In this document: one piece after another, positions 1-64,000 of the stretch
Layout of the letters: every line of letters starts with the position of its first letter
How positions within the stretch are numbered: position 1 is the stretch's first letter
Assembly (NCBI GenBank): GCA_951406725.2
Contig: OX597814.1
Location: forward strand, 200,756,001-200,820,000
Reading direction: 5' to 3'
Length of the DNA: 64,000 bases
Origin: Octopus vulgaris
Lineage: Eukaryota
Position numbers and translations under genes: made by a program
Notes under the pieces: model-generated
What the model was told of the DNA's origin: nothing
The model's database searches: none
What the model saw: only the letters and a program-made list of their open reading frames with translations

Positions 1-149
1 AACCAAACTTCTGACCCAAGAGAATATGCACGTTCACTAGAAAGCAGCTTGATGTGTGATATTAATAAATGTTTAAAACTTAGGTAATGTATTTTAAGAA
101 AAGCATAGAATGTAACAAGCAAATAGCCTGATACGTTTGTTATTTATGA

Positions 150-650
150 AATAATAATAATAATGAAATTATTGTATACTGTGCTCAGGTGCACCACAAC
201 TTGTCAAAAGTGCGTATAAAGCATCTGCAGTAATGTACAAATGTCTGGGAAGTGAACAATGTATGAGTCAGATACATGCTTGCGTGTGTATGGAGAGGAG
301 AAAATCAGGTGTAGTGTTGGCGAATCTCAGGAAGCATGGAAGTTTTGAAGGATGCAGTGCTCCGACAACTAACAACTGATGCCGGCAGTTTGTTCCATGC
401 TTCAGCAACTCTTAGCATGAAAAAATGTTTCTGAAAGTCATGGGAGCTGTGCTGTTTTCTGACTTTGTAAACATGTCCACGTGTGTTAGACAGGTGGAGT
501 TTGAAAAGGTGCTCAGATTTATTGTTTGTAAGATGGTTAATAATTTTATGGGTGTCTGCCAAGTCGGAGTTTCAATGTGTCCATACCCAGGGAAGTAAAG
601 CATTCAGAATATGGCAAATGCCTGATGGAGGGTATTCTCTTGGTTGCACA
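150..650 (-). mobile_element. CR1/L2-type LINE 3' fragment (ORF2 C-terminus, 3' UTR, (TTA)n tail)
   Basis: ORF 305..562(-) reads TRGHVYKVRKQHS...HFFMLRVAEAWNKLPASVV...SFK, matching the CR1-clade ORF2 C-terminal pattern TRGH..K....FF..RV...WN.LP..VV. A short TAA repeat lies at about 150-165. Confidence 0.8.
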
Positions 651-694
651 TTGCTGACACAAATATGACAATCTTATTTGTTGAAACTCTTTTC

Positions 695-895
695 TATTAT
701 AGGCACAAGGCCTGAAATTTGGGATGGGTTGGTGTAGTTGATAGCATCAACTCCAGTTCTCAACTGGAAGGTATTTCATTAACCCTGAAAGGCAAAGTCA
801 ACCACAGCAGAATTTGAACTCAGGAAGTAAAAACAGATGAAATGCTCCGAGGCATTTTGTCTGGCATACTAACGATTCTGCCAGCAAGCTACCTT
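695..895 (-). mobile_element. Degenerate tRNA-derived SINE with Meta-like central domain (family B)
   Basis: Reverse complement carries the B-box-like GAGTTCAAATTC and a degenerate GCCTTTCA...GGG.T.AA...TACC core, shared with copies at 21626, 30145, 56585 and 63175. Confidence 0.6.
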
Positions 896-1834
896 ATTTG
901 TTAAAATGAATCACCAAAATTGCTGCTTTACAGATTTTACAGTTTCTATCAAAACCTTTGATGAGAAGTCACTAAGTTAACATCATAGAAGCAATCATCT
1001 TCATTTAATATCCAAGCATCCATGGGTCAGATAGAATTCATTGAGGTACATTTTATATTACCAGATACCCTTCCTGTTGCCAGATACTTCACCTGCTTCC
1101 AGGTGGAGTATTCCCCCTCTCCATTGCCAGATAAGTCTTTTTAAAAGACTAGAAATAGACAACACTGCTTGTAAAATGGTGACACTTGTTTACAAGCATT
1201 TTGTGATGTCAAGACATGGCGGCCAAAAAAGTACATATACATACACAAACATGCACACTTAAACACACACACACGCCCACACACACACGCACACACTCAG
1301 ATACACACACACTCAGGCTTACATGTGTACATATACAACAGTTTTCTTCCAGTTTCTGTCAAGTAAATTCACTCACAAGTCTTTGATTAGCCTGATGTTA
1401 GAAAAGAAGAAAGATGCCTGTCCAAGACTCAGGTGCCAAGCAATAGGATTGAAACAATTTAGTTAGGAAGCAAACTTCTTTATCACATCTAAATACTTGT
1501 TAGAAATCTACAATGTGGCAAAGTAAAATACATGATTACCAATATTTAGATGTCCCCTTACATTTTGAAATAAACAGAAGCATGTCTTGGGATACAGCTG
1601 GAACTTGAGTAAGCATATTACCAAGGTGATTAGATCTGCTATATGATGAGAAAGACTGTCTTGTTTATCCTATCAAAAAAAAAAAAGAAAAAGAAAGCGG
1701 TCATGGTTGGAAGGCTTTGAACATAAGTCTGTAGCACCACCATGAGTTTCTTAATTGTCAGTAGTGTACTGCATAATCTATCTAACCTACCTACGTTTAT
1801 GTACCTTTAAGTTAATGAATTTATCTCTTCATAT

Positions 1835-1995
1835 AGGTGCAAATGTGGCTGTGTGGTAAGATGTCTGCTTCCCAACCACATGGTCCCAAGTTCAGTTCCA
1901 CTACATGGCACCTTGGGCAAGTGTTTACTACTATAGCCTCGAACCAACCAAAGCCTTGTGAGTAGATTTGCTAGATGGAAACTGAAAGAAGTCTA
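1835..1995 (+). mobile_element. tRNA-derived CORE-like SINE, 5' half (family A)
   Basis: TGGCTGTGTGGTAAG A-box, GTTCAGTTCC B-box and CCTTGGGCAAGTG core. Matches the full-length copy at 11492. Confidence 0.8.
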
Positions 1996-2355
1996 TACCA
2001 GCATCGCCTTACTGGCACTTGACTTGTGCCGGTGACGCATGAAAAACATTCGAGCAAGGTCATTGCCAGTGCCGCTGAGCTGGCTCCTGTGCAGGTGGCA
2101 CATAAAAAACACCACTTGAGCATGGCCGTTGCCAGTACCGCCTGACTGGCACTCGTGCCAGTGGCACGTAAAAGCACCCACTACACTCTCGGAGTGGTTG
2201 GCGTTTGGAAGGGCATCCAGCTGTAGAAAGTCTGCCAGATCAGATTGGAGCCTGGTGCAGCCATCTGGTTTGCCAGCCCTCAGTCAAAATCGTCTAACCC
2301 ATGCTAGCATGGAAAGAGGACGTTAAGCGACGATGATGATAATGATGATGATGAT
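1995..2355 (+). mobile_element. RTE LINE 3' UTR-derived repeat with (GAT)n tail (family E)
   Basis: GTGGCACGTAAAAGCACCCACTACACTC...GAAGGGCATCCAGC...AACCCATGCTAGCATGGAAA...(GAT)n. The same tail follows the RTE ORF2 end at 15943-16996. Confidence 0.8.
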
Positions 2356-3559
2356 ATATATAAAACGAAGAAGTAAATGGTATAGTTATCCACTTTATAC
2401 AGCAACTTATTAGCGCTCTAATGGAGCTTCAGTTATTCAGAATTCCTCTTAAATCATTTTATACTAATTTTCTTATCTACCCTCTTCATTGATTCTAAAA
2501 TATGGACATTCAACCTCACAAGTACATATATATACACACTCATACAGATGTAGCTAACACTACAATTTAAAATATTAGCATTGCATTATTAAACTATTTA
2601 ATATTTTCCACTATTAAAAAATTGTCCCTCGTTCAGTCTGGATTAGATAGAAAGAGAAAACCATCTATCCTAGAAATATTCTTTGCTTAAATTCATTTCA
2701 ATAATTCTTCCTCATCATTACCAGAAGTCATCTGCAATTGGAAGGTGATCGTTTTCTTAAAATAGATTATCATAAAATGAAATATATATAATTTCTCAAT
2801 AAAATTATTGATAGCTTTTGTGACAAAAATTTCCAGAAGTTTATATGGAGTGGAATATTTAAAACTGATATTAAGTTGCAGCATGCATGTTAAATAACGT
2901 TAACATGAGAAAAAAAATTTTTTTTTTTCTAACTCATATCAGTACCTGCCTTTTAAAGGATAGCTATTATAATTTTCAAACAAAAATTCAAAATAAAGTT
3001 ATCATCAGAGAATTTAAATTCAATGGCTCTTTGACACCTTTTAAAATTATTCTTCTTAGTTTTTTTCTTCTTATTTTTTTTTCCATCTCTTAAGCTAATA
3101 TCTGCTCACCTCTTTTTACTCCAGTTAAGCTTTAATCTTAGCACAAAGCAACTAACCAAAAATTTGCAATTTCTAAAGCTTCAGTGGTGATATTGCCGGG
3201 ATACAGATCTGTGATTGCACATAGTTATTCAACCAACACGCTGCATGCAATATGTCTACTTGATCATAGCACACAACGATATACACAACAACAACAACAA
3301 CAAGAACAACACCAACACTTCAGAAATTCCTTTCATAATATAGTGTTACATTATGATAAAAATTTCCCGAGCATCATACAGAATGAGAGAGCCTTTACGT
3401 GGTCACTTGGCCTGCTTAAAACAACAGCTAAATACTCCTAAAATTACTTCTAACTGTAATGAAGAAAAAGAAAGTCTCACTGGGTCATGCACTCCTAGAT
3501 ACCTCTAAAAAGATGGGATGGTCCATTGCTTCTCAAACATAAATTTTGGGGTTCAATCC

Positions 3560-3990
3560 TACTACTTACTTGTACTTGTACTTGTGACGGCGTTCGCCCA
3601 GGGTGGGTTGAGCCAGCTTTTTCTCTGGTCCTGATGGCATCACGAACCATGGCGGCCCACGCTCGACAGTCTTGTGCGAGGTCACTGGAGATAGCGAGCC
3701 ATTCGCAGTTCCATCTGCGCAGACTGAGAGTTCAGAGAGGTCCTCCTTTATCGTCATTCCCCAGGTCTTTAGCTGCCCGCCTGTGTGCTTGCGGCAGTTG
3801 GAAAGTGGAGGTGGGAGAAGGACATCACGAATCAGCTCACCCTCTGGACGCCGGGCCACATGACCAAACCACCTTAAGCGCTGTTGTAGAAGCACTGAAG
3901 GGAGGGGCCGGAGATTCAGGCGATGACGAAGACCGGCTGTAGGAACCCGATCAATGATGTCGGCAGCGAAGAATACGGTGGAGACAGTCA
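3560..3990 (-). mobile_element. RTE-clade LINE 3' fragment with (TACAAG)n tail
   Basis: ORF 3566..3895(-) reads QQRLRWFGHVARRPEGELIRDVL...GGQLKTW, the typical RTE C-terminus RLRW.GHV.R. Short tandem tail at 3560-3590. Confidence 0.85.
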
Positions 3991-4552
3991 GTCAGTCAAA
4001 TCCTACTGCATGTCACTTTGATCGAATGTTTTTAACCATAGCCTCAGGCTAATCAAAGCCCTGTGAGTGGATTTGGCTGACGGAAACTGAAAAACTGTTG
4101 AAGCAGGAAGACACGGGATGAGGCGATGAAATATGATCTTTGGATGTTGGGCTTCATGGAGGTGATGAGGTGACTGAGAGTTTTGGCAGTTTGCCATGGT
4201 TGAGGAGACATGTCAAGCTAAGTGAAATCATAGCCATGACCAGTGCCAATGACACATAAAAGGCACCAATGCTGGTGACACGTAAAAGACATCCAGTACA
4301 CTCTGTGGAGTGGTTGGCATTAGGAAGGGCATTCAGTCATAGAAACCAAGCCAAAACAGACTGGAGCCTTGTGCAACTCCGTGGCTTACCAGCTCCAGTC
4401 AAACTATCTTACTCATGCTAGCATGGAAAATGGACATAACTGATGATGATGATGATATACACATGTGTATGTATGTATGTATGTATATATGTATGTATGC
4501 ACGCATGCATGTATGAATGGATGTATACATGCATGTATATATGTATGTATGT

Positions 4553-5050
4553 CTCTTCTATTTTCAAATTATTTTAAATCTTCCACTGAGGAGGGAGCTG
4601 GTTTCCAACTAAGATACAAGGCATCATCTTTGGAATGTAGTTAACACAGACAAATTCACATTTGGAACTTGAGAAAAGTCTTGCATATTTTTACTGTTCC
4701 ACTCACAGATTGAATTTGTAATGTATGGATCAGCCGGTTGATTTCTCTTTCTGAAAATCCCAGTTTATCCAGATTCTCCTTTAAGCATTTACTAACAAAA
4801 CCTAGTGCTCCACTTATTATTGGTATGAATATGAACTCATAGCAATATCTCATAGTCTAGATATAAAAGCTGGATGTTTCGAAGCAGTTGTCCATAGACA
4901 TCCTCTTTTTCTTTGATTTTCAAAGAGATATCCGCAAGGCAGCTAACCTCTATGCGCCTCTGTTCCAAGTAGCAATATCCGGCCTTTTATGCTTACATTT
5001 GACAGACGTTTTGATGGGAATATTCCACCAGTATTCTTTGAGTTGGTGTT
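4553..5050 (-). mobile_element. Restriction-like-endonuclease (RLE) non-LTR retrotransposon 3' fragment, embedded in (TATG)n
   Basis: Minus-strand translation gives EYWWNIPIKTSVKCKHKRPDIATW (RPD of the PD-D/ExK motif) and FIPIISGALG...LQIQSVSGTVKICKTFL*. Flanked on both sides by TATG/CATA repeats. Confidence 0.8.
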
Positions 5051-5083
5051 TATGGATGTATGTATGTATATATGTATGCATGC

Positions 5084-5114
<31 letters not shown>

Positions 5115-5161
5115 CTAGCAGTATCGCCCGGCGTTGCTCAGGTTTGAAACTGCCGTTTATA

Positions 5162-5194
<33 letters not shown>

Positions 5195-6200
5195 GCATGT
5201 ATGCATGTATGTATGCTTGTATGTTTGTGTTATTGTCTCTTTCGAAATCAGGTGATAGTTGTGAGTGTCACCTTTTTGCATATGGCATCTTTCATTTCCA
5301 GTCTTCTGTAAAAATGTATTCTGACCATGAGAAAATATCACTTTGTTTGGAAACGGGTTCGGGGTTGGCAAAAGTAAGGGATTTAACTGCAGAAGGTGTG
5401 CCTTGACAAATTCCATCCGACCCATGAAAGCATGGAAAAGTTGATGTTAAAAAGGACAATGATTATGTTTCTTTATTACCCACAAGGGGGCTAAACATAG
5501 AGGGGACAAACAAGGACAGACAAAAGGGTTAAGTCGATTACATTGACCCCAGTGCGTAACTGGTACTTAATTTATCGACCCCGAAAGGATGAAAGGCAAA
5601 GTCGACCTTGGCGGAATTTGAACTCAGAACGTAGTGATGGGCGAAATACCGCGATAGTGGTACAGGTGGCAGTAATGATGGTAGCAGTGACAGCAGTGAT
5701 GGTGGTAGCAGCAGAAGTAGTGGTGGTGGCAGTACTGGTGATGGCGGTAATCATCATGATCATCACAATTATGATGACTCATCTTTACCATTGTTTTTAA
5801 CATCCACTTTTCTATGCTTGCATGGATCACACTGTATTTATTGAGGAACATTTTCTATGGCCAGATGCTCTTCCTGCCAGTAACCCTCACCTGTTTCCAA
5901 ACAAGGTAATATTTTTCCTCATAGCCAGACATGTTTCCACACAAATTGGTTTCAAATTTTGGCACAAGGCCAGCAAGTTCAAGATCAATCCCCAATTGTC
6001 AACTGGTATTTATTTTATTGATCCTGATAAAAAATAAAGGCAAATTCGACCTCAACACAATTTGAACTTAGAATGTAAAGAGGGACAAAATTCCACTTGT
6101 GCATTTAATCCAGTGTTGCTGACTATTCTGACAACTCTCCACTTTAATATTAATTTTATTATCCCCTAAAGTTTGAAATAGAAAAAAATGTAATACCTCA

Positions 6201-6395
6201 AAGTTTGAAATTGGAAGAATTTGGAGCATGCGAACAGTAAAGGTCGTGACTATAATGATTGATGTGTTGGGAACAGTAAGCCAAAATATAGACAAACGGT
6301 TGAAGGAGATTGAAATAGAATGCCCTGTAGAGCTCCTACAGAAAATCTGTCTATTAGGGACAGCAAGGATTACCAAGAGAGTTCTAAGCACTTGA
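6201..6395 (+). pseudogene. R4/Dong-like RLE LINE ORF C-terminus
   Basis: Translates to KFEIGRIWSMRTVKVVTIMIDVLGTV...VELLQKICLLGTARITKRVLST*, with the conserved LQK..LLGT..I...L end. Confidence 0.75.
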
Positions 6396-6614
6396 AAGAC
6401 TGCTGGAAAAAAAGCAAATAAATAGAATAGAATAAAATGAACGTGAATAAATAGGGGATACTGATAATGCAGGTACCATACACATTCCTACACACACCAA
6501 ATATTGACATACACAGGGATATACGTATGTGCAAATAAAGACACATACAGCAGGAACACAAAATGGCAGCTCATTAGGACAGAGAGACACAAAAAAGAAA
6601 GAAAAAGCAAAAGA

Positions 6615-6654
6615 CCACTGATGAGGTCACAGTAGTGTGACGAAAGAACTCTAA
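6615..6654 (+). ncRNA. Minimal type-I hammerhead ribozyme motif (C3:G8, extra G, helix I decayed)
   Basis: CTGATGA(6618-6624)-G-GTCACA-GTAG-TGTGAC-GAAA-GAAC-TC. Helix II is a perfect 6 bp. Helix I is only partly paired (CCA/TAA). Confidence 0.7.
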
Positions 6655-7044
6655 AATATAATTAATATGAAATAAAGCTGAACCAAGTGAGCACCGAATA
6701 AATAGTGTGTGTGTTTTCATTGGCTAAACTGGCAACATGACCATCCCCAAATAGCAATATCTGTCTCAACACATGAGTTCACATCAAGAATCTTGCAAAA
6801 TGATTACATAAACATATATATATGATGTTATATATATATATATCTCATCATCATCATTATCGTTTTATGTCCGCTTTCCATGCTGGCATGGGTTGGACTG
6901 TTTGACAGAGGACTGGTGAGCCAGACTCTGCACCAGGCTCCAATCTGATCTGCCAGAGTTTCTGCAGCTGGATGCCCTTCCTAACACCAACCACTCCGAG
7001 AGTGTAGTGGGTGCTTTTATGTGCCACTGGCATGAGGACCAATT

Positions 7045-7305
7045 AGACAGTTACAATCAATGAAACATACAAGTGGCTGGGCATTCCACAGACACATGTA
7101 CCCTTAATGTAGTTCTCAGGGAGATTCAGCATGACACAGAGTGTGTCAAGGCTAGCCCCTTTGAAATACAAGTACAACTCATTTTTGCCAGCTGAGTTAG
7201 ACTGGAGCAATGTGAAATAAAGTGTCTTGCTCAAGGACACAGCACGTCGCCAGGGATTGAACTCACGATTATGAGACAAATGCCCAAACCACTAAGCCAT
7301 GTGCC

Positions 7306-7308
<3 letters not shown>
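7045..7308 (-). mobile_element. tRNA-derived SINE (family D)
   Basis: Reverse complement of the 10697-11020 copy (GAAGGCACATGGCTTAGTGG...GTGTCCTTGAGCAAGACACTT). Confidence 0.75.
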
Positions 7309-7353
<45 letters not shown>

Positions 7354-8390
7354 TGAGTGTGTGAGAGACAAAGAAAGAAAGAAAAAGGGAAAGAAAAACA
7401 ACAAAAGAAAAAGGAGAAAAAGCAAGTGATTGAAAGAAAAATAAATGTAGATATCCTGTTATGTATGGTGAGAGAACCACACATATGAACTTATATCATT
7501 TCTAAACTTGGCAAAGTATAAAACATCTACTTTTATATTGATTAGTAAAGTAGAAATTATTCTAGAAACAGAATTGTGTAGAAGCAATATTTCTCATCCA
7601 CTTTATAAGGTCAGCATCTGAGGTTAAAATACTTTGATTTGCTTTTTGCTTTGGTTAACTTTTGAAGGTAGAAATATATTTTATCTCTACCTGATAACAC
7701 TTAACATATTACACTAAAACAGGTTTTCCTATATTATTGTATTCTTTAAATTGTCTAGTAATATGATTTCCTCTTGCACTTAGTGTCTTATCATCATTGT
7801 TGTCATCATCATCACCACCACCATCATCATAATCATCATCATTTTACATTTGCTTCTCATGCCAGCATGGGTTGAATGGATCATCAATTTTTTAAATGAA
7901 AGTCACTGCTCCCAAAGACTGGTGCCCATAGTTGTTATTTGGCTTCATTTTTACAGTCGGATGCCTTTCTTATTCCCAACCATTTTACAGAGTGCACTGG
8001 GTGCATTTTTCTATGGGACCCACACCAGAGAGGTTGAATAGTCCTTGGTGAGAGACATATATAATGGGACATCACAGTTCCATGCTTTCTTTGCTCATTT
8101 GCCAACCACTTGCTGGCACCAGCACTAGACAGGTTCTCTTGTCCACCAATCACTCAAGTGCAGTGGTTCTTAGCTGGCGTCCCTATGACCCATAGGGGCC
8201 CATATAAAAATTTGGTGGGGTTCCATGCAAGCAAAATTATAAATTAGGGCTCCACATTATTTTTAGGCATCAAGATGTATTTATTGCATGAAACAACCAG
8301 GCTCCTTTCTCTAACACTTTACACTGTTCAACAAAATTTCTGGCCACTGAAACATGTTCTCCCAGAAAGTGTTATTTCACAGAACTCTGA

Positions 8391-8975
8391 ATGGAAACAG
8401 TGAATAATATAACCCAAACCCTCTGTTCTCACTATGCCAAACCTATGGCCTCCAAATACCTGATCCACCAGAACTCAGCTATTGCGGACAATGCCAAATT
8501 CAATATATTGATGGCAGACCTCATCAGAGTAATGAGAAATGTGTCCCACATGTGCAACCCTACAGAGTTAAAGAGACACATAGAACACTTCATCCACCAC
8601 ATGCAGTTGTCCGGATACAGCCATAGGGAAAGGATCAGAGTATATAAAGGAGCCATGACGGAATTTGAAACTATCATATATAAGGATAGGAGTGGGATTT
8701 GTCCACTCTGGAATACTTTATATATATGGAATACCAGTGAAAGGACTAAGAAGAAAATAGGGAAGGCCAACTCTTGGTATGGTAGCCACAAATACCAGAG
8801 TATCATGTTTGTCAACACCACCACTAGAGGCAAACTGGTGTGCTGCTTTAGAAGGGCTCCAGACAAGCTTAAGCTGAAAAGTAAGGTTGTAGAAAGGCCA
8901 GGTAACCCTATAAAATCCCTAATCAGTAGAACCTACCCGTTTAATAGAACCCCCTGTACTGATAGGAACTGGTGA
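8391..8975 (+). pseudogene. Penelope-like element ORF fragment (RT thumb/C-terminal region and linker)
   Basis: 194-aa ORF with YAKPMASKYLIHQNSA...KFNIL..DLIRVMRNVS...MQLSGYS...KVVERPG..IKSLI...YPF...C. This matches the PLE pattern Y.KP.....H..S....K..I....R..RN.S....SGY followed by a Cys linker. Confidence 0.75.
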
Positions 8976-9516
8976 AAGGGAGAAAGGGAGCTATTCTCAA
9001 ACTAGAGGTCTAGCTTTAATGCTAGTAATAGAATGAACTCTACTTGAGGAAGTTGAAGTACCAAATCATGCTAAACCATATGTAGGCATTCAGGCTTTGA
9101 CCAGATTTGAACTTAGGTAGCAAAGAGCTGGAACAAATGCTATAGCAAAAGCATCCAGTCTGATTTTCTTGCAGTTCTGCTAATCCACCACCCCAGGTTG
9201 GTACTTTGTAGTTTTTGATGGGGTAATCAACTGCAAAGGTATGGATGAAGAGCAAAGTTGACCTTGGCAGGATTTGAACTCGAAGTGAATAGAGCCTGAA
9301 CAAATAATATGGCATTTTATCCAATGGTCTAACAACACTGTCAGTCAGTTCCAAATTCACTACTTTTTCAACTTTTTACGGAGATGTACTCGCATAGCAA
9401 GTGATTTGATCTGAGATCGTGTGCTGGAACGGAAACAATTGCAGCGTGGAAGGTGTTTGTAAGCCATTTAAGAAACACACAAAAGCCGTTCGATTCACTT
9501 CAACATTTAAGTTTAA

Positions 9517-9566
9517 TTTGTCAAAATATTTTCGTCGCTAAAATCCGCGACCTGTTCACTGACAAA
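9517..9566 (-). ncRNA. Minimal type-I hammerhead ribozyme, G3:C8 core variant, within a ~210-bp element (9365-9577)
   Basis: Minus strand: TTTGTCA-GTGAACA-G-GTCGC-GGATTTTA-GCGAC-GAA-A-ATAT-T-T-TGACAAA. Perfect 7-bp helix I, 5-bp helix II, palindromic helix III. Confidence 0.8.
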
Positions 9567-10696
9567 AATCCGTGAGCAAACAAAAACTGAAGAACTTTTC
9601 CCAAAGAAAAATTAAGTTCACCTCTTTAGAATTTTAAAGAAAAAGAGTCTCAAAGAGTATTATTGATTAGCCAAAATGTGTCAGGAAGCTAAAAGGTTGG
9701 AAACCCCTGCTATATAAGAATCCTCACTTTTGGCAATAAAGTTATTGCCAAAATTTGCATTGATTTCTAACATTGGCACCATATAGAGTAATATCTAACA
9801 ACACAATCCAAACTCCAGATATTTTTTTTCCATGTTCTTCTGTGATTTTTATACACGCAGCTCTATTTATGTAATATGTATATATGCGGAGAATATACTT
9901 ACGTATAACTTTCCATTTAGTCATGACTAAAAAAAGCTCTTTTCAACTTCTCTTTCTATAATTTTTTTTATTTTTTATTTTTTTCTGAAATAAATCTTGA
10001 TTAGAAAAAAAAAAAACTTGTTATATTTGAAAAATAAATTCTTTTATTCCACATCCATTAAGCAAGGGAAATATGTAAAGCCGAAAAAAAAAAAAAAGAA
10101 GAGAAAAGTACCATTACATGAAATCTTGCCTAAAGCTTTGTGCAGATGTGTTACTTTCATGCTAAAGACATTTAAAACAAGAATAAAATAGAATATTTTT
10201 TTGTTAAATAAGTAAATATTTTACCATATTTTCCAAGTATATATACTACAACAAAAGAAAGACTTTGCTATTATTTGAATAATTAGCTACTACTACTACC
10301 ACCCCTACTACTATTACTACTACTATGATTTTTATCATGATTATTATTATTATTATTATTATTATTATTGTTGTTGTTGTTGTTGGCAATGGTTATTTTT
10401 ACTATAAGACTGTTTAATCTTTGCAACTTTAAAATCTGAAATAATTTCAGGCATAACGTGATCATTTTACTCTATTATTTTCAATTCAATGAAAATTTTC
10501 TCTTCATTCAAATTTCAAAAATAAGAAATAGCAGGTGCAAATCAAAATTGCACGCCACTTCATATATATCAGATATATTTCATTGAAGCTGTTTTATGGA
10601 AATCAGTACTAAGGAATTACACCTATATCATTATTCCTCTTGGAAAGTTATGTTTAATAAATAGGATTTACTATTTATTATTATGTGATAAGTGTG

Positions 10697-11020
10697 TGAA
10701 GGCACATGGCTTAGTGGTTAGGGCATTCGGCTCATGATTGTAAGGTCGTGAGTTCAATTCCCGGCGACACATTGTGTCCTTGAGCAAGACACTTTATTTC
10801 ACGTTGCTCCAGTCCACTCAGCTGGCAAAAATGAATTGTACCTGTATTTCAAAGGGCCGGCCTTGTCACACTCTGTTTCATGCTGAATCTCCCTGAGAAC
10901 TATGTTAGAGGTACACGTGTTTGTGGATTGCTCAGTCAGTTGCATGTTAATTTCATGAGCACGCTCTTCCATTGATCATATCAGCTGGGACCCTCGTCAT
11001 TGTAACCAATAGAGTGCTCC
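10697..11020 (+). mobile_element. Full-length tRNA-derived SINE (family D)
   Basis: TGGCTTAGTGGTTAG A-box, GAGTTCAATTCC B-box and GTGTCCTTGAGCAAGACACTT core. Partial copies at 7045, 23020 and 47860. Confidence 0.8.
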
Positions 11021-11491
11021 TTTTTTTGATAGGTGTAAGCACAGTTGTGTGCTTAAGAGGTTTATTTCCCACCCATGTGATCTTGGGCAAGTGACTTCTA
11101 CTATAGCCCAAGGACGACCAAAGCCTTGTGGGTGGATTTGTTGGGTCTAATACTAATGTTAATTAGTATTAGGCACAGTAATGAGAAGAAACAGGAATAA
11201 CATTAAGTGACTAATTCTGGTCTAGAAAAGTAAGGGAGGCAACCTAGGAATTTAAACTGATAAGGAATAGAGTTCTGTGAAGCATGAGTCTAATCTTTGG
11301 TAAGTCAGTGACAACTCATGTTTCATGCTTATGAAGCATCATAAGTGAAGGCACAGGAAAAATAGAAGTTGAAACTGCACTGAGAATAATTAAAATATTT
11401 CAACATTCACCTTGAATGGAACACTGGTTTGTTGTAGAGACCAATGTCTGCAATTTTGAGGCGAAGAGGAAAGTTGATTACATTGACTCCT

Positions 11492-11661
11492 AGGCGCAGG
11501 AGTGGCTGTGTGGTAAGTAGCTTGCTAACCAACCACATGCTTTCGGGTTCAGTCCCACTGCGTGGCATCTTGGGCAAGTGTCTTCTGCTATAGCCCCGGG
11601 CCGACCAATGCCTTGTGATTGGATTTGGTTGACTGACGGAAACTGAAAGAAGCCTGTCGTA

Positions 11662-11702
<41 letters not shown>

Positions 11703-11910
11703 TTGTGTGTCTGTGTTTGTGCCCCTAGCATTGCTTGACAACCGATGCTGGTGTGTTTATGTCCCCGTCACTTAGCGGTTCGGCAAAAGAGACCGATAGA
11801 ATAAGTACTGGGCTTACAAAGAATAAGTGCCGGGGTCGATTTGCTCGACTAAAGGCGGTGCTCCAGCATGGCCGCAGTCAAATGACTGAAACAAGTAAAA
11901 GAGTAGAAGA
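11492..11910 (+). mobile_element. Full-length tRNA-derived CORE-like SINE (family A)
   Basis: GGCGCAGGAGTGGCTGTGTGGTAAG...GGTTCAGTCCC...TTGGGCAAGTG, an internal (TA)n(TG)n, and the 3' end GACTGAAACAAGTAAAAGAG. Many near-identical copies in the window. Confidence 0.9.
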
Positions 11911-12987
11911 GAGAGAGAGAGAGAGAGAGTACTCGACTGGCAGTTTATTTTACTGACCCTACAAGGATAATGTGTGAAGTTAAGTTCAACAGGATTTGAA
12001 CTCAGAGTGTAAAGAGCCTGAAGTAAAGCTTGTAAGCATTTTTGTCAGTTGTGCAAATGGTTGTGGAAGCTCACTGCATTAATGAGGGAAGCATCAGACT
12101 GGCTGTTTTGATATTGTTTTAATCTTTAAAGAGAACATAATTTTTATTTTAAAGAGATAATGGTGATTATACTTAAAAGAATGATTAAAATAAAACACAA
12201 TTTTACGTTAAAAATAAGGTCAGAATTACCTGAAATATGAAATAAACGATCACAACATAAATTCATTGTATACATATTGGGGAGTTTATATTAATTATTC
12301 TCGTTATATCGGCCTCTTCAAGCTGAAGTAATTGATAAATCGTTTATTTATTTCATTTATTAAGATTGAAAGTCATTAAAATTAAATATCAACATGATTG
12401 ATTGTTCATAATCACAGGTGCTTGTCACTGGGTGATTCTTAATATTCAGCAATATCTATCTTTACAGACACTTGACCTGCTAGAAATAGCAACTAAATCT
12501 CCTCTCATCACATTTTACTAGCTTAAAAAGGAGGGAAGAACATATTAAATAAAGGAGTCACTAATGAATATAATGTCATGGCAACAGCTGGAACACATTT
12601 CAACATATCTGCTTGATCAGGGATAATCTGGAGTTAAACCCCAACAATTAAAAGGGGATTATTCATGTTCCTGTTGATATCATTGTCAATGAATTGTTGG
12701 AGTTGTAAGAGCATTGGATAGAAACCTTTCAAGTATTTGCTCTGTCATTTGGCATTCTGAGTTCAAATCCCATCAAGGTCATTGTTGCCTTTAACCCTTT
12801 CAAGGGTTGATAAAGAAAATACCAATCAAAGATAGTGGAACTGGGAATATTGAAGGCATATCAAACAGGATGCCATGCAGTATTTGCTTCTAATTTTTAT
12901 ATTGTGAGTTCAAATTCCTCCTTGGCTTACTTGAGAAACAGACTTTGCAGTTCTTGGTTTTAAATTAGTGCAGATTATGAGGTCCTG

Positions 12988-13285
12988 TGAAGGCACATGG
13001 CCTAGTGGTTAGAACAGTGGACTCTCAGTTGAGGGATCATGGGTTCAAATCTCAGACAGGGAAATGTGTGTGCTTATGAGCGAAACAACTAAGCTCCACG
13101 TGGCTCCAGCTGAAGGTAATGGTGAACTTTTGCTGACTCTTTCACCACAACTTTCTCTCACTCTTTCCTCCTGCATCTTGCAGCTCACCTATGGACTGGC
13201 ATCCCATCCAGGTGGGGAACCTATACACCAAGGAAACCAGGAAACTGGCCCTTATGAGCCAAGCATGGCTCAAGAAGGAACAAAC
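12988..13285 (+). mobile_element. tRNA-derived SINE with V-like domain (family C)
   Basis: GGCACATGGCCTAGTGGTTAG...GGTTCAAATC...GGACTGGCATCCCATCCAGG. Sister copy at 20683. Confidence 0.75.
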
Positions 13286-13549
13286 ATAAGAGGTCCCAGA
13301 CTATCAGTGTCTGGGAAGTCATGTTGAGCCTGTAATAAAAAGAATGGTAACTATAGTTCTTTGAGTTAATCACTTTCCTTAATCAATCTGTTTTACTGAT
13401 TTAGTCAGAAGCAAAAGCACAGCATCATCCATGACACCTTTCAGGGCCTCAATGATTAGTGAGGGTAAGTTATCCTCAAGTTAAGGACATGGTCCAAATG
13501 CTTGGATTAGAATGGACTCCACCAATATCACATCAGCACCAAATACTGT

Positions 13550-13935
13550 GGAGGTGCAATGACTCAATGGTTAGGGCAGCGGACTCGCAGTCGGAGGATC
13601 GCAGTTTTGATTCCCAGTCCGGGTGTTGTGTGTGTTTATTGAGCGAAAACACTTAAAGCTCCATGAGAATCTGGCAGGGGGTGGTAGCGACCCCTGTTGT
13701 ACTCTTTCGCTCCAACTTTCTCTCACTCTTTCTTCCTGTTTCTTGTCCCTGACTTCCTATGCAACCGCTGAACCTGGATGCACATTCATCTATCCGTTGA
13801 TGCTCTCGGTGTCAGGGGTTGACCTGCGTTCTCTTCTGCGGGTCTTACGAATAGCAAAGGACCAACATTTCGGACTTCTCCCAAGGGACGAAGACCGCTT
13901 CGCTCAACAAGCAAACAAACAAACAAACAAACAAG
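13550..13935 (+). mobile_element. tRNA(Arg)-like SINE (family C variant) with (CAAA)n tail
   Basis: GGAGGTGCAATGACTCAATGGTTAGGGCAGCGGACTCGC head with a TCG anticodon-like loop. Inverted sister copy at 19150-19516. Confidence 0.75.
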
Positions 13936-14424
13936 CACCAAATACTGGTGTTAAACCAGGAAATGTATTAAATCTCCCAGCCAAGAATCAAGAATGTCAA
14001 CTATCCCATTAAAAGCTTCCATGCCAATTTCCATTGGCCAAGTTTCATTCACAAGGCACTGGTCAATATAAAGCTATGGTAGAAAGTATTTGACCAAGAT
14101 ACCACCATGTGGAATTGAACCGTAAACTACACATTCATCAAGCAAACTTCTTAATCACATAGCCATGCCTACAATCACAAGCAAAGAGAATCAGCTACAA
14201 GCAGCAATCAAAACCAAGTTGTAGAATTTGGTTCTCTCGTTTTGGCTCATTGTTCTGCTACCTTAATTTCCTGAACAATAAAATAAGTTTGTTTCTCCGA
14301 ATGCTAAGTAAATTTCACAAACACATGATTTCTGAAGTGGATCCATTGTTCATTTAGCTGAATGTACAGATTCTGTATTGCTATATTGTTATATGAAGTT
14401 TCTGATATGATTGTATTCACAAAG

Positions 14425-14985
<561 letters not shown>

Positions 14986-15324
14986 GACTGGTTTTCCATA
15001 AGCATCTGATTCTTTATTTAGAATCTCGATGTGTATTTCCTTCTCTTTTGATTTGCAATTCGTAAAGGTGAAAAATACCTGTCACCTGTCAGAAAACATT
15101 ATGTGGAATTTTGTTCTACATCTACAGTATCTACAGTGTCTGCCGTAGGGTTTTATTTTCTAAATACCAATTCCCTAAGTGCCAAATGCCAATGTTCCAA
15201 ATGTTGATATCTCCAACGCTAAAATGAAGCTATTGTTTGTGTTTCCTAAATAGACATACCTAGGTAATTCAGGTAGTTAAAACAAATTTAGCATTGAAAT
15301 AATAATAATAATAATATTAATAAT

Positions 15325-17184
15325 TAAGCTAAACAGAAATAAATAGACGAAGTAAAATCCTGACAATGGCTGAGAAGATCAAATTAGGACTCAAAGCGGA
15401 GACTGAAGGATTTTTAATTGTAGCACAAGATCAAAGCCTTCCCATCAGAAATCACCAAAAACTCGTGATGAAAAGAAAGAATATGTAGAGATGGAGAAGA
15501 AGCAATAAATCATATTGTCTGTGGCTGCCCAGTCCTGGCTAAGAAGGAATATATTCACAGACATGACAGAGTTGGGTTCTATATAGACTGGAAGCTATGC
15601 CAACACGATGGAACAACAACAGAAAAAAGATGGTATAGGCAAACACCAGAAAAGGTCACAGAAAACGAGAAAGCAACCATACTACGGGATATGCAAATAC
15701 ACACAGATAGAGAATTCAAGGCCAATAGGCTGGATATCATTGTCAGAAATCAAGGAAAAAAATGCTTTTTAATTAATGTATCAATACCAACAAATGACAA
15801 CATTTCTCTAAAAGAAATGGAGAAACTTTTTCAAAATACAAAGATCTGGAATTAGAGGTAACCAGAATGTGGAATCTAAAAACAGAAACAATTCCTATCA
15901 TAGTAGGTGCATTAGGCATGATAAAATAATATTCAGACAAATCTGGACCTAAGAAGCATCAGTTGTGGTGTGCAAGAGAGACGATTGTGCTGGTATGGTC
16001 ATGTGGCGAGAATGGATGAAGATAGTTGTGTGAAAAAAGTGCCACACCCTAGCGGTTGAGGGAACCTGTGGAAGAGGCAGACCCAGGAAAACCTGGGATG
16101 AGGTGGTGAAGCACGACCTTCGAACTTTAGGTCTCACTGAGGAAATGACTAGAGACCGAGTCCTATGGAAGTGTGCTGTGCGCGAGAAGACCCGGCAGGA
16201 CAAGTGAGTCCATAACCCGTGGCCTTCTACTTGGGATGGAGCCAGCCTACGTATGCATACCTTCCCTTCTTGGGACACAAAACTCTACTTGGGACCTGTT
16301 GAGGCAAGTGAGGATCAGAATCGAAATCGATCAATTTGCAGATGTGTTACCAGTGCCGGTGGCATGTCGATACTCTACTTGTGAAGACCCGTTGAGGCAA
16401 GTGAGGATCAGAATCGAAATCGATCAATGGAAATTGCAGATGTGTTACCAGTGCCGGTGGCATGTCGAATACTCTACTTGTGAAGACCCGTTGAGGCAAG
16501 TGAGGATCAGAAATGGAAATCGATCAATGGAAATTGCAGATGTGTTACCAGTGCCGGTGGCATGTCGAAACTCTACTTGTGAAGACCCGTTGAGGCAAGT
16601 GAGGATCAGAATGGAAATCGATCAATGGAAATTGCAGATGTGTTACCAGTGCCGGTGGCATGTAAGAGAACCTTCCGTTTCGCGACCGTTGCCAGCACCG
16701 CCCCGTTTCGTGTCCGTTGCCAGCCTCGCCTGGCCCTTGTGCCGGTGGCACATAAAAAGCACCATCCGTTCGTGGCCGTTTGCCAGCTCTGTCTGGCACC
16801 TGTGCGGGTGGCACGTAAAAAGCACCCACTACACTCACGGAGTGGTTGGCGTTAGGAAGGGCATCCAGCCGTAGAAACACTGCCAGATTTGACTGGGCCT
16901 GATGAAGCCTTCTGGCTTCACAGACCCCAGTAGAACCGTCCAACCCATGCTAGCATGGAAAACGGACGCTAAACGATGATGATGATGATGATGATGACAT
17001 AACAAAAACACCAGGACTTACAAATATATATAGCATACAGAAAATAGCACTACTAGGCACAGCACACATCCTACGTAAAACACTTTCAGTACAGTGAAAA
17101 TGAGAGCATCACAACAAACCACAGCACATACCCAGGACACACAGAGCTGTATTCGGTTGTGCAGTAAAAGCATGTGATAAAAGA

Positions 17185-17216
<32 letters not shown>

Positions 17217-17217
17217 C

Positions 17218-17275
<58 letters not shown>
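15325..17275 (+). mobile_element. R4/Dong-like RLE LINE 3' portion in a (TAA)n array, interrupted by an RTE insertion
   Basis: GLKAETEGFLIVAQDQSL...EEAINHIVCGCPVLAKKEYIHRHDRV...KANRLDIIV...IPIIVGALG up to about 15940. Resumes at 16997 with ITKTPGLTNIYSIQKIALLGTAHILRKTLSVQ*. TAA repeats at both ends. Confidence 0.9.
15943..16996 (+). mobile_element. RTE-clade LINE 3' fragment with internal ~99-bp tandem repeat and (GAT)n tail
   Basis: ERRLCWYGHVARMDEDS...GRGRPRKTWDEVVKHDL...W. Four ~90-100-bp repeats at 16282-16665. The 3' UTR is the family E repeat. Confidence 0.9.
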
Positions 17276-17276
<1 letters not shown>

Positions 17277-17289
17277 ATAAAAAAAAAAT

Positions 17290-17500
17290 CTGAAAACCTT
17301 AGAAATACCCTACGATATAGATGTATTGCAAAAGTCTGCATTACTTGGAACTGCATGCATATTGCATAAAGTACTGTCTGTCTAAGGTCCTTGTTGTGAG
17401 TTGACAAACAGTACAAACCCCCAGTAGACACAATATCTTCAATCAACAACCTCACAATGTTGTATACTGTGTGATGGCTATAATACAAATATTTATAATA
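17290..17500 (+). mobile_element. Second R4/Dong-like 3' end fragment
   Basis: LKTLEIPYDIDVLQKSALLGTACILHKVLSV*, starting just after the (TAA)n tract. Confidence 0.7.
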
Positions 17501-17504
17501 ATCA

Positions 17505-18108
17505 ACATCATCATCATCGTTTAACGTCTGTTTTCCATGCTAGCATGGGTTTGATGGTTCGACTGGGGTCTGGGAGGCCAGGAGGCTGCACCAGGCTCCA
17601 GTCTGATCTGGTATTGCTTCTACAGCTGGATGCACTTCCTAATGCCAACCACTCCGTGAGTGTAGTGGGTACTTTTTATGTGCCACCAGCACAGAGGCCA
17701 GAGGAAGATGGAAATGTCCATGATCGGTTGGTGCTTTTTACGTGCCACCAGCATGGAAGCCAGTCGAGGCGGTGCTGGCATTGGCCATGTTCGTATGGTG
17801 ATTTTTACGTGCCACTGGCATGGGGATCACAGCTACAATTTCCACTTGATTTTCATTTTGATATTGATGTACTTGACTCAATAGATCTACTCAAGCACAG
17901 CAGGTCACCCTTCGATCCAAGGCACTTTTGAATGGGCTGAGGCTGGTTATGTGAAACTGGTGTAGGTTACAGCTGTGAACTCACTTTATTTGCTGGATCT
18001 TTGCAGTCACAGCATAATTACAGAGATCTCAGTCGTTCGTCATTGCCTCTGTGAGGCCCAACATTCGAAGGTCATGCTGGACCACCTCATCCCATGTCTT
18101 CCTGGGTT
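17505..18108 (-). mobile_element. RTE LINE 3' fragment (family E plus ORF end)
   Basis: Reverse complement of the 15943-16996 type, including ACCCAGGAAGACATGGGATGAGGTGG. Confidence 0.8.
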
Positions 18109-18340
18109 TTAATAATAATAATCCTTTCTACTTCAGGGACAATGCCTGAAATTTAGTGTGCTAGCATTGGTTGATTACATTGACCCCAATATTTGATTTG
18201 TATTTATTTTATTGACCCTGAAATGATGAAAGGCAAGGTCAGCCTCAACAGGATTTGAACTCAGAACACAAAGCCAGAGGAAATGCTCTTAAGTATTTTG
18301 TCCAGTGCAGTAACAATTCTGTCAGGTGATCTCCTTAATG

Positions 18341-18379
<39 letters not shown>

Positions 18380-18709
18380 GCTATCTGAGCCGCTGGACTG
18401 GTTCTTGTGCAGGTGGCACATAAAAAGCACCATTTGAGCATGACTGCTGTCAGTACCGCCTGACTGGCCCTTGTGCCGGTGGCATGTAAAAGCACCCACT
18501 ACACTCTCAGAGTGGTTGGCGTTAGGAAGGGCACCCATCTGTAGAAACTCTGCCAGATCAAACTGGAGTCTGGTGCAGCCATCTGGTGCAGCCATCTGGT
18601 GCAGCCATCTGGTTCGCCAGACCTCAGTCAAATTGTCCAACCCATCCCAGCATGGAAAGCGGACGTTAAACGATGATGATGATGATGATGATGCCTACTT
18701 TCTGTAATT

Positions 18710-19070
18710 CTATGCAAAGTCACTTTGAGCTGAGGGAGAATGAACCTTGTCTGAACCACCTTCTCTTCATGAAAGATTTAAAACTGTTCATGGAAACAGA
18801 GCCTGAATGGAGAGGCTGGTCGAGATTGCACAGATGTGCAGCAAAGATAGAGGAATGGAATTTGGGATTGCAGTGTGTGGTGCTAACATTGAAACAGGAA
18901 AAAGTAAATGGTAGGGACATAGATTTGCCAAACAGAGAGCAAACGGGAGACTCAGATGATCATGTGTAACAAATAACTTGGGATCCTGAAGCTGGACAAT
19001 ATCTTGCACTGAGAAATAAAGACAAGGTCAAAGAAATGTAAAGTGGATGTCAGCTGGTTAGTATACAGGA
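18710..19070 (+). pseudogene. R4/Dong-like reverse transcriptase fragment
   Basis: LNHLLFMKDLKLF (degenerate FMDD motif), then GMEFG and YLGIL in shifted frames. Confidence 0.7.
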
Positions 19071-19149
19071 GTAGATCAACAGAGAAAGAAGAAACACGAC
19101 AGAGTATTTGGCAAACAGCAAACAAGACTTGTGACTGCATGCTGCTGAT

Positions 19150-19516
19150 GCTTGTTTGTTTGTTTGTTGAGAGAAGCGGTCTTCTGAGAAGTTCAAAACA
19201 AGGTCCTTTGCTATTCGTAAGACCCGCAGAAGAGAAAGCAGGTCACCCCCCGACACTCAGAGCATCGACGGATGGATGAATGCACATCCAGGCTCAGCGG
19301 TTGCATAGGAAGTTGGGGACAAGAAACAGTAAGAAAGAGTGAGAGAAAGTTGGAGTGAAAGAGTACAACAGGGGTCGCCACCACCCCCTGTCGGAGCCTC
19401 ATGGAGCTTTAGGTGTTTTCGCTCAATAAACATACACAACGCCTGGCCTGGGAATCGAAACCGCGATCCTCCGAACATGAGTCTGCTGTCCTAACCATTG
19501 GGCCATTGTGCCTCCT
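19150..19516 (-). mobile_element. tRNA(Arg)-like SINE (family C variant)
   Basis: Reverse complement of 13550-13935. Confidence 0.8.
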
Positions 19517-20682
19517 GCTGCTAATGCAGAATGATTTACCAACAAAAGAGGTGAGAGTGCAAATGAAATCTGATCATGAAATAACCAATGACAGAGAGCA
19601 CTGTTCTTTCTCCACTTTAAGAAGGAATATAAAAATTATCAAAATAACAAAATATATTCCTCGTGCAAAGATGGATGAAAAATATTAGTTTCAAATCTTG
19701 CACAAGGCCAGCAATTTTGGGGCAGTGAGTAAGTCATTTACATTGACCCCAATTCTCAGCTGGTGCTTATTTTATCGACCTTGAAAGGAGGAAAGGCAAA
19801 GTCGACTCCAGCAGCATTTGAACTCAGAACATAAAGTCAGAAAAAATGCTGCTAAACATTTTGTTTGGTGCAGGAATGATTCTGACAATTTTCCATCTTA
19901 TTGATGAAATATATTAAGCGGAAATAATATAATCCACTTCAAAATTCTTGAAAATATTTTGGTGCTAAATTTTGGCAACATTTGTAAGCCTTTTTCCTAA
20001 ATATATTTTCTCTTGATAAACACAAGAAATGTTTAATTAGCCTCAGTAGAGATCTGACACTTTGGAGAAATGTCCTAGATCATTTTTATTAGCAGTCTTT
20101 CTCATTCTTTAATCCATCATTTCTCAAATATCTTTAGTTATTTTCATCAATTATTTCATATCTAACAGCAATATTTCTTTGATTGTGAGTAAAATTTCCG
20201 TTTGCTTTCATTTGGGATTATTCATTTTTTCTTTCTTCCATTCTACAAGTTTTCTGGTTATATTATGATTAAGAATAATTTGATACAATTTGTCACTTTA
20301 CTCTTTACATTGTATTAAACAGGAATTTTATTTATTTATTTATTTTATTTAATGTTTTGCTTGCTCTTATATAATCATTAACGTTGATTAAACACATAAA
20401 CAATTAATCTTTCTTTGTTTTTCTCTCAGGCTCAAATAATTCATTTTTAATCTACTCATTACACTTGTTTTGAAGATTTGCTCCTGGCCAGTATTGCAAC
20501 GTTATAATTCTTTTATTAACAAAAACAACATCCAATAAACTTTATTTCTACATTGTCAATGTTACTGTTGTTATTTCAGCTCAGACCAGGCTTTATTGAG
20601 TATACTTATGATCAAAGATATTCTAGATATCATCTTTCTATCTTTTAAGGGATAATATTAGACTACATTATTTAATACAACG

Positions 20683-20950
20683 TGGAGGCACATGGCCTAG
20701 TGGTTAGAGCAGTGAACTCACGGTCGAGGGATTGCAGGTTCGAATCTCAGGCCAGGCGATGTGTGTGTTTATGAGTGAAACAACTAAGCTCCACGCGGCT
20801 CCGGCAGCAGGTAATGGCGAACTTCCACTGACTCTTTCACCACAACTTTCTCTCACTCTTTCCTCCTGCATCTTGCAGCTCACCTGTGACGGACTGGCAT
20901 CCCATCCAGGTCAGGAACCCATATGCCAAGGAAACTGGGAAACAGGCCCT
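20683..20950 (+). mobile_element. tRNA-derived SINE with V-like domain (family C)
   Basis: Same sequence type as 12988-13285. Confidence 0.8.
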
Positions 20951-21213
20951 ATGCTCCACAAGGGGCAAAAAGGATTAAGAAGAATTTTAATACATTCTTT
21001 TCTTATTTAAGACAGTAGAGTGATATGAGGGAGATTTAACAACTATTTCTAGCAGGATACACTCTTGTCCATTTGCTTTATCACCATATAACAAATAATA
21101 CGTTCATCTAAATTAATGATATTAAATGTGTAAAAGTATTAATTACGATGGCAAGAATTGGACTCAGAATGAAAAGGGTTGCAATGGAATACTGCAAAAC
21201 ATTTTGATCACTG

Positions 21214-21600
21214 AAGTATATCTGCTACCCAAATGTGGCTAACCTTTAAGGGTTGATGCTACTGTTGCTTATAGCCCCAAGAAGACACCTCCTCCACCTG
21301 GGTATTGACACACTATCTGTGCCCTATCAGTATTTGCAAAGGGGAGTCATTGTTACAATCTCCAGCCTGACGTGATACACATGGACCCGAGTTTCTGGGT
21401 ATTGACCCGTCATCATGATGACTTCCCTTTGCAAATACTGATTGGGTACAGGTAGTGTGTCAATAGCCAGCTGGAGGAGGTATCTTCCTGGGGCTACAAG
21501 CTACAGTAGCATCAACCCTTAAGGGCTAACCACATTTAAGTGGCAAATATACTTCACGATGTCGTGCAGCTACTGTTTATACCTCGCTCAGAGATTTATT
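21214..21600. mobile_element. Non-coding PLE-pLTR/retrozyme-like insertion with inverted arms and 13-bp TSD
   Basis: ATTTTGATCACTG at 21201-21213 and 21601-21613. Inverted arms of about 139 bp (21212-21350 / 21418-21556). An HHR motif lies in the spacer. Confidence 0.8.
21380..21415 (-). ncRNA. 5'-truncated minimal hammerhead motif
   Basis: Minus strand: TGATGA-C-GGGT-CAAT-ACCC-A-GAAA-CTCGGG-TC-CATG. The helix I 5' strand and C3 are lost at the inversion junction. Confidence 0.65.
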
Positions 21601-21625
21601 ATTTTGATCACTGTTTGACCTATTC

Positions 21626-22037
21626 TTATTTCTTTATTGTCCACAAGGGGCTTCACATAGAGGGGACAAACAAGGACAGGCAAAGGGATTAAGTCGATTA
21701 TATCGACCCCAGTGCGTAACTGGTACTTATTTAATCGACCCCAAAAGGATGAAAGGCTAAGTTGACCTCAGTTGAACTCAGAACGTAACGGCAGATGAAA
21801 TACTTATTTCTTTATTACCCACAAGGGGTTAAACATAAAGGGGACAAACAAGGACAGACATAGGTATTAAGTCGATTACATCGACCCCAGTGCGTAACTG
21901 GTACTTAATTTATTAACCCCGAAAGGATGAAAGGCAAAGTTGACCTCGGCAGAATTTGAACTCACAACATAACGACAGACGAAATACCGCTAAGAATTTT
22001 GCCCGGCGTGCTATCGATTCTGCCAGCTCGTCGCCTT
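21626..22037 (-). mobile_element. Tandem Meta-like SINE (family B) with TSD TGTTTGACCTATTCT
   Basis: Two head-to-tail copies. The 15-bp duplication is at about 21612-21626 and 22045-22059. Confidence 0.8.
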
Positions 22038-22943
22038 TTTGATTTGTTTGACCTATTCTAATAATCCAACATAGATAAAGATTCTTAAAAAAAGAAAACT
22101 AAAATTATTTACATAGTCATGTAGTTGAACACTTTACTTTGAAATCATTTGATTTGGGGGTTCGATTCCAATGCGCAGCAGCTAAACAAAGTTTCTTCTA
22201 ATGTAACCAGTGTGAGTGGAATTTGGCTAACAGAAACTTTAGTTTTTGCCAAATTTACTTGAAGCCCTTTTAGTTACAGGTTTTGTTTTCGTGTCTGTAA
22301 TTTCTTCCCCAATTCTTCTACTGATGTGGTGTTTATTTTATCAACCTTGAAAGGATGAAAGGTAAAGTCGACTCCAGTGGTATTTGAACTCAGAACATAA
22401 AGTCAGAAAAAATGCTGCTAAACATTTTGTTTGGTGCAGGAATGATTCTGACAATTTTCCACCTTACTGATGAAACATATTAAGCGGAAATAATATAATC
22501 CACTTCAAAATTTTTGAAAATATTTTGGTGCTAAATTTCGGCAACATTTGTAAGCCTTTTTCATAAATATATTTTCTCTTGATAAACAAATATATTTTCT
22601 CTTGATGTGGTTGTGTGGTAAGAAGCTTGCTTCCCAACTACATGGTTCTGTATTCAGTTCCACAGTGTGGTGCCTTTGGCAAGTGTCTTTTACTATAACC
22701 TCAAGACAACCAAAGCCTTATGAGTGGATATGGTAGTCAGAAACTGAAAGAAGCCCATCATAGGTATATCGTTTTTCGGGAAAAACATAAATCTGAAGAA
22801 GAAGCACACTCTAAGAAGAGCAGTCTATATTAATTACTGGAGAATGCTGGTTTTTAGGGTTACCTTTATGGTGTATTTTCAGACCCTGAGACCTGTTGGC
22901 CTATACATACATAGAAAGAGAGAGCACGAGAGCACGCTAGAGA

Positions 22944-23013
<70 letters not shown>

Positions 23014-23259
23014 GGCCGTGATGGGGCACTTTATTTCACATTGCTCCAGTTTACTCAGCTGGTAAAAATGAGTTGTGCCTGTATTTCAAAGGTCCAGTCT
23101 ATCACACTCTGTGTCATGCTGAGTCTTCTTGAGAACTATGTTAAGGATATGTGAGTCTGTGGAGAGCTCAGCACTTGCACATTAATTTTGTTAGCAAGCT
23201 ATTCAGTTGATGAAATCAAGTGGAACCCTTGTCATCGTAATCAATGGAGTGCCAGTGTG

Positions 23260-23305
<46 letters not shown>

Positions 23306-24575
23306 TGTGTCTGTGTTTGTTCCCCCACCATCGCTTGACAATTGGTGCTGGTGTGTTTACATCCCTGAAACTTAGTGGTTCAGCAAAAGAGACTGATAGA
23401 ATAAGTAGTAGGCTTACAAAGAATAAGTTCTGGTGGTTGATTTGCTCAACTAAAGGTAGTGCTCCAGCATGGCCATAGTCAAATGACTGAAACAAGTAAA
23501 AGAGTAAAAGAGATATATGTATGTGTGTGTGTGAGGGGGATGCTTGGGGGTTGGTGCATGTGGTGAAGAAATTCACTTTGCAATCACATGGTTTCGGATT
23601 CAGTCTCACTGCATGAGACCATGGGCTTTTTGCTACTACCCTGAACCAACCAAAGCCTTGTGAGTGGATATGGTAGAGAGAAACTGAAAGAAGCCTGTTA
23701 TATGTATACACACAAATGCAGAGAGGGACTCATACACACACATACACACACTAAGATATTTAATATTTAAAAAATTAATTTAAAAACAATGCAATGTTGT
23801 TCTCTAAGTTCATTAGTTTGTTCTAACCATTTTAGTCTTGCCCATGCTGGAGCATCTACCCCCAAATTTACCAATCTATAATTAAATACCTTCTGAGACA
23901 TAGTTGTCGTAGCTTACATTGAAACAAAATCTTTGATCTGAGACTTATAAAATTAAATATGTCAAATATTAATGCAAGTTCTTTCTTGTTTAGTGGATTA
24001 GCTGTGTATAATATCTTACTTAATTTCGTTAAGTGGAATACAGTTTCAGAAAATATATTAAGATTAGAAATTACTTTTGGATTTTTGTATCTTAATAATC
24101 AAACTATTTATTTATCTATTCTGTTTGAAATGGATTTCAAGAGAATAATTGTTATTTTATATCAATTTCTTATAAGAAAAAACAAAATTAAATGTGAATA
24201 TAATTTTGTTTCATATTTCATAACTAAAAGATGAATGACGTCAACAAGCAGTTTATAGAATTTTAGATATTCGAAGGCAAGTAATTTCATGTGAAAGAAT
24301 GTTTATCATACATAAGAACGCACATATGTACATAGATACAATAGGCACAAGTACGGCTGTGAGGTGAGAAGTTTGCTTCAAACCACATAGTTCTGGGTTC
24401 AGTCCCACTGTACAGCATCTTAGGTAAATGTCTTCTGCTATTGCCTTGGGCCAACCAGAGATTTGTGAGTGGATTTGGTTGACAGAAACTAAAAGAAGCC
24501 TGTCATATGTATGTGAATCGTTGGCAATTTTTTTTCTTCTGTCTTTCTTTTCTCTTGGACTTTCCTCTATCTCCT

Positions 24576-24610
24576 GTTTCTGGAGAAGAGCTTTGCTCAA
24601 AATGTAAAAC
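24576..24610 (+). ncRNA. Decayed hammerhead motif (copy of the 35556 family) in element 24510-24710
   Basis: GTTT-CTGGAGA-A-GAGC-TTT-GCTC-AAAA-TG-TA-AAAC. Differs from 35556 by A6G and CpG-type changes. Confidence 0.6.
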
Positions 24611-25128
24611 CACTTTTCTTTCCTTCCCTGAGTGTCTACTAATACTTTGCATGCATCATCTCCACGTGATGTTTTTTTCTTGTGTTTGTTCTTTGTTTTT
24701 TTTTTTATTTACTATATATATATCATCATCATCATCATCATCGTTGTTTAACGTCCGCATTCCATGCTAGTATGGGTTGGACGGTTTGACTGAGGGCTGG
24801 TGAACCAGATGGCTGCACCAGGCTCAAGTCTTGATCTGGCAAAGTTTCTACAGCTGGATGCCCTTCCTAATGCCAACCACTCCGAGAGTGTAGTGGGTGC
24901 TTTTACGTGCCACCGGCACAGGGGCCAATTAGGCGGTACTGGAAATGACCTCGGCACAGGTGCCAGTATGGCGATGCTGACATATATACATATATATCTT
25001 TACTCCAATAAAAGAAAAATATGTAATGACCATTATTTTTACTTGTTTTTGCATGTATATATTGGTATATGTATGTGGAAATGTATTGGTGTGTATATGT
25101 ATTTCTTACATATATATTGTCAGTGTAC

Positions 25129-25187
25129 TTCTACTGAAGAGTGTAAAGTAATTTTTATTACAGAATACGAAATCTTAAGATATAGAG
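25129..25187 (+). ncRNA. Type-I hammerhead ribozyme with fully canonical core
   Basis: TTCTA-CTGAAGA-GTGT-AAA-GTAAT-TTTT-ATTAC-AGA-ATAC-GAA-A-TCTTAAGA-T-A-TAGAG. All three helices pair, helix III is the palindrome ATCTTAAGAT, and the predicted cut is after AUA (25182). Confidence 0.8.
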
Positions 25188-25345
25188 TTACTGAAATTTT
25201 ATAATTCTTCTTGTCCATTTCCTTGCATTCAGCCTTGTGTTATAAAAAGAGAAGAAATTTAGAGTGGTTTGTAGACATTTGACATCTACTTTTAGCATAT
25301 TGGCATTGGCCCTCCAGCGCTTTTAATTATAATTATATTTTTATA

Positions 25346-25996
25346 GCATTAATAAGTCTCTGAACGAGATATAAACAGTAACCACTCGACAACGTAAAGT
25401 GTACTAGCCATCTGAATGTGGCTAGCCACTGGGGGTGGGGTGTTACTGACGCTTTTAGCCCCAGGAGATCAACGTCACCAGCTGACCTTAGACACAATTT
25501 CAGTGCCCTTGTGTTATTTGCAAAGGGAGGTCATCCTCCATCGAAAACCTAAGTGATACATACGGACTATAGTTTCGAGGTAATTGCCTCTCGTCAACGC
25601 ATGGTAAACACCGGTTTTCGATGAAGGAGACCTTTGCAAATAATAATATTTAACGTTTTTCACAGCAACCACAGTCACTGATTTAGAAAAACTGTCTGAA
25701 AACATTAATAAATCTCTGAACGAGATATAAACAGTAACCGCTCGACAACGTAAAGTGTACTAGCCATCTGAATGTGGCTAGCGTCAGTAACACCCCACCC
25801 CCAGGGGCTAGCCACATTCAGATGGCTAGTACACTTTATGTTGTCGAACGGTTACTGTTTATATCTCGTTCAGAGATTTATTAATGCTTCCAGACAGCTT
25901 TTCTAAATCAGTGACGTTGATCTCCTGGGGCTAAAAGCATCAGTAACACCCCACCCCCAGTGGCTAGCCACATTCAGATGGCTAGTACACTTTACG
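25346..25996. mobile_element. Retrozyme-like/PLE-pLTR insertion: 356-bp unit in partial tandem plus two inverted segments, 13-bp TSD
   Basis: 25347-25426 repeats at 25703-25782. Segments 25781-25915 and 25912-25996 are reverse complements of parts of the unit. TTATATTTTTATA occurs at 25333-25345 and 25997-26009. Confidence 0.85.
25559..25603 (-). ncRNA. Minimal type-I hammerhead ribozyme (U3.G8)
   Basis: Minus strand: CATGCG-TTGACGA-GAGG-CAATTA-CCTC-GAA-A-CTATAG-T-C-CGTATG. 6-bp helix I (one G.U), 4-bp helix II, palindromic helix III, GUC site. Confidence 0.85.
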
Positions 25997-26129
25997 TTAT
26001 ATTTTTATAATTATGCACTTAAAAATTAATTTTACCAATATGGTGGTTTTTATACGCCAACCACTGATATAATCATTTTAATGATTATATCCTCAATTTA
26101 TACGTACACACACACACAAACACATGTAC

Positions 26130-26400
26130 CCTTAATGTAGTTCTTGGGGAGATTCCGCATGGCACAGAGTGTGACAAGGCTGGCCCTTTGAAATACAGGT
26201 ACAACAGAAACAGGAAGAAAGAGTGAGATAAAGTTGTGGTGAAAGAGTACAGCAGAGTTTGTCACCACCCCCTACCAAAGCCTTGCGGAGATTTAAGTGT
26301 TTTTGCTCAATAAACACTCACAACACCTGGTCTGGGAATTGAAACCACGATCCTACGACTATGAATCTTCTGCCCTAACAACTGGATCATTGTGCCTCCA
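26130..26400 (-). mobile_element. SINE with family C head/body and family D 3' part
   Basis: 26215-26400 matches the 13550 type. 26125-26205 matches the 10840-10920 segment. Confidence 0.65.
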
Positions 26401-26619
26401 CTCTTCTCATAGTACATCAGAATAGAAAACACCAGAAGTATAAACTTCCCTTTGAACGAATGGATTAACAAAAAGAAAACAAAAGGAAGGAAAAAAATGA
26501 AAAACACTATGATGCTTTATGTAGTTATGAACAGATATTTAGATAGACTCTTGACACTTTTAACCTTGGCCTAATGGAACATTTAGGATGTGATGGCTGG
26601 AGGTAGAGAGGGCAGTACC

Positions 26620-26905
26620 CAGTGGTGGACTGGTCATGTTGCTAGCTTGCCCGGGGGCAAATGGGCCCGTACGCCATTAGAATCCATACACAGGGGCCCA
26701 TGTTAGTATCTAAGGGGCCTATCCCCTCAAACTTGAGAATTTTTTAATTCACTCCTGGAAGAATGCATTAATTATTTCAGCCTGGCTGTGTTTGTAGACA
26801 CTTGAAAAGAATACTTTCAATAAAAAAAATAAAAAAAATAAATGCTAGCAGATGGGTCCCCTTAGTCTCCTGGCAACCAATATTTTTAGACCCAGTCTGC
26901 CACTG
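26620..26905. mobile_element. hAT-type MITE
   Basis: TIRs CAGTGGTGGACTGG / CCAGTCTGCCACTG. 8-bp TSD GCAGTACC / GCTGTACC with one mismatch. Confidence 0.8.
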
Positions 26906-28111
26906 GCTGTACCACTACTTGAGTGGAACTCATTTCAGATGAAATAGTACTCATTTCAGAGCAGCATGAAATGAAGTGCTTTCCTCATGGACACAATGTA
27001 TCATCCAGCTCCAGAATCAAACCCATGGTCTTATAACTGAGATTCAAAAGCCCCAAACCACAAAGACATGCAAATCAAATTCTTCAGTGGTACCCAACCA
27101 ACTCAATGGCTTTCAATATAACATTACTACTCTGCCTAATGCTTAACACTAGTTTTTAGTATCTCTTCATTTGGTTTATGTTTTCTGATTTAACCAAGAT
27201 TTCTATTCTACTTCAGCCATTTCTGTCGATAACAACATTAAATACTTTTGATATCTGAACTTGCTTTAATCTCATTTAAGCTACTTTGCAAATCTAAGTT
27301 ACTCTCTTCGTCTTATTTGGATGCATTCACAGCTGGTATAACTTCTTTGATATTCATGGATTATTAGCAGATAAATCAGTGTTTTTCACACATATCCCAT
27401 GCAATATACCTCTTGGGTGACGAAAAAAAATGAAAAAAAAAAGCAAGAAAATAACTCAAATAGCTACATTGCCAATGTTACTTATTTCTCTTTCAGCCTT
27501 AATGTACTAAAATATTCTAATTTCACCAGCTTTTTCCATCTCATGCAAACTGTGAAATCAATATGATAAATTATAGTATGTATTATCCTATTGAAGACAA
27601 AGGGAAAAATAATATAAGCATAAAGAAAAATATTGTCATGAAATATAATAATTTTCTTTCTGACTTCAAAGGATTATCTTTTCTTCGTTCTCCATATATA
27701 TTTTGATAATAGTTTTGTGTTCACCACCACCACCTCCACTACTGCTGCCACCGCCACCGCCACCGTCACTGCCACCACCACCATCAACACCACTACCACT
27801 GTTGTCATCGATACTACAATAGATTTTCCTTTCCATGCTATCACATGCTAGAACAGTGTGCATCACTACAATGAAATGCCATTTGTCCAATGCTTTAAAT
27901 ATCTCACTACTCTCGCATTTCACATATTTTTCTTTTTATTCAGCTATATTTTTTCTTTTTTTTTCTTTTCTTTTTTTTTTTTTTTTTTTTACAAATTCTT
28001 GAAGTAACATCCATTACATTCAACACATTGTACTTGACTTTATATACTTTACCAATTCCCTGAAAAATCTTGTGTGCACTCAATGCCCATGTCACATATA
28101 TTCTGTAGTTT

Positions 28112-28152
<41 letters not shown>

Positions 28153-28717
28153 TACATGTGTTTCATGAAATCTATCATATGAGAGACAGAGAGAGAAAAC
28201 CTTGGCTACAAACATCGTCATCGTTGTCATCGTCGTCTTCGTCGTCGTCGTCTTCGTCGTCGTCGTCGTCGTATTCGTCGTCATCATCGTCGTCTTCGTC
28301 GTCGTCATCGTCGTCATCATCTTCATCATCATCACCGTCACCGTCATCATTCAACATTAGCTTCCCATGCTGCTGATATGGATTAGATGGTTTGACCAGA
28401 GCTGGCCGGCCGGAGAGCTGCACCTGGTTCCAGTTGTCTGTTTTGGCATGGTTTCTATGGCTGGATTCCCTTCCTAATGCCAACCACTTCATAGAGTGTA
28501 CTGCATGCTTTTTTTTAAGTGGCACCAGCACAGATGCTTTCTTTATATATGGCATCAGCAGCCATGAGCTTGCCATACTTACCATTCATCTATTTTCTTA
28601 CAACTTCCAATAGCAGCTTCATTAATCCTTTACTTTATCTATAATCTCATCTTTTATTCTTTCCCTAAAACCATCTTCAGTACTAAAGAAATCATCTTGT
28701 TAATAGTAATAAACTGC

Positions 28718-28764
<47 letters not shown>

Positions 28765-28929
28765 TAATAATAATAACTGATATAAAAGCTTCAATAATCA
28801 TTTAAGTATTATGGTTTCATTTTGGTTTGAGAATATTATCTTCTTTCTGTTCTTTTACTCATTTCAGTCAACAGAACGTGGCTATGCAGGGATGCTGTCT
28901 TTAAGAATTTTAGTCTGTCTTATCAACTA

Positions 28930-29320
28930 CGTGGCTGTGTGGTAAGTAGCTTGCTTACCAACCACATGGTTCTGGGTTCAGGTTCAGTCCCACTGTGTGG
29001 CACCTTGGGCAAGTGTCTTCTACTATAGTCTCGGGCTGACCAAAGCCTTGTGAGTGGATTTGGTGGGCGGAAACTGAAAGAAGCCCGTTGTATATATGTG
29101 TGTGTGTTTATGTGTTTGTGTTTGTCCCCACCAACATCACTTGACAACTGATGGTGGTGTGTTTACATCCCCGTAACTTAGTAGTTCGGCAAAAGAGAAT
29201 GATAAAATAAGTACTAGGCTTACAAAGAATAAGTCCTGGGGTCGATTTTGCTTGACTAAAAGGTGGTGCTCCAGCATGGCCACAGTCAAATGACTGAAAC
29301 AAGAGTAAAGAGTAAAGAGT
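28930..29320 (+). mobile_element. CORE-like SINE (family A)
   Basis: Matches the 11492 copy over its length. Confidence 0.85.
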
Positions 29321-29747
29321 ATTTTAGCCTGGTACTTGCTTTATTGATATCTGCTTATTGAACAGCTAAGCTATTCTTTGACTTAAAGGGCTACAGTTTA
29401 ACTCACTGGTTTACATTAACGAACATAAACATAAATATCTGTATTATTCTTTTTGCCATCATCAAGCATTGCCATTAATTTCATTAATATGTTGCTGTTA
29501 GTGTTGCTGTGGTTATCATTATTGCTGTGTCATTGTTTAGCCATGTGTTAGTCCTCATTGAGCAGACTGCTAATCAAAGATATTCCAGCTGTGATCATCC
29601 CATCTTTCAGCATACCAGAGCATTTTTATCCTATGTGTCCATCACTTTTTAAGAAAGTATGGAGTGATCTGGAAGAACATTATTCCTATTAGGTCAAGCA
29701 ATCACATACAGACTTCCCTGCTGGTTCATTTTCACTGATACATTTAA

Positions 29748-29969
29748 CCCTTTTGTTACCATATTTCTGTTGAGAAGCTCTGTGTTTCTTTCAATTAATT
29801 TTAAATATAACAAAGAATTTGTAAAATAATTTAGTTTATCATTAATCTAGTGTTAGGAACATAAATTGTGACTAAGGTTTGGTGGAAGATTTTAATTCAG
29901 AACTTTTGAAAGCAAGACATTTGTACTACAGAGCCAGAGGTGGTTTCAGGCGGGTTGGTATCAAAAGGG
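29748..29969. mobile_element. piggyBac-type MITE
   Basis: TTAA|CCCTTTTGTTACCA ... TGGTATCAAAAGGG|TTAA. A second copy starts at 63881. Confidence 0.85.
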
Positions 29970-30144
29970 TTAAAGTTGGTGATGATGGTTGCAATTTTGT
30001 GGAGGGTGGGGTATAGTCAGCTGAATCCATCTCAGTACTCCTTCCTGTAGCATTAGACATAAAAGGTAGCCAACTGAAATGGGTTTTAAACTCAGAATGT
30101 AAAGAAAACTAACTATTACAAGTATTTACACCTCCACTATATAG

Positions 30145-30380
30145 TTTCTTATTTCTTTACTACCCACAACGGGCTACACACACAGAGGACAAACAAGGAC
30201 AGACAAACGGATTAAGTCAATTATATTGACCTCAGTGCGTAACTGGTACTTATTTAATCAACACCAAAAGGATAAAAAGCAAAATCGACCTCAGCGGAAT
30301 TTGAACTCAGAATGTAGCAGCAGATGAAATACCTCTTAGAATTTCGGCCAGTGTGCTAACGTTTCTGCCAGCTCGCTGCC
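30145..30380 (-). mobile_element. Meta-like SINE (family B)
   Basis: Same as the 21805-22037 and 63175-63380 copies. Confidence 0.8.
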
Positions 30381-30939
30381 CATATAGTTTTTGTGTCTCT
30401 AGAAGCTCTATTATAGTGCTTCCCAACAGGACTGCTGGTGGTTTGTGAGCTAAATTCAAAATTTCATGTTAGAAGTTATGTTAGAAATTCAATTAAAGGG
30501 AAATACATATTCATGCATATACGTATATGTACATAAGTGTGTATATATATATGTCATCATCATCATCATTATCATCATCGTTTAACGTCTGTTTTCCATG
30601 CTGGGATGGGTTGGACAGTTTGACTGAATTTACTTATGTACTTAAACCCATACGCAGATATGCATATATATATGCTCACACACACATACCCATAGATATA
30701 TGCATACACACATACACATGCATACATATACACACATACACATACAAACATACATATGCATACACACACACACATACATCCATACATGTGCGCACATACA
30801 TGTATACATGTCCATATATGAATCATTAACAATAAAAAAATAAGATTGGAGAGTTAAAAAGTGGAGACAAGGGAAAGTCAAACAGGGTTGCTGAAGATTA
30901 CTTAAGGATGTTCAGGATATATACTGTGTGGTGATTTAG

Positions 30940-31318
30940 GTTGCATTTAGATTTGTGGTAAAATTTGAAGGTGTGAAAAAAGGCCACATTATATTTATTT
31001 AGTAGTATTGAAGAGTTATGTTATGATATGTGGAATGCCTCTTTTAGGCATAACTTACAGGCTGAATGTTGACCCTGGTATGGAAGTCCTGAATCTATTA
31101 TGGATCATGACAAGATGTATGGAATATTTCTATTTTTGAGATGATGTATGTGACTAGCGAGTCTTTTGGATTTACTGTGCTTCTCATATCTAATAGAAGT
31201 GAGATGCATAGCGTATCACTGTTTAAAGTTTATAGTTGACCTTATATACATGGTTCTAGAATTGTGTAACGTGTTGAGGATGGTACTTTATAAATTACAT
31301 TTGACCTTCTGCAACAGG
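30940..31318 (-). pseudogene. Penelope-like element GIY-YIG endonuclease remnant
   Basis: Minus strand, with a frameshift and stops: CCRRSNVIYK...MYIRSTINFKQ*YAMH...LASHIHHLK...Y.LS*SIIDS...Y....ACKLCLKEAFHI...LLNK. Matches the PLE GIY-YIG pattern VIY..YIG.T..FK.RY..H...C.LC..E..I...LN. Confidence 0.8.
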
Positions 31319-31813
31319 TTGTGTATGCATGTGTGTGTGCATGGAATTGATGTGTGGGTGCATGTGCATATATCAATATACACTTCTTTCTTTCTCTTTC
31401 TGATTCCTCAGCCCCCACTATCACATTAGCCAATACAATAAACACCTATGTCTATTCTTAGAAACTTGACCATTATATTTTATTATTCTTCCCTTCCATT
31501 TTTGAGGTTTAATGCAGTTCCATTATAATGTACCAGGGGACCACATTAGCAGAACCATCAGTGCATTGAAAATATCACATCACACTGCAGTATTTATTCT
31601 ATATGTCTGCATTCTTGTTTCAAATAGAGCCAAGATAAACTGCATCTTTCATTTATTGGGGAATCGATAAAATAAAGTACCAGTCAACTACTGACGTCAG
31701 TGCAGTCAACTAAACCATCTCAAAATTGCTTGCATTGTGCCTAAATTTGAAATAGTTACAATGCACTTTACCAGTCATCAAACATCTGCAACAACACTTA
31801 AGCAATGCTTTTC

Positions 31814-31844
31814 CTGAAGAGACTTGATTGGAGTGAAACATGTC
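31814..31844 (+). ncRNA. Hammerhead remnant (helix I not evident)
   Basis: CTGAAGA-G-ACTT-GATTG-GAGT-GAAA-CATG-TC. Palindromic ACATGT helix III and a GUC site. Confidence 0.5.
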
Positions 31845-33110
31845 CAGAGTTGTCATCTATTGATAAAGAGCAATTTCATTCCCTTCTGCATCGCAATTTT
31901 AATTAATTTTAATTAGATTCTGAGGATTGTTATCCCTGTCATTCTTGGTTAAATTTGGTCATTGAGATAATTAATAGTTCTCGTTACTATGGGCATAAGA
32001 TTGATTAATTAAATTTCGTGACTTGCTAAACTAATTAAGAAGCATCTACTTTTCTAACTGTTTTCATGCAGCAGCTGCAGTCTTTTATTAAACACTATCT
32101 CATGACTATGTTCTGCATTGTTCTCTTATCCATCTTCAGTATGTTTTAATTTTATATGTATGTGGCATGTAAAAAACACCATTTGAGTGTGGCTGTTGCC
32201 AGTACCGCCTGACTGGCCCTCGTGCCAGTGGCACATAAAAGCACCCACTACACTCTTGAAGTGGTTGGTGTTAAGAAGGTCATCCAGCTGTAGACACTCT
32301 GCCAGATCAGATTAGAGCCTGGTGCAGCCATCTGGTTTGACAGTCCTCAGTCAAATTGTCCAACCCATGCTATCATGGAAAGTGGACGTTAAACGATGAT
32401 GATGATGATGATGATGTGTTTTTTACGTGCCACTTGCACAGGAACCAGTCCAACGGCACTGGCAACGACCTCGCTTGAATGTTTTTTCATGTGCCACTGG
32501 CACAAGTGCCAGTAAGGCGATGCTGGTAACTATCACGCTTGAATGATGCTTTTTATGTGCCACTGGCATGGAAGCCAGTTAGCTGCTCTGGTAACAATCA
32601 CACTTAGATGGTGCTCTAGTGCTCCACTAGCACGGATGCCAGTCATCTATATATACATATCCATATATGGGTACAGGACGCCTTCAACAGTAAACATGAA
32701 ATACGAAAACAAATGAGTTCAATATGCAAACAATGAGAGAAACAAATGGAAAACAGGACAAGTAACACAAAGAATGACCCTTCATCAGTTGTTGGCTGTC
32801 TATCTACTCCTCATTTCGAGCATTGAACGACAATATGAGTCTTCGAAGACAGTTGCTTCCATAAGTACCAAAATAAAATTTTGTATATCTTTTTACTCTT
32901 TTTCATGTTTCAGTCATTTGACTGTGGCTATACTGGAGCCTCACCTTTAGTCAAAGAAATTGGACTAAGGATTTATTCTTTGAAAAGCCTAGTACTTATG
33001 CTATTGGTCACTTTTGCCAGACTGTTAAGTTACAGGGACATAAACAAACCAGTACCTTACGTCAAGTAATGGTGGGGGGAATCAAACACAGACACATAAA
33101 TATATATACA

Positions 33111-33989
33111 CAGGAGTTGGACAAAATAATGGAAACATCTTAAAATTTCAAACAAATTTATTCTAATATGGGGTAGGACCACCTTTGGCAGTAATTACAA
33201 CTTGAATTCTGCAAGGAATGGACTTGTACAAAGTTTGAATTGTTTGAATTGTCCCTTCTTCAACTAAAACACTCTCCAGTTATTGTAGTGATGATGGTGG
33301 AGGATATCGACTCCTAACTTGTTTTTCTAAAATGCACCATAAATGTTCAATAATATTGAGATCTGGGGACTATGGTGGCCAGATAAAATGTTCGACTTCA
33401 CTTGAATGTTCTTCATGCCATTCAGTAACAACTTTAGCTGCGTGAATTGGTGCATTATCATCCTGAAAATTTGAGTTTCCCTCCAGAAACAGTTCCGCAA
33501 CCTTAGGATGAACTTGCTTAGATAAAATGCTGAAATAGTCTTGACTATTAATTCTGCCATGAAAGGAAACCATTTGGCTGGGAGATTTCCAAGATATAGC
33601 CCCAGCAGATCATTACAGATCCTCCTCCATGTTTAACAGTTGGAAGAAGGCAGTCAGGGTCAAATACTTATTTTGGCTGTCTCCACACGTATACTTGGCC
33701 AGTAGTCAGAAATAAGGATGATGACTCGTCCGAGAAAATAGCATTCTTCCACTGCTCTACAGACGAATTCTGTAGGTTTTACTCGACTCTAAATGCTTTG
33801 CAACTTTTGCAGCCCTCCAGTGAAATCTGGCTTTGTGCAGCTCCCAGCGAACAGTTTTTGTGGAAACTAGGTTCTCGAGGTGGTCATTAAGCTCTGCAGT
33901 AATTTTGGGAGCTGTACTTTTGTGATCCTTTCTAACAATTTGCATAAGTGTCCGATGGTCTCTGCCTGAAAGTTTTCATTTTCTTCCAG

Positions 33990-33990
<1 letters not shown>
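33111..33990 (-). mobile_element. Tc1-like transposon fragment (one TIR, decayed transposase, D36E spacing)
   Basis: TIR-like CAGGAGTTGGACAAAATAATGGAAAC at 33111. Translation includes FSDES, FQDDNAPIH...WPP*SPDLNIIEHLW and the HTH-region ITAELNDHLENLVSTKTVRWELH. Confidence 0.85.
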
Positions 33991-34028
<38 letters not shown>

Positions 34029-34906
34029 GTGTGTGTGTGTGTGTGTATATATATATACGGAGTGGTTGGCGTTAAGAAGGTCATCCAGCTGTAGACACTC
34101 TGCCAGATCAGATTAGAGCCTGGTGCAGCCATCTGGTTTGACAGTCCTCAGTCAAATTGTCCAACCCATGCTAGTATGGAAAGTGGGCGTTAAACGATGA
34201 TGATGATGATGATGATGATGATGTATATATATATATCAGGCATGTGCCATCAGTAAATACTCAGTGTAGCTAGTTGGCAATCTTTATATAGTAAAACACA
34301 TGAAAAATAAGCAAAACACAGGCACGCGACTGAGTTAAAGGCAAATCTATTTTTGCCTTTATACCATGTAAAGAAAATGGTGTTGTAGAAATGTACGCAG
34401 CATGTGTACTACAGCTGTACTTTATGTAGCTTAGATACTGAGATTGAAAGGCAGGGGAGAATTATGCTTACCTAATCTACAAAGAAATAAAGCATTTTGT
34501 ATTTTATGCATGGTAATCAGACGAACCTTCATTTTATTGAATTAGGTACATATTTTATCATGAGAGGAAAATGTTGCTCTCAATCTATTTTATTCAAATT
34601 AGGCACTGCCTACCTTGCCTACCTAGGTGGCATGTCGTTGATTTATATATATATATATATATACACAATGGGCTTCTTTCAGTTTCCATCTACCAAATCC
34701 ACTCACAAGGCTTTGGTTGGCCCATGGCTTAAGACACTTGCCCAAAGTGCCATGCAGTGGGGCTGAACCTAGAATCATGTAGTTGGGAAGCAAGCTTTTT
34801 ACCACATGGCCACACCTGTGCCTATGAATATATATTTCCATATATCACGTTTTTTCTGGTCTCTGTTCTTTCCTTTTCCCTCTCTTTATGTTTTCTTTCC
34901 TCATTC

Positions 34907-34942
34907 CTTTATGCAGAAGAGCATAGGCTCAAAACATCAAAG
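34907..34942 (+). ncRNA. Decayed hammerhead motif (relative of the 35556 family)
   Basis: CTTT-ATGCAGA-A-GAGC-ATAG-GCTC-AAAA-CA-TC-AAAG. Helices I and II are intact but the core is mutated. Confidence 0.5.
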
Positions 34943-35042
34943 ACTCTTCCATTTTTCCTGAGCATCAAACTGATACACCTTGTTTATTGTTCTCTCACTT
35001 GTTCACTTGTACAATTTTGAACTATGTACATACATACATACA

Positions 35043-35115
<73 letters not shown>

Positions 35116-35344
35116 GGGGTTTACAATATAAAGGAAAGATCCAAGGAAATAATTACAAGGTAGCAAAATGTTGCTTAAAATCCGGGATAGTAAGTCGTAT
35201 TTAGTAGAAAATAGGAAAATTGAATAAGGAAACGAACTCTTGAGATGTTGTTAAATCATTTCTGTCTTGATATAAATGGTTTAGCAACATCCCAAGAGTT
35301 CATTTCATTATTCAATTTTCCTATATATACATGCATATATATGC

Positions 35345-35387
<43 letters not shown>

Positions 35388-35555
35388 CATATATATATAT
35401 ATATATATGTATGTATATATGTGTATATATATATATACATACACACACACACACATAGTAAATCTTAAAAAAGAAAACAAACACAAAAAAACAACACCAC
35501 GAGGACATGTTACATGTAAAGTATTAGCAGATGCTCAGGGAAGGAAAGAAAGGTA

Positions 35556-35590
35556 GTTTTACGTTTCGAGCAAAGCTCTTCTTCAGAAAC
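35556..35590 (-). ncRNA. Minimal type-I hammerhead ribozyme (35 nt, extra A) in element 35460-35650
   Basis: Minus strand: GTTT-CTGAAGA-A-GAGC-TTT-GCTC-GAA-A-CG-T-A-AAAC. Helix III is reduced to the palindrome ACGT, with a GUA site. Confidence 0.8.
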
Positions 35591-35734
35591 AGAGGAAAAT
35601 CCAATAAAAAGGAAGACGAAGGAAGAAAATCGCCAATGATTCACGTATGGTTACATATGCATTTGTTAAATAAAATGAGACAACAAAGCCAAGGCAATGT
35701 GAAATTTCTAGGACATTTATAAAGAGAAAGTTAT

Positions 35735-35780
35735 TCTTACAGCTGTTTCAGGGATATAAAGGATATACCATCATCAGAGA
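35735..35780 (-). ncRNA. Minimal type-I hammerhead motif (imperfect helix II)
   Basis: Minus strand: TCT-CTGATGA-TGGTATATCCTTTATATCCCT-GAA-A-CAGCTG-T-A-AGA. Palindromic helix III ACAGCTGT. Confidence 0.65.
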
Positions 35781-36122
35781 CAATATGAGAGAGTTAAATA
35801 GGAAATAGTGGAGTTCAATATAAGAAGTTTCCTTGTGCATGCCCTCTTGTTGTCTGTTATTGTTAATTTTATTATTCATTTATTTGAATTAATTGTTCAG
35901 TTGAACTCACTACACCCTCCACACACACATAAGTCTGTGTATATATATAATTTTGACAATAGAAAATTAATTGCAGCTGCGACAGAATCCCTTTCTGTGT
36001 AACCTTCTTTCCTTTTGCAGGTTGTAATGGTAACAACACCATAAGTGATTAATGAAATATATATATATATATACACACACATATATATACATTTATGTGT
36101 GTATATATACACACACATATAT

Positions 36123-36161
<39 letters not shown>

Positions 36162-36164
<3 letters not shown>

Positions 36165-37789
36165 TTGCAGTCAAAATGTTCAGAACGGCATTGTTTTTGT
36201 CAGAAAAGTAGGTATAAGTTTTTATCAAAGTTGTTTTATATTCTATAATTTTCACAGACAATAAATACAATATTAATTGGTATTGTCTGAGATTTTGGTG
36301 TAATTTGAGAGGATAATACAAAAGTTATGGATGATATAGTGATTTACTGCAAAACCTATGGTGGACAAAATGATCAGAACGGTTGAAAAAATAACAAAAT
36401 AATCAAAAAGTGACAGAGAATGCTGGAATTATTTCATATTTAGTGTGAAGCCCTTTAGCTTCAATCAAAGTTTGACATTTTCGACTGCATGGGGAAATTA
36501 AATTTTCAATTTCTTGCTGGGGGATCTTATTCCATTCTTCCTGAAGGGTATTCCATAATTACTCGGTTGTTTTAGGATTTCTGGCTTTCAAACGTTCTCC
36601 TAGAATATTCCACACATTTTCAATAGGATTGAGGTCTGGGTTTTGAGCAGGCCAATCCATAACAATAACCTTTTCAGCCTTGAGGAAGTTCATGACCACC
36701 TTAGCCTTGTAACATGGGGCATTGTCCTGCATGAATATGGGTGGTCGCTTAGTTGAATTTCTCAGCACAGGCTAGACATGATCTTTTACAAGTTGTTTAT
36801 AAACTCCTGCATTTACCTTTCCATATAATCGCAGCAAAGGGCCCACAACATCTCCAGATATCATCTCCCAAACCATGACACTTCCTCCACTGAATTTAAC
36901 ATTAATCTTAAGGCATTTAGGTGACAATTTTTCACCTGCTTTTCGACGAACGTACCTTTTCCCATCTGAGCCAAATAACATAGACTTAGATTCATCACTG
37001 AAATGCACCGTTTGCCATTTTTCTTGAGACCACAACACATGTTCGGTTGCAAAGGGAAGACAACACTTTTTATTCTTGGAGCTGATCAGTGGCTTCACTT
37101 CAGGTGCTCTTGCTTGTAGGTCATGTTCAACTAAAGGACGAGACACAGTTTTTCGAGATAAAGTTTTCTACAGTACAATGCTCATTTCCCGAAAAAAAGC
37201 AGCAGCAGTTTTAAATCTGTCCTTTTTAACCAACTTTACCATAGCACGACCTTCTCTCTTGGTCGTTTTCCTTGGCCTACCTGTAAACTTTCTTGCTTCA
37301 CATGAACCACAATCATTGTAGACCTTAAGAATACCGTGAACAACACTTTTTGACTTGTTAACAATCTTTGCAATAGACCTAATACTTAAATTATCCTTCT
37401 TTCAAAGCTTAATAATCTGCTGACGAATTGGTAACGGAGTAAGTGGCATTATATTAACAAAGTACACTGCAGATATTCTTACTAATGTTTAGTAAACGAA
37501 CTGTCACGTAAACAAATTCAAAACATTAGAGTTCGACAGTTAAATATACTAAAACATGGAGTAAAAGCAACCGTTCTGATCATTTTGGCCGGCATGGGTT
37601 TTGCAGTAAATCACTAAATCATCCATAACTTTTGTATTATCCTCTCAAATTACACCAAAATCTCAGACAATAACAAATAATATTGTATTTATTGTCTGTG
37701 AAAATTATAGAATATAAAACAACTTTAATAAAAACTTATACCTACTTTTTCTGACGAAAACAATGCCGTTCTGAACCTTTTGGCCACAA

Positions 37790-37792
<3 letters not shown>
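36162..37792 (-). mobile_element. Full-length Tc1 (DD34E) transposon with ~224-bp IR/DR-type TIRs in (TA)n
   Basis: TA|CAGTTG...CAACTG|TA. TIRs at 36162-36385 and about 37568-37792, each with outer and inner CAAAA.G.TCAGAACGG repeats. Confidence 0.95.
36429..37449 (-). pseudogene. Tc1 transposase pseudogene
   Basis: Motifs GRPRKTT, VHFSDES, GGSVMVW, QDNAPCY-x-NPDLNPIENVW (34 residues between D and E) and HTKY. In-frame stop at 36772, plus further disruption upstream. Confidence 0.9.
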
Positions 37793-37843
<51 letters not shown>

Positions 37844-37942
37844 TCTAAAGTCCTTCTGGTGACGTTGATCGCCTGGGGCTAAAAGCATCAGTAACCCCCC
37901 CCGCAGTGGCTAGCCACATTCAGATGGCTGATACCCCTTACG

Positions 37943-37981
<39 letters not shown>

Positions 37982-39683
37982 TACATATATACGGCCACGT
38001 TCGGATGGTTTTCTTGTGTGCCACCGGCACTGGTACCACAAAGATACAAATTCCATTGATGTTCATCTATTTTGATTTGGATACATAATGTGTACATACA
38101 TACATACATGCATACACACACACATATATATATATATCATCATCATCATCATCATCTTCGTCGTCGTCATGTATATATGTATATAGGAGTAATTTCAGTA
38201 TTAAACTGAGTTGTTAACTTTATAATTTTGACAACAGAAAATTAATTGCACCTGCGACAGAATCCCTTTCCCGTGTCACCTTCTCTCCTTATGCTGCTTT
38301 TAATGGTAACAACACTATAAGTTGTAAAGGTTTAAGGAATAATTACCAAGTAATGTAATTAATAGGAACGACTGGTTGTGCAATGTTAAACTTGCAGAAG
38401 CGGTTGCTTGCAGGTGAGCTGAGAAGAACATTAACACATTGTCTACTGTATGCAGTTGATGTGATTACTTACATTCACAGACATTTAATGGAAATGTATG
38501 ATCATGCTAAACGAAAAATAAAAAGTATTTTTTGTCTATTCTTCATCACGTTTAACTATTTTATAATTTACCTCAAACAGAAAAAAAAAAAATTATATTA
38601 GTCTTTTATATCTTTTTTTTTTGGCTTCCTATTTAATTTACTTGTTAATAAATAAGTTTTCCTAGAGATATCTCCTCCCCTCCGCATCATGCTTTTTATC
38701 AAAAATTGATTTATCTATTGTTCTTCCAATTATTTGCTAATGTCTGACCTAGTACATGTGGTGAATTCTGACTTGTGTGATTTTGTTAGTTGGCAACAAA
38801 TAATTTTCATGGAAGATGCAAAGGAAAAAAAAAGCAAAAATGTTTATACCAACTTTTGATACCAACCTATCTTATATGATACAAATTTCCTGTTTTTTCT
38901 TTTGTTAAAAGCAATCTCCATTAAAATCTATTGACATTTCTTTTTAATTTATTTTCCAAACACGCTCCTCTCCGCTCTGCTGCTGCTGCCACCACTGCCG
39001 CCAACCCACCCCACCCCCATTCAACATTCACATTCCATGCTGGCATAGATTTGGATAGTTTGGCAGGTTCCAGTGGGTCCAAGTACTGCATCACTCTCCA
39101 GAGTCTGCCCTTCCTAATGCCAGCCACTTCACAACAATTACTGGATGCCTTTTATTGCAGGTGAGCTACAAAGAACATTAACACATTGTCTACTGTATGC
39201 AGTTGATGTGATTACTTACATTCACAGACATTTAATGGAAATGTATGATCATGCTAAACGAAAAATAAAAAGTATTTTTTGTCTATTTATCATTATTATT
39301 AGATAACCATTTAACTAATTAACTGATCAATTGTTTGGTTAATGAATCAAATCTGGAGCAGACATGGAGAATGGAGAGCACGTCATTGATGAGGACATGG
39401 ATGGGGGGAAAAAGGACTCTGATGAACCTGGCTGATTGATTGATTGATTGATTGACCAAATAATTAATTGTCCTCCTCATTTCTTCTCCCTTCTTCTCCC
39501 TCCTTTCTCCCCTTTCCTCATCCCTTCTTCCTCCTCCTTATACCTCCATCCTCCCTCTTCAGAGAGAGAGAGAGAGAGAGAGAGGAAGAGAGATCGAACA
39601 GTGAGGAGAGGGGACAGAGAGGAGAGAAGTGAGAGCTAGAGGAGTGAGGGAGATGTAGGAAAGGAGAAATTACAACACAATCA

Positions 39684-39684
<1 letters not shown>

Positions 39685-39759
<75 letters not shown>

Positions 39760-39820
39760 ACTACTACTACCACCACCACCACTACCACTACCACTACCAC
39801 CACTACTGCTGCTGCTGCTG

Positions 39821-39902
<82 letters not shown>

Positions 39903-40055
39903 CATTACTACTGCTGCTGCTGCTGCTGCCATTACTACTGCTACCACCACTACCACTACCTCTACCACAACCACCACCACCACCACTACTACTGCTGTTG
40001 CTGTTGCCACTACTACTACTACAACTACCACCACCACCACCACTACTACTACTAC
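39685..40055. repeat. (CTA)/(CTG)/(CCA) trinucleotide microsatellite
   Basis: Directly visible. Confidence 0.95.
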
Positions 40056-40780
40056 CAGATGTGCTTGCCAAATTCCTTTATGCTTTAAAGTGATCTAAAT
40101 TAGAATCTTCTATCAAAATTTCATGTTGTGTCCAGCAGCTTAGTTCGTAAAGTAGGAGTGCGGGCTACTAACCCCATGATTCTGAGTTCAATTCCAGGCA
40201 GTGACCTGAATAATAATAATAATAATAATAATAACATCGAAGAAAAACCTTGCCTGGAGGGTATATCAGCTGAAACATTTTGTTGGCAAAAAAAAAAACA
40301 AAAAAAACAATACGAGGACAAATATCCGTCAAGCATAAATACAAAATTGTTGGGAGGAAATTTTGGTTGGAAGTTTAATTTGGATCACTTTTAAATAGGA
40401 AGTTTGTTTCATAAAACCAGATGCAGTCACAGACAGATTAGTATTAAAAGAGTTAACAGAAATTGGACGAACATCAGAAAAGGAAGAAAAGGATGTTAAA
40501 GAGAAAATGGATATGCGCACTGAAGCTAAAATGTTGTAGTCATAATCATTGTTTAATTTTCAATGCTTGCATGGATCAGATGGAATTGCTAAGGCAGATT
40601 TTCTTTGCTGGGCCCCCTTCCTGTCACCAACCTTCACTTATTTCCTAGCAAGATAATATTTACTGACAGAAATCAGGAAATTATTGACATCACTTGTATG
40701 TGGTATCATTTGCAATCATCACATGATATTTAGACAAGGGTACACACACACACACTCATATACATACATACATACATACA

Positions 40781-40814
<34 letters not shown>

Positions 40815-42359
40815 CATATATATATTGGTGCTTATCACTATATATTAACTAGATTCCCTGTGACCCATTGGGTCACCAGGAAACTCTGAGTTTTCCTGCA
40901 ACAAAATTTTGTTTTGTGGGTTGGAAAGATTTGTCTGCTATTTCTTGCAAGCCCTACTACCATGTAACAGGTATTTCAGGTCCTTTATTGCAAATCGCTG
41001 TTATGTGGCAGCAGGGCGAGCTAGAAATAGCAGCCAAATCTTTGGGGGGAAGATGCGTTGAATGCACTAGAAAAAAACTTTTTCACACAGAGGTTACAAA
41101 CAGGTCTCTTACGAAATATCTACCATATTTTTCATCTTGAAAACTACTTTACCGATTTAAGCAAAACTTGTTTCATTCAATTCGTATTAACATTTCAGGA
41201 TAAACTTAATTCATGGTATTTTTCCATTATGCACCAGTTTTGCTGAGTAATATTACATGCAGGCAAGCAAGATTGAAACTGACTTTTAATGTATTATAGA
41301 CAACCACTCTTTGAGTAGTTGGCACTAGGAAGGACATCAAGCTGTAGAAACCATGCCAAATCAGATTGGAACCTAGTACAGCCCTCCCCACCTGCTTACC
41401 AGTTTTCAGCCAAACTGTTAAAACCATGCCAGCATAGAAAACGAATATTAAATGAAGATGATGATGATTATATTATACACACACACACACACACACACAC
41501 ACATATGAGGAGGCCCAGGACAATTGTAGAAGACACTTGCCCAAAGTGCCATGCAGTGGGACTGAACCTGAAACTACATGGTTGGAAAGCAAATTTCTTG
41601 ATCACACAGTCATGTCTATGCTTATGTATGATAATTAAAGATACTAATGATTACCACAACACTACCAGTAATTATGAGTGTAACACTCATTTTAGTAGGT
41701 TAGCACTTAAATTAAAGAACAGGTGGTAGCTTCAAAGTGTTTACTTAAAGACAACCAAAAAAGGATTTTTTCATATTATTGTATTTGTATTTGGTCTAAT
41801 TTCAGCTGAAATTTATCAAAACGAAGATAATCCTTCTAATCAGAATAGACATTTTAGATATTGAAGCAATTTTCAGCTTGAAATTAAGGATGGAAAGATA
41901 ATTGCGCTAGCAAGAAAACTAAACATGTTGCCAAAGTCTTGCATGACAAGGAAACCTCAAGAGTCTTGGTCAATTTAAATATATGCATGTATTCCAGTGT
42001 GAGCATATCTTTGTATGCAAGTGTGTGTAAATCAACCTGCATTGAATATTAAAGTATATTTTGCACAAATATTGATTAAGAATGAGTGTTTGCATGTGAA
42101 GGTGTGTGGTCTAGAGGCTATGACATTGGGTTCATTAGCATAAAGGCCTGATTTCTATTTCCAGACCAGGCAGTGCATTGTGTCTTTGTGTAAACCACTT
42201 TGATTTTGGTTGTTCTGATATACTCAACTGTAAAACAGTACCAGCCTAGTGCTGACACATCCCCTTCTCTACCCATATATTCCACTTGCTCAAAGAATGT
42301 GAGGGCTGAAAAGGTGTCCATGTCTACTTGCATCACATAGGCACCTAAACAATTAGTAA

Positions 42360-42872
42360 AAGCATGCTGATTCCATGTAAAAAGCACTGGTGTTGGTGCC
42401 ATGTAAAAAAGTTCTGGTCATGGTTCCACATAAGAAGTACTGGTGATGGTGCTGTGTGAAAAGCTGGTGCCACATAAAAAGCTCTGGTCATGGTGCCATG
42501 TAAAAAGCTCTGGTCATTGTACCACATGAAAGTGATGGTGCCGTGTAAAAAGCCCCAGTGCTGGTGCCATGTAAAAAACTCTGGTCATGGTGCCACATAA
42601 AAAGTACTGGTGATGGTACCATGTAAGAAGCACTGGTGCTACATAAAAAGTACTGGTGATGGTGCACTGGAGCTGGAACCACATAAAAAGCACCCAGCAC
42701 ACTCTGTAAAGGGATTAGTGTTAGGAAGGGCACTCAGCCATTGAAAGCAAGCCAAAACAGACAACGGAACTTGGTGTGACTCCTGTCTTTTCCAGCTCTA
42801 GTCAAACCATCCAACCCATACCAGAATGGAAAACAGACATTAAATGATGATGATGATGATGATGATGATGAT
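42360..42872 (+). mobile_element. RTE 3' UTR repeat with expanded ~26-bp minisatellite
   Basis: Units like GCACTGGTGATGGTGCCATGTAAAAA at 42370-42690, followed by the family E tail. Confidence 0.75.
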
Positions 42873-43219
42873 GCAAGACACCATGTCAAGCTTGCTTGCA
42901 AGTGATGACTATGGATGATGTGCTGGTTATTGGCATGCATTCGAAAGAGTGTGTGTGAGATTACATGTTAACTAACACATGTAATTTATATAATTTTGTC
43001 TGCATCTGTCTTCCTGAAGTTCTCTCTATACAACTCTAAAACCTTTTTAAAATTTTCAGTATTTGAATAATTAGGGATGTATAAATCAATTTCTTTTTGG
43101 ATTTACATCTTTAATAAACACTATTCCTGACTTGTTTATATTTTAGCTGAACTATTCAGAGTTTGTGTTATGATGTTTTCTTTTTACATGATTTAGCAGT
43201 GTGTACAGTAAGCTCAATA

Positions 43220-43700
43220 TCATCATCACCACTACCACCACCACCACAGCCACCCCACCACCACCACAGCCACCCCACCACCACCACCACCACCACCACC
43301 ATCACCATCACCATCACCAGCAGCAGCAGCAGCAGCAGCAGCACCACCACCACCACCACCACCACCACCACCAGCAGCAGCACCACCACCACCACCACAA
43401 CCACAACCACCACCACCACCACCACCACGACCACAACCACAACCACCACCACCAGCATCACCACTGCCACCACCACTGCCAACGCCACCACAACCACCAC
43501 CACCACCACCACCACCACCACCACCACCACTGCCACAAGCACCACGACCACCACGACCACCACCATCACCACGACCACGACCACGACCACGACCACCAAC
43601 GCCGCCGCCGCCACCGCCACCACCACCACCACCACCACAAGCATCACCACCATAACCACCACCAACATCACCACTGCCGCCACCACCACCACCATTATTT
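43220..43700. repeat. (CAC)n/(CAG)n microsatellite
   Basis: Directly visible. Explains the poly-T/H/V ORFs. Confidence 0.95.
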
Positions 43701-44319
43701 CTGGCCTTGTGCCAAAATTTGAAACCATTATTATTATTATGATTATTGTTGTTGTTGTTGTTATGCTATCATTAACAGAGAGTAGGGAACTGACAGAATT
43801 ATTAGAATGCCAGACAAAAACACTTAGTGGCATTTCTTCCAACTTAGCGTTCTTCATTCAATACCATCAGGGTCAACTTTGGCTTTAATCCTTCCAACTC
43901 AAACAGTGTTGAAAACGCTGTAAAACAGTGATGATAACATTGATGATGATGATGAGGAGGATGATGATGATTATCATGATGTGTTTGTTTCACTTTTAGA
44001 ACTATTTAAATCCTCCAAATAGCAGCAACAATAGAAAACCCTTCAGAGAAGTTCAACATCTTTAACTCTTGATTGCTAATGCCTTCAGTGTCAAAATACA
44101 TTTAATATAAGGAGCAATTCAAAACCCTTACTATATTATCGATCTTGTAGTCATGGTACCATTTGCATTTGAATATACAAATTAATGTTGGAACATGTAA
44201 ATCTAGATACCAGAATTACTAAAAGTTAATAATATATTTCTTGAACTGAATTTTTATGCTTTTTGAATTCCACTCTTACAGAGCTTGGTTCCTACAGATA
44301 TACATACATAATGACTAGT

Positions 44320-44936
44320 GACTGGGACCTTTGGAAATATGCTACGCTTGAGAAGACTCAGCAAGCCCAAGTGAGACCATAACCTCGTGGCCTATGCCAG
44401 GGGTGTAACCAGCTCTGCTTGCGAAGACCTATTGAGGCAAGGGCAATTGAAATCGAAATCAAATTCGATGATTGGCATTCGTGCTAGTGGAGCGCTAAGA
44501 GTTCCATACGAGTGTGATCGTTGCCAGAGCAACAAGGTGGCCTCCGTGTCAGTGGCACATAAAAAACACCATTTGAGCATGATCATTACCTGCATCACCT
44601 TACTGGCACTTGTGCTGGAGGCACAGAAAAAAAAAAACATTTGAATGAGGTTGTTGCCAGTGCCACTGGACTGGCTCCTGTGCAGGTGGCACATAAAAAG
44701 CACCATTTGAGCGTGGCAGTTGCCAGTACTGCCTGACTGGCCCTCATGCTGGTGGCACGTAAAAGCACCCACTACACTCTTGGATTGGTTGACATTAGGA
44801 AGGGCATCCAACTATAGAAACTCTACCAGATCAGATTGGAGTCTGGTGCAGCAATCTGGTTTGTCAGACCTCAGTCAAATCGTCCAACCCATGCTAGCAT
44901 GGAAAGCAGATGTTAAACGATGATGATGATGATGAT
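44320..44936 (+). mobile_element. RTE LINE 3' fragment (family E)
   Basis: End of ORF (GACCTTTGGAAATATGCT), 3' UTR and (GAT)n tail, as in the 15943 copy. Confidence 0.8.
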
Positions 44937-45008
44937 ATATGTATATATGTAACATACAATGTGTATGTCTATTGAACTATATAAGCCATTGATACAAATT
45001 AATAATTT

Positions 45009-47550
45009 ATTCTTGGTCATATTTACATTTATGATTTTGAGAGAACCTAGTCTAATCTTATAGATTTCTGATCTCGGCTCAAATCAATATTGATTATGCA
45101 ACACAAATCATGTCGTCTACTTTTTACATGTACCAAAGACAACCAATACATGAAATTTACAAAGAATGTGGCAGAGGTCAAAAGAAAACAAAACTTTAGT
45201 TGTTACTTATCTGAACTTGGTATTTATCATTAAATATACTTCAATTCATGTGTAACAATGATTACAAACACAAGAAATATGGTAGGGGTTCTGACTGTCA
45301 TTTCAGACTACTGAGAAATTTAACAGTCAAGGGTCAAAGAACTTAGACTCCTTTAAAAGGTCAAGGCTGGAATGCTTATGATTATCTATCTGTTCAACTA
45401 GTGATGACATTAAGGCTATGCAACAAAAACAATCATAAAACACATTATCTATTCTTGAATGTCATGTGATTTCCATTCAAAATATTTCTTAAATTATTTT
45501 GTACCGCCTTACTGGCACTTGTGCTCGTGCTAGTAGAGTGCCAAAAGCACCATCTGAATGTGATCGTTGCCAGAGCAGCCAACTGGCTTCCTTCCGGGCT
45601 GGTAGCATGTAAAAGGGCACCATTCGAGCATGATCATTACCAACGTTGCATTATTGGCACCTGTGCTGGTGGCATGTGTAAAAAGATTCGAGTAAGGTCG
45701 TTGCCAGTACCGCCTGACTGGCCCCTGTGACGGTGGCACATAAAAAGCACCCACTACACTCTCAGAGTGGTTGGTGTTAGGAAGGGCATCCAGCTGTAGA
45801 AACTCTACCAGATCAAGATTGGAGCCTGGTGCAGCCATCTGGTTCACCAGCCCTCAGTCAAAATTGCCCAACCCATGCTAGCATGGAAAGCGGACGTTAA
45901 ACGATGAATGTCCTTGAGCAAGGCACATAATTCCACATTATTCCAGTCTCCTCTGCTGAAGATGAGTACTAACCAACCGTTGGTGCAAACAATTCCTTCT
46001 TCTAGCTGTCACAATCTCAATGTTCCACTAGATCGAGGATGTAAGGGGCAAGAGGATGTCTTACGTCTGCTCACAATTACACAAATATTAAAAACAATTT
46101 ATGAAAGCAGGATACAAGCTACCATATCACTGAATTGCATGTGATGGCTAAACTTATTTTTGACAATGTCTAATTTCTGTTTTGCTTCTTGATTAGTTTA
46201 AGAAGATTTAGACTTAAAACTTTACATCCATACTGCAGAAAATTGTGCAGATATTTTTGTGTCAATTTCCTTAGCTATTGAATGCAAATATACTCGTATA
46301 CCACACTTTTCCTCAGTTGCATATTTATTCATTGTGCTACACATTAATCTTCTTAATATCCAGTAAAACCTGAATATTATTTCTGCATAATAGAATATTA
46401 TGTTAACCAAAGTGGATTAAACTACTACGTAAGAGTTGCTTATAAAATTTGAAATTTATACTCATCCAACTTTAACTTGTTATAGCTAAAGGAATATAGA
46501 ATATGTTCAATATTATGTAACAGTTGGAATGCGTAAATATTTTAGATTGGAGCAAGTGGATTCTGAGCCTTTTCCAATAATTATTTATCGATTATATTTC
46601 AGTAAATAGTAATTAGATATCAAATTTGGTGCCTGTTCCTTTGGTCACTTGCCAGACTCAGAATTTCAAATGAAAATAATCCTTTAAATCTGATAAATAG
46701 CATAGCACACCTTGAATATAATTTATAAACTATGTCTTTAATAGTAACATTTATTAATAAATAGTATTTCATAAGTTATGTGGCCCCTTTATTATATCAC
46801 TGTTTGAAGAAGTTCCTGGATTATATTAGAATGTCTCTGCTACTGCTATATAATTAATAGCCTCTGAGAATCGTATTTATATCAAAGCAGATGAAAATGA
46901 AATTCATGGTTGTAAATGAAATTCATCGCTGTAATTATTATATAATACATGGCTGCAATCTTCTGGTTGGAACCGGTAAAATAATATGAATCCATTTGTT
47001 GGCAATGGACTTCTTACTGATTAATAATTCAAATTTTTTCAATGATTTTATTGCTTTGATTCATGAATACAAATAGCAGATAATTACTGACAAATGTAAT
47101 GGGTGAAAAAACATCTTTGTTATATTATTTACAAAACATTTGTGGTGGCCGATTACAATGCTACACAGCACTTAGTAGTGATTGTTTATGTTCTGAGTTC
47201 AAATCCCACTGGTTTTAACTTTGTTTCCCATATACTTTGAGGGAGATAACAAATGAACTACAAGTTAAATACCAGGTTGTTTTAATCACTTACAATATCC
47301 CACTGAATTATATGATCACCAGCACCTTTATCTTCTTTCCAGCTACTCCCACCCACCCCTATGTAATGTGGGCTACCCATGTATCTCTTCTACAGCAAGA
47401 CAACATCATATAAGACTGTTAATAAAGTAGTGACTGTAAAATTTCTCCATTATCCTGAGGTACCATTAACAAACCAAACGTGATAATTTCACAAATAATA
47501 TATTCTTTAAAAGAAAAAAGAATATTGAAATTATTTTGTAATTTTTATTC

Positions 47551-47605
<55 letters not shown>

Positions 47606-48523
47606 CAAGGCGGCAAGCTGGCAGAATCGTGGGCATGCTGGACAAAATGCTCAGCAGTATTTCATCCGTCTTTACAATCTCTCTATCCTACTTTAGCCTA
47701 TCAACACCTGGCATAAAGCCACCTCCCTGTCAACTACAATTCCACTTAGTTGAGGGGTCATCTTCTTTTTCTTTGTCTTGCAAATTATTTAGTAGTCTCA
47801 CAAGTGCTACTCTCATCTAAAAAGCACATAGTATACTCAGTAAAGTGTTTGGTATTATGGAAGCTCTCCGTCGGTTACGACGACGAGGGTTCCGGTTGAT
47901 CCGATCAACGGAACAGCCTGCTCGTGAAATTAACGTGTAAGTGGCTGAGCACTCCACAGACATGTGTGTGTTTGGTATTAAGAAGGAAAACCACGTCAAA
48001 GCAGACATTGAAGCTTGATGCAGTCCTTCTGCTGGTCAGATTCTGTCACTTGCTCATCATCATATATATATAGATAATGCATTTTATGATTGTTTTTGTT
48101 GCATAGCCTTAATGTCATCACTAGTTGAACAGATAGATAATCATAAGCATTCCAGCCTTGACCTTTTAAAGGAGTTTAAGTTCTTTGACCCTTGACTGTT
48201 AAATTTCTCAGTAGTCTGAAATGAAAGTCAGAAGCCCTACCATATTTCTTGTGTTTGTAATCATTGTTACACATGAATTGAAGTATATTTAATGATAAAT
48301 ACCAAGTTCAGGTAGGTAACAACTTAAGTTTTGTTTTCTTTTGACCTCTGCCACATTCTTTGTAAATTTCATATAAACATTAGTATTGGTTGTCTTTGGT
48401 ACATGTAAAAAGTTGACGACATGATTTGTGTTGCATAATCAATATTGATTTGAGCCAAGATCAGAAATCTATAAGATTAGACTAGGTTCTCTCAAAATCC
48501 TAAATGTAAATATGACCAAGAAT
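45009..48523. repeat. Long inverted duplication: 45009-45452 and 48070-48523
   Basis: The arms of about 445 bp are reverse complements with few substitutions and one ~12-bp indel. Spacer about 2.6 kb. Confidence 0.9.
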
Positions 48524-49003
48524 CATCATCATCATCATCGTTTAGCGTCTGTTTTCCATGCTAGCATGGGTTGGACGGGTCAACTGGGGTCTGTGAAGCT
48601 GGAAGGCTTCGTCAGGCCCAGTCAGATATGGCAGTGTTTCTACGGCTGGATGCCCTTCCTAACGCCAACCACTCCGCGAGTGTAGTGGGTGTTTTTTATG
48701 TGCCACCTGCACAGGTGCCAGACAGAGCTGGCGAACGGCCACGAACGGATGGTGCTTTTACCTGTCACCGGCACGGGGCCAGGCGATGCTGGCAACGGAC
48801 ACGAACGGATGGTGCTTTTACGTGCCACCGACACGGGTCCAGACAGAGCTGGCAACCGGCCACGAACGGACGGTGCTTTTACGTGTCACCGGCACGGGGG
48901 CCAGCCGAGGCTGGCAACGGACGCGAACGGATGGTGCTTTTATGTGCCACCGACACGGTTGCCAGACAGAGCTGGCAAACGGCCACGAGCGGACGGTGCT
49001 TTT
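48522..49003 (-). mobile_element. RTE 3' UTR repeat with ~57-bp tandem units
   Basis: Reverse complement of 16690-16996, with repeated GGCAACGG..ACGAACGGATGGTGCTTTT units. Confidence 0.85.
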
Positions 49004-49085
49004 GTATCAATGGCTTATATAGTTCAATAGACATACACATTGTATGTTACATATATATATATATATACTTTATTTAAAGCAGCAG

Positions 49086-49214
49086 AAAATTCAACAAAAC
49101 CTGTTTCTCTGAGTTTCCCGTTGCCATTCATCGGACAGTTTTTGCTAGATTCTAGCAAAAACTGTCCGATGAATGGCAACGGGAAACTCAGAGTAACAGG
49201 ATTTGTTGAATTTT
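49086..49214. repeat. 64-bp-arm palindrome containing two divergent hammerhead motifs
   Basis: Centre T at 49150. Plus strand 49162-49199: CTGT-CCGATGA-ATGGCAACGG-GAA-A-CTCAGAG-T-A-ACAG. Mirror copy on the minus strand at 49101-49138. Confidence 0.85.
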
Positions 49215-49560
49215 TATTCATATTACTCTACCACTGGTATTTGAGTACTCTTTTTTCCACCTTGTTTCACATTTATGTATTTACTCCGGTATATATATAT
49301 ATATATATATATATAGTTCTGTGGGCATCATATATATATATATACATATATGATGCCCACAGAACACTCTGTAATGAACATGGTGATAGGCTGGGCATCC
49401 AGCCCATAAAGCTAAGCCGAATGACACACATATGAAGCACCACTCTGTGGGAGCAGTGGCTGTGATGATTCATAAAAGGATGATGATGATGATGATGATG
49501 ATGGTAATCATCCGGATCATGAAGATCATGATCACGATCAAGACAATGATGATGATGACA

Positions 49561-49600
<40 letters not shown>

Positions 49601-49670
49601 CAGTGATGATATAAGCAATACACTAAAACTTATGTTTATCCATTTAAAATACTTCGTTGTAATATTTACC

Positions 49671-49712
<42 letters not shown>

Positions 49713-50214
49713 CACACACAAAGATAAACAAAACTGCTGAAAACTGGAGTTGATAACAAAAATCACAGTTATTAAAATTTCAGATTATAAGCAATTGCTT
49801 TCAAATAAATTAATTACTTATTTGAAATTATAAGTATTTATCACATTTTTAATGCACTTATTGAATTTCTGCATTGCTTCTTTTGGCTGGTTTCTTCTCT
49901 CAAGATATACTTATGCAGTTTGATTGTGATCAACATATTCTTCATAACAGAATTAAATGATTTTTGATAGACAAGTTATTCTCACTTCTCTCTCCATTCT
50001 ATCTTCAGAATTCATTTTTATCATATACTAATTTCTTTACATTAAGTATTAATATATTTACATTTAAAGTATTGAAGAAAAATCAGCTCAAAATGTTACA
50101 AGAGCCACTCACATCAATAAAATCAATACATACTTGATTTACAGATTTTTTTTTTTAATGCATACCATGGATACATGGAAGATGGATGTTAAACAACGAT
50201 GACAATCATTATAC

Positions 50215-50250
50215 TAATGATGATGATGATGATGATGATGATGATGGTGG

Positions 50251-50291
<41 letters not shown>

Positions 50292-50343
50292 TTGTTGTTG
50301 TTGATGATGAAGATGATGATGATGGTGGTGATGATGATGATGG

Positions 50344-50375
<32 letters not shown>

Positions 50376-50463
50376 GTAATGATGATGATGTTGTTGTTGT
50401 TGTTGACGATGATGATGATGATGATGATGGTAATGATGATGATGTTGTTGTTGTTGTTGTTGT

Positions 50464-50495
<32 letters not shown>

Positions 50496-50630
50496 GTAAT
50501 GATGATGATGTTGTTGTTGTTGTTGTTGTTGACGACGATGACGATGATGATGATGATGATGGTAATGATGATGATGTTGTTGTTGTTGTTGTTGTTGACG
50601 ATGATGATAATGATGATGATGACGATGATG
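50215..50630. repeat. (GAT)n/(GTT)n compound microsatellite with higher-order unit
   Basis: The block GGTAAT(GAT)3(GTT)n recurs four times. Confidence 0.95.
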
Positions 50631-51464
50631 ACACTTTGAACTGAAATCAAAACACATTACAAATTGAAACCGGAATAAGAAAATGAATTAACCTAACGAC
50701 ATTCTAATTTGGATGAAGACAATAAATTAACCAGTGATGAATTGACCTGGCAACAAATTGACCTGGCAACTAATTGACCAATGACAATGAATTGTATGGT
50801 GACAAATCATCTGTTGACTAATTGTCCTGGCATCCACACATCAATGGTCTCCTCCATTTTCTCCCTTATCTGTAAAACATTCTTCTCACTGAAAACACCA
50901 CTTAGTTCCAACTGTTTTTGTCATACACTTTATAAATTTAACATGTTTTCAATGTAAAACATTACATTCGCTAAACTTTTGTCTTTCTTATTTCTCTCTC
51001 TTTTTCAGTGGGAAGGACCACATGGGTCTTTACTTGTTTATTTATATTTTTGTGTCTCGTTTTCTTTTTTTGCACCTAAAATCATCCTTCAGAATTAAAT
51101 CTATCACCAGAAATTAAAACTACCATCTCAAAGTAAAGCCTAACACTTGAAATTAAATCTCCCTAAAAAGAAAAAAAAAATTTAAAAAAGCTTCTAGTTT
51201 ATCTCTTAAAGTTAAGTTTACCATTCTTTGAGACTTTTAGGGAAAAGAAACTTTTAAGTACTAAATCACTCCAAATGTTTTTTTGTATCTATGTATGAAC
51301 AACAAAAAAGCTAAAACTTTTGTGCATTGCATATATAAAAACCTTGTTAGTTATCTTCAAGGAAAATTCAGCTGTTTTATTTAACAAAGATTCAATCACC
51401 CTTTTACGATAATGAGTACAGAAACTTGTTTGAGATTTTTGATAAAAAAATATTTATTCTTATT

Positions 51465-51679
51465 CTCTTTTACTCTTTTACTTGTTTCAGTCATTTGACT
51501 GCGGCCATGCTGGAGCACCGCCTTTAGTCGAGCAACTCGACCCCGGGACTTATTCTTTGTAAGCCCAGTACTTATTCTATCGGTCTCTTTTGCCAAACCG
51601 CTAAGTGACGGGGATGTAAACACACCAGCATCGGTTGTCAAGCAATGCTAGGGGGACAAACACAGACACACAAACACAT

Positions 51680-51715
<36 letters not shown>

Positions 51716-51858
51716 ATATATACATATATACGACAGGCTTCTTTCAGTTTCTGTCTACCAAATCCACTCACAAGGCATTGGTCGGCCCGGGGCTATAGCA
51801 GAAGACACTTGCCCAAGATGCCATGCAGTGGGACTGAACCCGGAACCATGTGGTTGGT
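51465..51858 (-). mobile_element. CORE-like SINE (family A), 5'-truncated
   Basis: Near-identical to the reverse complement of the 11492 copy. Confidence 0.9.
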
Positions 51859-52204
51859 TTTGTTGCTACAAATTTCAAGAACTGAGATAATTTGAAGCTT
51901 ATTGTTCTTGGAGTAGGTATTATAATATTTGCTGTCATGATGTCAGCTGATCCTTTGCAGCTGTCATCTGTCCATTGTTTTTGTATTGTGACAATACCCT
52001 GGCCGGCTGCTGGTTGTGCTATTATCTGCTGACTGCTGTCTTCTGTGTCCAGTCTGATGTTGTCTGCTGCCAACTGTCTTTTGATAGTGGCTAAAATGTG
52101 CTGAAAATATATTGGTGGTCTTGCACAGAAAAAGTGTGCCAGAGACGAAATTGTTGTTTGATCTGGTTCCATATGAAGTCTTGAATGGTCAGACATTTTG
52201 ATGA

Positions 52205-52620
52205 CTCTTTACTCTTTACTCTTTTACTTGTTTCAGCCATTTGACTGTGGCCATGCTGGAGCACCGCCTTTAGTCGAGCAAATCTACCCCGGGACTTATT
52301 CTTTGTAAGCCCAGTACTTATTCTATCGGTCTCTTTTGCTGAACCGCTAAGTGACGGGGACGTAAACACACCAGCACCGGTTGTCAAGCAATGCTAGGGG
52401 GACAAACACAGACACACAAACACATACACACACATATATATATACATATATATGACAGGCTTCTTTCAGTTTCCGTCTACCAAATCCACTCACAAGGCAT
52501 TGGTCGGACCGGGGCTATAGCAGAAGACACTTGCCCAAGATGCCACGCAGTGGGATTGAACCCAGAACCATGTGGTTGGTTAGCAAGCTACTTACCACAC
52601 AGCCACTCCTAGCCACTCCT
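52205..52620 (-). mobile_element. CORE-like SINE (family A)
   Basis: Near-identical to the reverse complement of the 11492 copy. Confidence 0.9.
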
Positions 52621-53316
52621 GATGTTGGTAATATTTTAGCAAATGATGATCATATTCTTGAGTTGTCATTTTGCATCAGATATACGGATCCAGGTTCAAT
52701 TTCTTAGTTAGCTATTCCTGATACAACCCAAACAACACACTATGACTACAAGCCCACTCGTGTAATGTTACCTCTCTCTCTTAATTTTCTTCTGTGACTT
52801 TAATGGCTTCTGTTGTGTCTCTGCCTTGTTCCACTGAATGTGCCCACTTCTTGTTGTGCCTCACTGCATAAGTCAATCAAAGACAATCTACACAGATATT
52901 CTAACCTATGAAAATAGCAGCCAGATCTCCCTTAAATCATATCCCTTCCCAATGATGTATTGGATAATGTGGCCCTAATTTTGTTGCACACTGGATGGGA
53001 TGGTCATGACTGGAATGCTTTGATTATAGTTTTCCTTGATCAGGAGAGGCCAAAGGCTAAACGACAACTGTGATTCACCCATTATTAAACTCTACATTTA
53101 AATCCCTTCCTTAATAATCTCTCTTCAAAGCTGTAGCTCAAGACGTTGGAAAGAACTGTTATAAATGGCTGGTCCCATCACATCTAAAATGTTTTCTAAA
53201 GGACTGTGCATTTCAAAGCACATTACCTAATATCTTCATGTTTCCAACGATCAAGATACATATATATATATATAAATATATATACATATATACATACATA
53301 CATACATATATATATG

Positions 53317-53383
<67 letters not shown>

Positions 53384-53413
53384 GTATAGATATATGAATA
53401 TATATATATACAT

Positions 53414-53446
<33 letters not shown>

Positions 53447-53539
53447 CAGAGTGAAATAGAGAGAGAGATGAGGAATGCAGAATTTAGCGATGACCTGTAC
53501 AAGATCTGAAGCACATTGAGGATAATAGAAAGGATATTA

Positions 53540-53750
53540 TCAGAGCTTGTCGCTTTGTTGTGAACTTACTGTCAGTCCTTTTGTACTAGATGTCATTCGG
53601 AAGGAACTCCATCTTGCCTTTGTTGTAGATAAAGTGTAACTCAGAGAAGGTTTTATAAGGATGCTTGTGATGGTTTGAGTTAATAGGAAGTTTCTAACCC
53701 AAGAGGTGAGAAACATAGGCAGCCCAGAAACCAACAGCTTTTCAAGGAGA
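53540..53750 (-). pseudogene. Degenerate LINE reverse transcriptase fragment
   Basis: LLEKLLVSGLPMFLTSWVRNFL, followed out of frame by GVP. Resembles the LL.KL..G..L..W..FL...GVPQG segment of APE-LINE RTs. Confidence 0.45.
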
Positions 53751-54369
53751 TTCTAACTATAAAGTATGGTGCTTCTCTAAGCAATGCAGATTTCACTAAA
53801 AATACACGTATTTCAATCAAAGATTATTATAGAATGTTGCTTATTGTTTGATCTATTTTGTGTTCCTTTGTTTCCTTTTAAAATTCTTATTCCTGCAGAA
53901 ATAATCAATTTTTGCCAGTTATCTCAATTTGCTCATTTGACTACCATAGTTGCTCAACCTGCTAAAAATTGCAGCTAAATCTCCCTCACAATCATATGCT
54001 ATCAGCAGTGACATAAAAGAAGGTATAAGTCAATGTCGTTTGAGATGCACAGTTCATAGAAAACAAAAGATGAGATGGTCAAAAATGGAATGCCTTTAGT
54101 TATAGATCTGCTTGTCCAGGGAAGAACTGGATTTAAACAACAACAACAACAACAACAACAACAGCAGCAGCAGCAACAACAACATCAAATAGGTTCGTTG
54201 TGTAAAACCCTTGCTAACATCCTCTATTTTGGTATTTGAATATGTTATCTGGTTTTCTCAGGTTGATTATATTTCTATTAAGGCATATGATATCAATCAT
54301 CATGCTTCACTCATTTTATGATCTTTCATGATTATATTTCGTGGTCAAATAGCTTTCTTATCTGAGTGA

Positions 54370-54586
54370 ATTGATGATGGTAGTGGTGGTGGTGGTGGTG
54401 GTCATGATGGTGATGGTAATGATAATAATGGTGATGGTGATGAGGATGATGGCAGTTATGTGATAATGATGAAGATGATGATGATAGTGGCAGTAGTGGT
54501 AGTGATGGTGATGTTTACGACGACGACGATGATGATAATGATGAGGAGGGTGGTGATAAAGATAATGGGGATGATGGTGAAGATGA

Positions 54587-54620
<34 letters not shown>

Positions 54621-54946
54621 GGTGGTGGTGGTGGTGGTGATGGTAGTGGTAGTGGTTCCAGTGATGTTGATGACGACAGCAATAATGATGGTGATGGTGA
54701 TGATGATGATAATGGTGATGATGGCGATGATGATGATGATGATGATGATGATAATGATGATGATTATGATGATGGTAGTGGTAATGGTGGTAGTGATGAT
54801 AGTGGTGGTGGTGGTGGTGTTGTTGTTAGTGGTGGTGGTGACGTTGCTGACGACGAAGACGATGATAATAACAGCGAAGATGATGATGATGATGGTGATG
54901 ATAATGGTAATGATGGCTGTGGTAATGGCGATGGTAATAGTGCTGG

Positions 54947-54990
<44 letters not shown>

Positions 54991-55630
54991 GTTGAAATAT
55001 TCTCACTGTGCTGTAATTGAATTATTCCCCCTGTCCCCTGCAACTCCTCTCATCTCTGCTGGTTTCTGATCATTCCACTTTCTGCTTAGTCTTTGATAAC
55101 AGTAACAATTCCACCCATCCAGTTATCCAGCTGCTCAATTATAAATGACTTCTCCTTCCAAATTACTCTCAACAGTTATTTTGACACCTTAAATTAATAA
55201 CTTCCTCTAATTCATATGCTGTCTTTTTCTTCTATTTCACATCATAACCACCACCACCACCACCACCACCACCACCATCGCCATCATCATCACCATTGTT
55301 ACCACTGCAGCTGTTACTGTCACTACCTCCACCATGACCACTGCCACTACCACCACTGCCACTACCACCACTGCCACTAGCACCACTGCCACTACTACCA
55401 CTGCCACTACCACCACTGCCACTACCACCACTGCCACTACCACCACCACCACCACCACCACCACCACCACCACCACCACCACTGTCGCCGCCAATACCAC
55501 CACCCTCACAACCATCATCACCACCACCACCATTTCTCCACTACCCCACTGTCACTGTTACTCCTTGGCTATCACCTCACCACCACCACTTCACCACCCC
55601 ATCACCCTCCACCACCACCACCGCCACCAC
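54370..55630. repeat. (GAT/GGT)n and (CAC/CAT)n trinucleotide tracts
   Basis: Two tracts, 54370-54990 and 55240-55630. Confidence 0.9.
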
Positions 55631-55679
55631 CACAACCCCTCCTCCTCCACCACCATATATTCATTACTCTTTCCTTTAC

Positions 55680-56490
55680 TCCTCTTCCTTCTTCCTCCAC
55701 TAGCATTCTTCATTACCACTTACACACTCATCTGTTCCTTCTCCCTTTTCATCTCCTATCCCTCATACTCCTCCTCTCCATCCATCACCTAACTTCTCCT
55801 CATACTCCTCCTCTTTCATCTCTGTCCCCACCACTTATCCACAGCTGCTGTTGTTGGCGGTGGTGCTCTTCTCCCCACCACATCACAACCATCCCCGCTA
55901 CCATCACACTCCTCCCTTCTCTTTCATCTTCCCCACCACCACCACCACCACCTAGTAACACTACCCTACCATCAACTTCTCTTTCTTCTTTTGTTCCTCT
56001 TCTTTCTCTCCTCCTCTCCCTTCAACTTTTTTCTCACTCCTCCTTCCTCTTCGTCTCATTCATAAAACTCACTTTTCTTTCTTTTCTCCTTCAATCTTCC
56101 CACCCTCCTTTTCCATTGCTTCCTACTTCCTTCTTTCCTTCCGTCCTTTCTTCCTTCCTTCCTTCCTCCCTCCCTTCCTTTCTTCCTCTCTTCCTTCCTT
56201 CCTTTCTTTCTCCCTTCCTTCCTTCCTCCCTCCCTTCCTTCCTTTCTTCTTCCCTTCCTTCCTTCCTTTCTCCCTCCCTCCCTCCCTCCCTCCCTCCCTC
56301 CCTCCCTCCCTCCCTTCCTTCCTTCCTTCCTTCCCTCTTCCCTTCCTTCCTTCCTTTCTCCCTCCCTCCCTTCCTTCCTTCATTCCTCCCCCTCCCTCCC
56401 CTTCTTTCTTCCTTCCTCCTACTCCCTTATTTTCCAAATTCTTCTCTCTCTTCTCCTCTCTCTCTCTCTCCCCTCCCTCCCCTTTCAGCC
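55680..56490. repeat. Polypyrimidine tract with (CCTT)n/(CCCT)n
   Basis: Almost purely C/T from 56120 to 56485. Confidence 0.9.
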
Positions 56491-56584
56491 ATTTGCAATA
56501 CTGCACACTTCAAACATGAATGCTAATACTATTGTAGTAATATGAGAATGGTCATTAACCACTAGTATTATTACAATTACATGA

Positions 56585-56790
56585 AGGCCGCAAGTTGGCA
56601 GAATTGATAGAATGCCAGGTGAAATGCTTAGCAGTATTTCGTCTGCCCCTATGTTCTGAGTTCAAATTCCATCGAGGTCAACTTTGCCTCTCATTCTTTC
56701 AGGGTCGATGACATAAGTACCAGTTACATACTAGGGTTGATGTAATCGACTAGCCCCCTTCCCCCAAAATTTTCAAGGCCTTGTGCCTAG
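56585..56790 (+). mobile_element. Meta-like SINE (family B)
   Basis: GGCCGCAAGTTGGCAGAAT...GAGTTCAAATTCC...GGGTCGATGACATAAGTACCAG. Confidence 0.75.
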
Positions 56791-56964
56791 AGTAGAACTA
56801 ACTATTAACAATACATGCAGTATTTAGTGATGGCCCTTTATGTTCTAGGTTCAAATACTACAAAGGCCAACTGTGCCTTTCATCCACCTGGGGTTAATAA
56901 AATGAAGTACCAGTCAAGTTCTGGATTCATATAATTGACTGTTCCTTAGCCATAAATTTCTGAC

Positions 56965-57483
56965 CGTGTGCTGGTGCTACAGAACTGGTGATGGTGCCAT
57001 GTAAAAAGCACTGGTGATGGTGCCACATAAAAGGCACTGGTAATGGTGCCACGTAAAAAGCATTGGTGATGGTGCCACATAAAAGGCACTGGTGATGGTG
57101 CCACATAAAAGGCACTGGTGATGGTGCCACATAAAAAGCACTGGTGATGGTGCCACATAAAAGGCACTGGTGATGGTGCCACGTAAAAGGCACTGGTGAT
57201 GGTGCCATGTAAAAGGCACTGGTGATGGTGCCACATAGAAGGCACTGGTGATGGTGCCACGTAAAAGGCACTGGTGATGGTGCCACGTAAAAGGCAATGG
57301 TGATGGTACCATGTGAACAGCATCCATCGCACTCTGTAAAGTGGTTGGCATTATGAAGGGCATCAGCCATAGAAAACATGTCAAAACAGATTATGGAACC
57401 TTCTGGCCTTTCCAACTCCTTTCAAACCATCCGACCTATGCCAGCATGGAAATTGGGCATTAACTGATAATGATGATGATGAT
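56965..57483 (+). mobile_element. RTE 3' UTR repeat with homogeneous 26-bp minisatellite (~12 units)
   Basis: Unit GCACTGGTGATGGTGCCACATAAAAG at 56985-57315. Confidence 0.85.
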
Positions 57484-57569
57484 GTCTATGAACAGAAATT
57501 CAAATGTAAAAATTAGCCAGGTAAAAACGTCTCCAACAACATTTTAATACATTATAGACCATTTCAACA

Positions 57570-57627
<58 letters not shown>

Positions 57628-57707
57628 ATATTAGCCAACCGAATATGGCTTATCCCTTATATTACGGAGCAGTCACTGTCTATATCTCATTTAGAGAATT
57701 ATTATTG

Positions 57708-57742
<35 letters not shown>

Positions 57743-57749
<7 letters not shown>

Positions 57750-57935
57750 AACTTATAAGTAAGGGCTAAAGAAAATTATTTCAATGCCAATATGCTGATA
57801 ACAAACTATTAAATCGTCAATTTCCACCTGTAGTGGGTATATAATAATATGTGGAAATTGACGATTTAATAGTTTGTTATCAGCATATTGGCATTGAAAT
57901 AATTTTCTTTAGCCCTTACTTATAAGTTGTTTATA
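57743..57935. repeat. Perfect 85-bp inverted repeat with 23-nt spacer, adjacent to (TA)n
   Basis: 57743-57827 is the reverse complement of 57851-57935. Confidence 0.9.
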
Positions 57936-58055
57936 ATTTTAACCGTGAAGTATTTTAATATGCTGTCACATTTTTTGATGGAATTTTTTTTCTGTAGAAA
58001 AACAACTTCATCCTATATTAGTAGTATATATCTATATATATATGTGCGTGCAACA

Positions 58056-58089
<34 letters not shown>

Positions 58090-58090
<1 letters not shown>

Positions 58091-58222
58091 TAATTTATTA
58101 TATAGAAGGAGCTTCTACAGGACTAGTACTGTTTCATTCAAGAGAGATCTTCAGGTCCTGAAGATCTCTCTTGAATGAAACAGTACTAGTCCTGTAGAAG
58201 CTCCTTCTATATAATAAATTAA
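58090..58222. repeat. Perfect 66-bp-arm palindrome with hammerhead-like core words
   Basis: Centre T at 58156. The right arm begins C-CTGAAGA-TCTCTCTTGAAT-GAAA-CAGTACTAG-TC. Confidence 0.85.
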
Positions 58223-59015
58223 TTTTACTCTGCTATGTATTGAGTACCTTACTTACTGTGGTTAACCCCGAATCAACCCGGGACCTACATATATATATAT
58301 ATATATATATTTACCATAGTGAATTATTTGTTTTTAGAGAGATAATTGGACAGCATTCCAATATCATCACAAATGGAATAATGAGCAAATCTCTTACTCT
58401 ATTAAAACAGTTTTCCTGATGAGCTAATAAGGGAGTCCTTTTGTGGTCACTCAATCTGCTAGAAATAATACTTCAAATTCCTTCGGTGCATACATTGCCA
58501 TCTTAAAAAAGGATAAACAGGATAATGTCATCCTGGGTTCCCAGTGCATGGGTAAAAAGATGGAATAATAACCTCTGAAATGCTTTTGATCATAAATCTT
58601 CTTGATTTGGTCTGACCTGGGGCTAAACATCAACACCAAGAACAACTATTGTCATAAAAAGCAAACCACAACCTATTAAGCCTAGTACTCATACCATTGG
58701 TCTCTTCTGCCAAACCGCTAAGTTACGGGGTCGTAAACACACCAGCATCGGTCATCACCACCATCATCGTCATCATCAACAACATCATCATCATTGCATG
58801 GCTTAAATGCTATTTACTGAAACGGATTGTCTATAACTGGATGCTCTTCCTGTCACCAACTCTCACCTTGTTTCCAAGCATGTTAATATTCTCCCATGGC
58901 TGGAAATGCTTTTGCAGATGACTGGAATGATGGATACTGTTTGTATGATGGGGACATCCATTTACAATGAATGCATAATGCTGGGGGAAGGACACACATA
59001 CACACACACACACAT

Positions 59016-59061
<46 letters not shown>

Positions 59062-59878
59062 CTTTCCAGCTTGTCTACCAAATCCACTCACAAGCCTTTG
59101 GTCATCTTCATCATACCTCAGTGTTTTAAATCCAGGTTTTGTCCCTGTTAATGGGGGTGGCTGGATCTACCTCAATGCCATAGCAATTCAAGCAAGCAGG
59201 TGCAGCCCACCCCAACCTTTGGGCTGGCCAGTGCTCATTCTCCCTTGCTATCATGAGGTTTTTTGAAACTGGATTTTCTATGGGGAGCATGCCCTTGCTT
59301 ACCCCCAACCTTGGTTTCTAGACATGGGTGGTCCCAAGACCAAGGTCTCTACAATGATTTTTAAGAAATATAGTGGAAAACTAGCCCAGGAAAGTAGGGA
59401 CACTACTCCCCGAGACCCCTTTTGGAGCCCTCCTACCTAATCTTAATGTTGTTATAAAGATTATTTGCCTGAGGTGTCACTCAGTGGTATTGAAACTGAA
59501 ACCCCATGGTTGAGAAGCAAGTTTCTTAACAACATAGCCATGCCTGTATCTATAATTTGTAATTTTCTAAAACAAACAAAGACTCATAAAATGCTTTCTT
59601 TAGAAAACTGAATTTCTGGGCAACTGTATAGAGCAGTTCTTTAGGTTTATATTCTATTGGAACAAATATTTAGATATTGTGAATCCCTTGCATGCTAAAC
59701 TAAATGCTTAGCAGCATTTCGTCCATCTCTATGTTGTTAGAATATGTGGCCCCTAAATGTCACATTTGTTGTATAGTTTGTGATGTTTTTAGTAGGTGGC
59801 ACAGATGGTGTTATTTTTTCCTATTTATATGAATATTATTTCTTTTTATACTATCAAAATATTCATTCAATATTCAAT

Positions 59879-60041
59879 AGGCATAGGAGTGGCTGTGTGG
59901 TAAGTAGCTTGCTTAACAACCACATGGTTCTGGGTTCAGTCCCAATGTGTGGTACCTTGGACAAATGTCTTCTACTATAGCCTCAGGACAACCAAAGCCT
60001 TGTGAGTGGATTTGGTAAACAGAAACTGAAAGAAGCCTGTC

Positions 60042-60107
<66 letters not shown>

Positions 60108-60325
60108 GTGTGTATATGTTTGTGTGTCTGTATTCGTCCCCCTAACATTGCTTGGCAACCGATCCTGGTGTGTTTACATCTCCATAACTTAATGGTTCGG
60201 CAAAAGTGACTGATAGAATAAGTACTAGGCTTACAAAGAATAAGTCCTGGGGTCGATTTGCTCGACTAAAAGCAGTGCTCCAGCATGGGCACAGTCAAAT
60301 GACTGAAACAAGTAAAAGGGTAAAA
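59879..60325 (+). mobile_element. Full-length CORE-like SINE (family A)
   Basis: Matches the 11492 copy. Confidence 0.9.
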
Positions 60326-61069
60326 TAGTATTCCTTATTATTATTTGCAAAACTTTACTCTTACTTATAATAAGAAAGAAAAACTATAGAATATAGAATT
60401 AAGAAGCTCCAGTATTTTTCTCTCTCCATGGAGTTCTAAATCATATTTCTTTTGTCTGTGTCACTCTATTTGTTAAATTCTTACATTCTTACAACCAAAA
60501 CAACATTTTAATGTCTTCAATACAATTTTTCACAATGCTGAGAACACCCGCCAGCTGAGAACCATTTGTTGTATATAATTTTAGCTTATCCACGAAGAGG
60601 AGGTGACAGACAAACTCTGTCCTCATGTAATACTTTAAAACTACTTATTCTCTAAGCCAAAGGGTAACTCGAAAGAAACAAAAGAGAGACTAAAAGTACA
60701 GTCAAGTTGAAATATTCAAGGTGATAGTTAAGTGAGACTATGGTATTGTTAAAGACTGCAAGAATTATCTGGCAATTCTTTTTTTGTTGTTTTAAGAATC
60801 TCATTCATACTACGTCATCAATTTTTTTAAACTTCAGGACTTTGATGAATCAATCATAAAGTTCTCTTTGTTACAAATTTAAATATATGATGAGTTGTTC
60901 TTCCATAATTTTCTCGTCACCCAACACTTCTCCGTTAATAAGGAACTAGCCAATTGTTCTGCAGGACATGAGCATGCAGTTTCCATTCTCTAGCTCAGTG
61001 GTTCTCAACTGGGGTCCATGTAAGATTTTCTTGTTAAAATTTATCTGTAATTAATTATTTTTTAAAATT

Positions 61070-61822
61070 CTTTTACTTATTTCAGTCATTTGGCTGTGGC
61101 CATGCTGGAACAATGTTTTAGTTGAACAAATCGACCACTGGACTTATTCTTTGTAAGCCTAGTACTTATTCTATTGGTCTCTTTTGCTGAACCGCTAAGT
61201 TACAGGGACAGGAACACACTAGCATCGGTTGTCATTCAATATTCAATAGGCGTAGTGTGTATGACAAACACACACACAAACACACACAAACAAACACACA
61301 CACACACACACGCACACACACACACACACACATATATGATGGCCTTCTTTCAGTTTCTGTCTACCAAACCCAGAACCATGTGGTTGGTAGGCAAGCTACT
61401 TACCACACAGCCACTTCTTTGCTATAATCTTTTACTCTTTTACTCCTTTTTTTCTCTTTATTTGTTTCAGTCATTTGATTGTGGCCATGCTGGAGCACCA
61501 CCTTTAGTCGAACAAATGGACCCCAGGACTCATTCTTATTAAGCCTAGTACTCATACAATTGGTCTCTTCTGCCAAACTGCTAAGTTACGGGGTCGTAAA
61601 CACACCAGCATCGGTCATCAAGTGAAGTTGGGGGAATACACACACACACACATATATATATACAACAGGCTTCTTTCAGTTTCCTTCTACCAAATCCACT
61701 CACAAGGCTTTGGTCGGCCTGAGGCTATAGTAGAAGACACTTGCCCAAGGTGCCATGCAGTGGGACTGAACCCAGAACCATGTGGTTGGGGAGCAAGCTA
61801 CTTTCCACACAGCTGCTCCTGC
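61070..61822 (-). mobile_element. Two tandem CORE-like SINEs (family A)
   Basis: Copies at 61070-61420 (internally deleted) and 61430-61822. Confidence 0.85.
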
Positions 61823-62216
61823 AATTGGCAAGACATTTTAACAATGTTGTATACAGTTCCTAATAATATTTAATTACAAGAATTTAAAATGAATTTTTTA
61901 AACATCATATGGTTAGGAGGGTCCATTCAAGTACAACGGGAATAAAAAAAAAAGATGTTTGCAAAAAACTGATCTGAGTTAATTATTAGTATGGAAAATA
62001 TCATTACTTTGGTTACTGCTTTTAGGCAAGATGTTTTAATCAGGGACAGAGTTTATTGTTGTTGTTTTTCTATGTGTGAGGTATTTATTTTACAAATGTC
62101 TCATTTTTGTAAGGACAGTGTGAAACTGGTGGTTGATTTGACTGAAAATGGCTAAATACAATCTCAGAATCTACATAGACATTTTGGAATTAATTTGGAA
62201 TTATTCAAAATAATTT

Positions 62217-62478
62217 TGTTGTGTCTGGGGAGAGTCATTCTCTTTTAGTGCCTTATTATTTAACACACTCACCAGTACAATTTCCACTTATCTCCTTTAT
62301 TTTTCTAAAATTTTTGTTGCGTCTTGCAACCTTTTCAATAGTCTTGAGAAACTACTGAAAAGGTTGCAAGACACAATGAAAATTTTAGAAAATAAAAATA
62401 AGAAATAAGTGGAAATTTTACTGGTGAGTGTGTTAAATAATAAGGCATTAAAAGGAATGACTCTCCCCAGACACAACA
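62217..62478. mobile_element. Head-to-head inverted pLTR-like element with two hammerhead motifs (U3:A8 variant)
   Basis: Inverted arms of about 125 bp. Minus 62305-62341: CTA-TTGAAAA-G-GTTGC-AAGAC-GCAAC-AAA-A-AT-T-T-TAG. Plus 62352-62388: CTA-CTGAAAA-G-GTTGC-AAGAC-ACAAT-GAA-A-AT-T-T-TAG. Confidence 0.8.
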
Positions 62479-63174
62479 GATTATGCTTCAACACACAAAC
62501 TCATATAAAGAATCTTGCAAACCAAATCCAAAAACGAAACAAAATAATTTTGCTTTTATTAAATTTCTTGCTAAGGCAGTGAGCTGGCAGAGTCATTACT
62601 GTGCTGGAAAAATTGCTTGGTGGTATTTCTTCTAACTTTATATTCTGAGTTCAAATGCAGTAGGAGTTGACTTTGTCTTTCATTCTTTCAGGATTGATGA
62701 AAGAAGTACCACTTGATCATTAGGGTCGATGTAAGCAACTATTGCCCTCCTACCAAGTTGCAGGCCTTGAACCTATAATAGAAAGGATTATTATTATTAT
62801 TATTGGCAGAGTCATTAGCACATTGGGAAAAATGCTTAGCAGCACCTTCCCCTACAATGGTTGGCCTTGTACCAAAATTTGAAACCATTATTAATTTTCT
62901 TGCTCAGACTGATACCACTTGAAGAACCATCATTGTCTTTTTCTGATGCTCTTGGAGTGAACAGAGATGATGCCATCAGTATATCAATAAAAGTTGGCAA
63001 ACTGAGCAAAATCATAAGAGCATCAGGGAAAATGCTTAGCAGCGTTTGTTTTGGCTTTTTATATTTTGTATCGGAATTGTGCTGAGATTAACTTTACCAT
63101 TCATCCTTTCAGAATTGATAAGAATTGATAAGAAAGTACCAGTGAAGTACTGGGAATGATGTAATTGACTAATA

Positions 63175-63380
63175 CCTATTTCTTTACTACCCACAAGGGG
63201 CTAAACACAGAGAGGACAAACATGGACAGACAAACGGATTAAGTCGATTATATCGATCCAGTGCGTAACTGGTACTTAATTTGTCGACCTCAGTGTAATT
63301 TGAACTCAGAACGTAACGGCAGATGAAATATGGCTAAGTATTTCACCCGGCATGCTAACGTTTCTGCTAGCTCGCTGCCT
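63175..63380 (-). mobile_element. Meta-like SINE (family B)
   Basis: Same family as 21805-22037. Confidence 0.8.
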
Positions 63381-63880
63381 TCATTGACAAATACCTTCTT
63401 GCTAAAAATTGCTGGCCTGGGGTCAAATTTTGAAACAATTATTAATTTTCTATGCATTTAAATGTTGTAATTATATTTAGAATACTGTATTTTGCATTTT
63501 TCAAAACTGCATGTGCAATACTTGTCAGCTTATTTGATTATATTTTATTAAGTTTCTATATTTTTCTAAGCAGAAATAATATCTGCATTGAATATAAATA
63601 TGAAAGTTCACTGTTTATATATTTTAAATGTGAATTTTGTTTGTTCTTTTTTTTTTTCTTTCTACATTTTTGAACATTTTCCAACTAACTAACGTTTAGA
63701 ATAAATTTAACACAACACCACTGTTTACATTCATCTTCTCTTACCAAACCAGCAGATGGTGTCATCATTATTTTTGTCACTCTGGTCAAAAGTCTAAGAG
63801 TGAGTTAAGTCTCTACTCTTTTATGCTAAAATTCCTGTAAACAAGTTATATTCATGGCTCCTTCAATTTTTCCCCTTTAA

Positions 63881-64000
63881 CTCTTTTGTTACCGTATTTA
63901 TTTTGAGATGCTCTGGGTTTCTTTCAATTACATTAAATATAACATAGAATTTAGTAAAATAACTTAGTTATCATTAAGCTAGTGTTAGGAGCATAATTTG
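63881..64000. mobile_element. piggyBac-type MITE, truncated by window end
   Basis: TTAA|CTCTTTTGTTACC, similar to 29748-29870. Confidence 0.75.

What the first reader, a model, noticed from the sequence alone, without database searches (positions are those of the whole stretch)
6590..6812. C3:G8 member of a three-way covariation series with a bulged G after A9
Seen: this element, the one at 9365-9577(-) and the one at 62352-62535(+) share an architecture: core, extra G, helix II starting GT, GAAA, an AATAAA/ATTAAA just downstream, AAGTG, GTGTGT and a similar 3' motif (CACATGAGTTCACATCAAGAATCTTGC / CACACGATCTCAGATCAAATCACTTGC / CACACAAACTCATATAAAGAATCTTGC). Their cores are CTGATGA, GTGAACA and TTGAAAA, so positions 3 and 8 change together. 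Established: 3:8 is a tertiary Watson-Crick pair in the active HHR, and an extra nucleotide between A9 and G10.1 is tolerated in some natural HHRs. Inference: selection maintained the active fold across diverged subfamilies.
Basis: partly seen in the sequence, partly recalled or inferred. Interest (0 to 1): 0.75.

Follow-up and report, generated by a model that had tools for sequence, protein, structure and literature searches.

The report
Octopus retrotransposon ends with variant hammerheads
This 200-base stretch is a decayed end-piece of a Penelope-like jumping gene whose self-cutting (hammerhead) RNA motif has an ordinary core and is predicted to be inactive here, but a sister family nearby carries a swapped G3:C8 core pair that is fixed across its many copies, likely kept by selection for cutting.

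Summary
The three elements are real and homologous. Each is the short end-piece of a Penelope-like retrotransposon (PLE): minimal hammerhead core, 5' UTR, then the first ~27-31 codons of the PLE protein. The element at 6618 has the canonical C3:G8 core and a good helix II, but helix I is only 1 bp, so this copy is predicted not to cleave. The three-way series is only partly right. The copy at 62352(+) reads C3:A8, a mismatch; U3:A8 occurs only in its inverted twin, which has lost G12. The G3:C8 element (9376-9574, minus strand) holds up: in contigs of four public runs, G3, C8 and the extra G show no other letter at 5% or more, while loop II varies. The extra nucleotide after A9, U3:A8 and inverted pairs are published for PLE hammerheads. 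I found no report of a natural G3:C8 family, but a key paper was unavailable. Two families also end at the same codon, which fits internal initiation of reverse transcription. Cleavage was not tested. Verdict: new variant of a known kind.

The parts
6617..6817 (+). e1: decayed pLTR-plus-ORF-start piece of a Penelope-like element (5' edge uncertain by about 10 nt; 3' end runs into a TA repeat at 6813-6817)
6618..6625 (+). e1 hammerhead core CUGAUGA (C3:G8) plus extra G after A9
6626..6645 (+). e1 helix II (6 bp, 4-nt loop) and GAAA box
6645..6653 (+). e1 imperfect helix III palindrome and candidate cleavage site (H17 = C6651 or A6653); helix I only 0-1 bp
6671..6676 (+). AATAAA in the 5' UTR/pLTR (possible polyadenylation signal, untested)
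6737..6817 (+). e1 start of the PLE reading frame, broken by a frameshift and two stops; aligns to the e3 peptide (0 of 2000 shuffles) and weakly to P0005 (45 of 2000)
9376..9574 (-). e2: sister-family piece; family 3' ends at 9376 (ORF +92) and 9433 (ORF +35); this copy's 5' end at 9574
9517..9566 (-). e2 complete minimal type I hammerhead: helix I 7 bp (9566-9560 with 9523-9517), core GUGAACA 9559-9553 (G3:C8), extra G 9552, helix II 5 bp, GAAA, palindromic AAUAUU, H17 = U9524
9376..9467 (-). e2 intact ORF start; 28 of 30 residues identical to the N-terminus of P0005 (Octopus sinensis by source label)
62219..62539 (.). e3: head-to-head inverted insertion of two pLTR pieces of a third family, joined just upstream of the hammerhead cores
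62355..62385 (+). e3 right-arm hammerhead, core CUGAAAA (C3:A8 mismatch), extra G, GAAA, AAUU palindrome, 3-bp helix I
62308..62338 (-). e3 left-arm hammerhead, core UUGAAAA (U3:A8), extra G, G12 lost (AAAA)
62457..62539 (+). e3 ORF start (about 28 codons); aligns to the P0005 N-terminus (0 of 2000 shuffles)
62206..62218 (+). 13-bp target-site duplication, left copy
62540..62552 (+). 13-bp target-site duplication, right copy (identical)

Best explanation
The element at about 6617-6817 is the short end-piece (pseudo-LTR plus the first ~27 codons) of a Penelope-like retrotransposon, likely made by reverse transcription that starts inside the reading frame, and its minimal hammerhead has a normal C3:G8 core but only one base pair of helix I, so this copy is predicted not to cleave. 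Shown: e1, e2 and e3 are homologous; each runs core, UTR, ATG, PLE N-terminus; the e2 frame continues in database proteins into the PLE reverse transcriptase; the e2 family is a high-copy repeat with two sharp 3' ends and a fixed G3:C8 core with extra G. Inferred: the PLE protein nicks AT-rich DNA, primes cDNA at one of two sites about 35 or 92 nt into the ORF, and copies back through the UTR and the uncleaved hammerhead to an RNA end about 20-25 nt upstream of the core. When both nicked strands prime, an inverted pair like e3 would result. Also inferred: in the active master elements the hammerheads cut as dimers or with help from the protein, and selection there, not at these dead copies, kept 3:8 paired while the letters changed (C:G, G:C, probably U:A).
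For: ORF chain: e2 peptide to P0004 (the only hit among 1.84 billion representatives, E 4.5e-9), to P0005 and P0006. P0006 carries the DKSG motif and is 46% identical over 207 aa to P0001, an RT protein with a weak Pfam RVT_1 match (E 0.004, below the curated cut-off), a CX4CX2C linker and a GIY-YIG-like start. Homology of the three. Shared 3' end: the e2-family end (9376; loose ends in 98, 101, 71 and 58 contigs of the four runs) and the TSD-defined end of e3 both lie 34 nt after the first base of the conserved Ile-Lys codons, and e1 turns into TA repeat at that point. A second end at 9433 (71, 47, 44 contigs in three runs; 9437 in the fourth) lies within 6 nt of the e3 left-arm end. This matches the two internal RT start sites and 'tail' of the Anolis PLE (PMC11167929) and the inverted 5'-truncated copies of PLEs (PMC8557442). 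Core fixation: no other letter at 5% or more at 9545-9575 in 4 of 4 runs, at depth 8e4-1.1e6 against 5-150 in the flank. Variation sits in loop II, at CpG sites, and at one helix I position where it keeps a G-U pair (7-30%). The loose-end consensus behind 9539 shows the same core with another loop in 4 of 4 runs. Engineered C3G/G8C partly restores cleavage, also in a PLE hammerhead. H17 is U in the G3 family, which would avoid the G3-C17 trap implied in PMC3884650 (inference).
Against: No cleavage or expression data. The e1 and e3 families were not sampled, so their consensus cores and e1's helix I rest on one and two copies. The e3 ancestor could be C3:G8 with a G8A change in the source copy. 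No single protein joins the e2 N-terminus to a complete RT and endonuclease; the link runs through P0006 to the related family P0001. Codon-position bias is inconsistent (6/3/7, 5/7/11, 9/6/6). e2 helix I has only about 0.1 probability in the monomer ensemble of this copy. No target-site duplication is evident at e1, and only a doubtful 7-mer at e2. The 57-63 nt gap between the two ends exceeds the published 30-40 nt tail. Summed contig depth is not a copy number. The 5' boundary rests on a few listed loose-end rows (861 rows not shown) and on 3 of 15 listed joints, each one contig per run.
Confidence: 0.8

Rival explanations
1. The ~200-nt pieces are self-standing non-autonomous elements (retrozyme- or SINE-like) that are transcribed and copied as units by the PLE enzyme, not by-products of full-length PLEs.
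For: Very high depth and fixed ends in the e2 family; all three insertions in this window are the short form; animal retrozymes are proposed to derive from PLE pLTRs (bioRxiv 10.64898/2026.07.22.740005, part 1 of 5 read).
Against: They are not tandem arrays. They carry the true ORF start, whose continuation exists in P0004-P0006. Cervera and de la Pena already ascribe most single minimal hammerheads to truncated PLEs. Fixed ends follow from fixed RT start sites.
Confidence: 0.15
2. The hammerhead fold is kept for a role other than cleavage (protein binding, template end, translation), and the extra G damps or silences cutting.
For: The inserted copies retain the whole core, so they came from uncut RNA (sequence). 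In the Anolis PLE, catalytic mutants did not affect insertion in vitro and no RNA-seq reads ended at the site. A10-to-G was harmful in a viroid hammerhead. PLE minimal hammerheads cleave weakly in vitro.
Against: The 3:8 pair forms in the active conformation (PMC3884650), so a fixed compensatory G3:C8 change points to selection on that conformation. The slipped register with the extra G is 3.8 kcal/mol less stable than the normal helix II in both e1 and e2. The palindromic helix III and NUH site are kept in e2.
Confidence: 0.2
3. The three elements are unrelated look-alikes and the 3:8 pattern is chance or decay.
For: The short UTR motifs are barely above shuffles; the + copy of e3 has a mismatched 3:8; e1 lacks helix I; Rfam finds nothing.
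Against: DNA and peptide homology beat all shuffles, the 3' ends are in register, and G3:C8 is fixed in 4 of 4 runs.
Confidence: 0.02

Closest known systems
Minimal hammerheads in the pLTRs of metazoan Penelope-like elements (Cervera and de la Pena 2014, PMC4209133)
   Same: Type I fold, short palindromic helix III, short helix I, unpaired nucleotide between A9 and G10.1, mostly solo copies, opposite-strand pairs, and a U3-A8 variant; the core UUGAAAA itself is listed for S. mansoni family 4.
   Different: G3:C8 is in 0 of 56 listed examples (their descriptors would have missed it); the extra letter is G in all three families here but in 1 of 56 there (consensus H); no octopus among their 40 species (0 hits in the searchable supplement).
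Poseidon PAc element of Anolis carolinensis (Frangieh et al. 2024, PMC11167929)
   Same: Insertions end at two fixed sites inside the first ~120 nt of the ORF; AT-rich targets; both strands primed in vitro; uncut RNA serves as template.
   Different: Here the hammerhead lies 90-120 nt upstream of the ATG instead of overlapping it; the ends are at +35 and +92 (57 nt apart); the related octopus RT has a Neptune-type cysteine linker; C3G/G8C is natural here and engineered there.
Neptune-type C-terminal EN+ PLEs (Craig et al. 2021, PMC8557442)
   Same: The related protein P0001 has RT, then CX4CX2C, then a GIY-YIG-like start; TA-rich flanks; inverted 5'-truncated copies.
   Different: The linker and endonuclease of the e1, e2 and e3 families themselves were not seen; no tree was built; Neptune is paraphyletic in that paper.
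Non-LTR retrozymes of animals
   Same: PLE-related, hammerhead-bearing short repeats.
   Different: Retrozymes are tandem and non-coding; these are dispersed single or inverted pieces that include the ORF start.

Membership tests
Minimal type I hammerhead (e1 copy) | Core NUGANNA and GAAA with Watson-Crick 3:8, closed by helix II with G10.1-C11.1 | tested here: met
Minimal type I hammerhead (e1 copy) | Helix I closing the junction around a UH site | tested here: not met
   0-1 bp in three registers, probability 0.0; e1 is a hammerhead remnant, not a complete fold
Minimal type I hammerhead (e1 copy) | Palindromic helix III for dimer formation | tested here: inconclusive
   4 of 6 or 6 of 8 self-pairs
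Minimal type I hammerhead (e2 family) | Core, helices I and II, palindromic helix III, UH site | tested here: met
   7 bp, 5 bp, 6 of 6, UUU site; core fixed in 4 of 4 runs
Minimal type I hammerhead (e3 arms) | Intact core with paired 3:8 in one copy | tested here: not met
   right arm C3:A8; left arm U3:A8 but lacks G12
Hammerhead ribozyme | Site-specific self-cleavage | not testable with these tools
   no RNA holder listed; no assay
Penelope-like elements | PLE-type ORF (N-terminal domain, DKG-type motif, RT) | tested here: met
   e2 to P0005/P0004 to P0006 (DKSG) to P0001 (RT); e3 and e1 by homology. The reading of these motifs as PLE-specific rests on PMC8557442 and on recall
Penelope-like elements | Hammerhead in the pLTR upstream of the ORF; insertions ending at two sites inside the ORF start (tail); inverted 5'-truncated copies | tested here: met
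Penelope-like elements | Full pLTR-ORF-pLTR copy with GIY-YIG endonuclease for these families | not testable with these tools
   no genome held; seen only in the related P0001
Neptune clade | CX2-5CxxC linker between RT and a C-terminal endonuclease; placement in an RT tree | tested here: inconclusive
   present in P0001, which is 46% identical to P0006; not seen in the families themselves; no tree
Non-LTR retrozymes | Tandem, non-coding repeats with a hammerhead in each unit | tested here: not met
   no tandem copies; ORF start included

The most novel reading that the evidence does not exclude
One octopus lineage of Neptune-like PLEs has run a natural compensatory-mutation series on the hammerhead active site: sister families use C3:G8, U3:A8 and G3:C8, all with an extra G after A9, and the G3:C8 form is an active ribozyme in hundreds to thousands of copies per genome that has not been reported in nature. 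The same families keep two reverse-transcription start sites in the same codon register and leave twin-primed inverted insertions that stop at the hammerhead, a genomic record of priming from both strands.
Probability: 0.4. Interest if true: 0.6.

Novelty: new variant of a known kind. Interest (0 to 1): 0.42.

Why it matters
Whether PLE hammerheads matter to the element is an open question: they cut weakly, and one in vitro study found them dispensable for insertion. A family that fixed a double G3:C8 change in a pair that forms in the active conformation is strong comparative evidence that catalysis is under selection, and it gives a ready natural construct to assay. It also shows that descriptor searches built on CUGANGA miss whole high-copy families. 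PLEs make up 6.83% of the O. vulgaris assembly (PMC13282606 supplement), and that paper's main text does not mention ribozymes. The shared end register extends the internal-initiation model beyond the one Poseidon element tested. The e1 copy itself is ordinary and dead.

Tried and rejected
No host genome was held, so no genome-wide alignment. Rfam: nothing at gathering score; no hammerhead among 21 weak matches. Viral-contig scan for a G3:C8 core pattern: 60 loci, 1 of 60 with helix II of 4 bp or more and helix I of 3 bp or more, none alike beyond the pattern; treated as chance. Metagenome-contig scan for the e1/e3 coding motif: 20 loci, none alike beyond the pattern. The e3 peptide against longer proteins: 0 of 2 candidates. 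Pfam names neither the RT-thumb fragment nor P0004/P0006. PDB sequence search with P0001: 0. ESM Atlas: P0004 gave only a 0.75 lead; P0006 gave eukaryotic DUF8422 clusters at 0.96-0.97 that do not name the family. Sequencing runs: no RNA holder listed, which says nothing on expression. Reads could be laid once; I chose e2, so the e1 and e3 families are unsampled. Earlier findings of the scan: none for this genome or for the e1 and e2 sequences; eight notes on other genomes did not bear on the reading. Rejected: a type III fold for e1 (the upstream flank is purine-rich with no UH partner); the other two reading frames of the 3' motif (only the frame from the ATG matches P0004/P0005); the RT fragment at 8379-8963 as the body of e1 or e2 (SINEs lie between, it is on the other strand from e2, and its family was not linked to either). 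One codon-position count was out of register and was redone. Lunse et al. 2017, the largest survey of PLE hammerhead variants, was not held and may already list G3:C8.

Full report
Observation. e1 (6590-6812) holds CTGATGA at 6618-6624, an extra G, a 6-bp helix II and GAAA, followed by AATAAA, AAGTG, GTGTGT and the quoted 3' motif. e2 holds GTGAACA at 9559-9553 on the minus strand. It is the right arm of an inverted pair. The left arm has TTGAAAA at 62338-62332(-) but AAAA for GAAA. So neither e3 arm has an intact core, and U3:A8 is a likely but unproven ancestral state. A strict core descriptor finds 2 sites in the window against 0.04 per shuffle over 100 shuffles. The three elements are homologous: each DNA pair beats 500 of 500 shuffles, with the signal in the 3' part; the UTR motifs alone are weak (7, 84 and 6 of 500). 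Rfam finds no hammerhead.

The folds. A type I hammerhead needs helix I around a UH site. e2 has it in full: 7 bp of helix I, a perfect 6-nt palindrome for helix III and H17 = U9524. Both e3 arms have 3 bp and a 4-nt palindrome. e1 has at most 1 bp in any of three registers and an imperfect palindrome. Either e1 is cut short just upstream of C3 or two bases have changed; its upstream 7-mer resembles that of e3, so I cannot tell which. In both cases this copy is predicted not to cleave.

The 3' motif is coding. Each element has an ATG about 90-120 nt after the core (6737, 9467, 62457). The e2 frame is open for 35 codons and aligns with the e3 peptide. e1 has the same frame with a frameshift and two stops. 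A profile of the e2 and e3 peptides found 1 protein among 1.84 billion representatives, P0004 (E 4.5e-9; O. bimaculoides by source label). P0004 found 2 of 342 longer candidates: P0005 (O. sinensis; 28 of 30 residues identical to e2) and P0006 (O. vulgaris), which runs on through a DKSG motif into the first RT motif. P0006 is 46% identical over 207 aa to P0001, which has a weak RVT_1 match below Pfam's cut-off, a CX4CX2C linker and a GIY-YIG-like start. By the motifs in PMC8557442 and my own recall of PLE motifs, this is a Neptune-like Penelope element. The host is therefore very likely an octopus (inference from these labels).

Family-level test. I laid contigs of 4 of the 24 listed runs (coded organisms A, B, C, E) on 9330-9630 at 80% likeness. 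Summed depth is 8e4-1.1e6 over the core and up to 4e6 over the UTR, against 5-150 in the flank. This is not a copy number; even divided by 31 for contig overlap, the core-to-flank ratio is 35-555. The table of other letters (5% or more in any run) has no row between 9545 and 9575, so G3, C8, the extra G and the 5' strands of helices I and II are fixed among contigs alike enough to be laid. Changes fall in loop II (9540-9544), at CpG sites in helix II, and at 9521, where 7-30% carry a letter that keeps a G-U pair in helix I. The loose-end consensus behind 9539 (81, 60, 58, 71 contigs) shows the same core with another loop. G3:C8 is thus the family state in 4 of 4 runs. Subfamilies under 80% alike would not be seen, and contigs say nothing on expression. 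The e1 and e3 families were not sampled.

Ends. The e2 family ends sharply at 9376 (98, 101, 71, 58 contigs, AT-rich flanks) and again at 9433 (71, 47, 44 contigs; 9437 in the fourth run), that is ORF +92 and +35. e3 spans 62219-62539 between identical 13-bp repeats; its long arm ends at +83 and its short arm at +20. Measured from the conserved Ile-Lys codons, the e2-family end and the e3 long end both lie 34 nt downstream, e1 turns into TA repeat there, and the two short ends lie within 6 nt of each other. On the 5' side, e2 stops at 9574. Some other copies run about 8 nt further and then diverge, and 3 of 15 listed joints switch strand at 9574-9580, as the e3 junction does. That 5' evidence is thinner: most rows were not shown.

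Mechanism. In the Anolis PLE, reverse transcription starts at two sites inside the ORF start, both target strands are cut and extended, AT-rich DNA is preferred, uncut RNA is the template, the hammerhead cuts only with protein, and C3G/G8C partly rescues it (PMC11167929). The octopus pieces fit this: I infer that they are cDNAs from either start site back through the UTR and hammerhead, and that e3 came from priming on both strands. Selection on the ribozyme would act in the master elements. The fixed double change at 3:8, a pair that forms in the active conformation (PMC3884650), argues that cleavage is what was selected. U at position 17 in the G3 family would avoid a G3-C17 trap (inference from the same paper). 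Against this, the extra G was harmful in a viroid hammerhead (PMC3705267), although a slipped register is 3.8 kcal/mol worse here, and e2 helix I has only about 0.1 probability in the monomer ensemble of this copy.

What is known. Cervera and de la Pena (PMC4209133) describe minimal hammerheads in PLE pLTRs, the nucleotide between 9 and 10.1, solo copies from truncated PLEs, opposite-strand pairs and U3-A8 covariation. In their 56 examples, 54 have the extra nucleotide, 1 has G there, 2 have U3:A8 and 0 have G3:C8 (my count); their descriptors were biased to the usual core. Perreault et al. report natural U3-A8 only (PMC3088659, section 8). Searches for a natural G3:C8 hammerhead and for octopus PLE hammerheads found only engineered cases. 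Lunse et al. 2017 was not held and may cover it. What I read: PMC4209133 parts 1-2 of 4 and supplement file 2 parts 1-2 of 3 (file 1 not searchable); PMC11167929 parts 1-2 of 4; the retrozyme preprint part 1 of 5 (its supplements are closed); PMC3088659 passages and section 8; passages only of PMC8557442, PMC6765202, PMC8495972, PMC6155905, PMC3705267, PMC3884650, PMC10085705 (reference list only) and PMC13282606 (plus a supplement search). The 2001 viroid study was seen only through a review.

Verdict. The assigned element is an ordinary, broken copy of a known kind of PLE hammerhead. The series is two-thirds right: C3:G8 and G3:C8 stand, and U3:A8 is probable but was misread at the stated coordinates. 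The new parts are the fixed G3:C8 plus extra-G family and the shared end register with a 57-63 nt tail. New variant of a known kind; interest 0.42.

Noticed in passing
window 8379-8963 (+): Fragment of a PLE RT thumb and linker, 72% identical to P0001; it lies between e1 and e2 but is not linked to either.
   Followed up: partly
window 35586-35556 (-): A textbook minimal PLE-type hammerhead: CUGAAGA plus extra A, 4-bp helix II, ACGU palindrome, 4-bp helix I; the element runs into a (GT)/(TA) repeat about 130 nt downstream.
   Followed up: partly
window 25597-25559 (-): Type I hammerhead with U3-G8 wobble, no extra nucleotide, an 8-nt perfect palindrome and a 6-bp helix I, inside a longer imperfect inverted repeat with a duplicated flank of about 100 nt.
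   Followed up: partly
window 25134-25187 (+): Another hammerhead-like fold: C3:G8 core, long interrupted helix II, 10-nt perfect palindrome, 5-bp helix I. With e1, e2, both e3 arms and the two above, this makes seven hammerhead-like cores in 64 kb, none found by Rfam.
   Followed up: partly
window 9574-9582 (-): The family sequence just upstream of e2's 5' end reads as a CAG-ending stretch, like a 3' splice site; the Drosophila Penelope intron also ends at helix I. Not tested.
   Followed up: no
window 9507-9521, table 8: Several contigs stop matching at 9507-9521, some within 2-3 nt of the predicted cleavage site (9523/9524); they might be copies of cut RNA or plain 5' truncations.
   Followed up: no
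P0005: This database protein joins the PLE N-terminus to a methyltransferase domain, probably a gene-prediction chimera.
   Followed up: no
window 15472-15855 (+) and 3566-3991 (-): Open frames that look like C-terminal pieces of non-LTR (R4/Dong-like and RTE-like) retrotransposons by recall; Pfam did not name them.
   Followed up: no

Follow-up and report, generated by a model that had tools for sequence, protein, structure and literature searches.

A predicted minimal hammerhead with a family-wide G3:C8 core in a Penelope-like element of Octopus vulgaris

The hammerhead motif carried by a Penelope-like repeat family of Octopus vulgaris, here termed family A, has G3:C8 as its consensus core pair, and it is the family, rather than any single copy, that constitutes the finding. 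The copy from which the analysis started lies in a 64,000-nucleotide stretch of contig OX597814.1 (the window, whose coordinates are used below unless a locus is named). A protein listed under Octopus vulgaris is 100% identical to this genome across 198 residues, in keeping with an octopus host. It is nearly certain that its motif is a variant of the known Penelope minimal hammerhead in which G3:C8 is both family-wide and derived. Hammerhead search patterns take C3 and G8 to be invariant; Rfam and the standard descriptors therefore miss this family, which numbers well over 5,000 copies.

Anatomy and abundance of the motif

The motif occupies the minus strand of a solo terminal repeat, and the features of both are as follows.

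9376..9574, minus strand: solo pseudo-LTR plus tail of Penelope-like element family A, 199 bp, assigned by terminal-repeat identity
9376..9467, minus strand: opening ~30 codons of the RT/endonuclease ORF with its likely start codon (9467), from longer copies
9376..9434, minus strand: tail, delimited by the two favoured 3′ termini of copies in the genome, from the bimodal 3′ ends
9517..9566, minus strand: type I minimal hammerhead motif with G3:C8 core, from sequence and motif scans
9560..9566, minus strand: helix I 5′ strand UUUGUCA, pairing with 9523-9517
9552..9559, minus strand: core G3 U4 G5 A6 A7 C8 A9 plus an extra G (9a), from sequence, with G3 at 9559 and C8 at 9554
9534..9551, minus strand: helix II (5 bp, closing pair G10.1-C11.1) and loop II; subfamilies vary the loop and not the stem
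9524..9533, minus strand: G12 A13 A14, palindromic helix III AAUAUU and U17, from sequence
9517..9523, minus strand: helix I 3′ strand UGACAAA, from sequence

The seven core letters run from 9559 to 9553 and are followed by the unpaired G (9a) at 9552, which precedes G10.1. Helix II is formed by GUCGC (9551-9547) and GCGAC (9538-9534) around an 8-nt loop, after which G12 A13 A14 (9533-9531) lead into the palindrome AAUAUU (9530-9525) and U17 (9524); the predicted cut site falls between 9524 and 9523, 3′ of UUU. Helices I and II are perfect and follow the type I order, while helix III pairs only as a dimer palindrome. The original prediction had listed a 7-bp helix I, a 5-bp helix II, a GUGAACA core, the AAUAUU palindrome and U17 at 9524, every one of which is present on the minus strand; what it overlooked is the extra unpaired G at 9552 and, around a motif that is itself real, the pseudo-LTR of a Penelope-like element. 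Its type I hammerhead fold with G3:C8 is one on which the sequence and the family copies agree.

All the conserved hammerhead positions (U4 G5 A6, A9, G12 A13 A14, A15.1-U16.1 and H17) are present, as are the traits of Penelope-type minimal hammerheads, namely the 9a nucleotide, G10.1-C11.1, a palindromic helix III and location in a terminal repeat. The departure lies at positions 3 and 8, where hammerheads are literally required to have C3 and G8 and the window motif has G3 and C8; the two letters are Watson-Crick complementary and, on that ground, would be expected to pair. The Rfam hammerhead models gave no match at gathering score across the window and none at E <=10 over 9300-9700.

Copies retaining GTGAACA, which the original prediction had proposed to count, are abundant. 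An exact 22-mer with G3 and C8 recurs 5,534 times in the genome; the same pattern with a letter other than G at position 3 has 192 copies, and C3:G8 appears in none of the 100 matches listed. A sample blind to the core was drawn as the first 100 of 10,717 copies of a 23-mer outside the ribozyme, a few of them segmental duplicates. Sixty-four of these copies span the core: G3:C8 is found in 60, C3:G8 in none, and the exact core octamer, 9a G included, in 57. Among subfamilies with older loops, the first 100 of 3,000 matches likewise include 95 with G3:C8.

These counts refute the reading that the window motif arose by accident, either as a double mutation in a degenerate member of a canonical family or as a coincidental resemblance, which retains a negligible probability. 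Block-shuffling the window 200 times and scanning both strands produced no comparable motif, and contigs of four sequencing runs bearing four other organism labels, one run being thinly covered, list no second letter at 9559 or 9554. The original prediction had itself reckoned with a chance double mutant, should the family consensus be CTGAAGA; the consensus is GUGAACA, and that objection therefore fails.

The parent element and the origin of the exchange

Relative to the usual family A 5′ end, the window copy is 8 nt short, and it is 95-96% identical to both terminal repeats of a long element at another locus (L130). Its identity to other solo copies reaches 99.5%, near-identical copies being found throughout the 2.8-Gb genome; the youth that had been predicted for it is borne out by a copy at L003 that differs once in 200 nt. 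At L130, two motifs ~4.26 kb apart flank the ORF, with an inverted truncated copy upstream, and in 28 of the best 30 ORF matches the motif follows the ORF on its strand, ~1 kb downstream. The reading frame that opens at 9467, 56 nt after the predicted cut, continues into the RT ORF in longer copies.

That ORF is single and ordered as RT, CxxC and, at its C-terminus, a GIY-YIG domain, the last scoring 25.4 bits against a Pfam cut-off of 22.6. Pfam RVT_1 gives no score in it, the RT being called from motifs (YVDD); the family A RT also weakly matches (21%, E 6e-9) a family that does score RVT_1. Pseudo-LTRs, a 5′ inverted truncated copy, an optional tail and a (TA)n insertion bias are all present, and passages of PMC8557442 give the same set as features of Penelope-like elements. 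Among the copies fetched, none is a complete and unbroken family A element, and the longest open frame has 1,025 residues. Partial inverted ends had suggested a MITE, a reading that fails because the 5′ ends vary, the 3′ ends are bimodal and a parent ORF exists.

Within Penelope-like elements, the C-x3-C-x2-C linker of the family A ORF fits the CX2-5CxxC linker before the endonuclease that a supplement legend of PMC8557442 assigns to the Neptune and Nematis clades; the three family peptides in that supplement gave no match to family A. A Hydra-like KDHK motif combined with a CxxC linker is seen in family A, in the related family B and in their marine relatives (L121 2471-5545, minus strand, and P0001-P0120). 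Together these are only 21% identical to a distant octopus family, family C, and from their sequences they possibly form a separate Penelope subclade.

The C3:G8 version of the search pattern has nine matches genome-wide, eight in old family B copies and one in family D, an old related family; as none belongs to family A, an ancestral C3:G8 subfamily within it was rejected. The matches from families B and D have the helix I 5′ strand of family A and nearly all of its helix II. Because sister families keep C3:G8 in near-identical helices, the flip in family A is derived. The proteins of families A and B are 55% identical, and family A is sister to family B, whose pair is C3:G8, with SH-aLRT 100 in a quick tree, built without bootstrap from a set that included 18 of 77 metagenome loci and no named reference proteins. 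We infer from these sequence relationships that the flip to G3:C8 arose once, on the family A branch. Turning C:G into G:C would need two transversions by way of a mismatch, which would explain why G3:C8 is rare.

The 77 metagenome loci all have related ORFs, and the motif scan applied to them left positions 3 and 8 free. Seventeen have a motif with a perfect palindrome, positions 3 and 8 being Watson-Crick in 16 and C×A in one; once collapsed, these motifs comprise ten with C3:G8, four with U3:A8 and none with G3:C8. A possible A3:U8 motif at L268 failed a stricter scan and was dropped.

Mutants of family A at position 8 carry G in 37 of the first 100 of 402 listed, as counted by eye. C-to-G changes among them are about twice as frequent as C-to-A, and the matching changes at position 3 show the reverse. 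The idea that these represent a relic G3:G8 intermediate forming one lineage was rejected, the copies examined sitting on several subfamily backgrounds.

The cores of related families in this one genome are diverse, comprising G3:C8, C3:G8, C3:G8 with C9, U3:A8, U3·G8 and C3×A8. Family D (L419-L448) has U3·G8 in 14 of 29 copies, C3×A8 in eight, C3:G8 in four and other states in three, and a compensated helix I change is common to six of the eight C×A copies. In young family B, nearly all of 46 copies have C at the conserved position 9; very young members with 1,312-residue open frames (L201-L205, for example L201 2137 and 6725) carry C9, older copies carry A9, and the metagenome relative L252 also has C9. 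Family C (L088, L058-L079), with a 781-residue RT/GIY-YIG frame, has a U3:A8 core and often A17 or U17.

Several such motifs occur in the window itself. A decayed family B terminal repeat lies at 6480-6850 on the plus strand, and its motif at 6618, with a canonical CUGAUGA, an extra G and a 6-bp helix II, is 3 kb from the G3:C8 motif; a decayed fragment of the family B ORF follows at 8378-8964 on the plus strand (82% nucleotide identity). Further hammerhead-like motifs were seen at 25597 on the minus strand, with U3·G8 and a 6-bp helix I, and at 25134 on the plus and 35586 on the minus strand, with canonical cores and weaker stems.

Copy ends, folding and cleavage

The ends of genomic copies record which RNAs were reverse transcribed. 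In the core-blind sample, 3′ ends are bimodal, 39 of 100 falling at +141 to +151 and 58 at +197 to +210, and 5′ ends cluster at +1 to +4 (27 of 100), ~15 nt upstream of helix I; none of the 100 copies begins at the cut site, and a peak of 5′ ends at +16 was an artefact of the reference used. The purine preceding +1 is G in 90 and A in 10 of the first 100 of 951 matches (by eye). Such a G would fit a copied cap, with a subfamily that has G at this place as an alternative. Uncut RNA is clearly the main template of retrotransposition, and it is likely capped. Junctions counted genome-wide number 33 at the cut site versus 15 and 8 at two control positions, but of the 30 cut-site junctions examined, 17 are fold-backs arising at the 7-nt homology of helix I, which need no cleavage; once these are set aside, no clear excess is left. 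A spliced 5′ end was also considered and rejected: the letters before the G vary between copies, which leaves no fixed first exon. At L143 (~1295-1322), the likely transcription start coincides exactly with the end of a sequence resembling a branch point and acceptor, an arrangement reminiscent of the intron adjoining helix I in Drosophila Penelope that passages of PMC4209133 describe.

Within the native 5′ leader, helices I and II are predicted to form with a probability close to 1. The lowest-energy predicted fold lengthens helix I by a G3·U17 wobble (-14.7 vs -13.3 kcal/mol), and helix III is predicted to be unable to close in a monomer, where it costs energy. For the window copy in its own flank, the predicted probability of helix I is 0.04, the strand misfolding with the flank, and no second motif copy able to pair with it lies within the window; taken together, these make the window copy probably inert.

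With moderate confidence, we read the family A hammerhead as a slow, predicted self-cleaving ribozyme that would depend on dimer formation through its palindromic helix III. The flip to G3:C8 would have been kept because a 3:8 pair still forms. Transcription would start ~15 nt upstream of helix I, and two hammerheads, at the ends of a tandem element or as neighbours in an array, would join by way of AAUAUU and cleave slowly after U17, possibly with the element's protein assisting. Most transcripts would remain uncut, and reverse transcription initiated internally, either 145 or 205 nt from the capped end, would yield thousands of short solo copies, the window copy being presumably one such stub. 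An array at L085 (1905-4592), composed of 14 tandem units of ~170 bp that each hold a family A repeat and (TA)n, offers a natural dimer setting for the hammerhead. The array is retrozyme-like and has a C2H2 zinc-finger frame at a distance of 2 kb.

Sequence variation points to constraint on the fold. A second allele at >=15% occurs in none of 42 ribozyme columns versus 9 of 68 flanking non-coding columns (Fisher p = 0.012), in a comparison of 119 distinct copies from the core-blind sample whose 15% threshold is arbitrary and whose copies are not independent; four of the nine variable flanking columns lie in the 8-nt loop II. The commonest helix variant is a U·G wobble. Families D and B have spread with imperfect cores, so a perfect core is dispensable for amplification, and a constrained fold does not by itself imply catalysis.

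It is conceivable, if on balance unlikely, that the motif no longer cuts and that its fold is kept for another job, such as recognition by a protein or the RT, a role in translating the ORF that begins 56 nt downstream, or a promoter sequence, with G3:C8 as a tolerated remnant. The retrotransposed templates are uncut and apparently capped, ends at the cut site show no clear excess, the best predicted fold contains the G3·U17 wobble, and a related family carries U·G and C×A cores; moreover, other reasons could preserve sequence at the position of the motif, immediately after the likely transcription start. Catalytic mutants of the anole Penelope element are, in addition, unimpaired for insertion in vitro, according to passages of PMC11167929. 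Against a loss of cleavage stand the unpaired catalytic positions U4, G5, A6, A9, G12, A13, A14 and U17, which are invariant among subfamilies, and the outcome of the two transversions, which is a Watson-Crick pair, a weak point alone given that three of nine double changes would produce one by chance. So does the biochemistry of the identical swap. The original prediction had stated that G3:C8 can rescue activity lost in single mutants, and in the laboratory it does, although the rescue is only partial: the C3G/G8C double mutant partly restores cleavage of the anole Penelope hammerhead, whose cutting depends on added protein (passages of PMC11167929), and G8C drops the rate by ~10^5, with C3G partly restoring it (passages of PMC8495972).

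A fast hammerhead, with the swap fully offset by loop contacts, U17, the 9a nucleotide or the protein of the element, seems decidedly improbable, for all that helices I and II are long, perfect and predicted with near certainty in the native leader. Tolerance of 3:8 exchanges is reportedly dependent on surrounding elements, going by the title of a 2007 study by Przybilski and Hammann, and this would also speak for speed. Nearly all sampled copies nevertheless come from uncut RNA, and helix III is unable to close in the monomer. The class is, furthermore, slow even with C3:G8, minimal Penelope hammerheads being dimer-dependent with low rates in the portions of PMC4209133 consulted.

A bolder extension of slow cleavage, which we regard as doubtful, is that this is the first natural G3:C8 hammerhead family and that Penelope elements deliberately keep the activity of their ribozyme low. 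G3:C8 and U17 together would then form a damped switch, by which a minority of capped transcripts is cut and the majority is spared to serve as RT templates.

Cleavage by family A would broaden the natural core consensus, and a G3:C8 pattern would have to be added to genome scans. As to what hammerheads do in Penelope elements, the genome itself here records an uncut, likely capped main template, with sister families as natural controls that hold the canonical pair in almost identical helices. Should the damped switch be true, the related families amount to a ready-made activity series on the purpose of the Penelope hammerhead. Should there be no cutting, family A would be a conserved RNA fold that outlived catalysis, which is informative, though less so.

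Comparison with known systems

No natural G3:C8 was found in the literature searched, which comprised, among others, passages of PMC6155905, PMC7151607, PMC10085705 and PMC6765202, passages of the PMC4209133 supplement, the hammerhead table of PMC8557442, and portions of the text of PMC3088659, whose variants figure lay outside the search. The novelty of a natural G3:C8 family is provisional, because figures, the dimeric Penelope hammerhead variants of Lunse et al. and the work of Przybilski and Hammann 2007 were outside its scope. The natural core variants of Perreault et al. 2011 (PMC3088659, in part) also show covariation at 3:8, there to U3-A8.

According to Cervera and De la Pena 2014 (PMC4209133, in part), recurring traits of Penelope-element hammerheads are an extra nucleotide between 9 and 10.1, G10.1-C11.1 and a palindromic helix III. 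Family A resembles these metazoan pseudo-LTR hammerheads in its terminal-repeat position, type I topology, 9a nucleotide, G10.1-C11.1, short palindromic helix III and thousands of solo copies; it differs in its longer helix I (7 bp) and in its G3:C8 pair, the hammerheads described in the same passages having only C3:G8 or, in Schistosoma, U3:A8. The retrozyme-like character of the L085 array recalls the non-LTR retrozymes, which derive from Penelope repeats (bioRxiv 10.64898/2026.07.22.740005, in part), whereas the window copy is solitary.

At the level of the core, the G3·U17 wobble of family A resembles the known C3-G17 trap described in passages of PMC3884650. In the same source, a G3-C8 variant has lower activity when position 17 is C than when it is G, and U17 in family A may accordingly be a milder case.

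PAc Poseidon of the green anole (PMC11167929, in part) shares with family A two preferred 3′ ends that define a tail, an ORF start inside the repeat and uncut RNA as the main template; passages of that study tie the tail signature of bimodal 3′ ends to two internal RT start sites. The start codon of family A lies 56 nt after the cut site, whereas that of PAc Poseidon lies inside stem II. The core swap itself is the same as the engineered C3G/G8C, with the difference that what is a laboratory mutant in PAc Poseidon is the natural state of the whole of family A.

Follow-up and report, generated by a model that had tools for sequence, protein, structure and literature searches.

A type I hammerhead ribozyme motif in Octopus vulgaris lies in a dispersed, protein-free repeat with the insertion marks of Penelope-like elements

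Results

The window, by which we mean the whole 64,000-nucleotide stretch of Octopus vulgaris DNA that was analysed, contains a type I hammerhead ribozyme motif on its plus strand (25120-25194), lying in a repeat copy that is split by a second, nested element. The hammerhead features named in a preliminary description of this DNA were all present in the sequence at their coordinates. The core CTGAAGA (C3-U4-G5-A6-A7-G8-A9, 25134-25140) leads into helix II (25141-25168), placed by fold and covariation, in which 4 bp including one G-U (25141-25144/25165-25168) and 5 bp (25148-25152/25157-25161) are separated by a 3x3 internal loop and closed by a 4-nt loop, with G25141-C25168 as the G10.1-C11.1 pair. 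There follow G12-A13-A14 (GAA, 25169-25171), helix III (25172-25181) and A17 (25182); the triplet is AUA and the predicted cut falls after A25182. In its hairpin form helix III has 3 bp, with A25172-U25181 as the closing pair, and a UUAA loop, and over its whole length it is a perfect 10-nt palindrome, which the preliminary description had missed. The 5' side of helix I comprises a proximal strand of 3 bp, a bulged U25130 and 3 bp (25127-25133), supported by two compensatory pairs, and a distal strand (25120-25123) that lies past internal loop 1 and by folding pairs with 25191-25194; its 3' strands (25183-25194), likewise from the fold, are proximal at 25183-25188 and distal at 25191-25194. 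The motif thus combines a CUGANGA core, GAAA, an NUH triplet, closed helices II and III and an open helix I, as in type I hammerheads. A strict type I scan matched the window once, at this hammerhead, and gave no match in 150 Markov-simulated windows. GC content over the motif is 0.24, the MFE z-score of -0.82 shows no gain in stability over shuffled sequences, and the Rfam hammerhead models gave no match to the motif at the gathering score or at E<=10; the Hammerhead_1 model has 45 positions, and its cut-off was reached at just 6 of the 73 genome places scored.

Searching the 2.8-Gb genome with the motif, window excluded, retrieved 129 candidates, 40 of which were scored (84-94% identity), and a 771-bp query retrieved 496 candidate copies; both counts are lower bounds. 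This repeat, which we call family A, is AT-rich and has a period of 480-519 bp, and no ORF was found in its unit. The longest copies carry the 3' end of a previous unit directly upstream, and at four loci (L037, L047, L053 and L060) two hammerheads lie on the same strand 502-519 bp apart, none of them as a fully intact pair. Long tandem arrays were absent from a ranked sample of 3-3.8-kb loci, the longest copy spanning ~1.7 units. Family A therefore shows the non-LTR retrozyme trait of a short, low-GC, ORF-less unit with one type I hammerhead, and two tandem units occur in the family but not at the window locus. No description of family A was found in the main text of the papers searched, and the word 'ribozyme' is absent from the main text of a recent octopus repeat annotation (PMC13282606).

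The window copy is 5'-truncated. Its left part, with the hammerhead, occupies 25050-25345 (+) by BLAST, genomic copies beginning at 25050-25053 and ending at 25345, and starts ~130 nt before the cut site. Genomic copies place the rest at 25997-26104 (+), where the right copy of a target-site duplication is followed by the remainder of the element to its long 3' end and then by (CA)n. The family covariance model detected no second copy in the 64-kb window, so the window hammerhead has no partner in cis. On its 3' side, loop 1 is one base shorter than in most copies. A contig of sequencing run X18 has one extra base at 25189 in this loop, representing an allele or a paralogue; three DNA-like sequencing runs carry the locus nearly unchanged and are too close for a conservation test.

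The nested element (25346-25996, 651 bp, two arms head to head as judged from genomic copies) is flanked by a 13-bp target-site duplication (left copy 25333-25345, +, identical to 25997-26009) and belongs to family B, which is younger than, and unrelated to, the family A copy that it splits; no homology was found between the two families. The family B unit is ~360 bp long and ORF-less, its copies (2,326 candidates) are 95-99% identical (L092-L111 and L143), and its layout of inverted arms and a tail (~45 nt) is that of family A, with a trimer at L143. Its hammerhead in the window (25559-25603, -) is a variant with U at core position 3, an 8-nt palindromic helix III and a GUC triplet; U3 was found in 19 of 20 copies and a G-U at 10.1-11.1 in 18 of 20. 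Family B is a successful family whose ribozyme is probably impaired, and it inserted here into another hammerhead element. Matches to miRNA families of Rfam at 25709-25880 proved to be its inverted arms, and related fragments lie at 21232-21601, 37838-37955 and 57667-57726. Other hammerhead repeats were also seen. A minimal PLE-type (Penelope-like element) hammerhead with an intact core and the 4-nt palindrome ACGT, belonging to a very abundant third repeat, lies at 35586 (-), and a decayed copy of it near 24580 (about 24570-24610, +). A further family (L145, L146 and L149) with a helix II of ~75 nt and a palindromic helix III reaches the cut-off of the Rfam Hammerhead_1 model. Elsewhere in the window, a 194-aa frame (8391-8972, +) without a Pfam match resembles by eye the thumb/linker region of a Penelope-like ORF.

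We aligned 55 of the 62 family A hammerhead copies, excluding seven partial or rearranged ones. The favoured helix I has a 3-bp segment on each side of a bulged U that is invariant in all 55 copies, and it continues for 4 bp beyond a 3x3 internal loop. Two of its pairs change in a compensatory manner (CG in 20 copies, UA in 17 and UG in 10; UA in 26 and CG in 20), as does one pair of helix II (UA in 30, CG in 14), and none of 500 shuffles reached the covariation score of the structure with this helix I. The preliminary description had drawn helix I as 5 bp extendable by TCAGT/ACTGA; these letters are present and the 5-bp register can form, but 133 of 500 shuffles reached its covariation score, and covariation favours the bulged-U register. 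Because the changes mark subfamilies, the covariation amounts to about three events. Core position 7 is A, G or U among the copies. The spacing is canonical, an internal loop coming after 6 bp in helix I and after 4 bp in helix II, and the loop letters are conserved, the A-rich loop 2 being kept in the sister family A' described below. A chance consensus match in AT-rich DNA, which the missing Rfam match and the z-score of only -0.82 might suggest, is ruled out by the compensatory changes in the helices and by family A', which has the same architecture in a different sequence; given also the empty simulated windows, we regard its probability as negligible.

Of the 55 copies, 26 retain an intact core and five retain every feature, the window copy being one of the five; this upholds the earlier view of an unusually intact hammerhead. 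Within the window's subfamily (25 rows), conservation is 91% at non-CpG core positions, 94% in other columns and 72% at CpG positions, a pattern by which the genomic copies of family A decay neutrally after insertion. Together with the compensatory pairs, this indicates that the fold was selected during spread and that inserted copies drift.

The family A covariance model also led to family A' (40.5 bits; 1,290 candidates), with copies at L148:1297-1399 (-) and L157-L186. The architecture and the AUA triplet are retained and the helices altered, helix I being 6 bp without a bulge. Pair counts for A' came from an alignment fitted to the model and carry no weight here. Seven of 21 copies contain a different 10-nt palindrome, ATCGATCGAT, some with CpG decay; all four of its central bases are unlike those of family A, and the palindrome still holds. 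Three copies have a 6-nt palindrome with C17, and the palindrome is broken in all 11 copies with a TT (six) or TTT (five) centre, the latter equivalent to a 4-bp hairpin of neutral energy (0.0 kcal/mol). The strongest indication that dimers were selected comes from the alternative palindromes, because their two innermost pairs form only between molecules. Against the dimer reading, the sequences indicate that the A' lineage tolerates a monomer-type helix III. Minimal PLE hammerheads have a helix III that is absent or core-only, from which the 10-nt palindrome differs and to which three of the 21 A' copies come close.

Nearest-neighbour energies, which ignore core and loop-loop tertiary contacts, give +1.6 kcal/mol for the helix III hairpin against -9.2 kcal/mol for its self-duplex, and -25.2 kcal/mol for a double hammerhead against -12.8 kcal/mol for two monomers. 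In the monomer MFE structure the core AAGA is paired with UCUU of the palindrome, a predicted self-inhibition of the single unit. The hammerhead fold of the window copy lies 3.5 kcal/mol above the MFE, which ties for the smallest gap among 10 copies compared. Efficient cutting is predicted for head-to-tail pairs of units joined through the palindromic helix III and not for single units, so a lone copy is likely to be weakly active or a silent relic. The preliminary description had suggested that the motif may self-cleave as a monomer. This is possible, but it is not favoured by the unstable helix III hairpin, the strong self-duplex and a palindrome that persists in part of family A' although its letters have changed. 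Monomer cleavage that is detectable at 10 mM Mg2+ has, in our estimate, slightly less than an even chance, and efficient cleavage at 1 mM Mg2+ within the native flank appears improbable.

Penelope-like elements are marked by partial tandems, inverted arms, a tail and microsatellite targets (PMC8557442, in the portion consulted). A survey of 62 distinct family A loci gave 91 arm ends. Relative to the cut, 36 of them lie between +160 and +182; another 46 lie at +240 or farther out, and 13 of the latter carry on into the unit that follows. Because the reference contains TA repeats, positions past about +255 come out too high. Where arms occur on both strands, one is short and one long at 15 of 18 loci, and (TA)n or (CA)n tracts adjoin many of the ends. 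Family A thus shows partial tandems, an inverted 5'-truncated arm, two 3' ends and AT-rich or microsatellite targets, as PLEs do, with a tail of ~85 nt compared with 30-40 nt in PLEs. In a lizard PLE, the tail is reported to match two internal RT start sites (PMC11167929, as far as the available text goes). None of 12 junctions placed a 5' end exactly at the cut (scatter -16 to +46, in a sample biased by a query that began at +13), and a pile-up of 5' ends from a linear cleaved template was accordingly discarded. Copies that cross the cut site fit a circular and an uncleaved template alike.

PLE-type enzymes are abundant in this genome, one endonuclease query giving 18,524 candidate GIY-YIG elements. 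In seven fetched regions (L150-L156) there is a young RT-GIY-YIG element, arranged as inverted pairs >95% identical, which is Hydra-clade-like by its RWK and DKT motifs alone; the accessible part of PMC8557442 gives both motifs for that clade. Pfam domains were not found in its 664-aa frame. This element has two 3' ends, TA targets and the same layout as family A, and in its 3' UTR lies a hammerhead-like motif whose core position 4 is C, not U. Across 27 PLE loci (7 + 20) of the 18,524 candidates, family A has no sequence link or pseudo-LTR (pLTR) homology to an autonomous element, and we therefore treat the mobilising partner as putative. One of the 20 GIY-YIG loci physically contains a family A copy, the one GIY-YIG piece seen next to the repeat (L019) lies on the opposite strand, and no RT or GIY-YIG ORF is linked to the repeat in the copies seen.

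Host domains were not found in 38 scanned of the 124 listed window ORFs, the only matches being pieces of Tc1-type transposase. Tc1/mariner-type transposase fragments lie at 33373-33609 and 36775-37401 (-), with a weak DDE_3 and an HTH_Tnp_Tc3_2 match. Among the sequencing runs recorded as RNA, none carries the locus. One possibly-RNA run, compared over 23400-27400, has no contig over 25142-25275 or unique flank and is uninformative either way.

Discussion

Our analyses make it likely that the window hammerhead belongs to a ~500-bp protein-free dispersed repeat, spread by a PLE enzyme, whose type I hammerhead is efficient only as paired units. The motif, the family, the unit length, the absence of an ORF, the inverted arms, the two 3' ends, the neutral decay and the nested insertion are the observed parts of this explanation. 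In the proposed mechanism, a tandem source locus would be transcribed, two of its units would form a double hammerhead, and cleavage would free a ~500-nt monomer that ligation may close into a circle. A Penelope-type RT/GIY-YIG protein would nick AT-rich DNA, and its RT would prime at two internal sites (one ~170 nt, the other 255-265 nt beyond the cut) and copy across the cut site for up to ~1.7 units. Cleavage and circles may be dispensable, since family B is abundant with U3 and a lizard PLE needs no hammerhead cleavage in vitro (PMC11167929, the part available to us).

Several other readings share much of this evidence. The retroelement origin could be as proposed while the window hammerhead cleaves well as a monomer, its 3-bp helix III, tetraloop and a putative contact between loops 1 and 2 being enough. 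Canonical spacing, an A-rich loop 2 that recurs in A' and the tied smallest folding gap among 10 copies are in its favour, as are precedents: within the sections consulted, a coral retrozyme monomer cleaves at ~0.8/min and invertebrate retrozymes with 2 bp and a tetraloop cleave as monomers (PMC7229834), for which reason 3 bp may suffice, and ASBVd(-) is active on its own with a helix III of 3 bp (PMC6466107). The same partial sources also report that axolotl monomers cleave poorly and dimers well (PMC7229834) and that monomers of certain eukaryotic candidates, whose helix III has up to 3 bp, are inactive (PMC6466107); one of nine Xenopus retrozyme dimers cleaved according to the excerpts of bioRxiv 10.64898/2026.07.22.740005. 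We consider efficient monomer cleavage rather unlikely because helix III is an all-weak A-U/U-A/C-G stem at +1.6 kcal/mol with a pairing probability of 0.00-0.05 across six contexts, helix I pairing drops to 0.00-0.04 once 300-500 nt of flank are included, and in the window copy helix II includes a G-U and loop 1 has lost 1 nt. Alternatively, the unit might be the pseudo-LTR end of an autonomous PLE whose coding part escaped sampling. All insertion marks are of PLE type, GIY-YIG PLEs are abundant (18,524 candidates) and Xenopus retrozymes are described as derived from pLTRs (bioRxiv 10.64898/2026.07.22.740005, in part), but every long copy seen has the 3' end of a previous unit, not an ORF, upstream and the 27 PLE loci offered no homology, which makes this origin quite improbable.

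The preliminary description had further raised the idea that the locus might be an intron whose plus-strand pre-mRNA is cut by the ribozyme. That the window copy is one of the five fully intact copies of 55 speaks for such co-option. It was, however, the query, so its intactness partly reflects how it was found, the 26 of 55 copies with intact cores fit neutral decay, and the 38 scanned ORFs contain no host domain, although short exons would escape that scan. We judge co-option very unlikely and see the window hammerhead as one well-preserved copy in a transposon relic, unlikely to cut host-gene RNA.

Returning to the paired-unit repeat, a more speculative step, which we rate as doubtful, would see in the helix III series of A and A' (the 10-nt palindrome, the other 10-nt palindrome ATCGATCGAT, the 6-nt dimer-only form and the monomer-competent 4-bp hairpin), together with self-inhibition by core-palindrome pairing, a natural gating of cleavage, with the copies recording a Penelope-type RT that has two internal starts and crosses the cut of circular RNA. 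If so, the genomic copies would be the footprint that the retrozyme model predicts. The helix III series is in itself a ready-made test set. A single locus matters little, since animal retroelement hammerheads are known by the thousand; family A is of modest value as comparative evidence on whether retrozyme hammerheads are selected as dimers, and it also bears on whether Penelope-like proteins mobilise retrozymes.

At the level of sequence, family A works like a metazoan non-LTR retrozyme, or non-autonomous PLE, with a dimer-type hammerhead. As with the metazoan non-LTR retrozymes in the portions of PMC7229834 consulted, its unit is short, low in GC and non-coding with one type I hammerhead, head-to-tail copies and a short palindromic helix III, PLEs being the proposed mobilisers there too. 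It differs from them in a unit of ~500 bp rather than about 220-350 bp, in copies of mostly 0.5-1.7 units with inverted arms and no long arrays seen, and in helices I and II that extend past internal loops; family A is known here from DNA, its circular RNA being putative. Non-LTR retrozymes have been interpreted as non-autonomous PLE derivatives by Li, Clavereau and Pollet (bioRxiv 10.64898/2026.07.22.740005), whose available passages describe 35 genomes, with no mollusc among them, families of 51-972 bp and retrozymes counted as 'active' at two or more tandem units. Like theirs, family A has solo 'monomer' copies over chromosomes and co-occurs with PLEs; their set shows pLTR homology, and family A has PLE insertion marks instead. 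PLE-associated hammerheads, as far as PMC4209133 was available, share with it a long helix II, the G10.1-C11.1 pair, a palindromic 15.2-16.2 region, opposite-strand pairs 100-700 bp apart, mostly solitary copies and a dimer model, whereas family A has a longer helix III (10 nt), A9 and G10.1 adjacent with no extra base, a 6-bp helix I with a conserved bulge and no linked RT ORF. The double hammerheads of newt and axolotl satellites and of ASBVd(+), in the parts of PMC7229834 and PMC6466107 that cover them, have a helix III of 1-2 bp, against which the 3 bp seen here are borderline, and they resemble family A in a weak monomer helix III, a palindromic loop and a predicted gain on dimerisation.

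What the first reader, a model, noticed from the sequence alone, without database searches (positions are those of the whole stretch)
62217..62535. U3:A8 hammerhead pair in a head-to-head inverted element
Seen: combining both arms gives CTA-TTGAAAA-G-GTTGC-AAGAC-GCAAC-GAA-A-AT-T-T-TAG. Arm differences are mostly CpG-type decay. The inversion centre is about 5 nt upstream of helix I. Inference: ancestral U3:A8 core with bulged G and an AATT dimer helix III. The recurring inversion just 5' of the HHR (49150, 58156, 62345) points to a defined RNA end or template-switch site.
Basis: partly seen in the sequence, partly recalled or inferred. Interest (0 to 1): 0.7.

Follow-up and report, generated by a model that had tools for sequence, protein, structure and literature searches.

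The report
Mirror-image octopus retroelement stump with hammerhead
This is a small, decayed, mirror-image insertion of what is likely a Penelope-type jumping gene in an octopus genome; its family carries a predicted self-cutting RNA motif with a paired-letter swap already described in flatworm elements, so it is a new example of a known kind.

Summary
The inverted element is real: 62219-62539, one insertion inside a 13-bp direct repeat. A sister element at 6618 has canonical C3:G8 with compensatory helix II changes. U3:A8, the bulge, AAUU helix III, U17 and opposite-strand pairs are all published for Penelope-like elements, as are head-to-head palindromic junctions. The two motifs lie on opposite strands and a read-through RNA folds into one long hairpin, so they are not a working pair. 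The clustering of inversion points at helix I holds: 3 of 8 fold-backs in the window, and 5 of 6 shown strand-switch joints in the family. The commonest centre matches a native 4-bp mini-palindrome, which suggests cDNA stop and snap-back. Not shown: cleavage, a linked RT-endonuclease ORF, expression. Ordinary class, with one modest mechanistic lead.

The parts
62206..62218 (+). left copy of 13-bp target-site duplication (AT-rich, near-palindromic)
   Evidence: (D12)
62219..62343 (-). left (inverted, shorter) arm: hammerhead, spacer and first 20 nt of the putative ORF
62305..62341 (-). left hammerhead motif: helix I 3 bp, core U3:A8, bulged G, helix II 5 bp, AAUU helix III; G12 changed to A at 62315 (CpG decay)
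62340..62354 (.). inversion centre; the commonest family form lacks 4 of these letters and is a stem closed by a 2-nt loop; coincides with an inferred native 4-bp mini-palindrome overlapping helix I
   Evidence: tables 4, 5c, 7
62352..62388 (+). right hammerhead motif: private U3-to-C change at 62355, CpG decay at 62373 and 62377, intact GAAA 62378-62381, AATT 62381-62384, predicted cut after 62385
62389..62456 (+). AT-rich spacer between hammerhead and start codon (likely 5' UTR part of the pseudo-LTR)
   Evidence: same layout in sister element
62457..62539 (+). first 27 codons of a putative ORF, open to the family's 3' end
   Evidence: related subfamily table 7 shows 4 silent and 3 conservative changes in 10 codons (read by eye)
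62477..62539 (+). 61-63-nt extension present on the right arm only ('tail'-like asymmetry)
62540..62552 (+). right copy of 13-bp target-site duplication

Best explanation
The element is a decayed 321-bp head-to-head insertion inside a 13-bp target duplication, likely the stump of a high-copy octopus Penelope-like retrotransposon, whose family carries a U3:A8 minimal type I hammerhead motif that is predicted, not shown, to cut RNA. Shown: structure, boundaries, family letters, breakage of both motifs here. Inferred steps: (1) the element's RT-endonuclease nicks AT-rich DNA and starts reverse transcription about 80 nt into its own ORF (family 3' end 62539; internal initiation is shown for the anole element in PMC11167929); (2) the cDNA runs back through the uncut hammerhead and stops at or a few bases 5' of helix I, most likely at the start of the template RNA or at a structural block; (3) the cDNA end folds back on a native 4-bp mini-palindrome (AGTC...GACT) and is copied back, or is joined to a second, more truncated cDNA, giving the mirror arm; (4) the short arm is joined to the target through a few matching bases, and the target is duplicated. 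In the intact element the hammerhead would need a second same-strand copy or protein help; the two motifs here cannot serve each other. About 0.85 for 'PLE stump', about 0.5 for the stop-and-snap-back step.
For: TSD exactly at both ends and family 3' end at 62539 followed by TA repeats. Hammerhead, then about 100 nt, then ATG and open frame to the end, the pLTR layout of PMC3846280 and PMC11167929. Sister element at 6618-6810 with the same layout and canonical core: best of 1684 window tiles, 0 of 500 shuffles as high; 3 of 9 pairs change on both sides, including 3:8. Motif matches published PLE motifs: same 7-nt U3:A8 core with 3-bp helix I and U17 in S. mansoni family 4, same GAAA-AUUU topology in Crassostrea gigas. 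Centre recurrence: one centre form holds 39% and 41% of depth there in X2 and X3 (15 and 12 contigs); 5 of the 6 opposite-strand joints shown have an end at 62351-62358 with the other end scattered (table 5). An unrelated PLE-type RT fragment in the window is 72% identical to an Octopus vulgaris protein.
Against: No RT-endonuclease ORF could be tied to this family: searches with the N-terminal peptide were empty and it does not match P0001. The asymmetry is 61-63 nt, not the 30-40-nt tail of PMC8557442. The TSD (13 bp) is longer than the 8-10 bp cases in PMC3846280. Depth across the centre is only 0.9-3.1% of depth at core position 3, so this centre is a minority form, or is under-aligned. The native upstream sequence rests on a loose-end consensus with agreement 0.55 (64 contigs, X10 only) and on 3 of 12 shown rows of table 5c. 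Covariation rests on 3 sequences and is not significant (34 of 500 shuffles as high). 33 joints and 67 between-letter rows were not shown. Helix I and helix III have positive duplex energies (+1.2, +2.2 kcal/mol).
Confidence: 0.8

Rival explanations
1. The centre is inherited, not made anew: a master copy already had an inverted 5' pseudo-LTR, and internal initiation at its first pLTR-ORF junction on a read-through transcript copies direct arm, centre and part of the inverted arm in one pass.
For: One centre form dominates (39-41% of depth at the centre in X2 and X3). Internal initiation on uncut RNA is shown in vitro (PMC11167929). Inverted 5' pLTRs are common in full copies.
Against: At least five other centre forms are listed (table 4), and joints pair an arm ending at 62351-62358 with partners starting at 62402-62490 (table 5). 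The template would be a very stable hairpin. Both arms here share two letters that differ from the family majority (62422, 62439), which fits one template but does not separate the models.
Confidence: 0.25
2. Twin priming: a dimeric protein primes two cDNAs from the two target strands, at two start sites, and their self-complementary 3' ends anneal at the mini-palindrome.
For: The anole protein nicks and extends both strands and starts at two sites (PMC11167929). It explains the TSD and the one-sided extension.
Against: No second pile of ends near 62476-62478 is among the loose ends shown (table 7; 847 rows not shown). The asymmetry differs among the three window cases (about 61, 68 and 76 nt to the TSD or next TA run).
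Confidence: 0.2
3. Self-priming on an antisense transcript, as proposed by Arkhipova et al. 2013, makes the head-to-head palindrome.
For: Published interpretation of palindromes at inverted PLE junctions (PMC3846280 Discussion). A native palindrome at the junction fits it as well.
Against: It needs an antisense RNA that ends at this spot; nothing here shows one. A fold-back of the cDNA gives the same geometry from a sense template (inference).
Confidence: 0.1
4. The element is a MITE-like DNA transposon or a chance foldback, and the hammerhead is a coincidental look-alike in AT-rich sequence.
For: Short, non-coding over most of its length, inverted repeats, TSD; helices I and III are only 3-4 bp; descriptor shuffles give 1.3 hits per window (0.2 with helix I of 3 bp or more).
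Against: Ends are asymmetric by 61-63 nt; most family depth does not carry the centre; compensatory 3:8 and helix II changes against the sister element; coding-type changes after the ATG; exact match to published PLE motif architecture.
Confidence: 0.05

Closest known systems
Minimal type I hammerheads of metazoan Penelope-like elements (Cervera and de la Pena 2014, PMC4209133), esp. S. mansoni family 4 (Cercyon PLE) and the Crassostrea gigas PLE motif
   Same: U3-A8 core (about 1,300 hits in S. mansoni), bulge between 9 and 10.1, G10.1-C11.1, 3-bp helix I, loopless palindromic helix III, U17, pairs on opposite strands 100-700 bp apart.
   Different: No cephalopod row in the parts of their Fig. 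S3 and Table S1 that I read; U3:A8 combined with AAUU is not among those rows; here the opposite-strand motifs are only about 10 nt apart.
Insertion architecture of endonuclease-bearing PLEs (Arkhipova et al. 2013, PMC3846280; Craig et al. 2021, PMC8557442)
   Same: Head-to-head inverted 5'-truncated copy, palindrome at the junction, TSD, one-sided extension, pLTR holding the first codons, AT-rich target.
   Different: No ORF body here; extension 61-63 nt instead of 30-40; TSD 13 bp; those passages do not map the junction relative to the hammerhead.
Poseidon element of Anolis (Frangieh et al. 2024, PMC11167929)
   Same: Genomic 3' ends lie inside the ORF start, downstream of the hammerhead, so the copied RNA is uncut; AT-rich target.
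   Different: There the ORF starts inside the hammerhead and the core is C3:G8; here the ATG is 102 nt downstream of position 3.
Animal non-LTR retrozymes (bioRxiv 10.64898/2026.07.22.740005, passages)
   Same: Small, hammerhead-bearing, PLE-derived, non-autonomous.
   Different: Retrozymes are head-to-tail tandem units; this copy is a single head-to-head unit with an ORF start.

Membership tests
PLE minimal type I hammerhead | Core boxes with a Watson-Crick 3:8 pair, GAAA and UH (family level) | tested here: met
   U3 in 95-99% of depth, no row of 5% or more at 62356-62361 or 62378-62385
PLE minimal type I hammerhead | Intact core in this genomic copy | tested here: not met
   right arm C3 opposite A8; left arm A at position 12
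PLE minimal type I hammerhead | Bulged base after A9, G10.1-C11.1, helix II, short helix I | tested here: met
   left arm folds into helix I (3 bp) and helix II (5 bp), z -2.6, 3 of 200 shuffles as stable
PLE minimal type I hammerhead | Palindromic helix III suited to a dimer | tested here: met
   AAUU in both arms and family; the 4-bp duplex alone is unstable (+2.2 kcal/mol)
PLE minimal type I hammerhead | Covariation of the helices | tested here: inconclusive
   3 of 9 pairs change on both sides, 3 sequences only, 34 of 500 shuffles as high
PLE minimal type I hammerhead | Self-cleavage at the predicted site | not testable with these tools
   no assay; contigs cannot show RNA ends
Endonuclease-bearing Penelope-like element | Linked ORF with telomerase-like RT and GIY-YIG endonuclease | tested here: inconclusive
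   only 27 codons present; searches found no relative; no genome held
Endonuclease-bearing Penelope-like element | Pseudo-LTR with hammerhead followed by the first codons of the ORF | tested here: met
   coding-type changes in a related subfamily (table 7)
Endonuclease-bearing Penelope-like element | Inverted 5'-truncated partner, head to head, inside one TSD | tested here: met
Endonuclease-bearing Penelope-like element | 30-40-bp tail at one end | tested here: inconclusive
   one-sided extension present but 61-63 nt
Endonuclease-bearing Penelope-like element | AT-rich or microsatellite target | tested here: met
   loose ends behind 62539 are TA repeats in 4 of 4 runs; TSD is AT-rich
Non-LTR retrozyme | Head-to-tail tandem units with same-strand hammerheads | tested here: not met
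   no direct repeat of the unit in 61000-64000 or in the window
MITE / TIR DNA transposon | Symmetric terminal inverted repeats | tested here: not met
   right arm runs 61-63 nt past the mirror of the left end
Rfam hammerhead or microRNA families | Score at or above the gathering threshold | tested here: not met
   no hammerhead model among 137 matches; hairpin hits here 26-43 bits, all below gathering

The most novel reading that the evidence does not exclude
Across unrelated Penelope-like families, reverse transcription stops at the 5' edge of the hammerhead and a native mini-palindrome built into or beside helix I lets the cDNA prime its own second strand. This would explain head-to-head inversions from an ordinary sense template, without the antisense template proposed in 2013, and would give the hammerhead region a role in defining the cDNA end that does not need cleavage. 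A further hint, weak: 3 of 12 shown rows table 5c have a direct arm starting within 4 nt of the predicted cut site, which would be a genomic trace of cleavage in vivo.
Probability: 0.3. Interest if true: 0.5.

Novelty: new member of a known kind. Interest (0 to 1): 0.25.

Why it matters
The motif and the architecture are known, so the finding mainly adds an octopus family with a U3:A8 core and thousands of matching contigs per run. What could matter is the mapping of inversion points: how Penelope-like elements make their head-to-head arms and what the weak hammerhead is for are open in the papers read (PMC11167929, PMC3846280). A high-copy family with a preferred stop at helix I makes this countable in any octopus assembly and testable with the published in vitro system.

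Tried and rejected
No whole genome was held, so copy-by-copy mapping was not possible. An exact 26-nt pattern found 0 matches in viral, metagenome and prokaryote genome collections. Rfam found no hammerhead; its microRNA hits are generic hairpin matches below gathering. The N-terminal peptide found nothing (2 candidates, none scored; 0 hits; no usable hit; no match to P0001); these are weak negatives for 27-41 residues. The RT fragment at 8391-8972 belongs to another family and does not link to this one. No RNA holder was listed; X15 is only guessed to be RNA, so no claim on expression is made. The first pair count had misnumbered columns and was replaced. 'Functional cis dimer of the two motifs' was rejected on strand and folding. 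Lunse et al. on PLE hammerhead variants was not held; I saw only its title in a reference list, and it may already list this combination. Supplement file 1 of PMC4209133 was not searchable and part 3 of file 2 was not read. Searches for a published link between inversion points and the hammerhead gave only PMC3846280 and PMC8557442 as relevant; most subscription papers are not in the library. Earlier-finding look-ups by sequence, place and long word list were empty.

Full report
What is there. Self-comparison of the window finds a fold-back at 62217-62478, 87% identical over 266 columns, centred at 62347.5. The right arm continues to 62539. A 13-bp direct repeat sits at 62206-62218 and 62540-62552, with a chance of about 2e-7 at the exact place and 3e-4 over 40x40 offsets. 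The two arms therefore arrived as one insertion of 321 bp. They differ by 10 substitutions and 4 gap columns in 127 columns; 3 of the 10 are CpG decay. The host is an octopus or close relative: an RT fragment at 8391-8972 is 72% identical to an Octopus vulgaris protein.

The hammerhead. Reading outward from the centre, each arm has a 3-bp helix I, a 7-nt core, a bulged G, a 5-bp helix II with a 5-nt loop, the GAAA box, AAUU and U17. Neither arm is intact: the right arm has C3 opposite A8 and two weakened helix II pairs, and the left arm has U3:A8 but A at position 12. Rfam did not find it (no hammerhead model among 137 matches). I tested it by laying contigs of 4 of the 24 listed runs on 62330-62570, the right arm plus 18 nt of the left, at 80% likeness (16,292, 14,400, 7,061 and 1,949 contigs laid, from three coded organisms). 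Position 62355 reads T in 98.7, 95.3, 98.1 and 98.1% of summed depth; 62373 and 62377 read G and C in 71-93%; no other letter reaches 5% at 62356-62361 or 62378-62385. The family core is U3:A8 as proposed. Depth is no copy number, but the family is clearly abundant.

Is it a real motif? A sister element at 6618-6810 has a canonical C3:G8 core, the same order of parts and a similar ORF start, and is followed by a TA run at 6815. It is the best of 1684 window tiles and beats 500 of 500 shuffles. Against it, 3 of 9 pairs change on both sides (3:8 and two in helix II), but with three sequences this is not significant (34 of 500 shuffles as high). An ATG at 62457 opens a frame to the family's 3' end; a related subfamily seen as a loose end before 62487 differs by 4 silent and 3 conservative changes in 10 codons (read by eye). 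That is the pseudo-LTR layout of Penelope-like elements. The link to an RT-endonuclease ORF is not shown: searches found no relative of the short peptide.

The 'pair'. The two motifs are on opposite strands. A read-through RNA holds one sense and one antisense copy and folds into a single hairpin of -169 kcal/mol. They cannot form the same-strand dimer that minimal hammerheads need (PMC4209133). Helix I and helix III are unstable on their own (+1.2 and +2.2 kcal/mol), in line with the low or protein-dependent activity reported for such motifs.

The inversion point. In the window, 3 of 8 fold-backs have a relaxed hammerhead motif within 20 nt of the centre (P about 2e-4), at 7-9, 15-16 and 1-2 nt; they are three unrelated sequences, and 5 of 8 hammerhead-like motifs have no fold-back upstream. 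In the family, one centre form, 4 letters shorter than this copy, holds 39% and 41% of the depth there in X2 and X3 (15 and 12 contigs) and 24-26% in X10 and X15 (1 contig each); other forms exist. Of the 15 joints shown, 6 switch strand, and 5 of these 6 have one end at 62351-62358 while the other end lies at 62402-62490; 33 joints were not shown. Against this, depth across the centre is only 0.9-3.1% of depth at the core. The native upstream sequence, read from 64 loose ends in X10 (agreement 0.55) and 3 of 12 shown rows of table 5c, ends in a 4-bp stem with a 2-3-nt loop whose last two letters are the first two of helix I; the commonest centre is its complement. At 58156 the centre likewise falls in a small palindrome inside the predicted helix I. 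I infer that cDNA synthesis stops at or just 5' of helix I and that the end folds back or is joined to a second cDNA. Inheritance from a master copy, twin priming and antisense self-priming remain open. In D. virilis the intron's 3' end maps to the 5' end of helix I, so a splice site is another candidate for the stop.

Comparison with what is known. Cervera and de la Pena 2014 (PMC4209133; parts 1-2 of 4 of the text, parts 1-2 of 3 of supplement file 2) report the U3-A8 core in S. mansoni PLEs (about 1,300 hits), the bulge, palindromic helix III and opposite-strand pairs; their Fig. S3 has the same 7-nt core with 3-bp helix I and U17 in a Cercyon element, and the same GAAA-AUUU topology in an oyster element. 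Arkhipova et al. 2013 (PMC3846280; passages and Discussion) report head-to-head inverted pLTRs, junction palindromes, TSDs and self-priming. Craig et al. 2021 (PMC8557442; passages) call the inverted 5'-truncated copy typical. Frangieh et al. 2024 (PMC11167929; parts 1-2 of 4) show internal initiation, both-strand extension and insertion without cleavage. PMC13282606 (passages) lists 31 recently active Penelope-like families in O. vulgaris. Passages of PMC6765202, PMC2377424, PMC3884650 and bioRxiv 10.64898/2026.07.22.740005 gave background only. Searches found no paper mapping inversion points to the hammerhead; Lunse et al. was not held. Earlier AI notes from other genomes describe the same clustering; they are leads, not support.

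Verdict. Observation largely right, family consensus confirmed, novelty low. It is a new member of a known kind, interest 0.25. The one lead worth following is the preferred stop at the 5' edge of the hammerhead and its mini-palindrome.

Noticed in passing
window 6612-6814 (+): Decayed sister element with canonical C3:G8 hammerhead (core at 6618), covarying helix II, ATG at 6737 with a related N-terminal peptide, ending before a TA run; no inverted arm.
   Followed up: yes
window 49086-49290: Fold-back (96% over 129) between TA runs; both arms have C at core position 4, and the arms differ in the predicted cleavage triplet; centre 15-16 nt 5' of the core.
   Followed up: partly
window 58090-58290: Young fold-back (99% over 133) between TA runs; canonical core 1-2 nt from the centre, which lies inside the predicted helix I; helix II pairs poorly in both arms.
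   Followed up: partly
window 25134 (+), 31814 (+), 35586 (-), 25597 (-): Four more hammerhead-like motifs from the descriptor scan (6 hits against 1.3 in shuffles); none has a fold-back just upstream.
   Followed up: partly
window 21212-21556, 25345-25998, 57743-57935, 35211-35324, 40925-41043: Five fold-backs without a hammerhead core near the centre; 21212-21613 has a 13-bp direct repeat around it, and it resembles the nested inverted set at 25345-25998.
   Followed up: no
window 8391-8972 (+): Fragment of a PLE-type reverse transcriptase ORF, 72% identical to an Octopus vulgaris predicted protein (P0001); a different family from the finding.
   Followed up: partly
window 36775-37167 (-): Tc1/mariner-type transposase fragment (Pfam HTH_Tnp_Tc3_2, E 1e-9).
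   Followed up: no
table 5c, joints to 62388: Three shown rows have a direct arm that starts at about 62382-62386, next to the predicted cut site; a subfamily insertion at 62387 and short matching letters could also explain this.
   Followed up: no
window 62362-62377: Helix II closely resembles helix II of Drosophila Penelope hammerheads in Fig. S3 of PMC4209133; homology or coincidence not tested.
   Followed up: no
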